From an uncultured Gemmatimonadales bacterium (GTDB taxonomy: Bacteria > Gemmatimonadota > Gemmatimonadetes > Gemmatimonadales > GWC2-71-9): a DNA stretch of 64,000 nucleotides. The notes beneath the pieces are model-generated. The model did not search any database. It saw only the letters and a program-made list of their open reading frames with translations, and was not told where the DNA came from. Below are positions 1-64,000 of this stretch, piece by piece (within the stretch, counting starts at the first letter, position 1; each line of letters begins with the position of its first letter). Location: contig CAWGED010000010.1 in NCBI GenBank assembly GCA_963821525.1, positions 64,001 through 128,000 on the forward strand, written 5' to 3'. The position numbers and the translations under genes were made by a program.

Positions 1-104
1 TGATCGCCGCGAATACCCGCCCCTTCGCCGGTCAGATCTCGGTGCGCCCCACCCTCCTGCTTCAGGTGATGCCGGAGGCGGGCCCGGACGGAGCAGGTCC
101 CTGA
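1..104 (+). CDS. 3' end of an upstream gene (partial, unknown product)
   Basis: Open frame ...IAANTRPFAGQISVRPTLLLQVMPEAGPDGAGP* ending TGA at 102-104. Confidence 0.4.
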   Translation, partial: IAANTRPFAGQISVRPTLLLQVMPEAGPDGAGP

Positions 105-171
105 AGCGATTCGCAGGGAAGCCGGTCGCTGACTGGGCTGCGGTGTTGGGCGACGTGATGCACTTCGATCT

Positions 172-814
172 ATGACGTGCCACTGCGAAGCCACCGATCA
201 ACATTTCGGGCCCGTCCGAGCCCAGGAGGACCTGGCGGCCTACCGGCGGCGCGGGGCTACCGGCACGGCTCGACGGCTTCGTTCGCCTGGTGGGCGACTG
301 CCAGGTGCAGGCCGAGACCCTGCTCGACATCGGAGCGGGCGTGGGGATCCTGCATCATGAGCTCCTGGCCCGAGGAGTCGGCACCGCAATGCACGTGGAA
401 GCCAGTCGCGCATTTGTGCAGGCCGCGCAGGATGAGACTGGGAGACGGGGACAGGGCGGGCGGGTGACATTTCTGCACGGGGATTTTCTGGCTCTGGCTC
501 CCACGATCCCGGCGGCGGATCTGGTAACGCTTGATCGGGTGCTCTGCTGCTATCACGAGCTCGACCCGTTGTTGCTGACCTCCGCGGCGCGCAGCCGGCG
601 CTACTGGGCGGCCAGCTTTCCCCGGGATCGCTGGTACGTCCACCTGTATACTCGCTGGGAGAACCGCCGCAGGGCACGCAACGGGGACGCGTTTCGAACC
701 TTCGTTCACCCGGTTACGCGAATTTACCAATTGCTGGCTCAGGCCGGGCTGCGTCCGCTCCGCGTCTCTCGGCGCCCGGTCTGGGAGACCGTGCTCTGCA
801 TCCGGGAGAGCTAG
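172..814 (+). CDS. Class I SAM-dependent methyltransferase (one frameshift near 280)
   Basis: MTCHCEATDQHF... joins the frame with motif I LLDIGAGVG, GDF and DRVLCCY. Confidence 0.75.
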
Positions 815-931
815 GCGACGCGGGCCGGATCGACGTGGACGGCCACGGGGGATGAGGTCCCGGAACTTCCGCCCGTTCGATCCGTACAAGAGGGTGGCCG
901 CTCACACCGAATCCCCCTCAAGGAGAGCCCT

Positions 932-1522
932 ATGACCGCCTCACCGAGTCGGTTCTCGGTGCCAGCCCTGGCCGTGATGGCGGGCCTGGCCAGTTTCGTC
1001 GCCACTCCACTCGCTGCCCAGGCGGTCAGTAACACGGCCGAGTTCGAGGCCTGGCGCAAGGTCCAGAAGGAAGACATCGACGGACTGAGGGAAAAGTTCA
1101 TGGCGCTGGCCAAGGCAGTGCCGGCGGACAAGCTCAAGTGGAAGCCGATGGAGGGAACCCGGTCGTTCCACGACGTGTTCGCCCACATCGCCGCCGAGGG
1201 GAATACCGAGACGGCGATGTTCGGGAAGCCCCTACCTGCCGGCTCCCTCGCCGACTTCGACGCCGAGGAAGCACGGCTCGGCAAACTCTCGGATGATCAG
1301 CTGATCGCGGTGATGGACAAGTCGATGCAGAGCCTGAGCGCCACCCTGGCCGGGCTGTCGCTCGACAAGATGAACACGCCGATCACCTACTACGGCCAGT
1401 CCACCCTGCCCCGCGTCGCGACCACCTACACGCTGAACGATCTGCACGAGCACCTGGGCCAGCTGGTGTCGTACGCGCGGATGAACCAGATCGTGCCGCC
1501 GTGGAGCAAGAAACCCGGGTGA
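932..1522 (+). CDS. DinB family protein with signal peptide
   Basis: AAGGAG RBS; signal peptide; WKP..GTRSFHDVFAHIA and HEHLGQLVSYARM motifs. Confidence 0.85.
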   Translation: MTASPSRFSVPALAVMAGLASFVATPLAAQAVSNTAEFEAWRKVQKEDIDGLREKFMALAKAVPADKLKWKPMEGTRSFHDVFAHIAAEGNTETAMFGKPLPAGSLADFDAEEARLGKLSDDQLIAVMDKSMQSLSATLAGLSLDKMNTPITYYGQSTLPRVATTYTLNDLHEHLGQLVSYARMNQIVPPWSKKPG

Positions 1523-2013
1523 GGTGGGGCGAGCCTCTTGCGATTGGTCTTGGCGCCACCCTGCTGATGGACCTCTGGAACCTGTTCTTGAAGCGCGCCT
1601 TCAGCATTCCGTCACTCAACTACTGCATGCTCGGGCGCTGGGTCAGCCACCTGCCGTCGGGCACTTTCAGGCATGTGAGTATTGGCGCCGCCCCGCAAAA
1701 GCCCCACGAATGTGCGGTCGGCTGGGTTGCCCACTACAGCATTGGCATCGTGCTCGCCCTCGTCTTTGTCCTGATCGTTTCCGGTGAATGGCTCGCCCGG
1801 CCAACGGCCCTCCCCGCCCTGCTCTTCGGCATCGCCACCGTGGTCCTTCCGTTTTTCATCCTGCAACCTTCGCTAGGACTCGGCATCGCCTCGTCGCGAT
1901 CCCCCAATCCGACACAGGCCAGGCTCAAAAGCCTCGTGACCCACACCGTGTTCGGTGTCGGACTCTATGTTTGCGCCCTCGTCGTGAGCTACCTGCTGCG
2001 TGCGGCTGCTTAG
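1519..2013 (+). CDS. DUF2938 family membrane protein
   Basis: GLGATLLMDLW, NYCMLGRW, GWVAHYSIG, LVTHTVFGVGLY; GTGA overlap with upstream stop. Confidence 0.8.
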   Translation: MRWGEPLAIGLGATLLMDLWNLFLKRAFSIPSLNYCMLGRWVSHLPSGTFRHVSIGAAPQKPHECAVGWVAHYSIGIVLALVFVLIVSGEWLARPTALPALLFGIATVVLPFFILQPSLGLGIASSRSPNPTQARLKSLVTHTVFGVGLYVCALVVSYLLRAAA

Positions 2014-2084
2014 CCATGGGCCGCTGCGAGTCTCGACCTCGAATACCCGAGGGGGTGTGTGAAGAACCGTTCTAAAGGATTCCC

Positions 2085-2405
2085 ATGAGATCACTCGACT
2101 TTGCAACCGTGACGCCACGTGAGATCGCGCCAGGCTACCTCGGCCGCTACCTCCACTCGGACCATATTACGCAAGGCCGAGTTGACATCGCTCCGGGCGC
2201 CGTCGTCCCCGAGCACTCCCATCCGCACGAGCAATGGACCCTGCTGCTCACCGGCTCCCTCGAACTTACGGTCTCCGGCGTCCCCCACGTCTTGCGACCG
2301 GGGCAGATGCTCTACATCGCACCGCATGAGCGCCATTCGGCGCGCGCCCTCAAGGCTTCCGTGGTCCTCGATGTGTTCCATCCGCCTCGGGATGACTACC
2401 GGTGA
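2085..2405 (+). CDS. Cupin domain protein
   Basis: PEHSHPHEQ and H..DVFHPPRDDY motifs. Confidence 0.85.
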   Translation: MRSLDFATVTPREIAPGYLGRYLHSDHITQGRVDIAPGAVVPEHSHPHEQWTLLLTGSLELTVSGVPHVLRPGQMLYIAPHERHSARALKASVVLDVFHPPRDDYR

Positions 2406-2419
2406 GGCACGATCTGATC

Positions 2420-3055
2420 GGCCGCGGATGAACGCGGATAACAACGCAGAACTGTGCAAATGTTTCCGTGGGATCCCTAAGGATCTGACAGACCCTTATT
2501 TCTGTGTTCATCTGCGTTTATCTGCGGCCCTGCCGGCTTCAGCGAGTAGAAGGCGGCGGATGTCGCGCACCAGATCTACAAGAAGTGGCCTGCGGACTGA
2601 TTCAGCCGCAGAAGAACGCAGATAAACGCAGAACTGGTGCAAGTGCATTTGGGTAAATCGCCGGAGGACTAACAAACCTATATCTGCGTTCTATCCGCGG
2701 CCTCTGCCGACTTCAGCGAGTGGAAGACCGTAGGATATCGCCTGCGGCCCGATTCAGCCGCAGAAGAACGCAGATAAACGCAGAACTGGTGCAGGTGCAT
2801 TTGGCGTAAATCGCCTGATGACTAAGAAACCCTATATCTGCGTTCATCCGCGTTTATCCGCGGCCTCTGTGTGGTTCCTGCGCAGCCTTGGCCCGCTCCG
2901 TAAGATTTAGCCGCTGCAGGACGCAAATAAACACAGAGCTGTTTCCCAGTTGGCCTGGCTAAGTCCCAAGTGAAATTGGTAGGTCCCGTTTCAGTTTGAG
3001 TCTCCGCAGGTCTATGAATCCTTTTTTCTGCGTTCATCTGCGTTTATCTGCGGCC
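2420..3055. repeat. Array of four palindromic REP/REPIN-like elements with 9-bp periodic arms
   Basis: Left arm (GATTCA)GCCGCAGAAGAACGCAGATAAACGCAGAA and right arm TCTGCGTTCATCTGCGTTTATCTGCGGCC; units at about 2420-2529, 2599-2702, 2751-2865, 2904-3055. Confidence 0.9.
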
Positions 3056-3056
3056 T

Positions 3057-4732
3057 ATGACTACTTCCTCGCCACTCCACTTAGACTTTCGACCGCCGAC
3101 CCGGGCGTGGTCCCAGGCAATCGGTCTGTTCGCCGCCTTTCTTGGAACCTTCGCCGGGGGAGCAGCAGGCCAGGTCCAGCCGCACGCCGGCCATCCCCTG
3201 GGCACGGTTCACTTCCCCATCAGCTGCTCGGAACCGGCTCAAGTGGAGTTCGACCGGGCGGTCGCCCTCCTGCATCACATGACGTATCCCCAGGCGCGCG
3301 AAGGATTCGAGCGGGTCGCCACCATCGATTCGAAATGCGCGATGGCGTATTGGGGAGTTGCGATGACCCTGTTCCAGCCGCTCTGGCCTACGAGGCCGCG
3401 ACCCGAAGCGCTGCAGCGTGGGTGGGACGCCGTGCTGAAGGCCAAGACCCTGGCACCGCCGACGGAACGGGAACAGCTCTTCGTCGCCGCGGCGGAGGCC
3501 TTCTTCCTCGAACCGGCGTCTACCGATTATTGGCTCCGCATCCGGCGGTGGAAACAGGCGATGGAGAAGGTCTACTCGTCCTTCCCCGACGATCCCGAAG
3601 CCGCATCGTTTTACGCTCTGGCGCTTCTGGCCACGACCCCCTCGGATTCGAGTCCTCGCGCGCATGCTGACCAGGCCGCCCAAATTCTCCTCGGTGTCTA
3701 CGAGAAGAATCCGGACCACCCGGGTGCCATGCACTACCTGGTTCACGCCAACGATGTCCCGGGCCGCGAACGGGAATCACTGGAGATCACGGAGAAGTAC
3801 GAAGCCGCCGCACCGAGCAATCCACACGCGCTCCATATGCCGACGCATATCTATACCCGACTCGGCGACTGGAATGGCGTAATCCGGGGGAACCTGCGGG
3901 CAGCAGAGGCGGCATTACAGTATCCGGCGGGAGACCAGGGGAATTCGTCTGGGACGAGTTTCCCCACGCGATCGAGTATCTCGTCTATGCCTATCTCCAG
4001 AAAGGCGCGGACGACAGAGCCGCCACGCAGTTGAACCGGCTGCGCGCAACGGCCCGATTGGAACCCACCTTCAAGACCGCTTTTCACCTCGCGTCTACAC
4101 AGGCCCGTTACGCCTTGGAGCGTCGCGCCTGGAACGAGGCTGTGTTGCTGGTTCCCCGGGAGCCTGCTACCCTCGACTGGGATCGTTTCACCTGGCCGGA
4201 AGCCATCGTGCGATTCGCGCGGGGCCTGGGCGCGGCGCATCTGGGGAGAGTCAACGGAGCCAGAGCAGAGGTAGAGCGGCTGAACCAACTCGACGAGGCA
4301 ACCCAGAAGACGGGAGAAGACCTGTTTGCGCGGAACATCCGAATGCTCCGGCTCGAGTTGAGCGCATGGATTGCCCACGCGGAGCGACAGGAGGACTCGA
4401 GCGTTGCGCTGATGCGGGAGGCGGCCGAGCTTGAGGTCTCGACCCCGAAGCCCGCCGTAACTCCGGCACCCACCCTTCCCGCCCACGAGCTGTTGGGGGA
4501 CCTTTTGATGGAGCAGAAGCACCCGGCGGAAGCGCTCGCGGCGTACCAGCGTTCGATGGAACTCTATCCCAGGCGTTTCAACAGCCTGCTGGGCGCCGCT
4601 CGGGCAGCACGCGCACTCGGTGACGAAGCCCAGGCGCGTACGTTCTACGGCGAGCTTCTCGAAGTTGCGGATAGCGGAACTCGGCAGCCGGCCCTGAAGG
4701 AGGCACAGGACTATGTGGCAAAACGGCAATGA
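3057..4732 (+). CDS. Secreted TPR-like repeat protein (frameshift in G-run near 3940)
   Basis: Signal peptide; GTVHFPISC, PDHPGAMHYLVHA, HALHMPTHIY; other frame continues EFVWDEFPHAIEYLVYAYLQ to stop at 4732. Confidence 0.8.
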
Positions 4733-6152
4733 TCGAGGCGTCTGGAGCTTCTTTTCCCCGGGCCTGGCTCTCCTCCTGATTCTGGCCGCAACGCTTGCTC
4801 CGGCCCGAAGCCTCATGGCCCAAGGCGAGCGTCAGATCGACGGACATTGGTCCTGTCAAACCATCCAGGCCAACAACACGATGTACGTCTCCGCAGTATG
4901 GGACGACAACGCGTGGCCGGATCAGGTCAGGACGGCCTGGCTTCAGTACCTCATCTCCAAGTACCAGTTCAAGGGCGATCCCTCCTGCAGCGTCGCCTAC
5001 AAGTCCGGCTCGACCCTCGAAAAAATTCAGGGGGATCAGAAGAGCTACTCCGCTCAGTTGCGGGCCCAAGGTGTCAAGGTCATCGAGACCGGGTGGACTT
5101 TCGTTCCCGCGAAGGTCAGCCTGCCCTATTACTGCTTTGGGGCGGTGATGGTGCGGAACGGCGGCCAGCAACAGGGCTACTTCTATATGACGAAGGTGCT
5201 GGGAATGTCTCCCAACTCGCTGGACCAGCTGGGCGCCGCATGGGCCAAGCATGCCGAGGAGTTGCACCCCGGCCTCTACTGGGAGCCGCGGCCTGGTTGC
5301 AGCCTGCTGCCCGCCGACCCGGCGAAGCAGCAGGCCACGTTCGACGAGTGGGTCAAGCAGTGGACCGACAAGAAGTACGAAATCGTTCGAGATGACTGGA
5401 CCTACACCGGCCCGGTTGTCGCCACGGCGGCCGACTCGGCAACGGGCTACTACTGCCAGCTCCTCTCGGGCAAGCTCCTCTACATCACCGGCGTGAACCT
5501 GCTGGAAGAGCCGGAAGCAACCTACGACTGGCAGGGCTATCGCGCAGCATGGTACAACTACGCCCGCAACACCCTCAAGATCGACCCCGGCGCCTTCCTC
5601 GGCGGTTGTGATACGGGGAAGATGCCGGTAGCGCAACATGCCAGGGCCGCCCGCGTCGCGGACATCAAGGGCCAAGCGGGGGGCGAGGTCCACGAGGTAA
5701 ACTGGAAATACACCAAGAGCCAGACGACCGCTCCGGCTCCTGCTAGTGCCGCAGCTCCCGCGGCCGCCGCAGCTCCCGTAGCCGCAGCATCGCCTGTAGC
5801 CGCCAAGCCTCCCACGACACAGCCTGCGGCGCCCACTGCTCCGGCCGCTGCACCGCCCAAGCCGCAGCAGTTCTACTACTGCCAATGGATCCGGCAGCCG
5901 GCAAACGGCCAGGGCGCGATGACCTTCTACCTCACCGACGCGTTCGGCAGCACTACCCCGCAGGCCACCATCACTCAGAAGTGGCAGCAGCACGTCACCG
6001 CCACCTACCACCCGGAAGGCTCGGTCCAGGGCTCGGCGCTTTGCAGCCATGTCTCGCCGGATCCGGCGTCACAGAAGGCGGTGATCGGCGCCATCGTCAA
6101 CGCCGCTAAGGCGAGCAAGGCGTCGGTCGTCAGCGACAAGTGGAGCAACTGA
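4713..6152 (+). CDS. Secreted hypothetical protein with four diverged ~90-aa Cys-pair repeats and an Ala/Pro linker
   Basis: 479-aa ORF with signal peptide; repeated YYC...YxT...AW...C...W pattern; start codon uncertain. Confidence 0.75.
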   Translation: MWQNGNDRGVWSFFSPGLALLLILAATLAPARSLMAQGERQIDGHWSCQTIQANNTMYVSAVWDDNAWPDQVRTAWLQYLISKYQFKGDPSCSVAYKSGSTLEKIQGDQKSYSAQLRAQGVKVIETGWTFVPAKVSLPYYCFGAVMVRNGGQQQGYFYMTKVLGMSPNSLDQLGAAWAKHAEELHPGLYWEPRPGCSLLPADPAKQQATFDEWVKQWTDKKYEIVRDDWTYTGPVVATAADSATGYYCQLLSGKLLYITGVNLLEEPEATYDWQGYRAAWYNYARNTLKIDPGAFLGGCDTGKMPVAQHARAARVADIKGQAGGEVHEVNWKYTKSQTTAPAPASAAAPAAAAAPVAAASPVAAKPPTTQPAAPTAPAAAPPKPQQFYYCQWIRQPANGQGAMTFYLTDAFGSTTPQATITQKWQQHVTATYHPEGSVQGSALCSHVSPDPASQKAVIGAIVNAAKASKASVVSDKWSN

Positions 6153-6211
6153 GAAATGAGAAAGGGCCCCGCATCGCCCACCAAGGGCTCGGTTGATCGC
6201 ACCGCCGGGCT

Positions 6212-6238
6212 TGTCGATTTCCCCGATCCCGGTTCGAC
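6212..6238 (+). promoter_or_regulatory. Putative ECF42-type promoter (TGTCGA-N17-CGAC)
   Basis: TGTCGA tttccccgatcccggtt CGAC upstream of a DGPF/YciI gene, the known ECF42 target class. Confidence 0.65.
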
Positions 6239-6339
6239 GTCTCATTGAAGGCGAGCTCATCCCTCGCGGCAACTCGGCCGGGTCGGGATAGCCAATTTCA
6301 ACAAGGGCAACACCTTGCCGCTACCCTGGGAGACGACAG

Positions 6340-6699
6340 ATGAAGGTCCTCATGATGATCAAACATTCTGAAAACGTTCGCTCGGAGCCAATCCCTCAGG
6401 CGCTGATGGACGCCATGGGCAAGTTCGTGGAGGACGGCTTCAAGAGCGGTGTGCTCAAGGACACGGCCGGACTCAAGCCCACTGCGGAGGCGTTCCGGAT
6501 TCGCTTGAGTGGCGGCAAGCTGAAGGTGACCGATGGTCCCTTCACCGAGGCCAAGGAAGTCGTGGGTGGTTACGCAATTGTCGAGGTGAAGTCGCGGGAC
6601 GAAGCGCTGAAAATCGCGCGCGATTTCATGGAGCTCCACCGGGTGCACTGGCCGACCTTCGAGGGCGAGTCCGAGGTGCGGCCGCTGGAGGATTACTAG
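6340..6699 (+). CDS. YciI/DGPF family protein
   Basis: VTDGPFTEAKEVVGGY and EVRPL motifs. Confidence 0.9.
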   Translation: MKVLMMIKHSENVRSEPIPQALMDAMGKFVEDGFKSGVLKDTAGLKPTAEAFRIRLSGGKLKVTDGPFTEAKEVVGGYAIVEVKSRDEALKIARDFMELHRVHWPTFEGESEVRPLEDY

Positions 6700-6826
6700 C
6701 CAGCCTGGCTAGCCGGCCGGCGTCTGTGCGCCGGCTGGCACCACCAGCCATGCCCCGGTAGGTTCTGCGAGCCGCGCCGGCGGACTCCTCAACCGATACG
6801 GTGATTCATGAGAACTCATCTCCGCC

Positions 6827-7240
6827 ATGACTTCAGCCGAGCTCACCGACTTCGCCACCCGTTACACGGCCGCCTGGTGCAGTCACGAGCCCGCGCGCGT
6901 CGCCGCCTTCTTCGCCGAGCAGGGCTCGCTCACCATCAATCATGGTGCCCCGTCGGTTGGGCGAGCAGCCATCACCGCGGCGGCACAGGGATTCATGAGC
7001 GCGTTCCCCGACATGGTCGTCATCATGGATAGCCTCGAGACGACCGGTGCCATGATCCGCTACCACTGGACTCTGACGGGTACCAACACCGGACCGGGCG
7101 GCACCGGCCGGCCGGTACATATCAGCGGCTACGAGGAATGGACCTTCGGGCCCGATGGGCTGATTGGCCGCTCGCTGGGCCACTTCGACGAGGCGGAGTA
7201 CCAGCGTCAGATTCAGGGGACGGCAGAGCCGACGTCCTAG
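6827..7240 (+). CDS. SnoaL-like / NTF2-fold (ester cyclase) protein
   Basis: YTAAWCSH, AFPD, WTLTGTNTGPGGTG, GHFD. Confidence 0.85.
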   Translation: MTSAELTDFATRYTAAWCSHEPARVAAFFAEQGSLTINHGAPSVGRAAITAAAQGFMSAFPDMVVIMDSLETTGAMIRYHWTLTGTNTGPGGTGRPVHISGYEEWTFGPDGLIGRSLGHFDEAEYQRQIQGTAEPTS

Positions 7241-7253
7241 GCGATCCTCACCT

Positions 7254-7826
7254 ATGAGCCGAGCCGGCCGCATCATCGGCGTTCTCATCATCCTCCAAAT
7301 GGTGGGCAGCGGCCTCGTGAACTTCGCCCTCCGGGACCCCGCCCCGCACTCCCGTCAAATGGGGCTGGCTGTACTCCTGGGCCTGGTGACTACAGCAATG
7401 CTGGTCGGCGTCGCGGTGACAGCGTTCCCGATTCTTTGGCCACGTTCCCAAACGATGGCTCTCTGGATTCTTTCGCTGGCCGTGGTGAGCCTGGCGGTCA
7501 CCGTCATGGAGAACTTCGCCCTGCTCTCCTCGACGTCCCCGAGCGATGCTAAGGACTGGGCCCACTACCTGGCCAAGATGCTCGACGGCGTTACGAACCT
7601 GGTCTTCTATGCTGCGCTGTACCGGTTCGTGCTGGTCCCGCGGGTCCTCGCGGGCTTCGGTCTGATCGCCGCGCCTCTGATGATCGCGTCACTGGCGATG
7701 CCCCTCTTCGGCCATGATGTGATGTTTCCACTGCTGGCACCGATGGGACTGAGCCAGCTGATTCTGGCGCTGTGGCTGGTGACGAAGGGGTTTCCGCAGG
7801 CGGAGACCGACGTACCGGGGACGTGA
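7254..7826 (+). CDS. DUF4386-like membrane protein
   Basis: Several TM helices; LVPRVLAGFG and LALWLVTKGF. Confidence 0.65.
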   Translation: MSRAGRIIGVLIILQMVGSGLVNFALRDPAPHSRQMGLAVLLGLVTTAMLVGVAVTAFPILWPRSQTMALWILSLAVVSLAVTVMENFALLSSTSPSDAKDWAHYLAKMLDGVTNLVFYAALYRFVLVPRVLAGFGLIAAPLMIASLAMPLFGHDVMFPLLAPMGLSQLILALWLVTKGFPQAETDVPGT

Positions 7827-7833
7827 GGTCATC

Positions 7834-8312
7834 ATGGGGATCTTATATCGCGAGGCTCGTGAAGCCGATGTTGGAGCAGCTCGCCCTTATCCGCGCCAGA
7901 GACTGGGGATCCGAGCAGTACTGGCGTGAGCGCATTCAGGGGTACATGAAAGGCACCCTCAACCCGCAGCAGTCTCTGGCCCCGCGCGTCGTCCTCGTCG
8001 CCTCACAGGATAGCCGAATCGTCGGATTTATCGCGGGCCATCTGACCTGGCGCTACGACTGTGACGGGCGAGGTCGAGTGGATCAACGTGATTCCGGAAG
8101 AACGTCGCACCGGAGTAGCCGGCGAGCTACTCCGCCTGCTGGCCTCATGGTTCGTTGGGCAGCAGGCCAAACGGATCTGCGTGGATGTGGATCCGGAGAA
8201 TGCGCCGGCCCGGGCCTTCTACCGAAGGCACGGAGCTCAGGATCTCAATCCGCATTGGCTGGTGTGGCCCGACATCACACTACTGGTGGCCGGGCCGGAA
8301 CCAGCTCAGTAG
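7834..8312 (+). CDS. GNAT acetyltransferase (frameshifts near 7871 and 8066)
   Basis: MGILYREAREADV + EQLALIRARDW...IVGFIAG + GEVEWINVIPEERRTGVA...NAPARAFYRRHG. Confidence 0.75.
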
Positions 8313-9451
8313 AGCTGGCTCCAGCTCCTTGAGCCCATTGCCTGAGCCGTGGCGGAGGCGTGCAGCGCGCGGGTGATGGCGCAGCGCGAGAAGGTCACCG
8401 TAGAGTTACCCGAAATGAGACTGCTATTGAGAACCGCGTCCTGGGCCATGAGTCCACCCACGATGTGGCCGCCGGTACCGGTACTGCTCACGCCCCCCTG
8501 GACGATGACTGGCCCGAAGAACTCGAATCCGCCGGCAATATCCAGGTCACCATTCACCAGGAGGATGCCCTGGCCATAGCCGCCGGTGATATGGAGGTTT
8601 CCCGGCGCGTAGATGATCGGGAAGTAGCCGAAGCAGGGACTGGTCGGAGTGACAGGGTCGCCCCAATTGAGGTTATCGGTGGTACGGCAGCTGAGGGGCG
8701 ACGCGTTTAGCGTCGGCCCTATGCCGTTGACCGTGCCCGATACCGTTTTGGTTGCCATGCTCGCCAACTGGGCGAAATTGAGATCGCCGAACTGGTTGAA
8801 GCTCCCGCTGGTGATCGTCGGGTCAGTCAGAACCGCCGGGCTACCCGTGATGCAAGACGCACCGCTGCAGGCCCCGAAGGTGGTCACGTTGCCGCTGGAG
8901 TCCCGGACGCCCGCCGCGGTGGCGCCAGGGGGCGGGCAGAGGCCGCCGGTCCAGTTGGGCGGCACCGAATCGTTGCCGCTTATCTCAGTCGATCCGCCGA
9001 TGTTGATGCCGACGCGGGTGGTGACCGCCGCGTTCATGTCAATCAGGGGGATGCTCAGTTTCAGCAGCTTGCCCAATTGCTGCCTGCTGATTACGGCCCC
9101 GGTCCGACTCAGGTGCCGGCCCTCGGAGCGCACCATGTAGGCGGCCTGGTTGATCCGGAGGACGTATGGGGTATAGGTGTTGGTGCCCCCAACCGTCACC
9201 GTGGGAAGGGTGATCTCGGAGCCGTTGGCCATGGTGTTGTACGTGCCCCCGTTCCACGCCGTCACCGTGGCGGCGAGCCCGGCTTCCGCCGCCTCGGACG
9301 CCTGGGCTCGGGCCATGAAATTGTCGCCAGTCCGCTGCTCCAACCGCCCCATGTAGAAGACACCGGCCAGAAGCGCGGCAATAATGACCAGCGCAAAGAG
9401 AGCCAGGGGCAGCGCCATGCCGCGCTGGTCCAATCGAGGCAATCGGGACAT
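8306..9451 (-). CDS. PilX-like minor pilin / pilus assembly protein
   Basis: Class III signal QRG|MALPLALF lacking Glu5; ASEAAEAGL; Gly-rich C-terminal beta region. Confidence 0.75.
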   Translation of the reverse strand: MSRLPRLDQRGMALPLALFALVIIAALLAGVFYMGRLEQRTGDNFMARAQASEAAEAGLAATVTAWNGGTYNTMANGSEITLPTVTVGGTNTYTPYVLRINQAAYMVRSEGRHLSRTGAVISRQQLGKLLKLSIPLIDMNAAVTTRVGINIGGSTEISGNDSVPPNWTGGLCPPPGATAAGVRDSSGNVTTFGACSGASCITGSPAVLTDPTITSGSFNQFGDLNFAQLASMATKTVSGTVNGIGPTLNASPLSCRTTDNLNWGDPVTPTSPCFGYFPIIYAPGNLHITGGYGQGILLVNGDLDIAGGFEFFGPVIVQGGVSSTGTGGHIVGGLMAQDAVLNSSLISGNSTVTFSRCAITRALHASATAQAMGSRSWSQLY

Positions 9452-9474
9452 CGGGACACTCCGGAAAGGAGAGG

Positions 9475-10308
9475 TCATGGCAGGGGAGAGTTACGGAGCG
9501 TGACCCACCGCACCAGGGTGTCCTGCACCGGCTGGACGGTGGCCGACGTCCCGCCGGCCCGCACTGCGCGATCGCTCTGGCCGCGCAGCGTGATGCTGAT
9601 GCTGCGGACCCGCGCCAGGGTACCGGTGACGTTCCCCAAGGAGTCGTAATAGGCGATCGAAAGACCGCCGGTCTGCAGCGGCCCGGCAACCGCCTGGAGC
9701 GCCTGGCCCGCGCTCACCGAGCGGGCGCCCAGATAGTCAACCCCACTCTGGGTCACCGGAGCAATCTCCATGGTTTCGAAGGTCCGTACCGGCGCCTCGA
9801 CCAGGACGTCCGCGTTGGACGCGCTGTCCAGCGACGTGCCCAGGGTGATGGCCCCCACCCCCCCGCCGCAGCTCCCGCCCGTCACCGAGGTGATCGGGAA
9901 TTCCCGCCACCGGTCGTCGCTCGAGATGTCCGGATCCTTCTCGACGAAGAGCAGCAGGTTGTCCTGGCCTGCCACCGGGAGCCGGGTGCCGTACAGCCGA
10001 TCGGTCCGGATCTTCACTTGCGAGCTGGTGACCGAGCAGGCAAAGCCCAGCGTGCGCATGGCCCGGTACGTCACCGACGAGGCGTTGGCAGTCACCAGAT
10101 CCACCGAGTCGACGTCGCTTCCCATCTCCTGCAGCTCGCTGGCCAGCACCTGAGTGCCGACCCGCACGTTGGACTGGAGCATCGCCTGCTCCACCTGGGT
10201 GACGGACAGGCGCTGCTGATTGCTGAGGAGTCGGATGAGCGCCGCTCCCACGATGCCCACGACCACCATCGCCACGAGCATTTCCACCAGTGTGAATCCG
10301 CGCCGCAT
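9475..10308 (-). CDS. PilW-like prepilin-type N-terminal cleavage/methylation protein
   Basis: MRRG|FTLVEMLVAM; C-terminal VTLRN. Confidence 0.85.
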   Translation of the reverse strand: MRRGFTLVEMLVAMVVVGIVGAALIRLLSNQQRLSVTQVEQAMLQSNVRVGTQVLASELQEMGSDVDSVDLVTANASSVTYRAMRTLGFACSVTSSQVKIRTDRLYGTRLPVAGQDNLLLFVEKDPDISSDDRWREFPITSVTGGSCGGGVGAITLGTSLDSASNADVLVEAPVRTFETMEIAPVTQSGVDYLGARSVSAGQALQAVAGPLQTGGLSIAYYDSLGNVTGTLARVRSISITLRGQSDRAVRAGGTSATVQPVQDTLVRWVTLRNSPLP

Positions 10309-10311
10309 AGG

Positions 10312-10681
10312 TCAGTCGCAGGCTAGAGTGGTGAACAGAGTGTCCGCCGTGGTGCCCCGAGAAGTCGGATAGCGCACCCACACCTGCACGGTCGCGCGTC
10401 AGGCCGGAGCCGGTAACCGTCCAGGTCTCGGTAACATTGCCGGGTCGTGTGGCAGTCCCGCTGGTCAGCGCGGTGCAACGGGGATTGGTCGCGTTGGCCT
10501 GGCGCCGCAGCAGCTCCAGACGCTCACTGGCCACGGCCGCCGCCTTGGTGGAACGCTTGCCTGCGCCCAGCATCCGGAAGACCGCGCCCGAGCCGGAGGC
10601 GAGCGCCAGAATCCCGACGCTCAGCAGGATTACCGCTACAAGGACCTCCACCAACGTGAAGCCGGAGGTGTTTCGCGTCAT
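10312..10681 (-). CDS. PilV-like minor pilin (frameshift near 10395)
   Basis: SG|FTLVEVLVAVILLSVGILAL; other frame ends TVQVWVRYP...TLACD*. Confidence 0.8.
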
Positions 10682-11145
10682 CTGATGACCCTCCCGAATC
10701 CCGTAACCAGCATCGAGTCCTGCTGCCCGCTGCGGGTGAAGTAGACCGTGGTCGGTACCGAGTTGCCCAGGCCGCGGGGATCCACCGCAACTGCATTGCC
10801 GGGAGTCACCGTCACGGTGACGGCATAGAGCTGCCCCAGGTCCTGCACATTCCCGATGGTGTCAGCGGTTCCGACGCCGGGGGACAGTCGCGGCGTGGCC
10901 GTGATGACCGCCTGGTTGCCTGTGAAGGTCAGCGCGGTGAACCGCCCCGTCATGAACGCCGTAGAACGGGCCTGGTAATACAGGGCCACCGCCTGGCCGC
11001 GGGCACTCCGGATATCGCTCTTGACCTTGGCCCGGTTCAGGCTGGGAAACCCGATGCCGACGATGATCCCAATGATCACGACGACCACGAGGATCTCGAT
11101 CAGGGTGAAACCCGCGCGCTCGGGACCCAAGGTGGGTCTGGTCAT
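10678..11145 (-). CDS. FimT/GspH-like minor pilin
   Basis: AG|FTLIEILVVVVIIG; ARSTAF, DPRG, GRV motifs. Confidence 0.85.
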   Translation of the reverse strand: MTRPTLGPERAGFTLIEILVVVVIIGIIVGIGFPSLNRAKVKSDIRSARGQAVALYYQARSTAFMTGRFTALTFTGNQAVITATPRLSPGVGTADTIGNVQDLGQLYAVTVTVTPGNAVAVDPRGLGNSVPTTVYFTRSGQQDSMLVTGFGRVIR

Positions 11146-11214
11146 GGCTGTCTCTGGTTCGCGTAACAGTCGAGATGTCTACGGCAATGGACATAGCCAA
11201 TTGCCATACCCAGC

Positions 11215-11230
11215 AGCAATGCCTGTTCCA
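11215..11230 (-). promoter_or_regulatory. Putative sigma54 (-24/-12) promoter of the pilin cluster
   Basis: Minus strand TGGAACAGGCATTGCT, GG-N10-GC spacing, 70 bp upstream of the first pilin start. Confidence 0.65.
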
Positions 11231-11508
11231 ACTGGCTGACAATACTCAAGCCATTAATTGGCATGATGTTATGAGCGCTACTGGGGCCTGTCGGAGCCCC
11301 GGGATACGCCATCCCTAGGGCGACCTGCGAGACCTCAAACCAGCTGTCAAGAATCGCAGCGTCAAAGGAACGATTACAGCGGACGGAGCGCACGGCAGCC
11401 CAGCGGCCTTCCGAAACGCCTCGATGACCAAGATGTTCACCGGGAACCCCGTTCACGCGTTGCGCTGCATGACAGCTGACCGAAGCGACCACCGCAATGG
11501 AGTATGAA

Positions 11509-12072
11509 GTGAAGACCCAGTACTACACCGCCGCCAGTCTCGACGGCTTTATCGCTACGATCGACGACTCGCTGGAATGGCTCTTCCCCCTGGGCGAGCT
11601 CGAAGCTACGAGCTACCCCACCTTCATCCGCGAGGTCGGCGCCCTCGCCATGGGCTCCTCCACCTATGAGTGGATGCTGCGACACGTCGTGGGTCCCGAG
11701 GCCAGGCGGCCGCAGGCGTGGCCCTACAAACAGCCGGCATGGGTGTTCACTTCGCGGACCCTGCCGGCAATCCCGGGGGCAGACATTCGTTTCGTCCGCG
11801 GAGACGTCCGCCCCGTCCACCAGGCGATGGTCGCGGCGGCCGGCGACAAAAACGTCTGGATCGTTGGAGGCGGGGAGCTGGCGGGCCAGTTCTATGATCA
11901 GGGTCTGCTCGACGAACTGTTCGTGCAGGTCGGTTCGGTCACGCTGGGGGCTGGCAAGCCGCTCCTGCCGCGGGCCATCACCAGCCCGCCACTGCGTCTG
12001 ATCTCGGTGAGAGCGGTCGGCACTGGTTTCGCCGAGTTGCATTACGAGGTCCCGAGTGATCGTCGGTCTTGA
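11509..12072 (+). CDS. Dihydrofolate reductase / RibD C-terminal family protein
   Basis: AASLDGFIA, MGSSTYEW, WIVGGGELA, LGAGKPL. Confidence 0.9.
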   Translation: MKTQYYTAASLDGFIATIDDSLEWLFPLGELEATSYPTFIREVGALAMGSSTYEWMLRHVVGPEARRPQAWPYKQPAWVFTSRTLPAIPGADIRFVRGDVRPVHQAMVAAAGDKNVWIVGGGELAGQFYDQGLLDELFVQVGSVTLGAGKPLLPRAITSPPLRLISVRAVGTGFAELHYEVPSDRRS

Positions 12073-12089
12073 TCGCATCCGGAGGAGTG

Positions 12090-12533
12090 ATGCCTGAGAT
12101 CAGGATTCTCGGTTCCGGGGACGAGACACTCCTCCGGAACGTCGCGCCGGGCGTGTTCGATCACGCTCTGAAGCCCGCCCTGGTAGCGGAGTTCCTTCGC
12201 GACGAGCGGCACCATCTGGCGGTGGCCATCGAGGATGAGACGGTGGTTGGCTTTGCCTCAGGCGTGCATTACGTGCACCCGGACAAGCCGGCGGAGTTGT
12301 GGATCAACGAGGTGGGAGTCGCGCCAAGCCATCATCGTCGAGGGATCGGGAAAGCCGTTATTCAAGCCCTCCTCGAGCATGCGAAGCGGCTGGGGTGTCG
12401 CGAGGCCTGGGTGCTCACCGATCGCGGGAACCAGGCAGCCATGCGGCTCTACGCTTCGACCGGAGGTAAAGAGGCGCCTCACGATCAGGTCATGTTCACC
12501 TACTTCTTGAATGGGAAGCGTCCGAGACCTTAG
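12090..12533 (+). CDS. GNAT acetyltransferase
   Basis: GGAGG RBS; ELWINEVGVAPSHHRRGIG and NQAAMRLYAS. Confidence 0.9.
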   Translation: MPEIRILGSGDETLLRNVAPGVFDHALKPALVAEFLRDERHHLAVAIEDETVVGFASGVHYVHPDKPAELWINEVGVAPSHHRRGIGKAVIQALLEHAKRLGCREAWVLTDRGNQAAMRLYASTGGKEAPHDQVMFTYFLNGKRPRP

Positions 12534-12611
12534 GACAGAGGGGGCGGTGGCGTGAAGACCTCTTCACGCCCGCATCATTCCCTTCCTTGTCAGGTGGCGT
12601 ATTCTCAGTTG

Positions 12612-14141
12612 ATGCTCCCCCACCCCCCGTTTGCGAGCCAGCTCTCCCTGGAGGAGGAGCTGGCAGAGTTCGAGCGCCTCAAGCCCCGGCTGGCTCGGGT
12701 CTGGCCGATCATTGCCTGGGAGCGGGACGACCCCTGTACCACGGTGGTCGTCCCTTCCCTCACACTACCTCAGGGGGAGCTGGCCAAGCTCAGCGGGGCA
12801 AGCTACTACGAAGAGCGATTGTTGTTCCTTCTGATCCGTCTCCGCAACCCGCGCGCGCGGGTTGTGTACGTGACCTCGCAGCCGGTCCATCCCCAGATCC
12901 TCGACTACCTCCTGCAACATCTGCTCGGCATCCCGGCCAGTCATGCTCGCCAACGACTCACCATGCTCTCGGCGGCGGACGGCTCACCGAGGCCGCTCAC
13001 CCTGAAGATCCTCGAACGTCCCCGCCTTATTGAGCGGATCCGCCAGGCGATTCCCGACCGCGATTCCGCCTACCTCAGCGCGTTCAACGTGACACCCCTG
13101 GAACGGCGCCTCTCGGTCCTGCTCGGCATCCCGATCAACGGTGTGGACCCCGCGCTCGCGCACCTGGGGACCAAGTCGGGGAGTCGGAAGCTTTTTCGAG
13201 AGAGCGGTGTATCGCACCCTGCCGGGTTCGAGGATCTGAAGAGTGAGAAGGACGTTGTCGGGGCACTCTCCACCCTCCGAGACGAGCGGCCTGGAATCCG
13301 GCGGGCGGTGATCAAGCTCGACGACAGCTTCTCAGGGGCAGGAAATGCGCTCTACGACTACCCCGAGGAGAGTACCTCGCAGGCGCTGGCGCGCGCCCTC
13401 GACGGCCTCAAGTTCACTGACGCCTCGGAGACCCGCGAATCATACTTCGCAGAATTCGCTGTCGGCGGCGGGATTGTCGAGGAGTACGTCGATGGAGTCG
13501 AAACCCGCTCGCCCAGCGTGCAGCTCCGCACGGCGCCCTCCGGACAGGTCCTGCTGCTCTCGACCCATGAACAGATACTCGGGGGGCCCACCGGCCAGGT
13601 GTATGAAGGCTGCCGCTTTCCGGCAGACTCGGCGTACCGCCTCGCGATTCAGGAGGCGGGGCAGCGGGTCGGAGGCGCGCTGGCCGACCACGGAGTCGTG
13701 AGCCGCTTCGGGGTGGACTTCATGGTGACCCGCCCAAGACCCGACGCAGCCTGGGAATATCGGGCAATTGAAATAAACCTGCGCCTGGGCGGTACCACTC
13801 ATCCCTTCCTGGCGCTCCGATTCTTATGCGGAGGCGGCCTCGACCCTGTGAGCGGTCTTTTCCATTCCGCCTCCGGACATGGTAAGTACTACCGCGCCAC
13901 CGATAATCTTTGGAGTCCCCGCTACCGGGGGCTCCTCCCCGAAGACGTGATCGAGATCTTCACAATAAACCGGCTGACATTCGACTACCGGACGGAAACC
14001 GGTGTCCTGTTTCATATGATCGGCGCGGTATCCGAATTCGGGAAGCTTGGCCTCACCGCGATCGGTAACAGCCCTGAAGAGGCCGACATGCTTTTTGAGG
14101 ACACTCTGGATGCGCTGGAGGAGGAAACAGCCTACGGCTGA
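12612..14141 (+). CDS. PGM1-related ATP-grasp peptide ligase
   Basis: VVVPSL, YEERLLFLL, GTKSGSR, KLDDSFSGAGNA, SPSVQ, EINLRLGGTTHPF. Confidence 0.8.
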   Translation: MLPHPPFASQLSLEEELAEFERLKPRLARVWPIIAWERDDPCTTVVVPSLTLPQGELAKLSGASYYEERLLFLLIRLRNPRARVVYVTSQPVHPQILDYLLQHLLGIPASHARQRLTMLSAADGSPRPLTLKILERPRLIERIRQAIPDRDSAYLSAFNVTPLERRLSVLLGIPINGVDPALAHLGTKSGSRKLFRESGVSHPAGFEDLKSEKDVVGALSTLRDERPGIRRAVIKLDDSFSGAGNALYDYPEESTSQALARALDGLKFTDASETRESYFAEFAVGGGIVEEYVDGVETRSPSVQLRTAPSGQVLLLSTHEQILGGPTGQVYEGCRFPADSAYRLAIQEAGQRVGGALADHGVVSRFGVDFMVTRPRPDAAWEYRAIEINLRLGGTTHPFLALRFLCGGGLDPVSGLFHSASGHGKYYRATDNLWSPRYRGLLPEDVIEIFTINRLTFDYRTETGVLFHMIGAVSEFGKLGLTAIGNSPEEADMLFEDTLDALEEETAYG

Positions 14142-14236
14142 CCCGGACGCCCGCTGGCCTCATCGCTCCGCCCTCACACGTCGGTCGCGAGGTACGGCCG
14201 GGAACCACCGGGACATCTGGGCCGCGAGACATTAGA

Positions 14237-14404
14237 ATGATCGCGATTGACGAAGACCGATCGGCCTTGCGCTTTCGGCAGGCCGAGTTCATCAAGCAAT
14301 TGAGCCGGGGCGCGGAACACGCGATTTCGAAGGCGGGAAAGCCAAGGCGGGCAAGAAGCGGCGTTGACGTCAGACTCGATTCAGCCGCCGATGAACGCAG
14401 ATAA
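14237..14404 (+). pseudogene. Probable C-terminal gene remnant running into a palindromic element
   Basis: MIAIDEDRSALRFRQAEFIK resembles, from recall, the C-terminus of a conserved hypothetical family (VAIDEDWSALRFR); no N-terminal part present. Confidence 0.35.
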
Positions 14405-14519
14405 TCGCAGAAATCTCCTTCTAAACAGGGATGCTCGATATCCAAGACTGGGAGTGAGCTTCCAGTACACCCGAAATAACCAGGGTAGGTTTCTGCGTTC
14501 ATCGCGTTCATCCGCGGCT
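14378..14519 (+). repeat. Dispersed copy of the 9-bp-periodic palindromic element
   Basis: GATTCAGCCGCCGATGAACGCAGATAATCGCAGAA...TTCTGCGTTCATCGCGTTCATCCGCGGC. Confidence 0.85.
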
Positions 14520-14698
14520 TTTCCGGATGGGGCAACCAAGCTGGGAGGGGTGTTGTGGCTGGCCGTCGCCTTTGCACTCTACCTGACGGCTCAGATATCG
14601 ACGATGGCGTACTTCGTCTTGAAGGCGCGCGCAACACGATGGATCCGGGGTGTGCCGTCCTGGTACCGCGCATTCCATAACAGGCACTTCGGAGCACC

Positions 14699-15058
14699 CT
14701 GGCTATCACCCAGATCCCCAACATCGGCCCCCAAGGCCAACGGCGTCGGATGACCTCCGGGGCAGTCGCCCTCGGGATTGTCGTTGCGGCAGCCGTCGTC
14801 CTATTCGTGGTGGGAGCGCCGAAGGCCTGGCGCCTCGGCCTGTTCCTGCCGATCTGGCTCGGTATGCTGGGGGTGTTCCAGGCGCGCGAGAAGACCTGAG
14901 TGAACCTGGCGGCGCGCGGTCTGCGCGACCTGGATAGTGGATCAGAACCGATCGCCGATCCAGCCGAGCTGGCTCAGGTGCGACGCCAAGCCAGAGTGGT
15001 TCACATGAAGTCTTTCGTTGCGGCGGCGTTGCTGACGGCGCTTCTGTTCCTGGTGTAG
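14699..15058 (+). CDS. Putative selenoprotein, small membrane protein (in-frame UGA at 14897-14899)
   Basis: One frame: LAITQIPNIGPQGQRRR-TM-TM-FQAREKT(UGA)VNLAARGLRDLD...RRQARVVH-TM*; GGAG then CTG; SECIS-like hairpin after the UGA. Confidence 0.7.
14911..14930 (+). promoter_or_regulatory. Putative bacterial SECIS element
   Basis: GGCGCGC-GGTCT-GCGCGACC hairpin starting 11 nt after the UGA; compare E. coli fdhF GGTTGCA-GGTC-TGCACC. Confidence 0.65.
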
Positions 15059-15064
15059 CCTTCC

Positions 15065-15544
15065 ATGATCTCCCCGACTCTCGCTCGAGAAGTCCGTCGC
15101 CAGGTAGCTGGACGGGCGTTGAACCTTGGCGGGTGTCTTCTGGTCCTGGCGGCTGCCGTGCACTTCATCGCCATCCCGATTCTTCGACGGATCCTGGAAT
15201 CCCACCTGACCACCGAGGCCTATGAGTTCTTCGCCCCACCTTTTTTCCTGAATCACGGCGTCGTGGGCATCCTGTTGCTTCCGCTCGCCTTCAACAGCTT
15301 CTACTGCGCCCGGGGCATCCGGCAAGGGCAACGCTGGGCGTGGCGGATCGGGCTGGCCACTGCCCTCGCGGTCCTGGCGCTACCGGTGGCGCTTCTCGCA
15401 ATCATGGGGACTCGCTACCTGCACGCGATCCCCTTCCTCGTGGCCGCGCTCGCAATCACGGCCGCCGGCCTGGCAATGACGCTGCCACTTCTCCGGGTGC
15501 GACACGACCTGGAGGATTGGAACCCGAACTCGGGATCCTCGTAA
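15065..15544 (+). CDS. Hypothetical membrane protein (4 TM)
   Basis: 159-aa hydrophobic ORF, translationally coupled to the next gene. Confidence 0.65.
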   Translation: MISPTLAREVRRQVAGRALNLGGCLLVLAAAVHFIAIPILRRILESHLTTEAYEFFAPPFFLNHGVVGILLLPLAFNSFYCARGIRQGQRWAWRIGLATALAVLALPVALLAIMGTRYLHAIPFLVAALAITAAGLAMTLPLLRVRHDLEDWNPNSGSS

Positions 15545-16074
15545 TGCGCCGGGTACGATATCGGGTGGCGACGAGCCTCGACGGCTACATCGCCGGGCCC
15601 AAGGGCGAGATCGACTGGATCCTGCAGGACCCGACGATGGACTGGGCCTCCCTCTTCGCCGGGTTCGACACGGCGCTGCTCGGTCGCCGCACTTACGAGT
15701 TGACGAAGCAGCCGGGCGCCCCAGGCTGGCCAGCGGGGTGGCGAATCTACCTGTTCTCGACGACCCTGGCACCGGAACAAGACCCGGACGTGACACTTGT
15801 CAGGAAAGACGCGGGCGCAGCGGTTGCCGCCCTGCGCGCCGGCGCCGGTCGGGACATCTGGCTCTTTGGAGGCGGCAGCCTGTTTCGAAGCCTCCTCGAA
15901 GCGAGGCAGGTGGACATCGTGGAGCTGGCGGTCATGCCCGTCCTGCTGGGAGGCGGGGTTCCGTTTCTCGAAACGGGTGCCCCTATCACACGGCTCAGGC
16001 TCGCGCACTCCGAAACTTCTCCACGCGGAATCGTCGTCCTGCGATACGAGGTACCGGATGCGGCTCTCGTCTGA
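15544..16074 (+). CDS. Dihydrofolate reductase / RibD C-terminal family protein
   Basis: ATSLDGYIAG, LLGRRTYE, IWLFGGGSL, PVLLGGG. Confidence 0.9.
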   Translation: MRRVRYRVATSLDGYIAGPKGEIDWILQDPTMDWASLFAGFDTALLGRRTYELTKQPGAPGWPAGWRIYLFSTTLAPEQDPDVTLVRKDAGAAVAALRAGAGRDIWLFGGGSLFRSLLEARQVDIVELAVMPVLLGGGVPFLETGAPITRLRLAHSETSPRGIVVLRYEVPDAALV

Positions 16075-16098
16075 CACCTCACGAACGACGCGCGAGAC

Positions 16099-16693
16099 AT
16101 GGCTGGGACTGACCCAACAGACCCTTCGAATGGGTACGAGGCCGTTGCGAACGGGTTCATCTCGGGCCGTGTTCGCTCATCCGTCGGCGCTTCGACCGTT
16201 CGTGCATGGGCGAAGACGCTCCCCAAGGGCGCGCACCGTTCTGGATCTCGGCTGCGGGTCCGGCGTGCCGATCTCCCAGGCCATCGTGGATGAAGGCTTG
16301 ACCGTCTCACGGCGTCGATGCCTCACCCAGCATGATCGCGGCGTTCCGGGCGCGGTTCCCCGAGGCAGCTGCCGAGTGCCGGCCGGTCGAGGAGTCCGAG
16401 TTCTTCGGTCGTGCCTTCGATGCGGTGGTTGCGTGGGGACTGATGTTTCTCCTCCCGCCGTCGTGCAGGCAAAGCTCATCGCCAAGGTGTCGAGAGTCCT
16501 CAAGCCTGGGGGAAAGTTTCTTTTCACCTCGCCCCACCAGTTGTGCGAATGGCCGGACAATCTCACCGGCCGGAAATCCCAGTCGCTCGGTTCGGCCGAG
16601 TATCGTCGGCTTCTGGCGGCGAATGGGCTGATCGTACAGAATGAGACCGAGGATGAGGGCAACAACCACTACTATTTCGCGGCCAAACCGTGA
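16099..16693 (+). CDS. Class I SAM-dependent methyltransferase (several frameshifts)
   Basis: DPSNGYE + VLDLGCGSG + FDAVVAWGLMFLL + LKPGGKFLFTSP distributed over three frames. Confidence 0.75.
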
Positions 16694-17156
16694 TGCCTGG
16701 CTCCAACGACCGCTACGCGAAGGAGTTCCTGGCGGTTGGGGGACGATGGACTTCAACGCCCACATGGCCAATACGGCCTATCTGGATCTCGCCGCGGACG
16801 TCCGCATGGCATTCTTCGCCGAGCATGGATTCCCGCCCAGTGAGTTCCGCCGGCTCGCCATCGGCCCCGTCATCCGCAAGGACGAGCTCGAGTACCGCCG
16901 GGAGGTTGGCCTGCACGACACCGTGACCGTCACGTACTCCATGTTGGCGATGAGTCCTGACGGGGCACGATTTGTCGTCCAGAACGAGTTCCTGCTGGCG
17001 AGTGGGGAGCTGGCCGCGACCGTCCGGTCCACCGGCGGGTGGCTCGACCTGCGCGCTCGCAAGCTCGTCCCGCCGCCGCCGGCGCTATTGAGCGCTTTCT
17101 CCCAGGTGCCGCGCGCTCAGAGTTATACCGAGTTGCCGCTCAAGGGCCAGGAGTAG
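16693..17156 (+). CDS. Acyl-CoA thioesterase, hot-dog fold (frameshift near 16733)
   Basis: WGTMDFNAHMANTAY, YRRE, GGWLDL..RK. Confidence 0.85.
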
Positions 17157-17180
17157 ACGCCGCACGTCACAGGAGTGCCC

Positions 17181-17612
17181 ATGCCCGACATCCTGCAAGA
17201 CTTCCCAATCAAGGCTCCGGCAAGCCGCGTCTTCCGGGCAATCAGCGACCCGGCGGAGCTCGACCAATGGTGGACGGTCAGCTCCGCGGGCGAGCCTCGC
17301 CTGGGTGCCGACTACAAGCTCTTCTTCGGCCCCGACTATGACTGGAAGGCAAGGGTGGCCCGATGTACCCCCGACAAGGAATTCGAGTTTGAGCTGACCC
17401 GTGCCGACAGCGAGTGGCTGGGGACCAGAGTCGGATTCGAGTTGGAAGGGGATGGGAAAGTCACCCAGGTTCGGTTCCATCACCTGGGGTGGCCGGCGGA
17501 GTCGGAGCACTACCGGATATCATGCCATTGCTGGGCGATGTATCTCCGGATTCTGCGGCGGTATCTGGAGCACGGGGAGACTGTGCCGTACGAGCGCCGG
17601 CTCGACGTGTAA
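17181..17612 (+). CDS. SRPBCC/AHSA1 domain protein
   Basis: VFRAIS..LDQWW, WLGTRVGFEL, FHHLGW, CWAMYL. Confidence 0.85.
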   Translation: MPDILQDFPIKAPASRVFRAISDPAELDQWWTVSSAGEPRLGADYKLFFGPDYDWKARVARCTPDKEFEFELTRADSEWLGTRVGFELEGDGKVTQVRFHHLGWPAESEHYRISCHCWAMYLRILRRYLEHGETVPYERRLDV

Positions 17613-17623
17613 GGAAGTCTCGC

Positions 17624-18401
17624 GTGACCGCCTCTCGACAACGCAGTCTACGATCGGCTGGCCGACAGTTGGTGGGACGAGAGCGGCCTCCTGCATTCGC
17701 TCACCGCTCTCAATCCCGCCCGGTTCGGTTACATGCGACGGGTGCTCGTCGAGGAGCTGCGGATCTCGCCGCTGGGTCTTCGCGTCCTGGATATCGGTTG
17801 TGGCGGTGGACTGCTGGCAGAGGAATTCGCGCGGCTGGGCTGCGTCGTGACGGGAGTGGACCCTTCAGCGGAGTCGCTGGCAGCAGCACGGAAGCACGCG
17901 ATGAGTCAGGGGCTGGCGATCCGGTACCAGTGCGCACGAGGAGAGGCGCTCCCCTTTGCCGATGCAAGCTTCGATGCGGCGTACTGCTGTGATGTGCTGG
18001 AGCACGTGGATGATCTGAGCCGGGTGATCGCCGAGACCGCGCGAGTGCTCCGGCCCAGAGGGACCTACTTCTTCGACACCATCAATCGGACCTTTCTTAG
18101 CTGGCTGATCATGATCAAGCTGCTCCAGGAGTGGGGCTGGAGCGCCCTGATGCCGCCTCGGCTGCATGATTGGCACCGGTTCATTCGCCCGGCGGAGCTT
18201 CGGCGCGAGCTCACGCGGCAGGGTCTGGTGCCAGGCGGGATGACCGGGCTTAGGCCTCGTGCGAACGTTTTCCGTCAGTTCCGCGCTCTTCGCCGTCGCA
18301 AGCGAGGCTTCATCAGCTATGCGGCAGCATTCCGCGAGATGGATATCGCCGAAAGCCCTGACCTGTCGGTCTCCTATATCGGATTCGCCCGCAAGCCTTA
18401 G
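17624..18401 (+). CDS. ubiG: UbiG-like 3-demethylubiquinol O-methyltransferase (indel just after the start)
   Basis: DNAVYD..WWDE..L..LNPARFGY, VLDIGCGGGLLAE, DVLEHV, TINRT, HDW..FI.P.EL. Confidence 0.75.
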
Positions 18402-18482
18402 CCGTAGACCCCTCCCTTCCCCAGTTGACAAGCCACGGAGTTCCCGGCATTACCGTGTAATCCAACCTACACGAGGTGGGTC

Positions 18483-19373
18483 ATGAACCTGATCGTCAGC
18501 GGAACCGGTGCGCTGGGGATGGAGACTTGTCGGCTACTCGCGGCGCGAGGTGACCCGATCCGGGCGCTGGTTCGCGCCACCTCGAATCCCGACAAGACGG
18601 TGGAACTCAAGGGCCTGGGCGCCGAGCTGGCAACGGGAGACCTGAAGGACCCCGCTTCTCTGATGGCAGCGTGCAAGGGTGTGGGCACCGTCATATCAAC
18701 AGCGACGTCGGTACATTCTCACGAAACCGGCGATTCGATCGACACCGTGGACCGTCAGGGTCAGCTCGCCCTGGTCGAAGCAGCGGAAGCCGCAGGTGTC
18801 AAACACTTCGTGCTGGTCTCGTTTCCCCCGGTCGACGTCGAATTCCCGCTGCAGAGCGCCAAGCGCGCCGTCGAGGACCGGCTCCGGCGAAGCCGGATGA
18901 GCTACACCATCCTGCAACCCACTTGCTTCATGGAGGTGTGGCTGAGTCCCGCCTTGGGATTCGATCCAGCGAATGGGAAAGCGACCATCTACGGACCGGG
19001 CATCAACAAAACCAGTTGGATTTCCTACCGGGATGTGGCCAGGTGCGCAGTCGCGGCCTTGAACAATCCCCGGGCGGCCAACGCGACCATCGAGCTGGGC
19101 GGTCCGGACGCCCTGAGTCCGCTCGAGGTGGTGCGAGCGGCGGAGGAGGTCGTGGGGAAGCCCGTCGTGGTGCAGCACGTCCCCGAAGAAGTCCTCAGGT
19201 CGCAACATGCGGCGGCCACTGATCTACTTCAGAAGTCGTTTGCGGGATTGATGCTGTACTACGCTGCGGGCGATGTCATCGACATGACTGAGGCTCGGCG
19301 AGCACTTTCAGTGGAACGGCTCAAATCGGTTCGGGAGTATCTTCAGGGGTCTGTCGCCGCGGCTACCCCTTAG
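18483..19373 (+). CDS. SDR/NmrA family NAD(P)-binding oxidoreductase
   Basis: VSGTGALG, GDL.D, AK..VE..L, ILQPTCFME. Confidence 0.85.
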   Translation: MNLIVSGTGALGMETCRLLAARGDPIRALVRATSNPDKTVELKGLGAELATGDLKDPASLMAACKGVGTVISTATSVHSHETGDSIDTVDRQGQLALVEAAEAAGVKHFVLVSFPPVDVEFPLQSAKRAVEDRLRRSRMSYTILQPTCFMEVWLSPALGFDPANGKATIYGPGINKTSWISYRDVARCAVAALNNPRAANATIELGGPDALSPLEVVRAAEEVVGKPVVVQHVPEEVLRSQHAAATDLLQKSFAGLMLYYAAGDVIDMTEARRALSVERLKSVREYLQGSVAAATP

Positions 19374-19386
19374 ACCTCGCCTGTTG

Positions 19387-19809
19387 ATGAACCGTCTGCT
19401 TCTCTATGTCCTTCTCGCCACCGGGTGCGGGGTCGCCAACTCGGGACGGGTGCCCGAGGTATCGGAAACGGGCTGCCCTCCGAGCGGCGGACATCGCGAT
19501 CCCACCGGCGCCAGGACCTTCGATTCGACCGAGGTGGACCGCGATGCCCTGGTCGAGGACGACGTACCGGCATTTCACTCCCCGGTTCGCGCGGGACATG
19601 TCGTGGCGCGGTTCGTGATCGACTCGACCGGCCTGGCCGATCTGCGGACCTTAACGATCGAGGACAGCCCCGACACGGCGCTCGCCCGCGCGGTGCGCTC
19701 CTACCTGCCCCAGACCCACTTCATTCCCGCGGAACTGCACGGTTGCAAGGTTCGGGTCTGGGCGCGCTGGCCGTTCAGTATTCTGAGTGGCGCCGAGGTG
19801 CAGACCTAG
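19387..19809 (+). CDS. Lipoprotein with TonB C-terminal-like domain
   Basis: Lipobox LATGC; VVARFVIDSTG and FIPAELHGCKVRV. Confidence 0.65.
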   Translation: MNRLLLYVLLATGCGVANSGRVPEVSETGCPPSGGHRDPTGARTFDSTEVDRDALVEDDVPAFHSPVRAGHVVARFVIDSTGLADLRTLTIEDSPDTALARAVRSYLPQTHFIPAELHGCKVRVWARWPFSILSGAEVQT

Positions 19810-19957
19810 ATTTGTGAGCAGGTGATCCTTGCCCCCCACCGGCTCGGCCCGCACCTTAAGCGGGACCACCACGTCTTGGGATCTTCCTACCTCGGACCAT
19901 TAGGACTCACCCTCCGGCCGGACCGCTGCGCTGGATTCGAAAGGCAAGAAGGAACCG

Positions 19958-21208
19958 ATGACCGCGAAGGAGTCCCCCGCCCGCACATCCTCCGCATTCC
20001 TCCCTTCCTCGGGTCAAGTCCACGTCATCGGTGCCGGCCCCGTGGGTCTTCTCCTGACCGCGCTGCTTCAGTCCATGGAACGCTTCTCCGTCCATCTCTA
20101 TGAGAAGCGACCCGAGTACAAGCGGACCCGCATGGTCCAGCTCGCCTCGTACCTGGTGGCGGATTCACTTGAGAGCTATCGCAGCGATTACATCGACGGA
20201 GAAAACGTCGAGGCGGTCTTCGATCCACCGGAGCTGGAGGAAGGGCTCGCATTCAGGCAATCCATTCCTGCCGACCTGATGTCCCTGCTTCAGAAGTGGG
20301 CACAGGGATTCGTTCCGCTCAATGGCATCGAACGCTCCCTCAGCAACCTGATCGACACGCGCGCCTCGCATCCGGTGCAACGGATTGCCGGCGTCATGAC
20401 GCCGGACGCCGCGCTGGCGCTGCTGGAGCCGGGGGATACCCTGATCGATTGCACGGGTTCCCGGTCGCTGTTGCGTGATCACCTGGTACCGGGCTCCGGT
20501 ACGGTGATTGAGGGAGCCAACACCGTCAACATTCGCCTCGAGTACGCGATCGTCGTCACATTCCTGTACGGGCAGGCGTACGACTGCAACGAGTTTTGCA
20601 AGTACTACAAGAACGAGGGGAACTCGCAGTACAAGTTCATTCCGGCGGTCGCCCGCACCTGCGACAACAATGGCCTCACCCACGTCACGGGCATCGTCCA
20701 CATCACCGCCGAGGACTACGCGGCGATGCCCGCACAATTCGATGGCGGGTGGCTCCGCGCCAACTTCCCAGCGGTGGCCGCCTCGATGGACCGGTTCATC
20801 GACAAGATCAGGCAGGAAACTAATGGAGAGCTGGTCGGCGACCTCGAGATCATACGAATACCCCTGAACCTGTACCGGGCCCGCAACGCGACGAGCCGGC
20901 CTTGGCGCAAGGCCGGACCGGGCGACCATCCCTTCACCAGCTCACCGGTGTTCCTGGTCGGGGATGCGGCCATCGGGTCCCCCTATTTTCAGTCGATCTC
21001 GCTGGGGTTTGAGTCCGCCATGTACCTGGCCGGCCTGATCGCTCAGCGGACTCTGTCGCTCAGGGACATGCTGGATCGCTATGAGATATTCATGTACAAG
21101 CAGTGGCTTCGCGTCTACATGCGCAGCAAGATGATCAAGCACAACAAGGATCTGCTGGAGTGCATCGACGACAAGTTTGCGCTCCTGGGCCAGCTCCACA
21201 TCTATTAG
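19958..21208 (+). CDS. FAD-dependent oxidoreductase/monooxygenase-like protein
   Basis: VIGAGPVG..YEKR, LIDCTG, LVGDAA motifs. Confidence 0.7.
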   Translation: MTAKESPARTSSAFLPSSGQVHVIGAGPVGLLLTALLQSMERFSVHLYEKRPEYKRTRMVQLASYLVADSLESYRSDYIDGENVEAVFDPPELEEGLAFRQSIPADLMSLLQKWAQGFVPLNGIERSLSNLIDTRASHPVQRIAGVMTPDAALALLEPGDTLIDCTGSRSLLRDHLVPGSGTVIEGANTVNIRLEYAIVVTFLYGQAYDCNEFCKYYKNEGNSQYKFIPAVARTCDNNGLTHVTGIVHITAEDYAAMPAQFDGGWLRANFPAVAASMDRFIDKIRQETNGELVGDLEIIRIPLNLYRARNATSRPWRKAGPGDHPFTSSPVFLVGDAAIGSPYFQSISLGFESAMYLAGLIAQRTLSLRDMLDRYEIFMYKQWLRVYMRSKMIKHNKDLLECIDDKFALLGQLHIY

Positions 21209-21225
21209 CGCAAGGAGAAGTCGCG

Positions 21226-21570
21226 ATGGAAGTTCACCCCGGGGTATTCGTGTCCAGCACGTCGACGGACACCTGGCGATCCGACCCGGAGGTCGGCGGC
21301 GGCGCCGAGGAGCACGTGCTCTTCGACTCCCGAAGCATGCGAGCCGGCCTCAGCCGCTTCACGGCGACTGCCGATCCCCATCCGCCGGCCTGGGTGCTGC
21401 CCCAGACCGAGGTGATCCTGGTGCTCGAGGGTGGAGTCAAGATCGAAATCGAGGGCGGGCCCACCCTCGAGCTGAAACCCGGCGACATGGTGTCCCTGCC
21501 CAAGGGCCTGGTCACACGCTGGCACCTCACCCTCCCGTTCAAGGAGATGTGGGTGCTCGCCGGCGCCTAG
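21226..21570 (+). CDS. Cupin (EutQ/DUF861-like)
   Basis: AAGGAG RBS; EVILVLEG, LKPGD...PKG...W. Confidence 0.8.
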   Translation: MEVHPGVFVSSTSTDTWRSDPEVGGGAEEHVLFDSRSMRAGLSRFTATADPHPPAWVLPQTEVILVLEGGVKIEIEGGPTLELKPGDMVSLPKGLVTRWHLTLPFKEMWVLAGA

Positions 21571-21585
21571 CTCCCCTCCCTGACG

Positions 21586-22122
21586 ATGGCTCTCGTCGTC
21601 TTCCTCCGAGGGATCAACGTTGGCGGACACCGGAGGTTTCGCCCCAGCATCCTCGCAACAGCGCTGAGCAAGTATGATGTGGTGAACGTAGGGGCCGCCG
21701 GCACGTTCGTCGTTCGTAAACCAGGCTCACGCACGAGGTTCCGAGCTGCATTGGTCAAGAAGCTGCCATTCGAGGCGGAGGTTGCGCTCTGTGATGGCCG
21801 CGACCTGATCCGTCTCATGATGGACAATCCCTTTGGAACGGAGCCTCCACGCCCTGACGTTGTTCGCTTCGTAAGCATCCTGTCGAAAGCCGGCCGGGTC
21901 CGGCCCACCCTTCCAATCACACTCCCGCCGAACGGGGAGTGGCTGGTGCGAGTCATCGCCGCCAGCGATCGCTTCGTCTTCGGGGTGTACCGCCGTCACA
22001 TGAGGACGATCACCTGTCTGGGCCAGATCGACAAACTGTTTGGTGTGCCGGCGACCACTCGGAACTGGAACAGCATTACCGCCATCGTTCGGGTGTTGAA
22101 CAACGAGGAGAAGAAGGGTTAG
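21586..22122 (+). CDS. DUF1697 family protein
   Basis: FLRGINVGGH and TTRNWNS. Confidence 0.9.
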   Translation: MALVVFLRGINVGGHRRFRPSILATALSKYDVVNVGAAGTFVVRKPGSRTRFRAALVKKLPFEAEVALCDGRDLIRLMMDNPFGTEPPRPDVVRFVSILSKAGRVRPTLPITLPPNGEWLVRVIAASDRFVFGVYRRHMRTITCLGQIDKLFGVPATTRNWNSITAIVRVLNNEEKKG

Positions 22123-22152
22123 AGTTTGCTATCACATCAGAGGAGACCGCGC

Positions 22153-23562
22153 ATGACCCGTGACCTCAGCCTCACTCGTCTGGCCACGCGACTCGCCCTG
22201 CTGGCGGTATTGGCGGTACCCGCCGCCGCCCAGCAGCTCGCTCCGGAGGAACGCGCCAGGATCGACAGCGCCGCGGTCGCGGTGCTGGCCGGCACCGGTG
22301 CGCCGAGTGCTTCGGTGGCCGTCGTGCGAGGCGGGGAGATCGTGTACGAGCAGGCCTACGGCGAGGGACGAATCGGGACGCCGGCGACACCGGCCATGCG
22401 ATACGCCATCGGGTCGGTGAGCAAGCAGTTCACCGCCACGGCGATTCTCCTGTTGGCGGAAGAGGGCAAACTGTCACTCGATGACAAGGTCGCGCGCTGG
22501 TTCCCCAACCTGACGCGCGCCAACGAGGTGACCATCCGCCAGCTGCTCTCGATGACCTCCGGGTACCAGGACTTCTGGCCGCAGGACTACGTCTTCACGG
22601 CGATGCAGGGGGCGACGACGGCGGATGCCATCATGCAGCGGTGGGCCAAACAGACCCTCGACTTCGACCCCGGTACCGCCTGGCAATACAGCAACACCAA
22701 CTACACCATCGCCGGTGCCATCGTGGAGCGGGTCGCAGGTGGGCCATTCATGGAGTTCCTGAAGCAACGGATCTTCAACCGGCTGGGCATGAAGTCGGTC
22801 GCCGACTTCGACGCAGGCCCGCTCCAGCAACCCGACGCCGGCGCCTACCTCCGCAATGGCATCGGACCGCTCAGGGAGGCGCCCAAGGAAGGGCCTCGGT
22901 GGCTCTTTGCCGCCGGACAGCTCGCGATGACCACCCACGACCTGGCGACCTGGGACCTGAGCGTGATCAAGCAGACGATTCTCAAGCCCGCCTCCTATCG
23001 GGCGCAGCAAACGACGACCCTGCTCGCCAATGGAACGTCGACCGGCTACGGGCTGGGCATCAACGTGAGCATGGTCGGGGGACGGCGGCGACTGTCGCAC
23101 GGTGGGGCGGTCTCGGGCTACACCACGACCAACCAGGTCTACCCCGATGATCGCGCGGCGATCGTCGTCTTCACCAATATCTATCCCGGTGGCGCCGGCG
23201 CCTCGGGACAAATCGCGTCGCGGATTGCGGCCGTAATCTTCTCATCGTCCGATACCGCGGATGTCGCCGCGCGCGAAACGGCGCAAAAGGTCTACGAGGG
23301 CCTGGCGCAAGGCCGAATCGACCGGAGCCTGTTTACCTCGAATGCGAACGCCTTCTTCAGCGACCAGGTACTGGCGGACTATGGCGCGAGTCTGGGTCCG
23401 TTGGGGGCGCCGACCGAGTTCACGGCGACCGGCAGCCAACTGCGCGGCGGATTGCGCATCCGCAGCTACCGGATTCGGGCCGGTGCCATGACCATGGATC
23501 TCACCATGATGACTCAGCCCGACGGACGGATCGAGCAGTACATCGTGGAGCGGGAGGGATAA
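22153..23562 (+). CDS. Serine hydrolase, beta-lactamase class C/PBP family, secreted
   Basis: Signal peptide; SxxK (GSVSKQFT), YSN, HGG. Confidence 0.9.
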   Translation: MTRDLSLTRLATRLALLAVLAVPAAAQQLAPEERARIDSAAVAVLAGTGAPSASVAVVRGGEIVYEQAYGEGRIGTPATPAMRYAIGSVSKQFTATAILLLAEEGKLSLDDKVARWFPNLTRANEVTIRQLLSMTSGYQDFWPQDYVFTAMQGATTADAIMQRWAKQTLDFDPGTAWQYSNTNYTIAGAIVERVAGGPFMEFLKQRIFNRLGMKSVADFDAGPLQQPDAGAYLRNGIGPLREAPKEGPRWLFAAGQLAMTTHDLATWDLSVIKQTILKPASYRAQQTTTLLANGTSTGYGLGINVSMVGGRRRLSHGGAVSGYTTTNQVYPDDRAAIVVFTNIYPGGAGASGQIASRIAAVIFSSSDTADVAARETAQKVYEGLAQGRIDRSLFTSNANAFFSDQVLADYGASLGPLGAPTEFTATGSQLRGGLRIRSYRIRAGAMTMDLTMMTQPDGRIEQYIVEREG

Positions 23563-23572
23563 CTCCCCTGCG

Positions 23573-24119
23573 ATGGGTTTGCTAACGGTGCCGTTCGATC
23601 GCCAGCCATCTCTAGCCGGGGATCTCCTCGACCTCCGTCCCCTCCGCGTCGACGACTTCGACGCGCTCTTTCGAGTCGCGTCCGATCCGCTTATCTGGGA
23701 GCAGCACCCCGACAGCGATCGCTATCAGGAAAAGGTCTTCCGCGGCTTTTTCGAGGAGGCGCTCGGCCTCGGGTGGGGCGCTCGTGGCCCTGGACCGGGC
23801 CGATGGCCGCATCATCGGCTCGTCCCGTTACCACGGCTACGTTCCTGAAGAGAGTGTGGTCGAGATCGGCTGGACCTTCCTCGCCCGGGCGTATTGGGGC
23901 GGCCGCTACAACGGCGAGATGAAGCGACTGATGCTGGAGCACGCGTTCCGCTCGGTAGACCGGGTGCTTTTCATCATTGGACCCGAGAATCGGCGGTCGC
24001 AGCGGGCGGTGGAGAAGATTGGAGCCGTACGCAGTGGCAGTACGATGGATCCGCAGGGACGGGAGCGCGTGGTGTATGAGCTGACGCCGGCGCGATACTA
24101 CCGGCTCCCCGGCTTATAG
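23573..24119 (+). CDS. GNAT acetyltransferase, RimJ-like (frameshift near 23765)
   Basis: ASDPLIWEQHP + IIGSSRY, EIGWTFL, NRRSQRAVEKIG. Confidence 0.85.
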
Positions 24120-26185
24120 ACTCGCTCCGCATGCGCCTTGATCTCTTCCAGCGTAAACCACGCCGGCCGGAATTCGCCGCGCGCGTAGAGCGGGGCCTGA
24201 TCGAAGTAATGTGGCGACTGGGGATCGCCGCTCGCCCCCATCGTGTGTACCGCGAGCACCCGCACCGTGGGACCGAATTCCACGACGCTGATATACGACC
24301 CCCCCGCTACCCCATAACGCCGTTTCTGGCCTGGCACCGGACGCGCCGCAAAGGTGAACACTGCGCCGTCCTGGCCGCCAACCCCCACCACCGGTAGGCT
24401 GGACCGCGCGTCATCGAATTGCTGGTCCGCGCGCTCATCAAGGCGCTGCAGGCGGTTGACCTCCCCCCAGGGCACCTGCCACCTGCCCCACTCGCGCTCG
24501 AGGCGCACCACGGCGCTGTCCAGCGCGGCAAGTCGAGCTTCCCCATCCCCCAGCGCTTCCTGCCAGCGGTCGAACAGCGTCATCGCGACCGAAGCTGTGT
24601 CGCTGCGCCGATTCCACCGCGTCAGGGCGTCGATCGCCGGAGCCAGCGGTGCGTGGCGTGCGCTATCGGCAGCGAAGTCGCGCAGCAACCCGGGGAGCAG
24701 CGAATCGGCGCTGATGACGTAGGTGTCGAAGGCGGCCCGAACCCAGTCGTCCCAGGTGAACTGCGGCTTGGAATCGAGGATGCGACGCGAAACGAGTCCG
24801 CGCCAATTGTCACCCTCCGGCACCATGTAGCGCGGAAACCTGGACGAATCGGGATTGCCGCTGCTGGTGAGGAGAAACGGTGTCGTATTGCAGTTCTGCA
24901 TCCACCCGGTGCGCGGGTTGGTGAGCTGCGGCAGGTCCGCGAGTGAGTGATAGCCCCGCCATTCGGTTGCCGGATCGCTGCCATCTACTGGTGCGGACCA
25001 GTCGAAGCGCGGATCGCGCACCGGCACGGCCCCATTATAGAGGTAGAAGGTGTTCCCCTCGGCGTCGGCGGCCATGACGTTGCCAAACAACATGTTGAGC
25101 GGGCGCATGGCGTCCTTCAGCTCCGACACCCGATGTGCGCGCGTCATGGCGAACCATTCCGCGAGCCAGCCGTCGCCATCGAACTTCGCCATGCGCAGCG
25201 CCAGGGACTTGCCGTCGCGCGCGCCGACGATCGGCCCATGATGCGTCTTCCGGAAGGTGAACACCCGCCGCTCGATCCCACCTTCCGTCTTTACCCCGAT
25301 CGTATCGGTCCAGACCGTGGCCTGCCGATACCCTTTGCCATAGCGGTAGGCCGAAGGGTGAGCGGGATCGTCGAATGTCTCGAGGTAGAGATCGGCCTGA
25401 TCGGCAGCATTGTCGGTGCTCACCCAGCCCAGCGACTCATTGTGTCCGACGTACGGGAAGGGAAACCCGAAGCGGGTATACCCGGTGAAGTTCCACCCCT
25501 CGTCGCTCCTGATATGGCCCTCATACACCTGGCCGGAACCGAAAAACGGCAGATGCGGATTGATGAACAGCATGGCATGCCCGGTCGCGCTCTTGGTCGG
25601 CCCGATCACCCAACCGTTCGAACCGAAATCCTTCGACCGGACTGATGAATCCTCCAGCGCCACCTCGAGGTCCCCGGGCTCGAGTCCCGAGCTCCAGAAG
25701 AAGCCATTCTGGTAGTAGTTGTATCGGATGAAGGCGAGCGGATACCACGGTTCGAAGCGGGTGAGCAGTCGGGGATGCACATCGGGGTGATCCGCGAGAT
25801 AGGCGTTCAACCCCCCGACGAACGCTTCGAGGAGCGCGCGCATCCGCTGCGGCATACGGGCATACTCCGCTTGAGCAAGACGCGGGACCTCCAGCGTGCG
25901 GGAGCGACGGTCGCCGACCAGTCCACTCTCACCCTCCACCTCGGCGCGTCGACCGAGCGACTTGATGTAATTGTCCTCGATCTGCCAGAAGTTGTCCTCC
26001 GCCTGGGCGTAGGCGAAGCCGAAGAGGGTGCTGGCATCCGTCTCTCCGAATACGTGGGGGATGCCGTAGGTGTCCCGATAGATGGTCACGCGAGCCGCAA
26101 GGTCGTCTGACGGCGAGCGCCACCCGCCGAGTGGCGAGAAGCAGATCAATAGCGCCGCGACCGCGGCAATACGACCACGCGTCAT
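24098..26185 (-). CDS. Penicillin acylase family Ntn-hydrolase
   Basis: RDTYGIPHV, YAQAED, GSNGW nucleophile, NPHL. Confidence 0.9.
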   Translation of the reverse strand: MTRGRIAAVAALLICFSPLGGWRSPSDDLAARVTIYRDTYGIPHVFGETDASTLFGFAYAQAEDNFWQIEDNYIKSLGRRAEVEGESGLVGDRRSRTLEVPRLAQAEYARMPQRMRALLEAFVGGLNAYLADHPDVHPRLLTRFEPWYPLAFIRYNYYQNGFFWSSGLEPGDLEVALEDSSVRSKDFGSNGWVIGPTKSATGHAMLFINPHLPFFGSGQVYEGHIRSDEGWNFTGYTRFGFPFPYVGHNESLGWVSTDNAADQADLYLETFDDPAHPSAYRYGKGYRQATVWTDTIGVKTEGGIERRVFTFRKTHHGPIVGARDGKSLALRMAKFDGDGWLAEWFAMTRAHRVSELKDAMRPLNMLFGNVMAADAEGNTFYLYNGAVPVRDPRFDWSAPVDGSDPATEWRGYHSLADLPQLTNPRTGWMQNCNTTPFLLTSSGNPDSSRFPRYMVPEGDNWRGLVSRRILDSKPQFTWDDWVRAAFDTYVISADSLLPGLLRDFAADSARHAPLAPAIDALTRWNRRSDTASVAMTLFDRWQEALGDGEARLAALDSAVVRLEREWGRWQVPWGEVNRLQRLDERADQQFDDARSSLPVVGVGGQDGAVFTFAARPVPGQKRRYGVAGGSYISVVEFGPTVRVLAVHTMGASGDPQSPHYFDQAPLYARGEFRPAWFTLEEIKAHAERVYKPGSR

Positions 26186-26358
26186 ACGGCCTCCTTTTCA
26201 ATTCGGGACATCGGAATCTAGCCCGGCCCTGTGAGCGGCCCGGGGCAGTTCAGACCGAAACCTTAGACCGGCGGAATCCGGGAAACGTTTGTCACGGTTC
26301 GCACGTAAGAGCCTGCCGCGGATTGGCAGCGCGACTCTCCGAGCAAAGGAATCCTTCC

Positions 26359-27000
26359 ATGACTCAAGCCCTCAGGTCCCTGCGGACCGTGAGCGTTGCC
26401 CTCGGGTGTATGATCATGGCCTGCGCCGGACTGTTTGGAACCGCCGCAGCCGCCCAGGGCCAGAAACCCGAAAGCGCCACCCCGCCGGGTTACACTCTTA
26501 CTGGAACTGGCGACGTCCACGATTTCGATTACTTCGCAGGCGCCTGGACCACCCACCAGCGCCGCCTGAAGGAGCGCGGCGTCGGCAGCAACGACTGGGA
26601 GGAGTTCCCCGCGACGCTCTGCATGGCCCTCTACCTCGGCGGCATGGCGACTGTGGACGAGCTCTACTTCCCCACCAAGGGCTGGTCCGGCCTCACCCTC
26701 CGCACCTTCGATCTGGCGAAACACCAGTGGTCCATCTATTGGGTGAGCAGTGCCAGCGGCAAGGTCGAGCCGCCGGTGGTCGGCGGCTTCGAAGGAAAGC
26801 ACGGCGCCTTCTATGGCGAGGACCAGGACAACGGCCGTCCGGTCAAGGTCCGTTACACCTGGGACCTGCGCGATCACGACCACGCGCGGTGGGAGCAGGC
26901 CTTCTCCTACGACAACAAGTCCTGGGAGACCAACTGGACGGCGGACTTTGTGCGGGCCGACCCGGCGACCACCTGCCAAGGCGGTCGTCCCAGACATTAG
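26359..27000 (+). CDS. Secreted hypothetical protein (DUF1579-like beta-barrel)
   Basis: Signal peptide; HDFDYFAGAW, WSIYW, WEQAFS...WETNW. Confidence 0.7.
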   Translation: MTQALRSLRTVSVALGCMIMACAGLFGTAAAAQGQKPESATPPGYTLTGTGDVHDFDYFAGAWTTHQRRLKERGVGSNDWEEFPATLCMALYLGGMATVDELYFPTKGWSGLTLRTFDLAKHQWSIYWVSSASGKVEPPVVGGFEGKHGAFYGEDQDNGRPVKVRYTWDLRDHDHARWEQAFSYDNKSWETNWTADFVRADPATTCQGGRPRH

Positions 27001-27058
27001 CCTACCCCGCCTCGCGCCTCGCGTACCGCTTCATCGTAGGGGCGTTCAGGCTCTCGAG

Positions 27059-27172
27059 GGCCGCAGATGAACGCAGATGAACGCAGTTGATGCTTCTTCT
27101 GAGTTCTTGACTAACCTAAGGCAAACGCCTGCAAGATTTCTGCGTTTATCTGCGTTTTTCTGCGGCTGAATC
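27059..27172 (-). repeat. Dispersed copy of the palindromic element, inverted orientation
   Basis: GGCCGCAGATGAACGCAGATGAACGCAG...TTCTGCGTTTATCTGCGTTTTTCTGCGGCTGAATC. Confidence 0.9.
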
Positions 27173-27246
27173 GGCCTAAACCCTATCGTTCGTCCTCCCT
27201 TGCCACGTCTGTTCGTCATCCCTTGCGACGGCTGGTAGAATAATGC

Positions 27247-27693
27247 ATGCGGAAACACGTCCTGCTCTACGGACTCCTGTGCGGCGTCCTCATCGTGGCG
27301 CTCAGGCTCATCGAATACCGCTGGCTGGTCGTAGAACACTCGCTGGAGATCTATGGCGGACTGGTGGCTGCCCTCTTTGCCGGGCTGGGCATCTGGCTCG
27401 GCCTCAAGCTGACCAGGCACAAGGAGACCGTGCTGGTCAAGGAGGTGATGGTACCGGCCCCCGTCGGCTTCGTGCGGGATGAGCAGAAGCTCGAGGCGCT
27501 CGGCATCACGCCCCGCGAGCTGGAGATCCTGGAGCTGATCGCCCAGGGGCTGAGTAACAAGGAGATCGCCGCCCGGGTGTTCGTCAGCGAAAACACGGTC
27601 AAGACCCATTCGAGTCGAGTGTTCGACAAGCTCGGCGCCCGCCGCCGGACCCAGGCGGTACAGCTGGGGAAGGAGCTGCGGCTCATTCCCTGA
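27247..27693 (+). CDS. Membrane-anchored LuxR C-terminal HTH regulator
   Basis: Two N-terminal TMs; ITPRELEIL..IAQGLSNKEIA..VSENTVKTH. Confidence 0.9.
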   Translation: MRKHVLLYGLLCGVLIVALRLIEYRWLVVEHSLEIYGGLVAALFAGLGIWLGLKLTRHKETVLVKEVMVPAPVGFVRDEQKLEALGITPRELEILELIAQGLSNKEIAARVFVSENTVKTHSSRVFDKLGARRRTQAVQLGKELRLIP

Positions 27694-27748
27694 TCCCACT
27701 TTCGTATGATTTCCCGCCTTCTCGACCAAAATCATCCTTTTTGGTGAC
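27693..27748. promoter_or_regulatory. Two imperfect palindromic boxes, putative LuxR operators
   Basis: ATCCCACTTTCGTATGAT (27693-27710) and ATCATCCTTTTTGGTGAC (27731-27748). Confidence 0.4.
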
Positions 27749-27803
27749 GCGCGGCAACGAGGCTGGCCGCTAGACTGACCCGTCCCCAATCACTGGAGTT
27801 GCC

Positions 27804-28337
27804 ATGCAGCGGATCGTCCTGACCTTCGGCCTCATCGCCGGCGCCATCCTCTCGGTGATGATGCTCCTGACCATCCCCTTCCATGATCAGATCGGTTTCG
27901 ACCGGGGCCTGATCATCGGCTATACCACGATGGTGCTCGCCTTCCTGATGATTTTTGCGGGGGTCAAGACCTATCGGGATAACGTCGCGGGCGGAACGGT
28001 GAGCTTCGGCAAGGCCCTTCAGGTTGGCTTGTTGATCATGCTGATCGCCTCGGTTTGCTATGTCGCCACCTGGGAATTCGTCTACCACAATCTCGCTCCC
28101 GACTACCTCGACAAGTACGCGGCATACTCCCTGGAGAAGCTGAAGCAATCCGGGGCGAGCGCCGAACAGGTCGCGGCGAAGGCCCAGGAGATGGCAAAGT
28201 TCAAGACGATGTACCAGAATCCCCTGGTGAATATCGCCTTCACGTTGCTCGAGCCCTTGCCGGTTGGCCTCCTGTTCACGCTGGTGGCGGCGGCGGTGCT
28301 GAGCCGGAAGCGCCGGACGCAGGAAGCGGTCGCGTAG
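27804..28337 (+). CDS. DUF4199 family membrane protein
   Basis: GLIAG, GYTTMVLAF, YRDN..GG.VSFG, PDY. Confidence 0.85.
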   Translation: MQRIVLTFGLIAGAILSVMMLLTIPFHDQIGFDRGLIIGYTTMVLAFLMIFAGVKTYRDNVAGGTVSFGKALQVGLLIMLIASVCYVATWEFVYHNLAPDYLDKYAAYSLEKLKQSGASAEQVAAKAQEMAKFKTMYQNPLVNIAFTLLEPLPVGLLFTLVAAAVLSRKRRTQEAVA

Positions 28338-28371
28338 TATTGAGGATTCCGTCTGAGGGCAGGCATCCACA

Positions 28372-28448
28372 GTTGATCACGAAGGCCACGAAGGGCACGA
28401 AACTATCCTTCACTTCCAAGGTCGGCGTGAGCGTTGGGCGAGATCAAC
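28372..28448. repeat. Degenerate 9-bp-periodic palindrome relic
   Basis: GTTGATCACGAAGGCCACGAAGGGCACGAA...GATCAAC. Confidence 0.4.
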
Positions 28449-28476
28449 GTAAGACAGAGAGGAAGTACTTCTTCCC

Positions 28477-29337
28477 ATGGATGTCCAGCTGTTACTTGTC
28501 CCCTACGATACTGCCCGCCGGGGCTGGCGTTGTGGCGCCGGCCCCGAGCATCTCCTGAACGCCGGCCTGATCGACCGGCTTCACGCGGGAGGCCACCGTG
28601 TCGTCGGCACCCAGCTCATCGAGGATGATCCCGCCCAGTCACCGGCCGAGATCCGGACAGCCTTCGAGCTCATGCGGCGCCTGGCGACCGCGGTTCGCGG
28701 TGCTCGGGCCGCCGGGCACTTTCCACTGATTCTGAGCGGCAACTGCAACGTGGCCGGGGTCGGCGCCCTGAGTGGGCTCACTCCGGCTGCGCGATCGGTC
28801 TTCTGGTTCGACGCCCACGGGGAGTCCAACACGCCCGACACGACAGGCAGCGGCTTCCTGGACGGGATGGGACTCTCCATCAACCTGGGTTGGTGCTGGC
28901 GGGCCTTGGCCGCTTCGGTGCCGGGGTTCCAGCCCGCCCCGGTCGAAGCCACGTTCCTGCTTGGCGCGCGCGACCTCGATCCTCTCGAAGCGGCCTCGTT
29001 GTTCGACTCCCGGGTGAACCTGGTCCCCGTCTCACGTTTGCCCGCCCTGTCCGCCCTGCTCGACCCGTCCGCCGCCATCGGCTTGAATAAGACTATCGGC
29101 TATCTCCACCTCGACCCTGACGTCTTTGACCCCGACTCGGTCGGACATGGCAACGACCATCCGGCACCCGGTGGTCTCTCGGAAGCTCAGCTCCGTAGCG
29201 CGATCGCCGAAATCCGGGGCCATGTGCCCCTCGGCGCGGCGACGATCGCCTCGTATGATCCCGCGTGCGACCAGACTCAGGCGGTGTGCCGGGCACTGTT
29301 CGCGGCGGTCGATGCACTACTCGCACCCGGGGCCTGA
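28477..29337 (+). CDS. Arginase family (ureohydrolase) protein
   Basis: GPE, SGNC, WFDAHGESNTP, GARDLD, HLDPDVFDP, GGLS. Confidence 0.85.
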   Translation: MDVQLLLVPYDTARRGWRCGAGPEHLLNAGLIDRLHAGGHRVVGTQLIEDDPAQSPAEIRTAFELMRRLATAVRGARAAGHFPLILSGNCNVAGVGALSGLTPAARSVFWFDAHGESNTPDTTGSGFLDGMGLSINLGWCWRALAASVPGFQPAPVEATFLLGARDLDPLEAASLFDSRVNLVPVSRLPALSALLDPSAAIGLNKTIGYLHLDPDVFDPDSVGHGNDHPAPGGLSEAQLRSAIAEIRGHVPLGAATIASYDPACDQTQAVCRALFAAVDALLAPGA

Positions 29338-29361
29338 GTGCCTCATGAAGCTGACGAGCCC

Positions 29362-29745
29362 ATGGAACAATCCCGGCCCCGGTACCGGATGGCTGCCGCC
29401 GCGGCGCTGGGTTGGCTCGGCATGTATGTCCACAACGTAGCCGACCTGCCACATCTCACTCTCGCGAGCCCCGAGAACCTGGTCCCCGGGCTGATATGGC
29501 TTCTGCTCCTCGGGCTTTGGTGGGCGAAGCCGAGTCGGACGCTTCCAGCCTATCTCTTGATGACTTGGGGACTGCTCAATCTCGTGGGAGGCTTCGCGAC
29601 GGTGATCCCGTTACCGGTCTGGCCCTTCAAGCCGGAGCAGTCCCTCCGCCACTATTCCTTTCATGTCCTGTACGCTCTGACCCAACTACCATTGCTTGCT
29701 CTGGTTCGGAGAGAGTTGAGCGTGTTCCGCAAGGACCACCAATGA
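29362..29745 (+). CDS. Hypothetical membrane protein
   Basis: Hydrophobic ORF with HN..DLP and PF.PEQS..HY; ATGA overlap with sulP. Confidence 0.65.
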   Translation: MEQSRPRYRMAAAAALGWLGMYVHNVADLPHLTLASPENLVPGLIWLLLLGLWWAKPSRTLPAYLLMTWGLLNLVGGFATVIPLPVWPFKPEQSLRHYSFHVLYALTQLPLLALVRRELSVFRKDHQ

Positions 29746-31442
29746 ACGTCCTGACCCGCTGGCTTCCCGGCGTGCAGGCGCTTCGCAGTTATGAGCCGGC
29801 GTGGCTGCGACAGGATCTGACCGCCGGTCTGGTCCTGACCACGATGCTGGTTCCGGTCGGCATCGCCTACGCGGTGGCTTCGGGACTCCCGGGGATCAAC
29901 GGTCTTTACGCGACAATCGTCCCGCTGCTGGCCTATGCCCTCTTTGGGCCGAGCCGCATTCTGGTGCTGGGACCGGATTCCTCTCTCGCACCCGTGATAC
30001 TCGCGGTCGTGCTGCCGCTCTCCGGTGGCGATCCCAACCGGGCCGTCGCCATAGCGAGCATGATGGCCATCGTGTCGGGGGCGGTGTGCATCGTGGTCGG
30101 AATGATGCGGCTGGGGTTCGTCACCGAACTGCTGTCCAAGCCGATCAGATACGGATATATGAATGGTATTGCCTTCACCGTCCTGATCAACCAGCTCCCC
30201 AAGCTATTCGGCTTTTCGATCGACAGCATCGGGCCGCTGCGCGACATCAAGCAGATCGCCGAAGCGATACTGGGTGGCCAGAGCAACTGGACCACATTCG
30301 CCGTGGGGGCGTGCACACTCGCAGCAATCCTGCTGCTCAAGCGCTTCAAGCGGCTTCCGGCCATCCTGATCGCAGTCGTGGGTGCGACGATCGTGGTCAC
30401 CTTATTTCACCTTGACCAGACCGCGGGGGTAAAGGTGCTGGGCCCCTTGCCGCAGGGGTTGCCGTCGTTCGCGTTGCCGATGCTTAGCCTCGCCGACCTC
30501 CGCCAGGTATTGATCGGCGGCGGCGCGGTCGCCCTCGTGTCCTTCGCGGATACCAGTGTGCTATCGCGGGTGTATGCCGCGAAGCTCCGGACCCCGGTGG
30601 ATCCGAACCAGGAGATGATCGGTCTGGGTGCGGCCAACCTGGCAGCGGGACTTTTTCAGGGGTTTCCGATCAGCAGCAGTTCCTCGCGCACTCCGGTCGC
30701 CGAGGCTTCGGGGGCGAAGACCCAGCTAACCGGCGTGGTAGGTGCTATCGCGGTGGCACTGCTGCTGGTCCTGGCGCCCACTCTGCTCAAGAACCTTCCC
30801 AACAGCGCCCTCGCCGCGGTGGTGATTGCGGCAGCCATCGGCCTGTTCGAGTTCCAGGACCTCGCCCGAATCTTCCGCATTCAGCGCTGGGAATTCTGGC
30901 TTTCCATCGCCTGCTTTGTCGGGGTAGCCGTCCTTGGAGTGATTCCCGGCATCGGCCTCGCGATCGCCATCGCCGTCATCGAGTTCCTGTGGGACGGCTG
31001 GCGGCCGTACCACGCGGTGCTCGGCCGGGTCAACGGCCTGCGCGGTTACCATGACATCAAGTTCTATCCCGATGCCCGCCGTATCCCCGGCCTGGTGTTG
31101 TTCCGTTGGGATGCTCCGCTTTTTTTCGCCAACGCCGAGCTGTTCCATCAGCGGTTGCTCGAGGCGGTGGCTCAATCACCGACGCCGGCGCGGCGCATCA
31201 TCGTGGCCGCCGAGCCGGTGACCAGCATAGATGTCACCTCGGCAGACATGCTGGACGAGCTCGATCAGCAGCTTCGGACATCGGAGATCGAGCTGCGGTT
31301 TGCCGAAATGAAGAGCCCGGTGCAGGACAAACTCAAGCGGTTCGAGCTGTTTGAACGCTTCGGTGCGGCCAATTTCTATCCTACTATTGGCGCCGCCATT
31401 GACGCATACCTCGCTGAACACGCGGTGGACTGGAAACCGTGA
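29742..31442 (+). CDS. SulP family anion transporter with STAS domain
   Basis: DLTAGL, GLYAT, YALFGPSR, NQE..GLGAAN, SSSRT, PLFFAN. Confidence 0.92.
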   Translation: MNVLTRWLPGVQALRSYEPAWLRQDLTAGLVLTTMLVPVGIAYAVASGLPGINGLYATIVPLLAYALFGPSRILVLGPDSSLAPVILAVVLPLSGGDPNRAVAIASMMAIVSGAVCIVVGMMRLGFVTELLSKPIRYGYMNGIAFTVLINQLPKLFGFSIDSIGPLRDIKQIAEAILGGQSNWTTFAVGACTLAAILLLKRFKRLPAILIAVVGATIVVTLFHLDQTAGVKVLGPLPQGLPSFALPMLSLADLRQVLIGGGAVALVSFADTSVLSRVYAAKLRTPVDPNQEMIGLGAANLAAGLFQGFPISSSSSRTPVAEASGAKTQLTGVVGAIAVALLLVLAPTLLKNLPNSALAAVVIAAAIGLFEFQDLARIFRIQRWEFWLSIACFVGVAVLGVIPGIGLAIAIAVIEFLWDGWRPYHAVLGRVNGLRGYHDIKFYPDARRIPGLVLFRWDAPLFFANAELFHQRLLEAVAQSPTPARRIIVAAEPVTSIDVTSADMLDELDQQLRTSEIELRFAEMKSPVQDKLKRFELFERFGAANFYPTIGAAIDAYLAEHAVDWKP

Positions 31443-31451
31443 GAGGGAGCG

Positions 31452-31782
31452 ATGACTGAGAGTCCCGCACCACCTTCGCCTCTGCGGCTGCCCCTGTCCC
31501 TCGTCCTGGGGTTGGTCGCGCCGCCCCTCGGACTCGTCGCGTGGATTCTTTTGAGCGGCAGCCAGCGTGACCGTCTATCTCCAGTCTCCCTGGGTCCGGG
31601 CCGGGGGTGCGATCTTCCTCGCCGGCGCCATTCCGCTGTTCGGGGTAATCGTTGCCGCGTTCATCGGCCTCTGGCCTGACCCGAACCCCAATCCCGTCGG
31701 GCTGGGATTCCTCTTCCTCGCAGCGGGCGTGTTGGGATGCCTCCTGGCACTCATCGGCGTGATCCGCTGTGAGACATCCTGA
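31452..31782 (+). CDS. Small membrane protein (frameshift near 31571)
   Basis: GGGAG RBS; TM + VYLQSPWVRAG...DPNPNPVGLGFL. Confidence 0.6.
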
Positions 31783-31787
31783 TGGCG

Positions 31788-32360
31788 CTAGGCCGTCTTC
31801 GGCAACACGGTATAGACCCGTGAGATGAACCCGTGGAATTCCTTCATATAGTTGCTGAGGAACTCCCCGATCGTGTCGTCGGTAACTTCGCCGGTATCGG
31901 TGATCAGCCCCGGCGTAAACTGGATGTAGGCTTCCAGCGTGTTCATCAGCGGCGAATTGCAGAAGCAGAGAATGCTGCGCAGGTGCTGTTGTGCGACCGC
32001 CGTGCCGACTTTCCCGGGTGAAGTACCGATCACTCCTGAGGGTTTCCGGGAAAAGGAATTCTTGCCATAAGGGCGACTCCCCCAGTCGATCGCGTTCTTG
32101 AGACCACCGGGGATCGAGCGATTGTACTCCGGCGTCACGAACAGCACTGCGTCCACCGCGGCGATCGCCTCCTTGAACTTTCGGGCGACCGGCGGGAAGT
32201 CCGCATCGTAGTCATAGCAGTAAAGCGGCAGGTCCCCGAAGGTGATCTCCCGCAATTCGAGTTCTGAAGGTGCCAGGCGCTCCAGCGCGCGGGCGAGCTT
32301 GCGATTCAGCGAAGCCTTGGCGAGGCTACCCACCAGGTAGCCGACTTTGAACTGGCTCAT
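31788..32360 (-). CDS. NADPH-dependent FMN reductase (ChrR-like)
   Basis: VGSL..SLN, TPEYNRSIPGGLKNAIDWGSRP. Confidence 0.92.
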   Translation of the reverse strand: MSQFKVGYLVGSLAKASLNRKLARALERLAPSELELREITFGDLPLYCYDYDADFPPVARKFKEAIAAVDAVLFVTPEYNRSIPGGLKNAIDWGSRPYGKNSFSRKPSGVIGTSPGKVGTAVAQQHLRSILCFCNSPLMNTLEAYIQFTPGLITDTGEVTDDTIGEFLSNYMKEFHGFISRVYTVLPKTA

Positions 32361-32418
32361 GTGCCCCTCCTCCGTACATTGACTCGTGGATCAACGGTCG
32401 GTAGACAATAGGGCCCTT

Positions 32419-32445
32419 TGTCGATCTGGGGCCAGCCCAAACGAC
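32419..32445 (+). promoter_or_regulatory. Putative ECF42-type promoter (TGTCGA-N17-CGAC)
   Basis: TGTCGA tctggggccagcccaaa CGAC, same motif and spacing as at 6212. Confidence 0.55.
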
Positions 32446-32513
32446 GCAGTAGTGGCGGGTCCGGCCAGCCCGTCGAGGCTCATGTGCCGCCGACCGATCA
32501 ACCAGGTTTGCCA

Positions 32514-33185
32514 ATGACCACGACCGCCCAGCTCTCCTACCCGGAAACCGACCGTACCCCCGCCCTCCTCCGCCTCGGCATGCTCGCCGGGCCGCTCTAC
32601 GTTCTCGTCGGGTTGCTGGAAGTCCTGTTTCGAAGCGGGTTTGACATCCGCCGCCACGCGCTCAGCCTGATGAGCAACGGGGGCCTGGGCTGGATCCAGA
32701 TCGCCAGCTTCATCTGCTCCGGGGTCCTGGTGATCGTCGGGGCGATCGGCCTTCGCCGTGCCATCTATCCAGGCCGAGGGGGGACGGCGGGACCCATCCT
32801 GCTCGCGGTCTACGGCCTCGGGCTGATCGGAGCGGGAATCTTCGTCGCCGATCCGATGGATGGCTTCCCGCCGGGCACGCCTCCGGGACCGCCGGCCTCG
32901 ATGAGCTGGCATGGGCCCCTGCACTTCATGGCTGGCGGAATCGGTTTCTTCGGACTGATTGGGGCGACTCTGGTGTTTGCGTACCTGTTCTTCCGGCAGC
33001 GTGAATCGGGGTGGGCGATTGCTTCCCTGCTGACCGGCCTCTTCTTCTTCGGGGCCTTCGCCGCCATCGCCTCGGGGACGAGACATCCAGCGATCAACCT
33101 CGGCTTTACGGCAGCGGTGGTGGTATCCTGGGCATGGCTGACTGCCTTGTTTGCGAAGGTGCGATCAGAACTATCGGATCCTTGA
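32514..33185 (+). CDS. DUF998 family membrane protein
   Basis: GFDIRRHALSL, GWIQ, F.ADPMDGFPPG, HG.LH. Confidence 0.85.
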   Translation: MTTTAQLSYPETDRTPALLRLGMLAGPLYVLVGLLEVLFRSGFDIRRHALSLMSNGGLGWIQIASFICSGVLVIVGAIGLRRAIYPGRGGTAGPILLAVYGLGLIGAGIFVADPMDGFPPGTPPGPPASMSWHGPLHFMAGGIGFFGLIGATLVFAYLFFRQRESGWAIASLLTGLFFFGAFAAIASGTRHPAINLGFTAAVVVSWAWLTALFAKVRSELSDP

Positions 33186-33201
33186 GGATGCCAGGAGGGG
33201 C

Positions 33202-33756
33202 ATGATTTCTGATGCCGTGAAACTCGAGCCGGTTGAGTCGGCTCGACAACGCGACGCCGCCCGGGAGCTGATTGCGGAGTACCTCCGTTGGGTCGGGGAG
33301 ATCGCGCGCTCGCAGTACGGCCTGTCCTTCGACATCGACGCGATGGTCGATTCCGATATCGGGGACCGCTCGAAATTTTATCCCCCGAGCGGCCGCTTCT
33401 ACCTGGTCATGACAGACGGGGCCTATGTCGGCGTCGGCTGCTTGAAGCGATTGGCGCCAGGGGTCGGCGAAATCCAGCGGATGTACGTCCAGCCGCATGT
33501 GAGGGGGAAAGGCGCCGGCCGGCTGCTCGTCGAGCGACTCCTCGCCGACGCCCTCCAACTGGGATACACCAGGGTGCGACTGGAAAGCCTGAAGGCGCTC
33601 ACCGCCGCTCACACTCTTTATCATTCGGTGGGGTTCGTGGACATTGCCCCCTACGACGACGACAGCATGAGGGATTATCAGGATCCAGCCACGCACAGCC
33701 GCTTCCTCGACAGCGTGGTGTTCATGGAGTACATATTCCCCAATGAGATTTCTTGA
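33202..33756 (+). CDS. GNAT acetyltransferase
   Basis: GEIQRMYVQPHVRGKGAG and AHTLYHSVGF. Confidence 0.9.
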   Translation: MISDAVKLEPVESARQRDAARELIAEYLRWVGEIARSQYGLSFDIDAMVDSDIGDRSKFYPPSGRFYLVMTDGAYVGVGCLKRLAPGVGEIQRMYVQPHVRGKGAGRLLVERLLADALQLGYTRVRLESLKALTAAHTLYHSVGFVDIAPYDDDSMRDYQDPATHSRFLDSVVFMEYIFPNEIS

Positions 33757-33838
33757 GCACTACTGGTGGGCCCTCGTTCTGATGTTCGTGGCCATGGTGG
33801 CGACGTGGAATCGCACCCACCGCGGACCTCCCGCTTGA
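33743..33838 (+). CDS. Putative 31-aa single-TM small protein
   Basis: MRFLEHYWWALVLMFVAMVATWNRTHRGPPA*, overlapping the GNAT stop. Confidence 0.35.
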   Translation: MRFLEHYWWALVLMFVAMVATWNRTHRGPPA

Positions 33839-33973
33839 CGCGCGCTTGACGCGCGAGTATTACAGTCTCCCCGCCTGAAGCACCTGAAGCATCCATCATC
33901 GTCTGCGGAACGAAGTACCGCTGGCTACGGCAGGGTCGTGATCCTGCCGGGTCCAACCGCCTGGGAGGCACCG

Positions 33974-35179
33974 ATGAAAGCCCACCACCTGATCCCCTTG
34001 ATCGTCCTGGCCGGCTGCGCCGAATCCTCGGACCTGCCGCAGGACCCGACTCAGTCCACCTCCAACCTCATCGCTCCGAGCTTCGTTCCCCTTCCGATCG
34101 CCGGGGCGGTCTGGAGCAGCGCCTACGGGGTCAGTTCCAACGGGTGGCTCGCTGGCGAAGTGGACGTCTCAGATGTCGAGTGGCACGCGGCGAGATGGCG
34201 GCTCGATGCCGCGACCGGAGTCGCGACTCTCGAAGATCTGGGTGACCTCAACGACCGGATCACCGTCGGATTCGATGTCAACGCCTCGGGAGTGGTCGTC
34301 GGAGGCAGCGAGGAAGCCGCCTTCGGCTTGGGCCCCGGCCCAGACGAGGCCTTTGTCTATCGCAACGGCGTCATGGAAACCCTGCCCACTTTGGGCGGTC
34401 CGGGTGGCTTCGCCCGGCGGATCAACAACAGCGGCTGGATCACCGGATTTAGCGACGCCGCCGATGGCACGTCTCATCCGGTGGTATGGCGTCCGGACGG
34501 CAACGGTGGCTATGAGGTCATCGACCTGGGGACCCTGGGCGGGACCTTCGGATGGGGTAACACGATCACCGAGGACGGCAGGGTCGTTGGACTGAGCGAG
34601 AATCCCCGAGGCGCGGTGCGGGCATGGTATTGGAGCGGCTCCGGACCCTTCGCCCTCCTGCCGTCGCTGACCGAAGGTGGCGCCAACTACGCCGTGGACC
34701 TCAATGCTCGTGGGCTCATCGTAGGTAATGGCACGGACGCCGCCGGCTTCTATCACGCAACCATCTGGCGGAACGGGGTGATTCACGATATCAACCACCG
34801 GTTTCCCGGCATGGCCTACAGCTTCGCAACCGGCATCAATGCCGAAGGCTGGATAGCGGTGGATGCGTCCACCGGTGATTTCACCGCCCATGGCTTTGCG
34901 GCAAAGGGCGATCGGGTTGTTGACCTGAATGCGGCCGCGGGTACATCGGGGGCGGATGTCTTTGACATCAGTGACCAGGGATGGGTTGCGGGGACTGCGG
35001 TGGTTGAAGGCGTCAACAACGCCGCCGTCTGGCTTCTGCACGGCGGTGGAGCGCTACGAGCTGATCATGTGAAGGCCGACGCCCCGACAGTGACGGTGAG
35101 TCCGGCACACAGTCGGGCCAAGGCTCTCATGATGCGCAGACTGCTGAGCGGTGCACCAAAGGGTGGGAAGGACGAGTGA
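33974..35179 (+). CDS. Lipoprotein with HAF-type extracellular repeats
   Basis: Lipobox LAGC; repeated DLGTLGG / A..IN..G.IVG units. Confidence 0.85.
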   Translation: MKAHHLIPLIVLAGCAESSDLPQDPTQSTSNLIAPSFVPLPIAGAVWSSAYGVSSNGWLAGEVDVSDVEWHAARWRLDAATGVATLEDLGDLNDRITVGFDVNASGVVVGGSEEAAFGLGPGPDEAFVYRNGVMETLPTLGGPGGFARRINNSGWITGFSDAADGTSHPVVWRPDGNGGYEVIDLGTLGGTFGWGNTITEDGRVVGLSENPRGAVRAWYWSGSGPFALLPSLTEGGANYAVDLNARGLIVGNGTDAAGFYHATIWRNGVIHDINHRFPGMAYSFATGINAEGWIAVDASTGDFTAHGFAAKGDRVVDLNAAAGTSGADVFDISDQGWVAGTAVVEGVNNAAVWLLHGGGALRADHVKADAPTVTVSPAHSRAKALMMRRLLSGAPKGGKDE

Positions 35180-35652
35180 GCGGAGCCACGGATCCTGCTG
35201 AGCTGCAGCGGCTTCGGACGCTGTATAGCACGATGGACGACAATGGCCTCGTTCTGGCGCTGTACCAGGGACCGGAAGCCTATCTCACCCCCGAGGTCTG
35301 GAGCATCATTTCGCAGGAGGCCTCACGCCGCGGGATTGGGGTGCCGAACCAGGAGGAAATTGAATCCCACCGGGAGGCTGTGCGCGCCGAGGAAGACGCG
35401 CTGCAGCCTCCGCGGCTTTCATGGAAATGGCGATTGTACTTCGGCTCCGTGGGCTGGTTCCTGATGTTTGCGGGCTGGAAATCGTTGGAAACCATCGTGG
35501 TATCACTCGTCCAGCGCCCCGAGGGCTGGCAAGCGGATTTGAGGTTGAGTGTTGCGATCCTGGTCGCCGTCTGCGTCGCACTCGTGTTGTTGCGCCTGCA
35601 GGTCGAGCGGCTGTGGGATGCGCATCTCCCGGATTCCGGGGCAACAGGATAG
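35176..35652 (+). CDS. Hypothetical membrane protein
   Basis: GTGA overlap with upstream gene; two C-terminal TMs. Confidence 0.55.
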   Translation: MSGATDPAELQRLRTLYSTMDDNGLVLALYQGPEAYLTPEVWSIISQEASRRGIGVPNQEEIESHREAVRAEEDALQPPRLSWKWRLYFGSVGWFLMFAGWKSLETIVVSLVQRPEGWQADLRLSVAILVAVCVALVLLRLQVERLWDAHLPDSGATG

Positions 35653-35698
35653 ACTCTCGCTACATCCTCCGTAGCGCAGGCCGTTTGCCCGGAGTCCG

Positions 35699-36133
35699 AT
35701 GATGGCAGAACCGCTCCAGCTCTATCCGACGCCGGAGGTCCTGGTGACCTTCGACCCCAATCTCTGCATGCATATGGGCGAGTGCCTCCGCGGCGACCCC
35801 GCCGTCTTCGACCGATCCCGCCCCGACTGGATCCATCCCGAGTCCGCCTCTGCGGAACGAGTAGCCGAGATCGTGTCCCGCTGCCCCAGCGGTGCCCTCC
35901 ACGCCATCCGCCCAGGCCATCGGCCCGGACGTCCCCTTCCCTCCGCCGGCGTCACGCTCGCCGCGACCCGGAATGGACCGCTCGTGGTGAAGGGATCGGT
36001 TACCATCGAACTCCCGACCGGGGCCGTAGAGAAGCGCAGTGGTGCCTTTACTCTCTGCCGCTGCGGCCAGACCGGGCATACCCCCTACTGCGACGGCAGT
36101 CATATTCGGACCGGGTTCTGTTCCCCTCGGTGA
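35699..36133 (+). CDS. Divergent 4Fe-4S ferredoxin + CDGSH iron-sulfur domain protein
   Basis: CMHMGEC...CPSGAL and LCRCGQT...PYCDGSH. Confidence 0.9.
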   Translation: MMAEPLQLYPTPEVLVTFDPNLCMHMGECLRGDPAVFDRSRPDWIHPESASAERVAEIVSRCPSGALHAIRPGHRPGRPLPSAGVTLAATRNGPLVVKGSVTIELPTGAVEKRSGAFTLCRCGQTGHTPYCDGSHIRTGFCSPR

Positions 36134-36159
36134 TCTCTAATGGCCCTGCCTGCCCCGGC

Positions 36160-36579
36160 ATGAAGCTCCACGAGATTCCCGGCTACTCGGTCGCCGACTG
36201 GCACCAGGAACGCGAGGCAGAAGCGCGCGGCCAACACCTGGCCTGTCCCAATTGCGGCCGGGCGGAGTGGTACCACGCCGTGGGAGTTCCTCCCGACACC
36301 GGGGCACAGCGTAAATATCGGGCGTGCAAAGTCTGTGGCTGTTGGCAGGAGGCCGACGGGACGCCGGCTTACCGCTGCTGGATGACGGTGCACACCTGCC
36401 TGGCTCATCTCGCCAAAGGAATGCACTGCCCCTATTGTGGCATCTGGGGACCGAGACAATGGCACGCGGCGTGTTGCCGGATCCTTACGACCGATGAGCT
36501 TGGCATTACCAGATGTGGCACCTGTGAACTGGTTCTTACCTCTCAGCATGTTGTGCCCTGGCCCGTCCAACCCGAATGA
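36160..36579 (+). CDS. Cys-rich multi-zinc-ribbon hypothetical protein
   Basis: 139 aa, 13 Cys, four CxxC pairs. Confidence 0.6.
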   Translation: MKLHEIPGYSVADWHQEREAEARGQHLACPNCGRAEWYHAVGVPPDTGAQRKYRACKVCGCWQEADGTPAYRCWMTVHTCLAHLAKGMHCPYCGIWGPRQWHAACCRILTTDELGITRCGTCELVLTSQHVVPWPVQPE

Positions 36580-36631
36580 AATACCACGGCGGCCGTCCCG
36601 CCCGTCGAGAAAAGCTAGGAGGACTGGATTC

Positions 36632-36961
36632 GTGCACCTGGATGGCATTCCTTTCGGCATCACCGATTGGCAAAGCGTTGATCCCACCGAGCGCGCCGGC
36701 GAAACCGGTGTCGCGCGATGGCGCACTCAGCAGTTCGGATCGATTCGAGTCCGGCTGGTCGAATACTCGGCGGGTTACCGAGCGGACCACTGGTGCCGCA
36801 AGGGCCACATTCTGTTCTGCGTCGCCGGCGAGCTGGAGACCGAACTGGCGGATGGCCGCCAATTCCGCCTGTCGCCGGGGATGAGCTATCAGGTGGCGGA
36901 CAACGCGGAACCCCATCGGTCGCGTACGACGACTGGTGCGACTCTGTTCATAGTGGACTAG
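36632..36961 (+). CDS. DHCW-motif cupin fold protein
   Basis: AGGAGG RBS; YRADHWCRKGH, GMSYQVAD, LFIVD. Confidence 0.9.
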   Translation: MHLDGIPFGITDWQSVDPTERAGETGVARWRTQQFGSIRVRLVEYSAGYRADHWCRKGHILFCVAGELETELADGRQFRLSPGMSYQVADNAEPHRSRTTTGATLFIVD

Positions 36962-36972
36962 ACGGAAGACTC

Positions 36973-37266
36973 ATGGATCGTCGAATCGTCGGATTCCACC
37001 AGGATGACGAGCAACAGTGGGTTGCGACACTGGACTGCGGTCACACCCAGCACCTGCGGCACGATCCGCCCTGGCAGGAACGCAGCTGGGTGCTTGACCC
37101 GGTGACCCGATCAGCGCACCTCGGCACGATTCTCACCTGCCCGCTCTGCGACGACGCGCCGCTCGACCTGCCTCACCCCTCGGCCTACCAGGACGCCAAA
37201 CTCCAGGGATTGTGTGAAGACGGTGCTGCTGAGATCCGGGCGCGGCGGCGAGAGCATTCATCCTGA
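36973..37266 (+). CDS. DUF3565 domain protein
   Basis: IVGFHQD..WVATLDCGHTQHLRHDPPW..C.LCD. Confidence 0.85.
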   Translation: MDRRIVGFHQDDEQQWVATLDCGHTQHLRHDPPWQERSWVLDPVTRSAHLGTILTCPLCDDAPLDLPHPSAYQDAKLQGLCEDGAAEIRARRREHSS

Positions 37267-37282
37267 TCCCTCCCCATCCTCC

Positions 37283-38176
37283 ATGCGTCACAGCCTGGCG
37301 GTGCTCTTTTGCCTCCTCGGTTGCCGAGGCGGGGGTTCGTCGACAGCGACCCCGGTGCTCTTCCTGGACAGCGTGCCCGGAAAAACTGATCTCGTAGACT
37401 ACGAACCCGCGTGGTCCCCATCCGGCACCCACCTCGCGTTCATCTCCAATCGAAATGGCCCGCTCAAGGTCTACACCGCCAAGGTGGATGGCACCGAGCT
37501 GACCCAGCTCACCCAAGGACCGGATGAAGACGACTCGCCGTCGTGGTCGCCGGATGAGAAGCGGATCGCCTTCGTGTCAACCCGGGACGGCAATTCGGAG
37601 ATATATCGGATGAACGCGGATGGTTCCGGCCAACTTCGTCTCACCGATGATCCCGGAATCGATATCCATCCGGTCTGGGCGCCGGACGGGAAGTCGATTA
37701 TCTGGAACTCGTCTCGCCACAGCGCCGACTCGACCGAGCCAGAGACCTTCGAAGTCTTTGCGATGGACGTGAACGGCTACCTCTTGCGGCAGCTCACTCA
37801 AGGTGGGATTACTACCTACGCCTCCTGGTCTCCCGACGGGCTGCTGCTGCTCTTTCGCCGCCAGGTGAGCGACAGCAACTCCGAGATCTTTGTATCCCAG
37901 CCAGCCGGCGACGACGTCAATCTGACCCAGGATCCCGCCTTCGATGGCTGGCCCGCATGGGCCGCCGACGGGCGACGGGTGATCTTCGCCCGAGAGAAGG
38001 GAGACGATGCATCCATCTATGTCGTCGAGGCTGATGGATCGGGATTGAGCCCGCTGGTGACCCTGCCGGGGCGCTGGACCAACCCCAGATGGTCACCCAA
38101 AGGTGACCTGATCGTGGCCAGCCGCCGCTGGAAGGGTGAAGTGCGCCTCTACCTCTTCCCCGCTCCGGGATCATGA
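37283..38176 (+). CDS. TolB-like PD40 beta-propeller lipoprotein
   Basis: Lipobox LLGC; repeated P.WSPDG..IAF.S.RDG. Confidence 0.85.
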   Translation: MRHSLAVLFCLLGCRGGGSSTATPVLFLDSVPGKTDLVDYEPAWSPSGTHLAFISNRNGPLKVYTAKVDGTELTQLTQGPDEDDSPSWSPDEKRIAFVSTRDGNSEIYRMNADGSGQLRLTDDPGIDIHPVWAPDGKSIIWNSSRHSADSTEPETFEVFAMDVNGYLLRQLTQGGITTYASWSPDGLLLLFRRQVSDSNSEIFVSQPAGDDVNLTQDPAFDGWPAWAADGRRVIFAREKGDDASIYVVEADGSGLSPLVTLPGRWTNPRWSPKGDLIVASRRWKGEVRLYLFPAPGS

Positions 38177-38652
38177 CCAGTCCAGAAGAAGTCACCTCGC
38201 AACTCGCCCGGAGCCCTGCGCTGATCGCCGGACTGCTCGGCTCGGTCCCACCCCAGGATCTCAAGCGACGTCCGCGTCCGGGAAAGTGGTCCGCGCACGA
38301 GCATGCCTGCCATCTCGCGGTCATGGAGCCGATGTGGGCGTCCCGACTCGAGCTGATCCTGCGGGAAGATCACCCCACTATCGTGTCCTACGAGCCCGAC
38401 GAAGATGACCCGGACCGCTTGCTGAACATGGATCTGCGCACCGCCTTGGCCGACTTCGATCGGGGCCGGCAGGCGCTGGTGGGAAGGCTGCGCTCGCTGC
38501 AGGTCAATGACTGGCTGAGGCCAGCCACCCACACCGGCCATGCCCGCTATTCGATCTTCCTCATGTGCCGCCACATCGCGCTGCACGATGGGCTTCATGG
38601 CTACCGCATCGAGGAGAGCGCGCTGGGGAGCCACTGGCCGACGGAGCGCTAG
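38173..38652 (+). CDS. DinB family protein
   Basis: PGKWSAHEHACHL and HIALHDGLH. Confidence 0.85.
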   Translation: MTSPEEVTSQLARSPALIAGLLGSVPPQDLKRRPRPGKWSAHEHACHLAVMEPMWASRLELILREDHPTIVSYEPDEDDPDRLLNMDLRTALADFDRGRQALVGRLRSLQVNDWLRPATHTGHARYSIFLMCRHIALHDGLHGYRIEESALGSHWPTER

Positions 38653-38692
38653 AGGCGACCGCTCCCGAGCCGCCGAGCATTGGCGAAAGACC

Positions 38693-38986
38693 TAACTGCT
38701 TACCGCGGACGACGCGGAACACACGGAAGAACGCGGATTAGCGCAGAAAGAGGAACAAAAAACAACTTCCGCGTGAATCAGCGTGCTCCGCGTGATCCGC
38801 GGTAAGCTTTTTGGGCTCGTGCAGGCACGGGAAGGGCATAACTGCTTAACGCGGAGGACGCGGAACACACGGAAGAACGCGGATTAGCGAAGAAAGAGGA
38901 ACAACAAAACAACTTCCGCGTGAATCAGCGTGCTCCGCGTGATCCGCGGTAAGCTTTTTGGGGTCGTGCAGGCACGGGTGAAGGGC
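38693..38986. repeat. Tandem duplication (2 x ~146 bp) of a second palindromic element
   Basis: Units start at 38693 and 38839; arms GCTTACCGCGGACGACGCGGAACACACGGAAGAACGCGGA / TCCGCGTGAATCAGCGTGCTCCGCGTGATCCGCGGTAAGC. Confidence 0.9.
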
Positions 38987-39000
38987 CTATGACTAGATCG

Positions 39001-39781
39001 ATGCCAAGTACGCCTAATCCTCTTCGGCTCACCTACATCGGCGGCCCGACGGCGCTCCTCGAGTACGGGGGGCTCCGCTTCCTGACCGATCCGACGTTCG
39101 ATCCTGCCGGGACCGACTATCCCACGCCGGTCTATACCCTCCATAAGACCCAGGCTCCAGCGCTCGCTGCCGAGCAGCTCGGGAAGGTGGACGCGATCCT
39201 GCTGAGTCACGACCATCATTTCGACAATCTCGACCACGCGGGCCGAGCGGCCTTGTGCCACCGCCCGGGTCGTCTTCACGACGCGAGATGGAGCGGAGCG
39301 TCTTGGGGGAAACGCAGAGGGTCTGCTGGCCTGGGAGAAACGCGCGCTCCCTGCACCGGATGGCCAGACCGTCGAGTTGACGGCTACTCCGGCACGACAC
39401 GGCCCGGCCGGCGGAGATCGAGGTCCCGTAGTCGGCTTCGTCCTCGCGGCGCCCGGTGCGCCAGTCGTCTATGTCTCGGGAGACACGGTCTGGTACGAAG
39501 GAGTCGTTGAAGTCGGCCAGCGCTTTTCCGTGGACGTGGCGGTCCTGAACGCAGGTGCCGCAAAGGTAGCGGTCGCGGGGCCATCGCCGTTGACCTTCAC
39601 CGCGGCGGATGCGGTGACCCTCGCCCGGGCGTGGCCCAAAGCGGTGATCGTGCCGCTCCACTTCGAAGGGTGGACTCACTTCTCGGAAGGCGCGGCCGAG
39701 CTGAGGGAGGCCTTCGCTAGAGCGGGACTCGCCTCACGCCTGCGCTGGGCCCCACCGGGAGTTCCCACCGTCGTTCCCTGA
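39001..39781 (+). CDS. MBL-fold metallo-hydrolase (frameshift near 39258)
   Basis: LTDPTF, SHDHHFDNLD, YVSGDT, PLHFEGW.HF. Confidence 0.85.
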
Positions 39782-39887
39782 CCGTTCGCCTGGTGCCTTG
39801 CACCGCCCGGGAACCGGTTGGCATACTCGTTGGCAGCGACGACCGAGCATCCCCACCTATCTAATCGTCGCCGAAGGGAGCCCACCC

Positions 39888-41303
39888 ATGGCGATCGGTT
39901 CACGAGCCAGTACACCCGCCCTCGATGCGGAAGCCTTAAGGAAACTCGAGTCTTCCATCCGTGGAGAGCTGATCCACCCCCGACATCCCAGCTACGACAG
40001 TGCCCGAATCGTCTACAACGCGATGGTAGACAAACGGCCGGCCGTCATCGTCAGGTGTAGAGACTCATCCGATGTGGTTCGCGCCCTGGACTTCGCGCGC
40101 ACTCAGAACCTTCTCGTCGCCGTTCGCGGGGGCGGCCACAACGTTGCCGGAAAGTCCACCTGCGACGACGGACTCGTCATCGATCTCTCCCCAATGAAGG
40201 AAATGCTGGTGGACCCGACGGTGGCCCTCGCCCGGGCCGAAGGCGGTCTCACCTGGGGAGAGTTCGACCGGGAGACCCAGGCCTTTGGTCTGGCTACGAC
40301 GGGTGGGTTCATCTCCACCACCGGCATCGCGGGGCTGACCCTGGGTGGGGGACTCGGGTGGCTCATGCGGAAGTACGGGCTCGCGTGCGACAACCTGCAA
40401 TCGGTGAAGATCGTCACCGCCGACGGCCAAATCAGGACCGCCAATGAGAGCGAAAACTCCGACCTCTTCTGGGGCGTTCGAGGCGGGGGTGGCAACTTCG
40501 GGGTGGTTACCTCGTTCGAGTACCAGCTTCATCCGGTCGGGCAAATGCTGGCGGGCGTTGTCTTCTTGCCGCTGCAGCAGGCGGGGAGCGGGCTTCGGTT
40601 CTACCGGGATTTCCTGGCCCATGCGCCGGACGAAGTGATGGCCTACGCCGTCTTCCTGACCGCTCCCGACGGCAACAAGGTATTCGCCATCCCGGTCTGC
40701 TATGTGGGACCGATGGATATGGCAGAGCAAGTCCTGCGTCCGTTAAGAGACTTCGCCGGTCCCGCGGCCAACTCGCTCGCGCCGATGGACTACTGCCAGA
40801 TCCAATCGATGTTCGATGGCGGCTTTCCGCCCGGCCGCCTGCACTACTGGAAATCCAGCTTCCTCCGTCACCTCAGCGACAAGGCGATCGACACGATCGT
40901 GGAATATTTCGGCGCGGTTCCTTCGCCGATGTCGGCCGTGGCGATCGAGCCATTCGGCGGTGCGGTTGCGCGAGTCGGAGTGGAGGAGACCGCGTTCCCC
41001 CACCGCGACGCTTCCTTCAGCATCGTCATGGTGGGGATGTGGATGGACCGGGCACAGTCCGAGGCAAACATCCGGTGGGTCCGGGAGTTCTGGAAGGCGA
41101 TGCAGCCATTTGCGACCGATGCGGTCTACGTCAACTATCTTGATAGCGACGATAGCGATCGGGTCCCGGCCGCCTACAGCCCCACGACCTTCAAGCGATT
41201 GGGCGAGTTGAAAGAAAAGTACGACCCAGACAACTTCTTCCGGGTGAATCAGAACATCGGACCCGCGGTAGCTGAGCGGGAAGTACCTTCACGCCGGGTT
41301 TAA
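39888..41303 (+). CDS. FAD-binding oxidoreductase, BBE-like
   Basis: RGGGHN, GLTLGGG.G, RGGGGNFGVVT, YVNY, KYDP.N.F. Confidence 0.92.
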   Translation: MAIGSRASTPALDAEALRKLESSIRGELIHPRHPSYDSARIVYNAMVDKRPAVIVRCRDSSDVVRALDFARTQNLLVAVRGGGHNVAGKSTCDDGLVIDLSPMKEMLVDPTVALARAEGGLTWGEFDRETQAFGLATTGGFISTTGIAGLTLGGGLGWLMRKYGLACDNLQSVKIVTADGQIRTANESENSDLFWGVRGGGGNFGVVTSFEYQLHPVGQMLAGVVFLPLQQAGSGLRFYRDFLAHAPDEVMAYAVFLTAPDGNKVFAIPVCYVGPMDMAEQVLRPLRDFAGPAANSLAPMDYCQIQSMFDGGFPPGRLHYWKSSFLRHLSDKAIDTIVEYFGAVPSPMSAVAIEPFGGAVARVGVEETAFPHRDASFSIVMVGMWMDRAQSEANIRWVREFWKAMQPFATDAVYVNYLDSDDSDRVPAAYSPTTFKRLGELKEKYDPDNFFRVNQNIGPAVAEREVPSRRV

Positions 41304-41320
41304 GATCTCCGGCTCCTCAC

Positions 41321-41719
41321 ATGACAGTTAAACACCTCTCCGCGCTTGGGTTGTTGACACTTTTCCTAGGGTGCGGGACCCCGGGAAGTCCGAGCAATCT
41401 CGGTGACAGTCAACTCGAGCGTACGGGTCTCGAAGGTGTGGCTCGCCGCGGGCCGATCCAACCCGTCTGCCGCGTGGACCAGCCCTGCGATGCTCCGTTC
41501 AGCGCGAGGTTTGAAGTTCGCCAGGGCGAGCGTCTGGTTGCCACCTTCCAGAGTGACTCGGCCGGCCGGTTCCGGACCTACCTGACACCCGGAACGTACC
41601 TCGTGGCACCGGACGCGTCCGCTCCTGTGCTCAGCCCCCTGAGCCAGACTAGAGCAGTGACTGTCGGCGCCCATGGACTGACCCACGTCGAGCTCGACTT
41701 CGACACCGGAATCCGCTAG
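41321..41719 (+). CDS. Lipoprotein with carboxypeptidase-regulatory-like fold
   Basis: Lipobox FLGC; GP..PVC....C, G.F...L.PGTY, DTGIR. Confidence 0.7.
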   Translation: MTVKHLSALGLLTLFLGCGTPGSPSNLGDSQLERTGLEGVARRGPIQPVCRVDQPCDAPFSARFEVRQGERLVATFQSDSAGRFRTYLTPGTYLVAPDASAPVLSPLSQTRAVTVGAHGLTHVELDFDTGIR

Positions 41720-41845
41720 AGCGACCTCGCCGCCCATCATCCTGCCCGCGCTGCCTGCAAGTCGACAGTCGCAGCGTGAGCATCGTAGCAAACCAGTCAG
41801 ATGCGGTCGTTCCATGGTGAGGACCGGCTTCAAGAGCGGTGGGCC

Positions 41846-42013
41846 TTACTCGTTCTCCGGGGTTTCCCGTCTCCGGTACAGCATGACGGCGATGCCGCTG
41901 GCGATGACGAATGCGGGCAGTATGAGAATGACCATACTACCCAGCACCGCGCTCATGAAGCGCGCCATGGCATCCACGCCGGAGACGCCGGCACACCACC
42001 ACTGCCAGGCCAT
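41846..42013 (-). CDS. 55-aa single-TM protein at the end of the oxidase operon
   Basis: AGGA RBS; MAWQWWCAGVSG...ILILPAFVIASGIAVMLYRRR; below the ORF-track cutoff. Confidence 0.55.
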   Translation of the reverse strand: MAWQWWCAGVSGVDAMARFMSAVLGSMVILILPAFVIASGIAVMLYRRRETPENE

Positions 42014-42055
42014 TGGCGTCCTATTGAGGACTTCGCCCGGAGGATGTCGATTGGC

Positions 42056-42337
42056 TCATGATGCCTGCGGGCTGAGCGTGACGAGGCGGAAGGCGTCGCG
42101 CCACAGATGGTTGAGCATGAGCAGTACGAAGACCAGGGTCGGGATCAGGGTCCAGAACAGGGCGGCTCGCTCGTACCTGAGGCCCATGAAGTACAGCAGG
42201 GCGATCGCCGCCTCGGTGACCGCGAGCGCGAGGAGGACGGCGAGCAGGGATCCCTCGGGAAGAGAGGCGTAGGTAACTGCAACCTCCAGCGCGACAATCA
42301 GGGCCAAGGCGAACCACACCGCCACGTAGGTTCGCAT
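42056..42337 (-). CDS. Cytochrome c oxidase subunit IV family
   Basis: Three TMs; YFMGLRYE. Confidence 0.85.
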   Translation of the reverse strand: MRTYVAVWFALALIVALEVAVTYASLPEGSLLAVLLALAVTEAAIALLYFMGLRYERAALFWTLIPTLVFVLLMLNHLWRDAFRLVTLSPQAS

Positions 42338-42389
42338 CCCGGGACCCGCTTTCCTTCCCTGTTAGCCATGGCAGCCTCTCACGCAGACC

Positions 42390-43019
<630 letters not shown>

Positions 43020-43039
43020 ATCGACCTCCACCGGTCGCC

Positions 43040-43641
43040 TCAGAGCCGCAGGACCAGGATCGGCAGGAGATAGAGCCACAGCAGGTCCATGAAGTGCCAG
43101 TACAGCGCCGTCGCCCCCAGCGGCTGATCGGGGGGATCCCCGACCCTGCTGCGCCGGATCCGATGCAGCATGTATCCCAGCGCCACGATGCCACCCAGGA
43201 GATGCAGCGCGTGGAGCACCGTGAATACATAGAAGAACGAGCTAGGTCGGGCTGGTGGCCAGGTAGAGTCCCTGGCGTCACGAGGCTCCGCCAGGCCAGG
43301 ATTTGCCCCCCGAGGAACACCAGGCCCAGCGCGAGGGTGAGATCGAGCCACCCGAGGCCTTGGGGCCGGCCCAGGGCGGAAGCGCTGTCGCTTGCGGCCT
43401 CGAGCCAGCTCCACCGGACCCGCGACGTGCCCAGCCGAAGCGTGACGCTGCTGAGCAGCAGGACCAGCGTGTTCGCGTAGATCAGCGGGGGCAGCCGGAT
43501 ATGCTGCCAATCCGCCGCGGCTCCCTGTCGCATCACCATGGCGCTGGTATAGGCGGCGAAGGACATGGTGATGGCCGCGATGCCGACCCAGACGCCGGTG
43601 CGGGTCGGAGAGAGCGGACGGCGCATCCCGAGGGTGCTCAC
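43040..43641 (-). CDS. Second heme-copper oxidase subunit III family protein (frameshifts near 43250-43285)
   Basis: GVWVG....MSFAAYTSA, NTLVLLLSS, FFYVFTVLHALHL, YWHFMDLLW. Confidence 0.8.
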
Positions 43642-45460
43642 CTCACGGCCTCGCGGCAGGGCTTCGGCCGAGTCCTGCATGACGTAGTCGCCGCTCGCTC
43701 CCGCGACGCCGTACTCGTTGGGGCCGTGATGCACCACCGGATGCTGACCGCCGAAGTTGTCGAACGGCGGCGGCGAGCGGCACCGACCACTCCAGCGAGG
43801 TGGCCTGCCAGGGATTGTCCGGGCGCCGGGGCGCCCCGGAATCGGCTCCAGATCAGGTTGAAGAAGAAGATCAGCTGCACGGCGCCGGTGAACAGCGCCG
43901 CGATGGTGATGAACCGGTGCAGCGGGAGCGATCCCTTCATGTAGTCGTCGGTGAATGCGGCAGTAGCGCCGGACGTTGCCGGCAAGCCCCAGGTAGTGCA
44001 TCGGCATGAAGATGCAGTAGACCCCGATGAGGGTGAGCGAAGAAATGCAACTTGCCCAGCGTTTCGTTCATCATCCGGCCGTACATCTTCGGGAACCAGA
44101 AGTAGGTCCCGGCGAAGATGCCGAACATGGAGGCCACGCCCATCACGAAGTGGAAATGCCCGACCACGAAATAGGTCCCATGCAGGTAGGTGTCGATGGA
44201 CGGCTGCGCCAGGAAGAAGCCGCTGATGCCTCCGCTGACGAACACCGAGATGAAGCCCAGGCAGAAGAGCCCGGCCGACGTGAAACGGAACCGGCTGCCA
44301 TAGACCGTCCCGATCCACAACAGCGTGACGATGGTGGCCGGGATCGTGATGATCAGCGTGGGCACCGAGAACAGCGTGGCCGAGAGCGGGTTCATCCCGC
44401 TCAAGAACATGTGGTGACCCCACACGGTGTAGCTCAGGAAGCCGATCGCGACCATGCAGGCCACGACGACCTTCGGCCCCAGGAGCGGCTTGCGCGCGAA
44501 CGCCGGGAGGATATGGGAGATGATGCCGAAGCCGGGCAGGATCGCGATGTACACCTCCGGATGCCCGAAGAACCAGAACAAGTGCTGCCATGAGCAGCGG
44601 CGACCCGCCGGAGTGCGGCTGCAGCCGGTCGCTGATGACCAGCCCGGCGGGGATGAAGAAGCTGGTGCCGGCCACCCGATCGAGGATCAGGAGAATGCAG
44701 GCGGGGAGCAGCACGGAGAAGGCGATCAGCCCGATGACCGACGGTGATGAACCAGGCCCAGGTGGACGAACGGCATCCGGGAGAGCGTCATGCCCCTTGG
44801 TCCGCAGGTCCAGCGTCGTCGCGATGAAGTTGAGCGCGCCCAGCAGCTGACCCACACAGAAGATCGCGATCGACACCGCCCAGAGCGTCTGCCCCAGCCC
44901 CTGCCCCGGGCCGGCGTCCTTGCCCACCGCGCTGAGCGGGGCGTAGGCGGTCCAGCCGGAGAGCGCGGGCCCCGTCCGGCACGAAGAAGGAGGCGATCAG
45001 CACCAGGAAGGCCAGGAACGTGACCCAGAACGACATCATGTTGAAGCGGGGGAACGCCATGTCCTCCGCGCCGACCTGAATCGGCAGGACGAAATTCCCG
45101 AAGCCGGCGAACGGCGCGGTGGTGAGGACGAAGAACACCATGATCGTGCCGTGCATCGTCATGAGCGACAGGTACAGCTCCGGCGTCATGACGCCGCCCG
45201 GAGCTCGAGTCGGCGCAATTGCCCCGAGCCCCGGCAGCGGCGCGGTCGGGAACCCAAGGTGGAAGCGCATCAGCCAGGACAGGACCATGCCGGTCAGCAC
45301 CGCCACCAGCGCGAGGTCGAGATACTGCTTGCCGATGACCTTGTGATCGAGGCTGAAGACATGCGTCCGCAGGAAGCCCTGCGGCGGCACATGCTTCAGC
45401 TCGGCGATCGTCCGACGTGACGCGGCGCCCGGATGGAGCGTGCACCGGCGTTTCAGGCAT
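43638..45460 (-). CDS. ctaD: Cytochrome c oxidase subunit I, A1 type (multiple frameshifts)
   Basis: DHKVIG, TMHGTIMVF, DMAFPR, WFFGHPEVY, VWGHHMF, GHFHFV, MHYLGLAG..RR. Confidence 0.88.
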
Positions 45461-45480
45461 GGGATTGGCCTCTCATCGAC

Positions 45481-46285
45481 TCACTGTTGCGCCGCCTGGT
45501 CCGTGAGCCACTGCTCGAACTGCTCCTGCGGCATCACCTCGAGGTATGCCCGCATGTTGTAGTGCCCCAGCCCGCAGAGCTGGGTGCAGACGATCTCCTG
45601 CTTGACCGCCTGCGTCGCGGTGAAATGAATGGGAATCACCAGGCCGGGGACGAAATCCTGCTGCATCCGCAGGTCGGGGACGTAGAAGGCGTGCCCCACG
45701 TCCTTGGAGTGCAGGGTGAGCAGCACCTCGCCGGTTGAGCGGGACGGCGAGGCGTGGCCGAGACGATGTCGTCCCGGGCGGTGGTATCGTTCGCCGGATC
45801 CAGCCCGAAGAAGTTGTAGTTGGCTTCGTCGATCAGTTCGGGGTGCACCGCACCGAACTTGCCGTCGGGCCCCGGATAGCGGAAATAGTAGGCGAACTGC
45901 TCCGCCTGCACGTCGATCCGGAGCGCATCGGCACCCGGAGGAGACAGGTAGATCTGCGCCCAGACCCGGGTACCGACCAGCGACAGGACCAGGATCTCGA
46001 TGCCGACCAGGACCGAGGCCAGGACCACCATCGGCGTGGCCCCGCCGGGGAAGATCTTGATCGCCCGCGCGCTTCCCGGTCGCCGTACTGCCAGGCGAAC
46101 AGTGCCAGCGCCAGCTGGGACGTCACGAAGAGAACCCCGGACGCGATCATGGTCTCGGAGAGCTGGTGATCGATCCCAGCCCCGAGCACCGAGATGTCGG
46201 GAGGAAGCCACCACCGCCGGGAGAGGAAGATGGCGGTCGACACCAGCGTGATGACCGCTACAACGCCGGCGAACAGTTTTCCCAT
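45481..46285 (-). CDS. ctaC: Cytochrome c oxidase subunit II, CuA (frameshifts near 46070 and 45730-45760)
   Basis: EQFAYYFRYPG, SKDVGHAF, CTQLCGLGHYNM. Confidence 0.88.
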
Positions 46286-46328
46286 GACGCCCGCCTTCGG
46301 TGACTACGGTGACAGAGCGCGCCTCTGC

Positions 46329-47049
46329 TTAGTAGGGCGTCGCCTTGAGGACGAAGTTGGCGGTCGCCGACTCCGTTCCGGACAGGGTGACCTCCTGACT
46401 CTGGGTCCCGAACCGCTCGTGCCACGCGGTCACGGTGTATTTCCCCGGCGGCAGCCCCTTCAGGCTGAACGTGCCGTCGTTCCCGGTCACGGCGTAGTTC
46501 GAGGTGGCCAAGCACCACGAAATAGCCGTGCATCCACGGATGGACGTTGCACTTCACGGCGATGAACTCCGGCTTCTCGTAGGTCGCCTTGATCGTCGGG
46601 GAGCCCGGCGGTTGCGACTTGTTCCACTCGGGGTTGACCTTGGCGAGCGGATGGATGTTGTGGGACGTCTGGTCGTCGTTATAGATCTCCAGGGGCTGCG
46701 CCACCTGCAGCGCGGCGACGTGCGGGATGTACTCGCAGCCTTTCTGGTCGTAACGCACGGGCGTGGCGGGAGCCGGGGCAGGCTGATCCCCCGCCGAGAT
46801 ATAGACCACCGCCCATTGGACCGTGTTGCCCGGCCCGGTGACGGCGCTCTCGGTCATCACCGGGGTGGGGTGTTGGGCGGCGCAGGAGGGCTCCTTCGCC
46901 ATATCGATGGGCCGCATCTTGGGCGGCGTGCCGGTGAAGGTCACGGTGCCACTGATCGCGCCGGCGCTCCGCCCCGGTGCGCCAGCCGCGCCGGTAAGAG
47001 TCGTGGAGGCGGCGATCAGGCCGAGTGCAGCAAGGTGCTTGGTACGCAT
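46329..47049 (-). CDS. Periplasmic cupredoxin / carboxypeptidase-regulatory-like domain protein (frameshift near 46505)
   Basis: Signal peptide; DQKGCEYIPHV, HNIH, KCNVHPWM, G.F.L..LPPG.Y. Confidence 0.8.
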
Positions 47050-47084
47050 TGTGACATCGTCCTGCAAGAGGTGATGAAATCTCC

Positions 47085-47931
47085 CTACTGCCCCAGGGGC
47101 TGCCCGATGGGAGTCAACTCCTTGCCGTGCTCCGGCAGCCAGGCGTTCCACAGGGCCGCCTCGGGGGTGTCGAGCGGCTGCAGGGTGCGGAGGAAGTGCA
47201 CCAGGTCCCACGCGTCCTGCGGCTGGATGTTGTCGGCGAATGACGGCATCGGGGTCCCATCCAGGCCGGTCATGAAGATCCGGTAGAGATCCTCGTTGGT
47301 TTCCCCGCACTTGAACCGCGAGCCGCTGGTGAAGTTGTAAGGGCGAATCGGGTTGTCCTTGCTGTCGGTCAGGGTGGAGGCCGACGGGCCATCGCCGTGG
47401 CCGGCGGGGCCGTGGCACTTCCAGCATTCCATCTTCTGGAATAGCTCGCGCCCATGGAGAATGCTTTCCATGGTAGCCGGGGTCTCCGGCGGAATGGTGA
47501 TCGGGGTTCCGGGCGACTCGGTGGTCCAGCGGGGGGAGAACGTCTTGATGTAGGCCACCAGATCCACCCGGGTCTGCTTGGTCAGCGGTCGCCAGGACGG
47601 CATGTTGGTGGTGACGAACCCGCGGGTCACGGCGCGGTACAGGTCGTCGTCGGTCGGCAGCGTGCCCGTCGGCGTCGAACGGCACTTGAAGACGGCCGCG
47701 GTGAAGTCCCGCGGCTTGGGGTCGATCCACATCGCGTTCTCCCCGGCCCCGTCTCCGGCCGGCCCATGACAAACGATGCAGTAGCGACGGTAACTGCTTC
47801 TTGCCCGCCGCGGCGTTGCCGTGCACGCCGTCGATCTGGGTTTCCTGTGCCGCGAGCGATGCCGCCCCCGATGCCATCAGGAGCAGGCATAGGCCCGAGG
47901 TGAACGCCATCCATTCGATTCTGATCCTCAT
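47085..47931 (-). CDS. Periplasmic diheme c-type cytochrome (frameshift near 47795)
   Basis: Signal peptide; CIVCH and CWKCH; PKPRDFT / PYNFT and MPSW / MPSF. Confidence 0.85.
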
Positions 47932-47945
47932 GGGAGGCCTCCTGC

Positions 47946-49466
47946 TCAGAAGTCGAAGTCGAGTGCGAAGAGCACGCTGGTGCTCCGCACGACGGTGTTG
48001 GTGGAGAGCGGGGGGATACCCACACCGTCGCCGCTCAGGGGGACAGTACCGGTGGTCTTGGTGATGGACACCTCGCCCAGGAACGCGAGGCCGGCACGGC
48101 TGAACATGATCGGGTACCAGCGGTACCCGAAGGTGAACGCGTCGACGTTGCCCAGGTCGCTCGGCGTTGCCGGATCTGCCTGTTGCTGCATCCGAACCAG
48201 CTCGCTCCGCTGCACGAACATGAACTGGGGATTGACGTAGTAGTGCAGCTCCAGGAGGTAACCATTCCATGATCGGATCCTGGGTACCCCCCGCCAGCAC
48301 CTGGTCGTCAGACCCATGCATGTAGAGCGGCAGCAACTCGAGGTTTCCCGAAGAAGAAGTCGCCCACCGCGCCGACCCGATAGAACGACTTGTTATCGGT
48401 GCCGGTGCCGGGCACCGGGTCCACGCCGCCGTTGACGGTCTCGAAACTCGTGGGCCGGTACCCGAGGTACCCGAAGACCCCGATGCGCTGGAGCCCGAGC
48501 TTGCCGACGTCGAAGGCCTGGCTGAGGGTGACCGAGCCATCGTAAGTCTTCCCCTGGGGCAGGCCTGGAGCGCCGTCGACCCCACTCAGGATCGCGACGC
48601 TCGCGCGACTGTAGCTGTTCGGTTGATGGCCCAGCCACTCCGACGCCGATCTGGTTGTCCCCCAGACCGAAGGTCGTCCCGTCTCCCACCGGCAGGAAGT
48701 GATAGCTCTGGTAGAACGAGCCGTTATTGGAGAGCGTGATGATGCGCTTCTCCGAGAGCATGTTGTCCAGCTCGAACTTGCCGATCTTGAGATTGGCCCA
48801 GGAGGACTTGAACAGATTGTCGAAGCGCACGAACGCCGCCTCGATCCCGACCCCTTCGCCATCCTCGAAGGTCGGCACGAACCCGAAGGTGATGTTCTTG
48901 TAGAGCGTACCCAGCATCAGCAGATCGGCGCCGGAGATGTCGAATCCCGCCTGGGTGATCGTCTTCGCTTCCGTGCCGCCGGCACCGTCATCCACCGGCT
49001 GATCGGTGGTCTCTTCCAGATGCCAGCCTGGCGTGGTACGGATCGCGACCGGCCAATACGATGGGTTGACCCAGATAGGCGAGTCGCGATCGTTGCCGAG
49101 CTGATAGCCCCGGTCCTTGAACGCCTGGCCGAACGCGTTCAGCTCGGGCCAGGCCGTGTGGCAGGCCGAGCAGGCGAGGTTGTACTTCCGGGCGAAGGCT
49201 GGAATCGCGGCCGCCGCATGGGAAGCCAGAGTGAATGCCGAGAGATGTGCGACGCTGGAAACCTCCGCCGCAACTCCGTTCCGAGCAGTGATGTAGGATT
49301 CGTAGTTCGGCCGGAGTGCACCGGCCGTTGCCCCGTCGAACCCGGGGGTGGGCGCAACCACGGTTGCCCAACCTCCCGAGGCTACCCCCAGGGCCAGACT
49401 ACCTGCGATCAGTACCGACCTGAACCAACCTTTCTCGCTCCCACGCTTTGTGCACGAGTGATTCAT
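47946..49466 (-). CDS. cyc2: Cyc2-like outer-membrane monoheme cytochrome c-porin fusion (frameshifts near 48640, 48350, 48270-48300)
   Basis: AIPAFARKYNLACSACHTAWPELNAFGQAFKDRGY, GKFELD, amphipathic beta-strands, C-terminal ALDFDF. Confidence 0.75.
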
Positions 49467-50052
49467 ACCGCCTCCTGGGTCGTGCGGTACCGGAAGGGCC
49501 TTCAGACGCTAACGCATAGAACGGACGATGCCTCACCGAAAAATGAGGCTGGCGGGACTACGGGAGAATCCGACAGATGCCCGATTCGAAACCGGAGGGT
49601 GTCGGCAAGAGTGCGGTTTGAGCCATGCCCCGATGGGCGCAGCTCAGGATTGAGGCGGTTCCGAACTTAGGCTCCGCCCTGAGGATCGGCTGGAGGAGTG
49701 CATTCATTCCAATATCACCCGCCATGACATAGCAACTACCCTCCGCTCTGTCAAGCACCGCTCTGCTCAGTTCATGAATCACACCTTATGATTTCGAGAA
49801 TCGGCATCGTATCAAAAGAGTGCCAATTTGTCCCAATGCCGACGCGCCTGGTTTGACCAAGCTGACAGCCGGTCCATGGTTGAGCGACTCTCCTCCAGCA
49901 CCATGCGAGACTTCCTTTCCTATCTTCTGGCGTCTTATCGGGACCAACGCATGGACTCGGCGCGGCGCACACATTTTCCTTGTGCGGCGTTCGATAGGTG
50001 ATAGCTTACCCGGATTCCCGCGCACCACAGATCCGAGACTGGAGGACCGTTT

Positions 50053-50499
50053 ATGACCCGTCGTATCGCAATGGGCCTTGTCGCGACTGGCCCTCGCGTT
50101 GCCGCTTCCTGCGTTGGCCCAGGCGGCGCCGTGACCTTCGTGCCCAAATCGCCAAGATGGACCAGGCCTGGCAGACCGCGTACAACGCGGGAGATGCCGC
50201 TGGCGTCTCGGCGCTTTACGCGCCGGACGCCAAAGTCATGGCACCTGGAGCCGAGACGGCCTCCGGCGCTGCGGCCATCAAGTCTTTCTTCGCAGCGGAT
50301 ATCGCCAAGGGCGCTAAGAATACGCTGACCACCGGTGAAGTCGATCGGTTACGGGGACTTCGCCACCGCGACGGGGGGCTGGGTGGCCCAGGGTGCCGAC
50401 GGCAAGCATCTGGACCACGGCACGTACATGACCCTCTATAAGAAGGTGGACGGTGCCTGGAAGATCTACCGAGACACCTGGAACAGCAGCATGCACTAG
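50053..50499 (+). CDS. DUF4440/YybH NTF2-like secreted protein (frameshifted)
   Basis: GGAGG RBS; AYNAGDAAGVSALYAPDA + G.YMTLYKK.DG.WKIYRDTWN. Confidence 0.75.
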
Positions 50500-50691
50500 A
50501 TCGGTGCGGAGGGCGGGGTCCAGCCAGAGGATGACCACGGCCGCCTCAAGCCGTCGGGCCTGGCTGGGCCTACCGTTTCGAGCTAAACGTCGCCACCGCA
50601 AGGTTGCCATCCTCGACGGCTTCATCCCCGAGCCGGACATTCGGGAAAGATTTAGCAGCACCGTCCAGGCCTCCGTCCGGAGAAACTGCAA

Positions 50692-51909
50692 GTGAAATCG
50701 TGGACCTCACAGCCAGGGGAAGCTTCGACTGCGCCCCCGGATCCACAGGAGTTCTCCCTCGTTCTGGGCGGGCCGCTCTTCCAGCTGCTGCGTCGGGCCC
50801 ACCTGTCCGACGATGCACTGATGCTGGTGCGCCAGCGCATCATCGTCATCACACTGGTCGTCTGGGTGCCGCTCCTGGTGCTGTCGGCGGTGGAAGGACA
50901 GCTATTGCGCGGGAAGGCGACAATACCGTTCCTGCTGGACCTGGAAGTTCAGGTCCGCTTCCTGGTGGCGCTGCCGCTGCTGATCGCTTCCGAGCTGGTG
51001 GTGCACCACCGCCTGGGTACCGTGGTGAAGGTGTTCCTGGAACGCCATTTGATTCCCGACACCGGGAAGGCGCGATTCGATGCCGCCATCACATCGGCGT
51101 TTCGGCTCCGCAATTCGATGATCGCCGAGCTGCTACTGGTCGTCTTGGTGTATGGTGTCGGTGTCCTGATCGTCTGGCGCCAGTACATGGCGCTCGACAC
51201 CAGCACCTGGTACGCGATGCCAGTTGGTGACCGTTCGAGGCTTTCCCTCGCCGGGACATGGTTTGGCTACGTGAGCCTGCCGATCTTCCAGTTCCTGCTG
51301 TGCCGCTGGTATTTCAGACTCTTCATCTGGATACGGTTTCTCTGGCAGGTCTCCCGGATCAAGTTGCGACTGCTTCCCGCTCATCCCGATCGCCTCGGCG
51401 GCCTGGGATTTCTTTCCAACACGGTATACGCCTTCGAGCTGCTCGCGGTAGCGCACGGTGCCATGCTTGCCGGAGCGCTCGCCAACCGCATTCTCTTTCT
51501 GGGAGCGAAACTCCCTCAATTCAAATTCGAGATCGGCTCCCTGGTCCTCTTCATGCTCTGCGTGATCGTGGGGCCGCTGCTGGTCTTTGTCCCTCAGCTG
51601 GCTCAGACGAGGCGGACGGGCCTTCGGGAATATGGCACCCTGGCGGAGCGGTACGTGCGCGAGTTCGATACTAAATGGCTGCGCGCTGGCGCGCCGGCCG
51701 AGGAGCCATTGGTGGGTAGCGCCGACATCCAGTCGCTGGCCGATCTTAGTAACAGTTTCGAGGTGGTGGCGACCATGCGCCTGGCGCCCGTTACCAGAGG
51801 GACCATCCTGCAGACCGTGGTCGCCACACTCGCGCCGGTGGTGCCGCTGGCACTCACCATGATGCCATTGGAAGCGCTGCTGAAGACGCTGCTCGGCCTG
51901 CTCTTTTAG
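50692..51909 (+). CDS. Conserved hypothetical multi-pass membrane protein
   Basis: FSLVLGGPL, RFLVALPLL, HPDRLGGLGFL, ADIQSLADL. Confidence 0.75.
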   Translation: MKSWTSQPGEASTAPPDPQEFSLVLGGPLFQLLRRAHLSDDALMLVRQRIIVITLVVWVPLLVLSAVEGQLLRGKATIPFLLDLEVQVRFLVALPLLIASELVVHHRLGTVVKVFLERHLIPDTGKARFDAAITSAFRLRNSMIAELLLVVLVYGVGVLIVWRQYMALDTSTWYAMPVGDRSRLSLAGTWFGYVSLPIFQFLLCRWYFRLFIWIRFLWQVSRIKLRLLPAHPDRLGGLGFLSNTVYAFELLAVAHGAMLAGALANRILFLGAKLPQFKFEIGSLVLFMLCVIVGPLLVFVPQLAQTRRTGLREYGTLAERYVREFDTKWLRAGAPAEEPLVGSADIQSLADLSNSFEVVATMRLAPVTRGTILQTVVATLAPVVPLALTMMPLEALLKTLLGLLF

Positions 51910-52040
51910 AGAACGTACGGCATGCGTGAGCGTGCAGCCGGCGCCGGAACAGGGTGCGATGACCATGGCGCTCGTTATGCAATGGACCATGGATACCCTA
52001 TGACAACTCTTGAGAGCGACGAGCAGGGGAAGGAAGTTCG

Positions 52041-52418
52041 ATGCCTCCTCTAGTCAGAACCGCGGTGCTGTTCATGGTCGCGGCGCTCCTGTTCTATTCC
52101 ATCGGTGTCTGGGCAATCTTCTTCAGGAAGCAGCTTCGCCCCTGGAACGTGGGCCTTCTCTGGCTCGGCTTCCTCTCAGACTCCGCAGGCACTGAACTCA
52201 TGCGCCGGCTGGCTGGCAGCTTTCACTGGAGTCTTCACACGGCCAGCGGCGTTGTGGCCCTGCTGCTGATGTTCCTTCATGCCGTCTGGGCCACCATCGT
52301 GCTCCTCAACCGCTCGACACGCCCGACTGGTAACTTCCATCGGATAAGCCTCACCGTTTGGGCCATCTGGCTGATTCCCTTTATCAGTGGGATGCTTCTG
52401 AGCCGTCACAGGGGTTAG
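52041..52418 (+). CDS. HsmA / TIGR03987 family membrane protein
   Basis: FYSIGVW, WLG..D..GT..M, H...G, HAVWAT, FH. Confidence 0.75.
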   Translation: MPPLVRTAVLFMVAALLFYSIGVWAIFFRKQLRPWNVGLLWLGFLSDSAGTELMRRLAGSFHWSLHTASGVVALLLMFLHAVWATIVLLNRSTRPTGNFHRISLTVWAIWLIPFISGMLLSRHRG

Positions 52419-52427
52419 GCTTCTTCC

Positions 52428-53078
52428 ATGACTCAGGGTCGCCCGCAGTCTCGCCGCGAGGAACTCGCCAACGTCGTAACCCACGGCTCGGGGCTCGCGG
52501 CCAGCCTCGTGGGACTCCCGCCGCTCATCTGGGTCGCCAATGCCCATGGGGACGCCTGGCAGATTGTCGCCTGCAGCGTGTTTGCTGCCAGTCTCGTAGT
52601 CCTCTACGGCGCCTCAACGATCTACCACGTGCTGCCGACCTCGCCCGCCAAGCACCTCCTGCGGATCATCGATCACGTGGCGATCTACCTGCTGATTGCA
52701 GGGAGCTACACTCCGTTCACCCTGGGTGTCCTGCGCGGGGCTTGGGGTTGGACTCTGTTTGGCCTGGTCTGGGGTCTGGCCGCCGTCGGAATCCTCCACA
52801 AGACCATCCTGGGCTTTCGCTTCCCACGGCTTTCCACACTGATGTACCTGGCAATGGGCTGGCTTGCGGTGGTGGCCATCGGGCCGCTAGCCCGAGCACT
52901 GCCCGCGGCCGGCCTCACGTTGCTGTTCGCCGGTGGGCTCTGCTATACCGCGGGAGTCGCCTTGTTCGTCCGGGACCATCTCCCTTACCGGCACACCATG
53001 TGGCACCTCTGCGTGCTAGCCGGGAGTGCCTGCCACTACGTGGCCGTTTTGCAATACGCCACCGGCCCTCAGCAGTGA
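52428..53078 (+). CDS. Hemolysin III / PAQR family membrane protein
   Basis: EELANVVTHG, STIYH, DHVAIYLLIAGSYTP, HTMWH. Confidence 0.92.
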   Translation: MTQGRPQSRREELANVVTHGSGLAASLVGLPPLIWVANAHGDAWQIVACSVFAASLVVLYGASTIYHVLPTSPAKHLLRIIDHVAIYLLIAGSYTPFTLGVLRGAWGWTLFGLVWGLAAVGILHKTILGFRFPRLSTLMYLAMGWLAVVAIGPLARALPAAGLTLLFAGGLCYTAGVALFVRDHLPYRHTMWHLCVLAGSACHYVAVLQYATGPQQ

Positions 53079-53097
53079 CGAAATCCTCACTCCAGGC

Positions 53098-55734
53098 TCA
53101 CACTCCCGGTCCCACCTCGTGGAGCCGCGCACGATAGCGTTCTGCATCCGCCGGACGCTTCCAACTCTCATACAGCGAAACGAATCCCCGAATCACCTGC
53201 TGGGTATCGGGATGGGCGTCAGGGTACTGCTGTTCGAGGATGCCGAGCGCGCGGGTGAGAGTCGCTTCCGCTTCGGGGAAGTGTCGTTGCCTGATCAGCA
53301 GGTCCGCGTAGTCCGCGAGCGCTCGCGCGAGGAGCGCGTGCTGTGATCCCGAGACTCGCTCGCGCATGGGAATGGCGACGTTGAAGAGGGAGTCGGCCTC
53401 GCGGTAGAGTCCCCGCTGGGTCAGGACGACCGCGAGCCTGTCTATGGAGTAGGCCAGGACGTGGCTATCCGGGCCGGTGGCTTGTTCAAGGATCGCGATT
53501 TCCTGACGTCGCAACGAGTCGGCTTCGGCGAGCCGGTTGTGCCGGAAGAGAAACTCGGCAAGCGACCCGATGGCATTCGCCACTGAAGGGTGGCTCGCAC
53601 CGTAGCGATCCCGTTGCAGGGTCTCCAACCCGCGGAGCAGGTCTTCGGCTTCTTTCGGCCGACCCAACGCGTCGGTGGCGTTGGCCAGCCCGTTGGTTGC
53701 GTGAGTGAGAAGGCCGAGGCCGGCATCGCCAGATCCCCGGAAGGTTCCTATCGCTTCGCGATAGAGGCGCTCTGCACCGGCGTGGTCTTCGCGCACTCCG
53801 TTGAGGAAATCCGCCAGGTACACTTTCGCTTCCGCTGTGGTGGTAGCGTCCGCCCCATCCGACGCCAGGCGCACCGCGACCGCTTTGCGCAGATATGATT
53901 CCGCCTCGTCGGGTTTGCCCCGCCGCGACAGGATGGTGGCGAGCTGGATCATCGTCTCGGTGCGCTGGGGATCCGGCGGTTTGGCACTTTGCTGAATCGC
54001 CAGGGCCCGCTTGTAGAGCGTCTCGCTCTCCTCCATGCGCGAGAGATACGGCATCAGGAAGCCGAGCAGGTAAAGCGTCCGAGCCACAGCCGGATCGTTG
54101 GGCCCCAGCAGCGATGTCTTCATCCCAAGGGCCACGCGATAGAGCGAATCGGCATCGCCGTAGCGGCCCAACCGTCGATACAGAGTCCCGAGGAGTTCCA
54201 GGTTTTCGGCCACCTCGATGTGCTGTTGCCCCAGAGCCGCTCGACGCTGGTCCAGCGCCCGCTGATAGAGGCGTTCCGCATCCGGATAACGGGCGAGGTT
54301 CTCGTACACCCGGCCGAGAGTGACCAGGAGACGCGCTTGAATGACGGGCTGTCCTTCGAGCCGTTCGACTTCGGCCACGCCGCGACGCAGTAACTCCCGC
54401 GCGGCAACGGTGTCGCCGAAGGCGGCCTCCGGATCGCTGGCCTGGAAGAGTCCCACCAGGAATTCACTCACATCCTGTGACTGCCTGAGCGCGTCCTCGG
54501 CCCGGCTCCGCGCGGCGCTCGCCACCTTTGCCTGCCACAACGCGGCACCCAGTCCTACTATAAGGAAGACCAGCACGGCGATGGCCGCGGCCACCGTCGT
54601 CTTGTGCCGGCGTACCAGCTTCGAGGTGCGATAGGCCCAGCTGTCGGGGCGAGCCAGCACCGGCCGACCCAGGAGGTAACGCTGGATGTCCTCCGCGAAC
54701 TCGGCAGCGGACCGATACCGGCGCTCGGGCTCCTTCGCCAACGCCTTGAGCACGATCACGTCCACATCTCCGGCAATCATCCGCCGCAACGACCCGAGCG
54801 GTATGCCAAAGTTGGTCCCGTCTTTCACCGCGGCACTCGGCGGCTTCGGGACCACCTCACACACCACGTGGGTAAGCTCCGCCGCGTTCAGACCATCGAC
54901 CTGATACGGTCGCTCTCCAGACGCCAGTTCATAAAGCACGACGCCCAGGGCGTAGACGTCGGTCAGAACGGAGACCCGGCCGTGTTTCAACTGCTCCGGG
55001 CCGGCGTAGGCCGGAGTCAACCACGATGCCGTCTGGGTGGCGTCGCCCTCTTCTTCGTTTTCCAGCGCTTTGGCAAGACCAAAATCGAGCAGCTTGGGCC
55101 GGCCCTCCGAGGTGACCCGAACATTGCCGGGCTTGAGGTCGCGGTGAACGATGAGCTGCTGGTGAGCGTAGTGCACCGCATCGCAGATTTCGATGAACAG
55201 CTCGAGCCGGGAACGGAGCGGGAGTTTGTGCTCGTCGCAGTAGTGCAGGAGATCGGTACCTTCCACGAACTCCATGGCGTAGTAAGGCTGGCCGCCGGGC
55301 GTTGACCCGCCGTCGATCAGGCGTGCGATACCGGGATGCTCCAACCTCGCAAGCAGACGGCGCTCCTCGGCCAGACGCTCCTGGAGCCGCGGATCGACGT
55401 AGCCTGGGCGAATCAGTTTGAGCGCCACGACCTGGGAGAATCCCTCGCCGGATCGCTCGGCGAGGAAGACGGTTCCCATTCCCCCTTCCCCGATTCGGCG
55501 GATCAGCCGGTACGGCCCAATCCACTCCAGTGCCAGCGTCGGGCCCTGGTCGGCATCGTCGAGCCGGCCGACGGGTCCCGCGCCTTCATGCGCCGCTATC
55601 AGTGAAAGGACTTCGCTGCGAAGCTTGCTGTCGCCCTGACAGGCTTCACTCAGGAATGCGCTGCGGTGTGTTGGAGGATGCTGCAATGCTTCGTGAAACA
55701 GCTCCTGGACGGAGCCCCACCGGTCCACCGTCAT
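53098..55734 (-). CDS. Membrane Ser/Thr protein kinase with C-terminal TPRs
   Basis: GEGGMG, HRDLKPGN, DFG, TPAYAGPE, TM segment, TPR repeats. Confidence 0.92.
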   Translation of the reverse strand: MTVDRWGSVQELFHEALQHPPTHRSAFLSEACQGDSKLRSEVLSLIAAHEGAGPVGRLDDADQGPTLALEWIGPYRLIRRIGEGGMGTVFLAERSGEGFSQVVALKLIRPGYVDPRLQERLAEERRLLARLEHPGIARLIDGGSTPGGQPYYAMEFVEGTDLLHYCDEHKLPLRSRLELFIEICDAVHYAHQQLIVHRDLKPGNVRVTSEGRPKLLDFGLAKALENEEEGDATQTASWLTPAYAGPEQLKHGRVSVLTDVYALGVVLYELASGERPYQVDGLNAAELTHVVCEVVPKPPSAAVKDGTNFGIPLGSLRRMIAGDVDVIVLKALAKEPERRYRSAAEFAEDIQRYLLGRPVLARPDSWAYRTSKLVRRHKTTVAAAIAVLVFLIVGLGAALWQAKVASAARSRAEDALRQSQDVSEFLVGLFQASDPEAAFGDTVAARELLRRGVAEVERLEGQPVIQARLLVTLGRVYENLARYPDAERLYQRALDQRRAALGQQHIEVAENLELLGTLYRRLGRYGDADSLYRVALGMKTSLLGPNDPAVARTLYLLGFLMPYLSRMEESETLYKRALAIQQSAKPPDPQRTETMIQLATILSRRGKPDEAESYLRKAVAVRLASDGADATTTAEAKVYLADFLNGVREDHAGAERLYREAIGTFRGSGDAGLGLLTHATNGLANATDALGRPKEAEDLLRGLETLQRDRYGASHPSVANAIGSLAEFLFRHNRLAEADSLRRQEIAILEQATGPDSHVLAYSIDRLAVVLTQRGLYREADSLFNVAIPMRERVSGSQHALLARALADYADLLIRQRHFPEAEATLTRALGILEQQYPDAHPDTQQVIRGFVSLYESWKRPADAERYRARLHEVGPGV

Positions 55735-56309
55735 GAAGGAATGGATCCCCCGACCAGCTCACGATTGAGCCAGGCCCGGGCCGCGGTCCAGTCGCGCTTT
55801 ACCGTGGCGGAAGAAGCGCCGACCACTTCGGCGGTCTGCTCCAAATCCATGCCGGCGAAGAACCGGCATTCCACGATCCGCGCCTGCCGCGGGCTGAGCT
55901 GGGCCAGTCGCGCCAGCGCTTCATCCAGCGCCAGCAACTCGTCGGGACGCTCCGAGGCGGCCAGGATCACGTCGTCGATCGGCACCGGCTCCGCCGCGGC
56001 TCCTCCTCGCTTGTCGGCCTTCTTCATTCGCGCGTAGCTGATCAGGATCCGGCGCATCACCTGGGCGCAGGCACCGAAGAAGTGGGCCCGTCCTTCCCAG
56101 GAAATGCGATCGAGCTGAACCAGCTTGAGGTAGGCCTCGTGAACCAGTGCGGTGGGACTCAGGGTGTGATCGACCCGCTCCCGGCGCAGCTCACGCTCCG
56201 CCAGGCGGTGAAGATGGTCGTACACGGCCGGCAGAACGCGATCGAGCGCCTGGGAATCGCCCGCGGAGAGTTCGATCAGCGCCTGGGTGACATCGACCTT
56301 GTGAGTCAT
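55731..56309 (-). CDS. ECF sigma factor (TIGR02999-like, kinase-associated)
   Basis: HTLSPTALVHEAY, MRRILI.YAR...KRGG, VKRDW..ARAWL; ATGA overlap with the kinase. Confidence 0.9.
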   Translation of the reverse strand: MTHKVDVTQALIELSAGDSQALDRVLPAVYDHLHRLAERELRRERVDHTLSPTALVHEAYLKLVQLDRISWEGRAHFFGACAQVMRRILISYARMKKADKRGGAAAEPVPIDDVILAASERPDELLALDEALARLAQLSPRQARIVECRFFAGMDLEQTAEVVGASSATVKRDWTAARAWLNRELVGGSIPS

Positions 56310-56450
56310 CGCTCGAGGACCTCGGACCGGCCTGAGTCAATCCGCCGTGAAGGCGTGCTCAGGGTCCGATGAGCCGGGCAAGACCCCTTCTGCGCCTTCC
56401 TGTGCGATGGCCGAGGTGGTCTCGGCCGGTACATCAAGAGGAGGCAGGTC

Positions 56451-57860
56451 ATGACACGGTGGCGACCCGATCCGACATTCTACCCGTCGCCCAAAGAGGC
56501 GATCGAAGCGCCAGACGAGCGGCTGGCCTACGTCGCGTTGCTCAATCCCAAGGGCAGTGGCGAGTCGGATGGAATCGGTGTAGTGGACCTGAACCCCGAC
56601 TCCAAGAGTTACGGGAATGTACTGCACAAGACCGAATTCCCCAACGCGGACAACGAGTTGCACCACTTCGGCTGGAACGCCTGCAGCTCCTGCCTCTGCC
56701 CCTACGCGCCCCACGCCCACGTCGAGCGGCGGTACCTGATCGTCCCGGGGACCGGCTCTTCCCGTATTCACATCCTGGACACCAAGGCGAACCCGGCGCG
56801 CCCCGAGCTGATCAAGGTGATCGAGGGCAGCGAAGTGCACGCCAAGACCGGCTATGCCGCTCCGCATACGGTGCATTGCGGTCCCGATGGGATCTTCATG
56901 AACGCGCTCGGCGCCCCCGATGGCAATGGTCCGGGTGGGATTTTCGTCATGGATGCGGAGACCTTCGAGTTGAAGGGACAGTGGGAGAAGGAACGGGGCA
57001 GCCAGGTGCTTTCCTATGACTTCGGGTGGCACCTGGGTCAGGACACCCTGATCACCAGCGAGTGGGGCACTCCGAACATGGTCAAGGATGGAGTGAACCC
57101 CGAGTTGCTGCTCGGTGGCAAGTACGGCAACGCGCTTCACGTCTGGGACCTGCGCAAGCGGACCCACAAGCAGAAGCTGGAATTGGGACCCAACTACCAG
57201 ATGACGCTGGAGTTGCGGCCCGCGCACAACCCCACGCGCGCCTACGGGTTCGTGGGAGTGGTGATGAATCTCGAGGATCTGTCTTCCTCGATCTGGCTCT
57301 GGTACCTGGACAAGAACAACGGTGGCTCTGGCGAGTGGAAGATCAAGAAGGTGATCGACATTCCGGCCGAGCACGCTTCGCCGGACGATTTGCCGCCTTT
57401 GCTCAAGGGCTTCAGCGCAGTGCCGCCACTGGTGACCGACATCAACCTCACTGTGGACGACAAGTTCCTCTACGTGTCGTGCTGGGGGACCGGGCATTTC
57501 CTGCAGTATGACGTATCGAATCCATTCCACCCGACCCTGACCGGTTCGGTCCGGCTGGGCGGCATCGTGGGGAGGACCAGCCATCCCGCCAAGCCCAAGA
57601 AGCCGCTCAACGGCGGCCCGCAGATGGTTGAGCTGAGCCGCGACGGCAAGCGGGTCTACGTGACGAACGCCTTGTACTCCCCGTGGGATGCTCAGTTCTA
57701 CCCGGATGGGATCAAGGGCTGGATGGCCAAGCTGGACGCTTCGCCGAAGGGTGGGATGGCGCTCGACACCAGGTTCCTCACCGAGTTCGAGAACCTGCGG
57801 CCGCACCAGGTCCGGCTCGAGGGCGGTGACGCTTCGTCGGACTCGTTCTGCTTCTCGTGA
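56451..57860 (+). CDS. Selenium-binding protein SBP56 family (methanethiol oxidase-like)
   Basis: DPTFYPSP, ELHHFGWNACSS, PHTVHC, TSEWG, GGPQM, GGDASSDS. Confidence 0.92.
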   Translation: MTRWRPDPTFYPSPKEAIEAPDERLAYVALLNPKGSGESDGIGVVDLNPDSKSYGNVLHKTEFPNADNELHHFGWNACSSCLCPYAPHAHVERRYLIVPGTGSSRIHILDTKANPARPELIKVIEGSEVHAKTGYAAPHTVHCGPDGIFMNALGAPDGNGPGGIFVMDAETFELKGQWEKERGSQVLSYDFGWHLGQDTLITSEWGTPNMVKDGVNPELLLGGKYGNALHVWDLRKRTHKQKLELGPNYQMTLELRPAHNPTRAYGFVGVVMNLEDLSSSIWLWYLDKNNGGSGEWKIKKVIDIPAEHASPDDLPPLLKGFSAVPPLVTDINLTVDDKFLYVSCWGTGHFLQYDVSNPFHPTLTGSVRLGGIVGRTSHPAKPKKPLNGGPQMVELSRDGKRVYVTNALYSPWDAQFYPDGIKGWMAKLDASPKGGMALDTRFLTEFENLRPHQVRLEGGDASSDSFCFS

Positions 57861-57867
57861 GGTTGCC

Positions 57868-58488
57868 GTGACCGACGTACCGATGCTGGCGCTGGGCGCC
57901 TGGCACGGAGTAAACCCGGGGATGGGCTGGCTGTTTGCGGTCGCCCTCGGGATGCAACAGGGCAAGGGGCGCGCCGTGTGGCTCGCCCTTCCACCTCTCG
58001 CGCTGGGCCACGCGCTCGCGGTGGGGGCCGCCGTTTCGTCGGCGGCCTTCCTCGGCCTCCTGTTCGATCCAGCCACACTGAAGTGGGTCGTGGCGGGAAT
58101 GCTGCTCTGCTTTGGGATTTATCGGCTCACCATAGCCCGGCATCCCCGTTTCGGCGGCATGCAGGTCGGATTCAAGGACCTCACGGTATGGTCGGCGCTC
58201 ATGGCGTCGGCCCACGGTGCCGGACTGATGGTGATCCCGTTCGTCGTGGAGAGCGAGACCATGTCGCACGCGGGTCACATGAGTCACGCGATGGTCGGAA
58301 TAGGACCAGGGTCCGCCTTACACGCCACGGCTCTGCACACTCTGGGTTATCTGCTGGTGACTGGACTGGTGGCGGTCGTGGTACACGAACGACTGGGGCT
58401 GCGACTGCTGCGCACCCATTGGCTCAACCTGGACCTGGTGTGGGGAGGTGCCTTGATCGTTACGGCGCTGGTGACGCCGCTCATCTAA
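57868..58488 (+). CDS. His-rich membrane protein adjacent to SBP56
   Basis: LGAWHGVNPGMGWLFAVALG, WSALMASAHGAGLM, W.NLD.VW. Confidence 0.75.
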   Translation: MTDVPMLALGAWHGVNPGMGWLFAVALGMQQGKGRAVWLALPPLALGHALAVGAAVSSAAFLGLLFDPATLKWVVAGMLLCFGIYRLTIARHPRFGGMQVGFKDLTVWSALMASAHGAGLMVIPFVVESETMSHAGHMSHAMVGIGPGSALHATALHTLGYLLVTGLVAVVVHERLGLRLLRTHWLNLDLVWGGALIVTALVTPLI

Positions 58489-58565
58489 GGCCGATTGGGC
58501 GGTTCTTTGCAACGACTTGCCGCGAGTCTATTCTTTGTTCACGGTACCCTATCCGAGAGGCTTCT

Positions 58566-59030
58566 ATGCGTTCGCTGACCTTTTCCGCTGTGTTGCTGAT
58601 GGCGGCTACTCCTCTATTCGCACAGGACACCACAGCCGCAAAGCCCGCTGCCCTCGCCTGGGGCCCCGCCCCGGCCATTTTCCCCAGTGGTGCCCAGATG
58701 GCCGTGGTGAGCGGTGACCCTGGCAAAGCCGCACCCTTCGTTGTCGCGCTCAAGATGCCGGCCGGCTATCGGATCCCCCCGCATTTTCACCCCACTGACG
58801 AAGCCGTCGAAGTCAAGGAGGGCCTTTTTCTTGTTGGCATGGGGGATACCCTCGATCTGAGCAAGACGAAACCGATGAAGGTCGGAGAAAAGGGTAGCAT
58901 TCCAGCCCAGATGCACCACTTCGCGGCTGCCAAGGAGGCCACGATCGTCACGGTCAGCGCAATGGGACCTTTCGCGATGACGTACGTGAATCCGAAGGAC
59001 GATCCTTCGAAGCAGGCGACGAACCCGTAA
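58566..59030 (+). CDS. Secreted cupin domain protein
   Basis: Signal peptide; GDP, PAGY.IPPHFHPTDE, HHFA. Confidence 0.85.
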   Translation: MRSLTFSAVLLMAATPLFAQDTTAAKPAALAWGPAPAIFPSGAQMAVVSGDPGKAAPFVVALKMPAGYRIPPHFHPTDEAVEVKEGLFLVGMGDTLDLSKTKPMKVGEKGSIPAQMHHFAAAKEATIVTVSAMGPFAMTYVNPKDDPSKQATNP

Positions 59031-59103
59031 TCCCGGCATCGATCTTCCCGGCGTTGGTGACACTGCTGATCTGAGAGGGCGCCGGTGTTTACCTTGTAGG
59101 ATC

Positions 59104-62064
59104 GTGCCACGAGAAGACAGCGCCGCGGCCAGGGACCTGCCGCGGCTCAAGACAGCCCTGGCGGACCGGTACCGGCTCGAGCGTGAGCTGGGTACCGGCG
59201 GCATGGCCACGGTGTACCTCGCCACCGATCTCAAGCACGACCGCCTCGTCGCAGTCAAAGTCCTCAAGCCCGAAATTGCTTCGATCGTAGGAACCGATCG
59301 GTTCCTCCAGGAAATCCGCATCACCGCGAGGCTGACCCATCCGCACATTCTTCCCCTGCTCGATTCCGGAGCGGCCGACGGGTTCTTGTACTACGTTGCG
59401 CCCTACATAGAAGGCGAGACGCTGCGGGCACGGCTGGACCGTGAGAAGCAATTTCCGCTCGAAGACGCACTCCAGGTCACCCGGGAAGTCGCCGGAGCCC
59501 TCGACTATGCCCACCGCAATGGGGTGATCCATCGCGATATCAAACCGGAGAACACCCTGCTGTCCCAAGGGAAAGCCATCGTCGCCGACTTCGGCATCGC
59601 GCGAGCGCTTTCCCTGTCAGATGCTCCCCGGCTGACGGAGACCGGGCTCGCACTCGGCACCCCCTACTACATGAGCCCGGAGCAGGCGGCCGGCGATAAG
59701 GAGCTGGACGGTCGTTCCGACATCTACTCGCTGGGCTGCGTCCTGTATGAGTTGATCGTCGGAGAGCCGCCCCACACCGGTCCGACAGCGCAGGCGGTGC
59801 TGGCCCGGATCATGGTGGATCCGGTTCGGAGTATTCGCGCGGTGCGCGATGCAGTCCCGGAGTCTCTCGAGCGGACGATCCTTCGGGCCCTCGCTCGGGC
59901 TCCGGCGGATCGCTTCGCGACGGCGGGGGACTTTGCAGCCGCTTTGGCCCAACCAGCGGAGCCACAGCTTCGCAGTGGGATTCCCCGGCCCTGGCGGATC
60001 GTCGCGGTACTCGGCGTGCTCCTCCTGCTGGGCGTCGCGGCTGCTCGCCTGATCCCAGGCCGATCGACATCCAGCGTGGTGCCGTCCGCTTCGCATATCG
60101 CCGTACTCCCCTTCACTCCAAGCGGGCCCGACACCTCTCTCACCCGCCTGGGGCGCGACCTGGTCTTTACCCTGAGCGCCGAGCTGGATGGCTTGGGCGA
60201 CATCCGGGTAGTGGATGCCCACACGGTGCTGGCGCAGACTGCGCGAGGTGACGTCGTCTCACCGGCTGATGGCGCCGCACTGGCACAGCGGTTCGGCGCC
60301 GGCAGCCTGGTACGGGGAAGCCTGATACGAGAGGGCGACAGGGTACGGGCCGACTTTGCGCTGCTTCCAGCGGACGGCCGATCCGAGCCGCTGGCGCGAG
60401 GTTCGGTCACTGGAGCGGTTGATTCCGTCGCAGCCCTCACGGATTCTGCCGTGCACACCTTGCTCAAACAGGTCTGGGTCGGGGGCGCCGCTCCGACGCC
60501 CAGTCTCGAGGGAGCGCTCAAGACCAAGTCGGTTGCGGCACTCCGGGCGTTCCTGGAGGGAGAACAGCTGGTGGTCGACGATTTCTGGGATTCGGCGGCG
60601 ACATCTTACCACCGCGCCCGGGAGGCCGATCCGACTTTCTGGCTCGCGGCCGCGCGCGAGCTTTACGCCAGGAACTGGACGCTTCGCGAGTCTCCCGATT
60701 CCCTCCTCGCCGCCCTCCGACAGCATCGCCAAGAACTGCCGGAGGCGGAACGGTTGAGCACCGATGCGATTATGGCGTGGTCCGAGGATAGCCTCGCGCT
60801 GGGGCTGCTGCGTGGCCAGGAGATCACCCAACGCTATCCGAGCTCCTGGTTCGGCTGGCTGATCTACGGTGACTGGTTGCTCCACAACGGACCGTTACTG
60901 GGCCATTCTCACGGCGAGGCCCAAGCCGCGTTCGAGCGAGCGCTGGACCTCAATCCCAATCTCATCCCGGTCCACGAACACCTCATGATGCTGGCACTCC
61001 AAACTCGCGACACGGCGCGAGCCGGGAGAGCCTTCGGCGAGCTGACTCGGCTTCGTGCCGGTCCCGGCTTGACCGCTGACGGGTACGGCAGCCGGATGCT
61101 GCAATTCCGCTTTCTCCTGGGAATCGCCCGAGGCGACAGCACCCTCACCACGAGCCTGATCGACAGCATCGCCCGGGACCCTGAACCGCGTGCCGGGAAT
61201 GACGGGACTTTCTATGATGCCTTTCTCTACGGCTTTCTCGATCAGCAAATCCGAGTGTGCGAGCGAGCCATCCAGGTTGGAGGTCTGACCAGAAAGGGCT
61301 GGCATCAGCGGCTTCTCGCCCTTTCATTGGCCGGACGAGGTGCCTGGGATGCAGCGCTGGTCGTCATGGATCGGCTGGTCGAGAGCGGGGTTGATTCGAG
61401 CGCCTCACTCCGGGCCTACGGGATCGCCGTTGTTGGAGCCTGGCTCGGGGCACTCGACGCCGGAGAGGCAGGACGACGTCGCGGGAGTGCCGCCTCGCAC
61501 CTCTCCACTCCAACAGACCGGGCCGAGTTGGCCTGGCTCGATGGCATTGCGGCGGCCACGGCGAGAGATCGGCCAGCGCTTGCGGCGGCACGAACCGCCC
61601 TCGGTAAGTCGGAAGATCGAGCGGCCAAGGTACTCGATCGCTCCCTGGCGGCATTCGATCAGGCTCTGGCGGGGAAGACCTCCAAGGCAGGCGCAGCGTT
61701 GGCTGCCCTCGAATGGGAGGAGGCCGCGGCTTGGGACCCTGACTTCGTGGACCATCCCTTCACCATCGCGGTCGATCGCATTGCCGCGGCCCGGTGGCTC
61801 GCCGACGCTCGAGATTTCGATCAAGCCGCTCGTTTGTTGGCCCTGGGGGATGGCGCCTATTTCATCCATCCCAGCGTGTCGTACAGCACAATGGTCAGCG
61901 GCCTGATCGCCCGGGAGCGGGGTCGGATCGAGGAGCAACGGGGGAATCCCGAGCCGGCTCGGGAGTATTACGGGGAGTTCCTGCGACGCTACGACCGGCC
62001 GGTGCCGGCCCATCAGGGAATGGTGGAGGATGCGAAGGCGAGAGTTGCGACATTACGGCAGTGA
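59104..62064 (+). CDS. Ser/Thr protein kinase with TM, IAVLPF domain and TPR-like region
   Basis: GTGGMATVY, HRDIKPEN, DFG, GTPYYMSPEQ. Confidence 0.92.
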   Translation: MPREDSAAARDLPRLKTALADRYRLERELGTGGMATVYLATDLKHDRLVAVKVLKPEIASIVGTDRFLQEIRITARLTHPHILPLLDSGAADGFLYYVAPYIEGETLRARLDREKQFPLEDALQVTREVAGALDYAHRNGVIHRDIKPENTLLSQGKAIVADFGIARALSLSDAPRLTETGLALGTPYYMSPEQAAGDKELDGRSDIYSLGCVLYELIVGEPPHTGPTAQAVLARIMVDPVRSIRAVRDAVPESLERTILRALARAPADRFATAGDFAAALAQPAEPQLRSGIPRPWRIVAVLGVLLLLGVAAARLIPGRSTSSVVPSASHIAVLPFTPSGPDTSLTRLGRDLVFTLSAELDGLGDIRVVDAHTVLAQTARGDVVSPADGAALAQRFGAGSLVRGSLIREGDRVRADFALLPADGRSEPLARGSVTGAVDSVAALTDSAVHTLLKQVWVGGAAPTPSLEGALKTKSVAALRAFLEGEQLVVDDFWDSAATSYHRAREADPTFWLAAARELYARNWTLRESPDSLLAALRQHRQELPEAERLSTDAIMAWSEDSLALGLLRGQEITQRYPSSWFGWLIYGDWLLHNGPLLGHSHGEAQAAFERALDLNPNLIPVHEHLMMLALQTRDTARAGRAFGELTRLRAGPGLTADGYGSRMLQFRFLLGIARGDSTLTTSLIDSIARDPEPRAGNDGTFYDAFLYGFLDQQIRVCERAIQVGGLTRKGWHQRLLALSLAGRGAWDAALVVMDRLVESGVDSSASLRAYGIAVVGAWLGALDAGEAGRRRGSAASHLSTPTDRAELAWLDGIAAATARDRPALAAARTALGKSEDRAAKVLDRSLAAFDQALAGKTSKAGAALAALEWEEAAAWDPDFVDHPFTIAVDRIAAARWLADARDFDQAARLLALGDGAYFIHPSVSYSTMVSGLIARERGRIEEQRGNPEPAREYYGEFLRRYDRPVPAHQGMVEDAKARVATLRQ

Positions 62065-62259
62065 GCTTCGCCGGTTGATCCTGCGCTGAGGTTGACAGCG
62101 TAATAACCGCAAAGCTGCGAACGCGACCAGCGGCGGGTTCAGAAAACGCGAGCCCGGCCCCCACCCCAGGGGGGAATATCACGGATCGATGTTGTGAGGG
62201 GGTAACCCGGAAAACGCAGTGCCGGCGGGATATCGGCAAAGGCGCCCCGCCGCAACGGG

Positions 62260-62745
62260 ATGGGGAGCGATCGTCGGATACTGGAGCCTGAACCCTTGAG
62301 CCTGCCGCCCGTGACCGACGCGGACCACTACCGGAAACTCGAACACCTCTACGCCGCCGCTCCTATTTCGCGCTGGTACGGCATCTCGATCGCGATCTCC
62401 GACGGCAAGGCCGAGGTCCGGCTCCCGGTCCGTCCCGAGTTCTACCACGCGGCGAATGCGGTACACGGCTCGGTGTACTTTCGTGCGCTGGATGATGCGG
62501 CCTTCTTCGCCGCCAACTCCAGGGTACGGGAGGTCCTGGTCCTCACCGTTTCGTTCACGGTGCAGTTCGCGCAACCGGTTATGAACGGGGAAATGCGGGC
62601 CGTGGGCCGGTTGGTGCACGAGAGCGGCCGGCTGTTCATGGCGGAGTCGGATCTGCTCGACGAGGCGGGAAAGCTGTTGGCCCGGGGCAGCGGTGTCTTC
62701 ACCCGGAGCGCGATAGCGCTGGATCCGAGCATCGGCTACGCGTAA
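62260..62745 (+). CDS. PaaI family thioesterase
   Basis: HAANAVHGSVYFRALDDAAFFA; start may be GTG at 62311. Confidence 0.85.
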   Translation: MGSDRRILEPEPLSLPPVTDADHYRKLEHLYAAAPISRWYGISIAISDGKAEVRLPVRPEFYHAANAVHGSVYFRALDDAAFFAANSRVREVLVLTVSFTVQFAQPVMNGEMRAVGRLVHESGRLFMAESDLLDEAGKLLARGSGVFTRSAIALDPSIGYA

Positions 62746-62787
62746 TCTGCAGGGCAATGCCGAGCACCCTCTTACTGGCGAGAACCC

Positions 62788-63012
62788 GTGATCCGCTTTG
62801 ATGCCAGGGCGCTCTACGTCGCCCTCGACGAACAACGGCGAGCCCGGGAGATGTCCTGGGAGCAACTCGCCGCCGCAATCGGTGTCAGCGCGGCGACGAT
62901 CACCCGCACCCGGATCGGCGGACGCCTGGAAGTGGATGGGATGCTGGCGATGGTGTCCTGGCTGGGCGTCCCGGTAGAGACGTTTACGCGGGAGGTCCGG
63001 GGCCGCTCGTGA
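62788..63012 (+). CDS. Small XRE-like HTH protein
   Basis: FD..ALY.ALD..R..R.MSW.QLA..IGVS. Confidence 0.7.
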   Translation: MIRFDARALYVALDEQRRAREMSWEQLAAAIGVSAATITRTRIGGRLEVDGMLAMVSWLGVPVETFTREVRGRS

Positions 63013-63040
63013 GGGAGGTTGCGGGTAAGGACGTCGATCG

Positions 63041-63714
63041 ATGAAGACCCTGCTCTTCGGTGCGACCGGTATGGTGGGCACCGGAGTCCTGCTCGAATGC
63101 CTGGCCGATGACCGGGTGACCGCAGTGACAGCGATCGGTCGCTCACCCTCGGGCCGTACCCATCCCAAGTTGACCGACTTGCCGCACCAGGACTTCCTGC
63201 ACTACGAGTCGCTCCAGCCGAAACTCACCGGATACGATGCGTGCTTCTTCTGCCTCGGCGTATCGTCGCTCGGGCTGGACGAAGCAGCGTACACCCGCAT
63301 CACCTACGACTACACGCTCGCCGCCGCTCGAGCCTGTCCTGGCTGCCAATCCCGCCGGCACCTTCTGCTACATCTCCGGAGCCGGAACCGACTCGACCGA
63401 ACGGGGCCGCTCGATGTGGGCCAGAGTCAAAGGCCGTACCGAAAACGATCTTCTCGCCCTCGGCTTCCGCCGGGCCTACATGCTCCGCCCCGGCTTCATC
63501 CAGCCGGTCAAAGGCGTGCGGTCGAAGACCGGATGGTATCAGGCCTTCTATACCGTCCTGACGCCAGTGTCTCCGGTGATTCGTGCGCTGTTTCCGGGGC
63601 TTGCGACGACGACGTCTGCGGTGGGGCGAGCGATGATCCGGCTTGGGCTTGAAGGCTACTCAAGACCCATCGTCACCACTCGGGATATCAACCTGCTTGG
63701 CGGGCGAAACTTGA
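63041..63714 (+). CDS. NAD-dependent epimerase/NAD(P)H-binding protein (frameshift near 63330; end uncertain)
   Basis: FGATGMVG, CFFCLGVSS + YISGAG, WARVKG.TEN, RPGFIQP. Confidence 0.8.
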
Positions 63715-63818
63715 TGTGGCATCGGGTGCCGCGATCGCGACCCTCGTCGGTCGGAAAAGCCGAACGGCACGGCAAGCGACCTGGCCCGCCGTGCCGTCGG
63801 GTTTGTAGAGGGACGCTC

Positions 63819-64000
63819 CTACATCGCGCTGTGCGCGTGGGACGAGAAGAAGGAGTCCGCCGCCTCCTTCAGTTCTTCCGGGGCTCATGTCCTTGACGTG
63901 CTGGGCGAGCCACCACTTGTGGCCGAAGGGATCTTCGAAACAGCCGCCCCGGTCTCCCCAGAACTGGTCGGCCAGGGGCATGACTTCTTTTCCGCCGGCC
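63819..64000 (-). CDS. VOC/glyoxalase (PhnB-like) protein, partial 3' end
   Basis: MPLADQFWGDRGG.FEDPFGHKWWLA; indel near 63885. Confidence 0.85.

Follow-up and report, generated by a model that had tools for sequence, protein, structure and literature searches.

We find that positions 14699–15058 of the window, by which we mean the whole 64,000-nucleotide stretch of DNA analysed, very likely hold a single gene whose in-frame UGA is decoded as selenocysteine (Sec) through SelB and a downstream hairpin, and that its product is a predicted three-helix membrane protein in which the selenol likely acts as a redox centre. We put the probability that this is a real selenoprotein gene at roughly 0.88. 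The region forms one frame of 119 codons on the forward strand followed by a TAG stop, with a sole in-frame TGA at codon 67, as an earlier sequence-only reading had described, and structure prediction gave the product three long helices. The table-11 list of open reading frames contains only the last 52 codons of this frame, beginning at the GTG (14900) that follows the TGA. The features of the locus are as follows.

14691–14694 (+): GGAG, a possible ribosome-binding site (putative function), 4 nt before the CTG
14699–15058 (+): gene for the predicted three-helix membrane selenoprotein, 119 residues, with a likely CTG start and a TAG stop
14720–14731 (+): NIGP motif, residues 8–11; a Cys stands 1–4 residues ahead of it in most Cys-form relatives and is absent here
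14729–14812 (+): helix 1, residues 11–38, a basic RRR segment and then the first predicted membrane span
14822–14890 (+): helix 2, residues 42–64, the second predicted membrane span, with a conserved G-x-x-Q at its end
14897–14899 (+): the in-frame TGA (codon 67), a likely Sec codon where relatives have Cys
14911–14930 (+): bacterial SECIS-type hairpin, with its loop GGTCT at 14918–14922, 18 nt after the TGA
14921–14950 (+): beta hairpin, residues 75–84, the predicted packing surface for the N-terminal segment
14960–15052 (+): helix 3, residues 88–118, containing the third predicted membrane span

No ATG, GTG or TTG opens the 119-codon frame, whose first codon is CTG. Because genome G003 has an ATG at this very place, after the same GGAG at the same spacing, and a metagenome contig that is 97% alike (L212) also has CTG there, the CTG is likely the start codon, with a spacing to the GGAG that is short. 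A search of genome contigs with one Cys-form protein as query gave one locus. A close database relative of the protein is labelled Gemmatimonadales, and the choice of phylum for the comparisons below rests on this label. Just upstream, at 14544–14681, lies a short membrane-like frame in which the contigs of three runs have an extra G after 14646, and several contigs diverge into other sequence before 14548, suggesting a gene remnant together with an assembly indel. Further upstream is an inverted repeat (14383–14519) with 16-nt arms 105 nt apart; pieces of it of 30–40 nt are found again at nine further sites of the genome and in G003, and it has the look of a small dispersed repeat.

The Sec assignment draws first on the alternation of TGA and Cys at codon 67, which was found with conservation on both sides of the codon (T66, C67, L70 and G74 are invariant in alignment A4). 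The gene was matched in 12 of 41 related genomes, each time with one TGA, and in 26 of 301 genomes of the phylum, 21 of them with TGA. Merged, and in counts that ignore kinship among genomes that are not independent, the two samples comprise 32 genomes: 27 with TGA, four with Cys (G191, G255, G257 and G281) and one partial (G199). Since the TGA is kept in 27 of these 32 genomes exactly where other relatives have Cys, it is very likely a Sec codon, as had been proposed. The partial match (L231, G199:C17:39687-39800) covers only the first ~39 residues, the remainder being missing or out of frame, and G255 holds a distant subfamily member (L040) with a Cys before NIG, Phe-Cys at the site, a TGT codon and no hairpin. 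For another phylum, that of a Vicinamibacterales genome, 301 genomes yielded six matches, four at full length (two with TGA, two without a stop) and two marginally; both TGA genomes of this second phylum carry selA. A pattern scan of metagenomes, covering 120 of about 430 loci, gave 105 TGA and 15 TGC or TGT, or 89 and 12 among the 101 distinct loci, a ratio that is no census because the pattern admitted only TGA, TGC and TGT and was derived from the gene's own subfamily. The G+C content of the TGA-bearing loci ranged from 49 to 79%.

Database proteins tell of the same site. Among the 19 hits of a first protein search, 11 end right before codon 67, and the others have Cys (five), Trp (two) or Gly (one) there. 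A profile search returned 2280 representatives at E ≤0.001, and the best 150 of these have 146 Cys, 2 Gly, 1 Trp and 1 Asp at residue 67, in line with the statement of the sequence-only reading that NIGP-motif homologues have Cys near this position. Another set of 134 sequences has 3 Trp and 1 Gly at the site. That reading had also named Trp or another residue at codon 67 as an argument against Sec, and such residues do occur, in eight database relatives over these two sets, which may overlap. In a quick tree each of the four Trp or Gly proteins of the 134-sequence set pairs with a TGA gene, and these four are probably TGA genes translated under another code. The Trp and Gly residues are also what would favour a reassignment of UGA to one of these amino acids in the organisms themselves. 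Such a reassignment, to which we give next to no credence, is refuted for this genome because TGA ends 699 of its 1129 long frames and is its main stop; moreover TGG-encoded Trp stands at 1.3%, the selA matches of 30 genomes have no internal stop, and the residue aligned with the TGA is Cys.

We weighed two further readings of the TGA. It could stem from faulty sequencing or from a nonsense mutation that arose recently in this assembly, which does carry many single-base indels, among other places in selB and its surroundings. However, 26 further genomes and 105 loci from metagenomes have the identical TGA, and the contigs (not raw reads) that span codon 67, from four DNA and two RNA runs, agree there among the rows listed; the RNA-run contigs cover the gene in relatives and do not in themselves demonstrate transcription. 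An error or recent mutation is thus refuted by the conservation of the TGA and has only a vanishing probability. Alternatively, the TGA could be a true stop, separating two small genes of 66 and 52 residues, the second starting from the GTG at 14900, or leaving a truncated protein. This is how gene callers record it, as the 11 hits ending at the codon illustrate; a GTG does stand directly after the TGA here, and TGA is the stop that this genome uses most. However, the following codon differs among relatives (GTG, GTC, GTA, GTT, ATT or ATC), so no second start is conserved, and inside the matches of the 41-genome, phylum and Vicinamibacterales-phylum samples only TGA was reported, never TAA or TAG. 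The break also coincides with the invariant Cys of full-length relatives, and the synonymous sites downstream are constrained as a hairpin. We therefore consider a true stop very improbable.

The hairpin, GGCGCGC-GGTCT-GCGCGACC, begins exactly 11 nt past the TGA, as the sequence-only reading had measured, and folds into a stem of 5+2 bp capped by a loop of 5 nt at −10.3 kcal/mol (−10.3 to −11.7). Its folding energy is ordinary (z −1.55 over 20 nt, −0.23 over 31 nt and −0.27 over 64 nt), and its geometry is rare: of the genome's 114,159 TGA triplets, only 81 are followed at an equal distance by a GGT loop that at least five base pairs close. Five of those 81 also fall within coding-like open frames, and two of the five are the selenoprotein candidate gene and fdh. 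The consensus for bacterial SECIS elements (bSECIS; PMC13188914, section 5) specifies a loop of 3–9 nt, a stem of 4–16 bp, a G in the first two loop positions, a spacing of 16–37 nt and an energy of at most −7.5 kcal/mol, and the hairpin lies within every one of these bounds with its 5-nt GGUCU loop, 5+2 bp, 18-nt spacing and energy. When the U of UGA is counted as position 1, the first stem base is at 15 and the loop includes G23 and U24; G23 is invariant across 94 rows, and position 17 is an invariant paired C. The formate dehydrogenase gene of the same genome has a TGA at its Sec motif, followed after 11 nt by a 7-bp stem with a GGTCT loop, an 18-nt loop spacing and no bulge, and the energy of this element is likewise ordinary (z −0.06).

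Codon usage over the hairpin shows synonymous constraint. Of 89 TGA genes, 73 have a stem of at least 5 bp closing the loop, where synonymous recoding would give 13.0; among the Cys genes 4 of 12 have one, where 1.3 would be expected. The Ala72 codon is GCG in all 89 TGA genes and in 8 of the 12 Cys genes, while GCG makes up 40% of the genome's Ala codons. On the other side, weighing against the hairpin along with its ordinary energy, the hairpin codons also specify conserved Arg and Gly residues, and the same CGC Arg codons are found in 11 of the 12 Cys genes. Two-sided compensatory change in the main register was seen at none of five pairs across 93 distinct rows, in which the pairs hardly vary; a register slid by −2 gave 7 cells in the covariation check, and an Rfam scan returned a chance match only. 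In the mechanism that we propose, SelB bound to the downstream hairpin would cause the in-frame UGA to be decoded as Sec, and we infer with high confidence that Sec is inserted at codon 67.

The machinery for Sec insertion, which the sequence-only reading had named as a check, was partly recovered from the genome itself and fully from its close relatives. The assembly, 81% complete, contains selA and a tRNA-Sec (UCA), whereas its selB lies in three pieces and frames (G000:C5:974880-976691) and selD has no match. Single-base indels relative to G001 and G003 occur in selB and its flanking genes alike, and because the flanks have them too we suspect an assembly error in selB; judged from these comparisons the assembly likely carries many indel errors. 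The surroundings of selD in three same-genus genomes (8.5–9.5 kb) gave no match in the assembly at E 1e-20, and the missing selD fits an assembly gap without proving one. The set of selA, selB and selD is complete in each of the four same-genus genomes. Among the 31 other gene-bearing genomes selA was found in 30, selB in 29 and selD in 30, and all 26 of the other TGA genomes have matches to the three genes, although the selB of G040 is a fragment at a contig end that scores below the cut-off. In G191, a genome 98% complete, selA, selB, selD and tRNA-Sec are all missing, and codon 67 is TGC. The remaining three Cys genomes retain selA, so the Cys form does not imply loss of the Sec trait. Since 240 of the 301 genomes from the phylum have a selA match that exceeds the cut-off (a tally that takes in G175 and G081, two genomes that no other result depends on) and kin are not independent, we regard the co-occurrence of gene and machinery as supportive, not decisive. 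SelD has an in-frame TGA of its own in 19 of the 30 genomes tested; going by a listing of the papers that name both selenoproteins and Gemmatimonad-, neither this nor the frequency of selA in the phylum appears to have been treated.

The structure of the protein was predicted with high confidence. The AlphaFold2 model (118 sequences; pLDDT 96) has helices at residues 11–38, 42–64, 68–72 and 88–118, a beta hairpin at 75–84 and, at residue 9, a bridge. Hydropathy rises clearly above 1.6 in helices 1 and 3 and less so in helix 2. Couplings computed from 397 sequences (effective number 269) ranked G13–D77 first and G10–D79 tenth and included pairs between helices 1 and 2 and between helices 2 and 3, so that both the model, by its bridge, and the couplings place the N-terminus against the strand at 75–79. 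Basic residues cluster at 1–18 and 61–104, which suggests that these segments are cytoplasmic and hence that residue 67 lies at the inner membrane face.

A second Cys accompanies residue 67 in most of the Cys forms. In a set of 138 Cys representatives whose N-terminus is intact, it stands at the N-terminus only (just before N8) in 92, at position 76 only in 17, at both in none and at neither in 29; the 17 Cys76 forms are scattered over a weak, poorly resolved tree (14 changes). The 86 TGA genes comprise 20 with an N-terminal Cys, two with a Cys within 22 residues after the Sec and 64 with neither, and the window's protein has no Cys at all. No CxxC-type motif was found. In the predicted structure the N-terminal Cys site and position 76 are neighbours, both adjoining residue 67 where the N-terminus meets the beta hairpin. 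L030 and P0005 show a TGA gene that lacks the N-terminal Cys and has one in an enlarged hairpin loop, which adds a third place to those where a second Cys occurs.

We read this pattern as an attacking Sec or Cys with an optional resolving Cys, and judge a redox role to be about an even bet. Residue 67 would then be the attacking residue of a thiol-redox reaction, with peroxide, disulfide or persulfide chemistry each conceivable, at similarly balanced odds. The Cys forms would mostly be recycled via the second Cys, before NIGP or at position 76, whereas most Sec forms, the window's protein included, have no second Cys and would depend on an outside reductant, with the selenol acting as redox centre on the predicted cytoplasmic face. 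Counting against the redox role are the 29 of 138 Cys forms with no second Cys at either site and the failure to find a CxxC-type motif, a conserved neighbour gene or a fold match. The site might instead bind a soft metal or metalloid (Cu, Hg or As) or carry sulfur or selenium as a persulfide, which we think rather unlikely. Two close Cys positions would suit metal binding equally well, and YgaP-like_TM, the membrane part of a sulfurtransferase, recurs as a weak Pfam match. However, no metal-resistance, rhodanese or sulfur genes recur beside the gene, where the largest cluster of neighbours holds 4 of 95 proteins; the second Cys that would complete a metal site is absent from 64 of the 86 Sec genes; and no longer fused form was found, which is weak evidence. 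Metal or persulfide binding suits the Sec/Cys pattern less well than the redox role does. No neighbour gene was conserved across 22 loci, nor among the 95 adjacent proteins of metagenome loci, and no phage or plasmid copies were found. The 529-residue ATP-grasp protein encoded at 12552–14141, with IQCH-like and PGM1 C-terminal domains, is not a conserved neighbour.

The family is widespread and has no name in the libraries that we searched. Pfam gave no match above its cut-off for the window's protein, NCBIfam (June 2026) none in sets of 20 and 144 proteins, and the PDB no sequence relative. Foldseek gave no match at E ≤0.001, the best by VIA (Z 7.2) being generic helical bundles, and ESM Atlas, queried with a natural Cys relative, returned unnamed clusters only. 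The most recurrent weak Pfam match was YgaP-like_TM, the transmembrane domain PF11127 (formerly DUF2892), in 4 of 20 and 5 of 40 proteins, all under the cut-off (best E 0.036 in the 20-protein set and 5.8e-4 overall; best score among the 40 proteins 20.4 bits against a gathering cut-off of 25.3). Both have an N-x-G..R..R..G start, two membrane helices and then a conserved Cys with a Gly seven residues on; the new family differs in that its Cys is preceded by about 7 more residues and not followed by a Pro, and in having a beta hairpin and a third helix besides. Profile alignment by hhalign gave a probability of 4–8% over 23–24 N-terminal columns only, with a score of 19.0 against a shuffled maximum of 18.2, and YgaP was not listed in the fold searches. 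With scores under threshold and a profile signal barely above shuffles, homology to YgaP-TM is not established. Two ordinary YgaP-like_TM genes without internal stops (L050 and L051) are present elsewhere in the genome. PMC4730233 describes the YgaP-like_TM domain as the membrane portion of a sulfurtransferase from E. coli.

In agreement with the sequence-only reading, which did not recognise a standard selenoprotein family here, the family is absent by models and names from the 119 families of the 2026 catalogue (PMC13188914, the whole of Table 1), where families with CDD or PANTHER identifiers were set apart by name alone as thioredoxin-fold, Fe-S or binding proteins. No prior description was found in the literature searched, which leaves subscription journals mostly outside and includes the accessible parts of PMC12013277, PMC13745706, PMC10778597, PMC13326102, 10.64898/2026.04.03.716425 and 10.64898/2026.03.03.709296. 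It is thus very likely a selenoprotein family not listed in the sources searched, new with respect to the PMC13188914 catalogue, Pfam and NCBIfam; BSepDB (111 families) and the Actinomarina preprint (69 deep-Sep families) lie outside this comparison and may bear on its novelty. The decoding mechanism is a known one, and the new element is a protein family missing from the catalogue and libraries, with 813 clusters at 50% identity (E ≤1e-10) and TGA forms in at least two phyla that are recorded as truncated hypothetical proteins. Small integral-membrane proteins are, judged by name, rare among the 119 prokaryotic families catalogued. More tentatively, and with slightly less than even odds, this could be a broadly distributed, as yet unnamed family of redox enzymes integral to the membrane, whose active site of three helices and a beta hairpin is of an unclassified type and in which the resolving Cys shifted repeatedly between two neighbouring positions and was dispensed with where Sec is catalytic, making up a class of soil-bacterial selenoenzymes hidden by gene callers that halve it. 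Because natural Sec, two-Cys and one-Cys versions exist of this confidently modelled 119-residue system, the effect of selenium at a membrane redox site is directly testable.

Compared with known systems, the gene resembles those that use SelB and bSECIS elements (prototype E. coli fdhF; PMC13188914, section 5) in the alignment of its UGA with Cys, the hairpin within the coding region, the loop 18 nt after the UGA, the energy below −7.5 kcal/mol and the co-occurrence with selA, selB, selC and selD; unlike them, it encodes a protein unrelated by sequence to any Table 1 family that has a Pfam or NCBIfam model. The E. coli fdhF SECIS, as the accessible part of PMC8659212 describes it, has a stem 11 nt after the UGA, G23 and U24 in the loop and a bulged U17. 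The likeness to fdhF claimed by the sequence-only reading therefore stands for the 11-nt distance and the loop and fails for the bulged U17, which is absent both from the gene's hairpin and from the genome's own fdh element. For a Sec without a resolving Cys we look to the 1-Cys/Sec-type methionine sulfoxide reductase A of Clostridium oremlandii, according to the accessible part of PMC4479559 a natural selenoenzyme that lacks the resolving Cys and is recycled by an outside reductant. That enzyme differs in being soluble, with another fold and a known substrate, and it is by analogy rather than by homology that it sets a precedent for the lone-Sec form.
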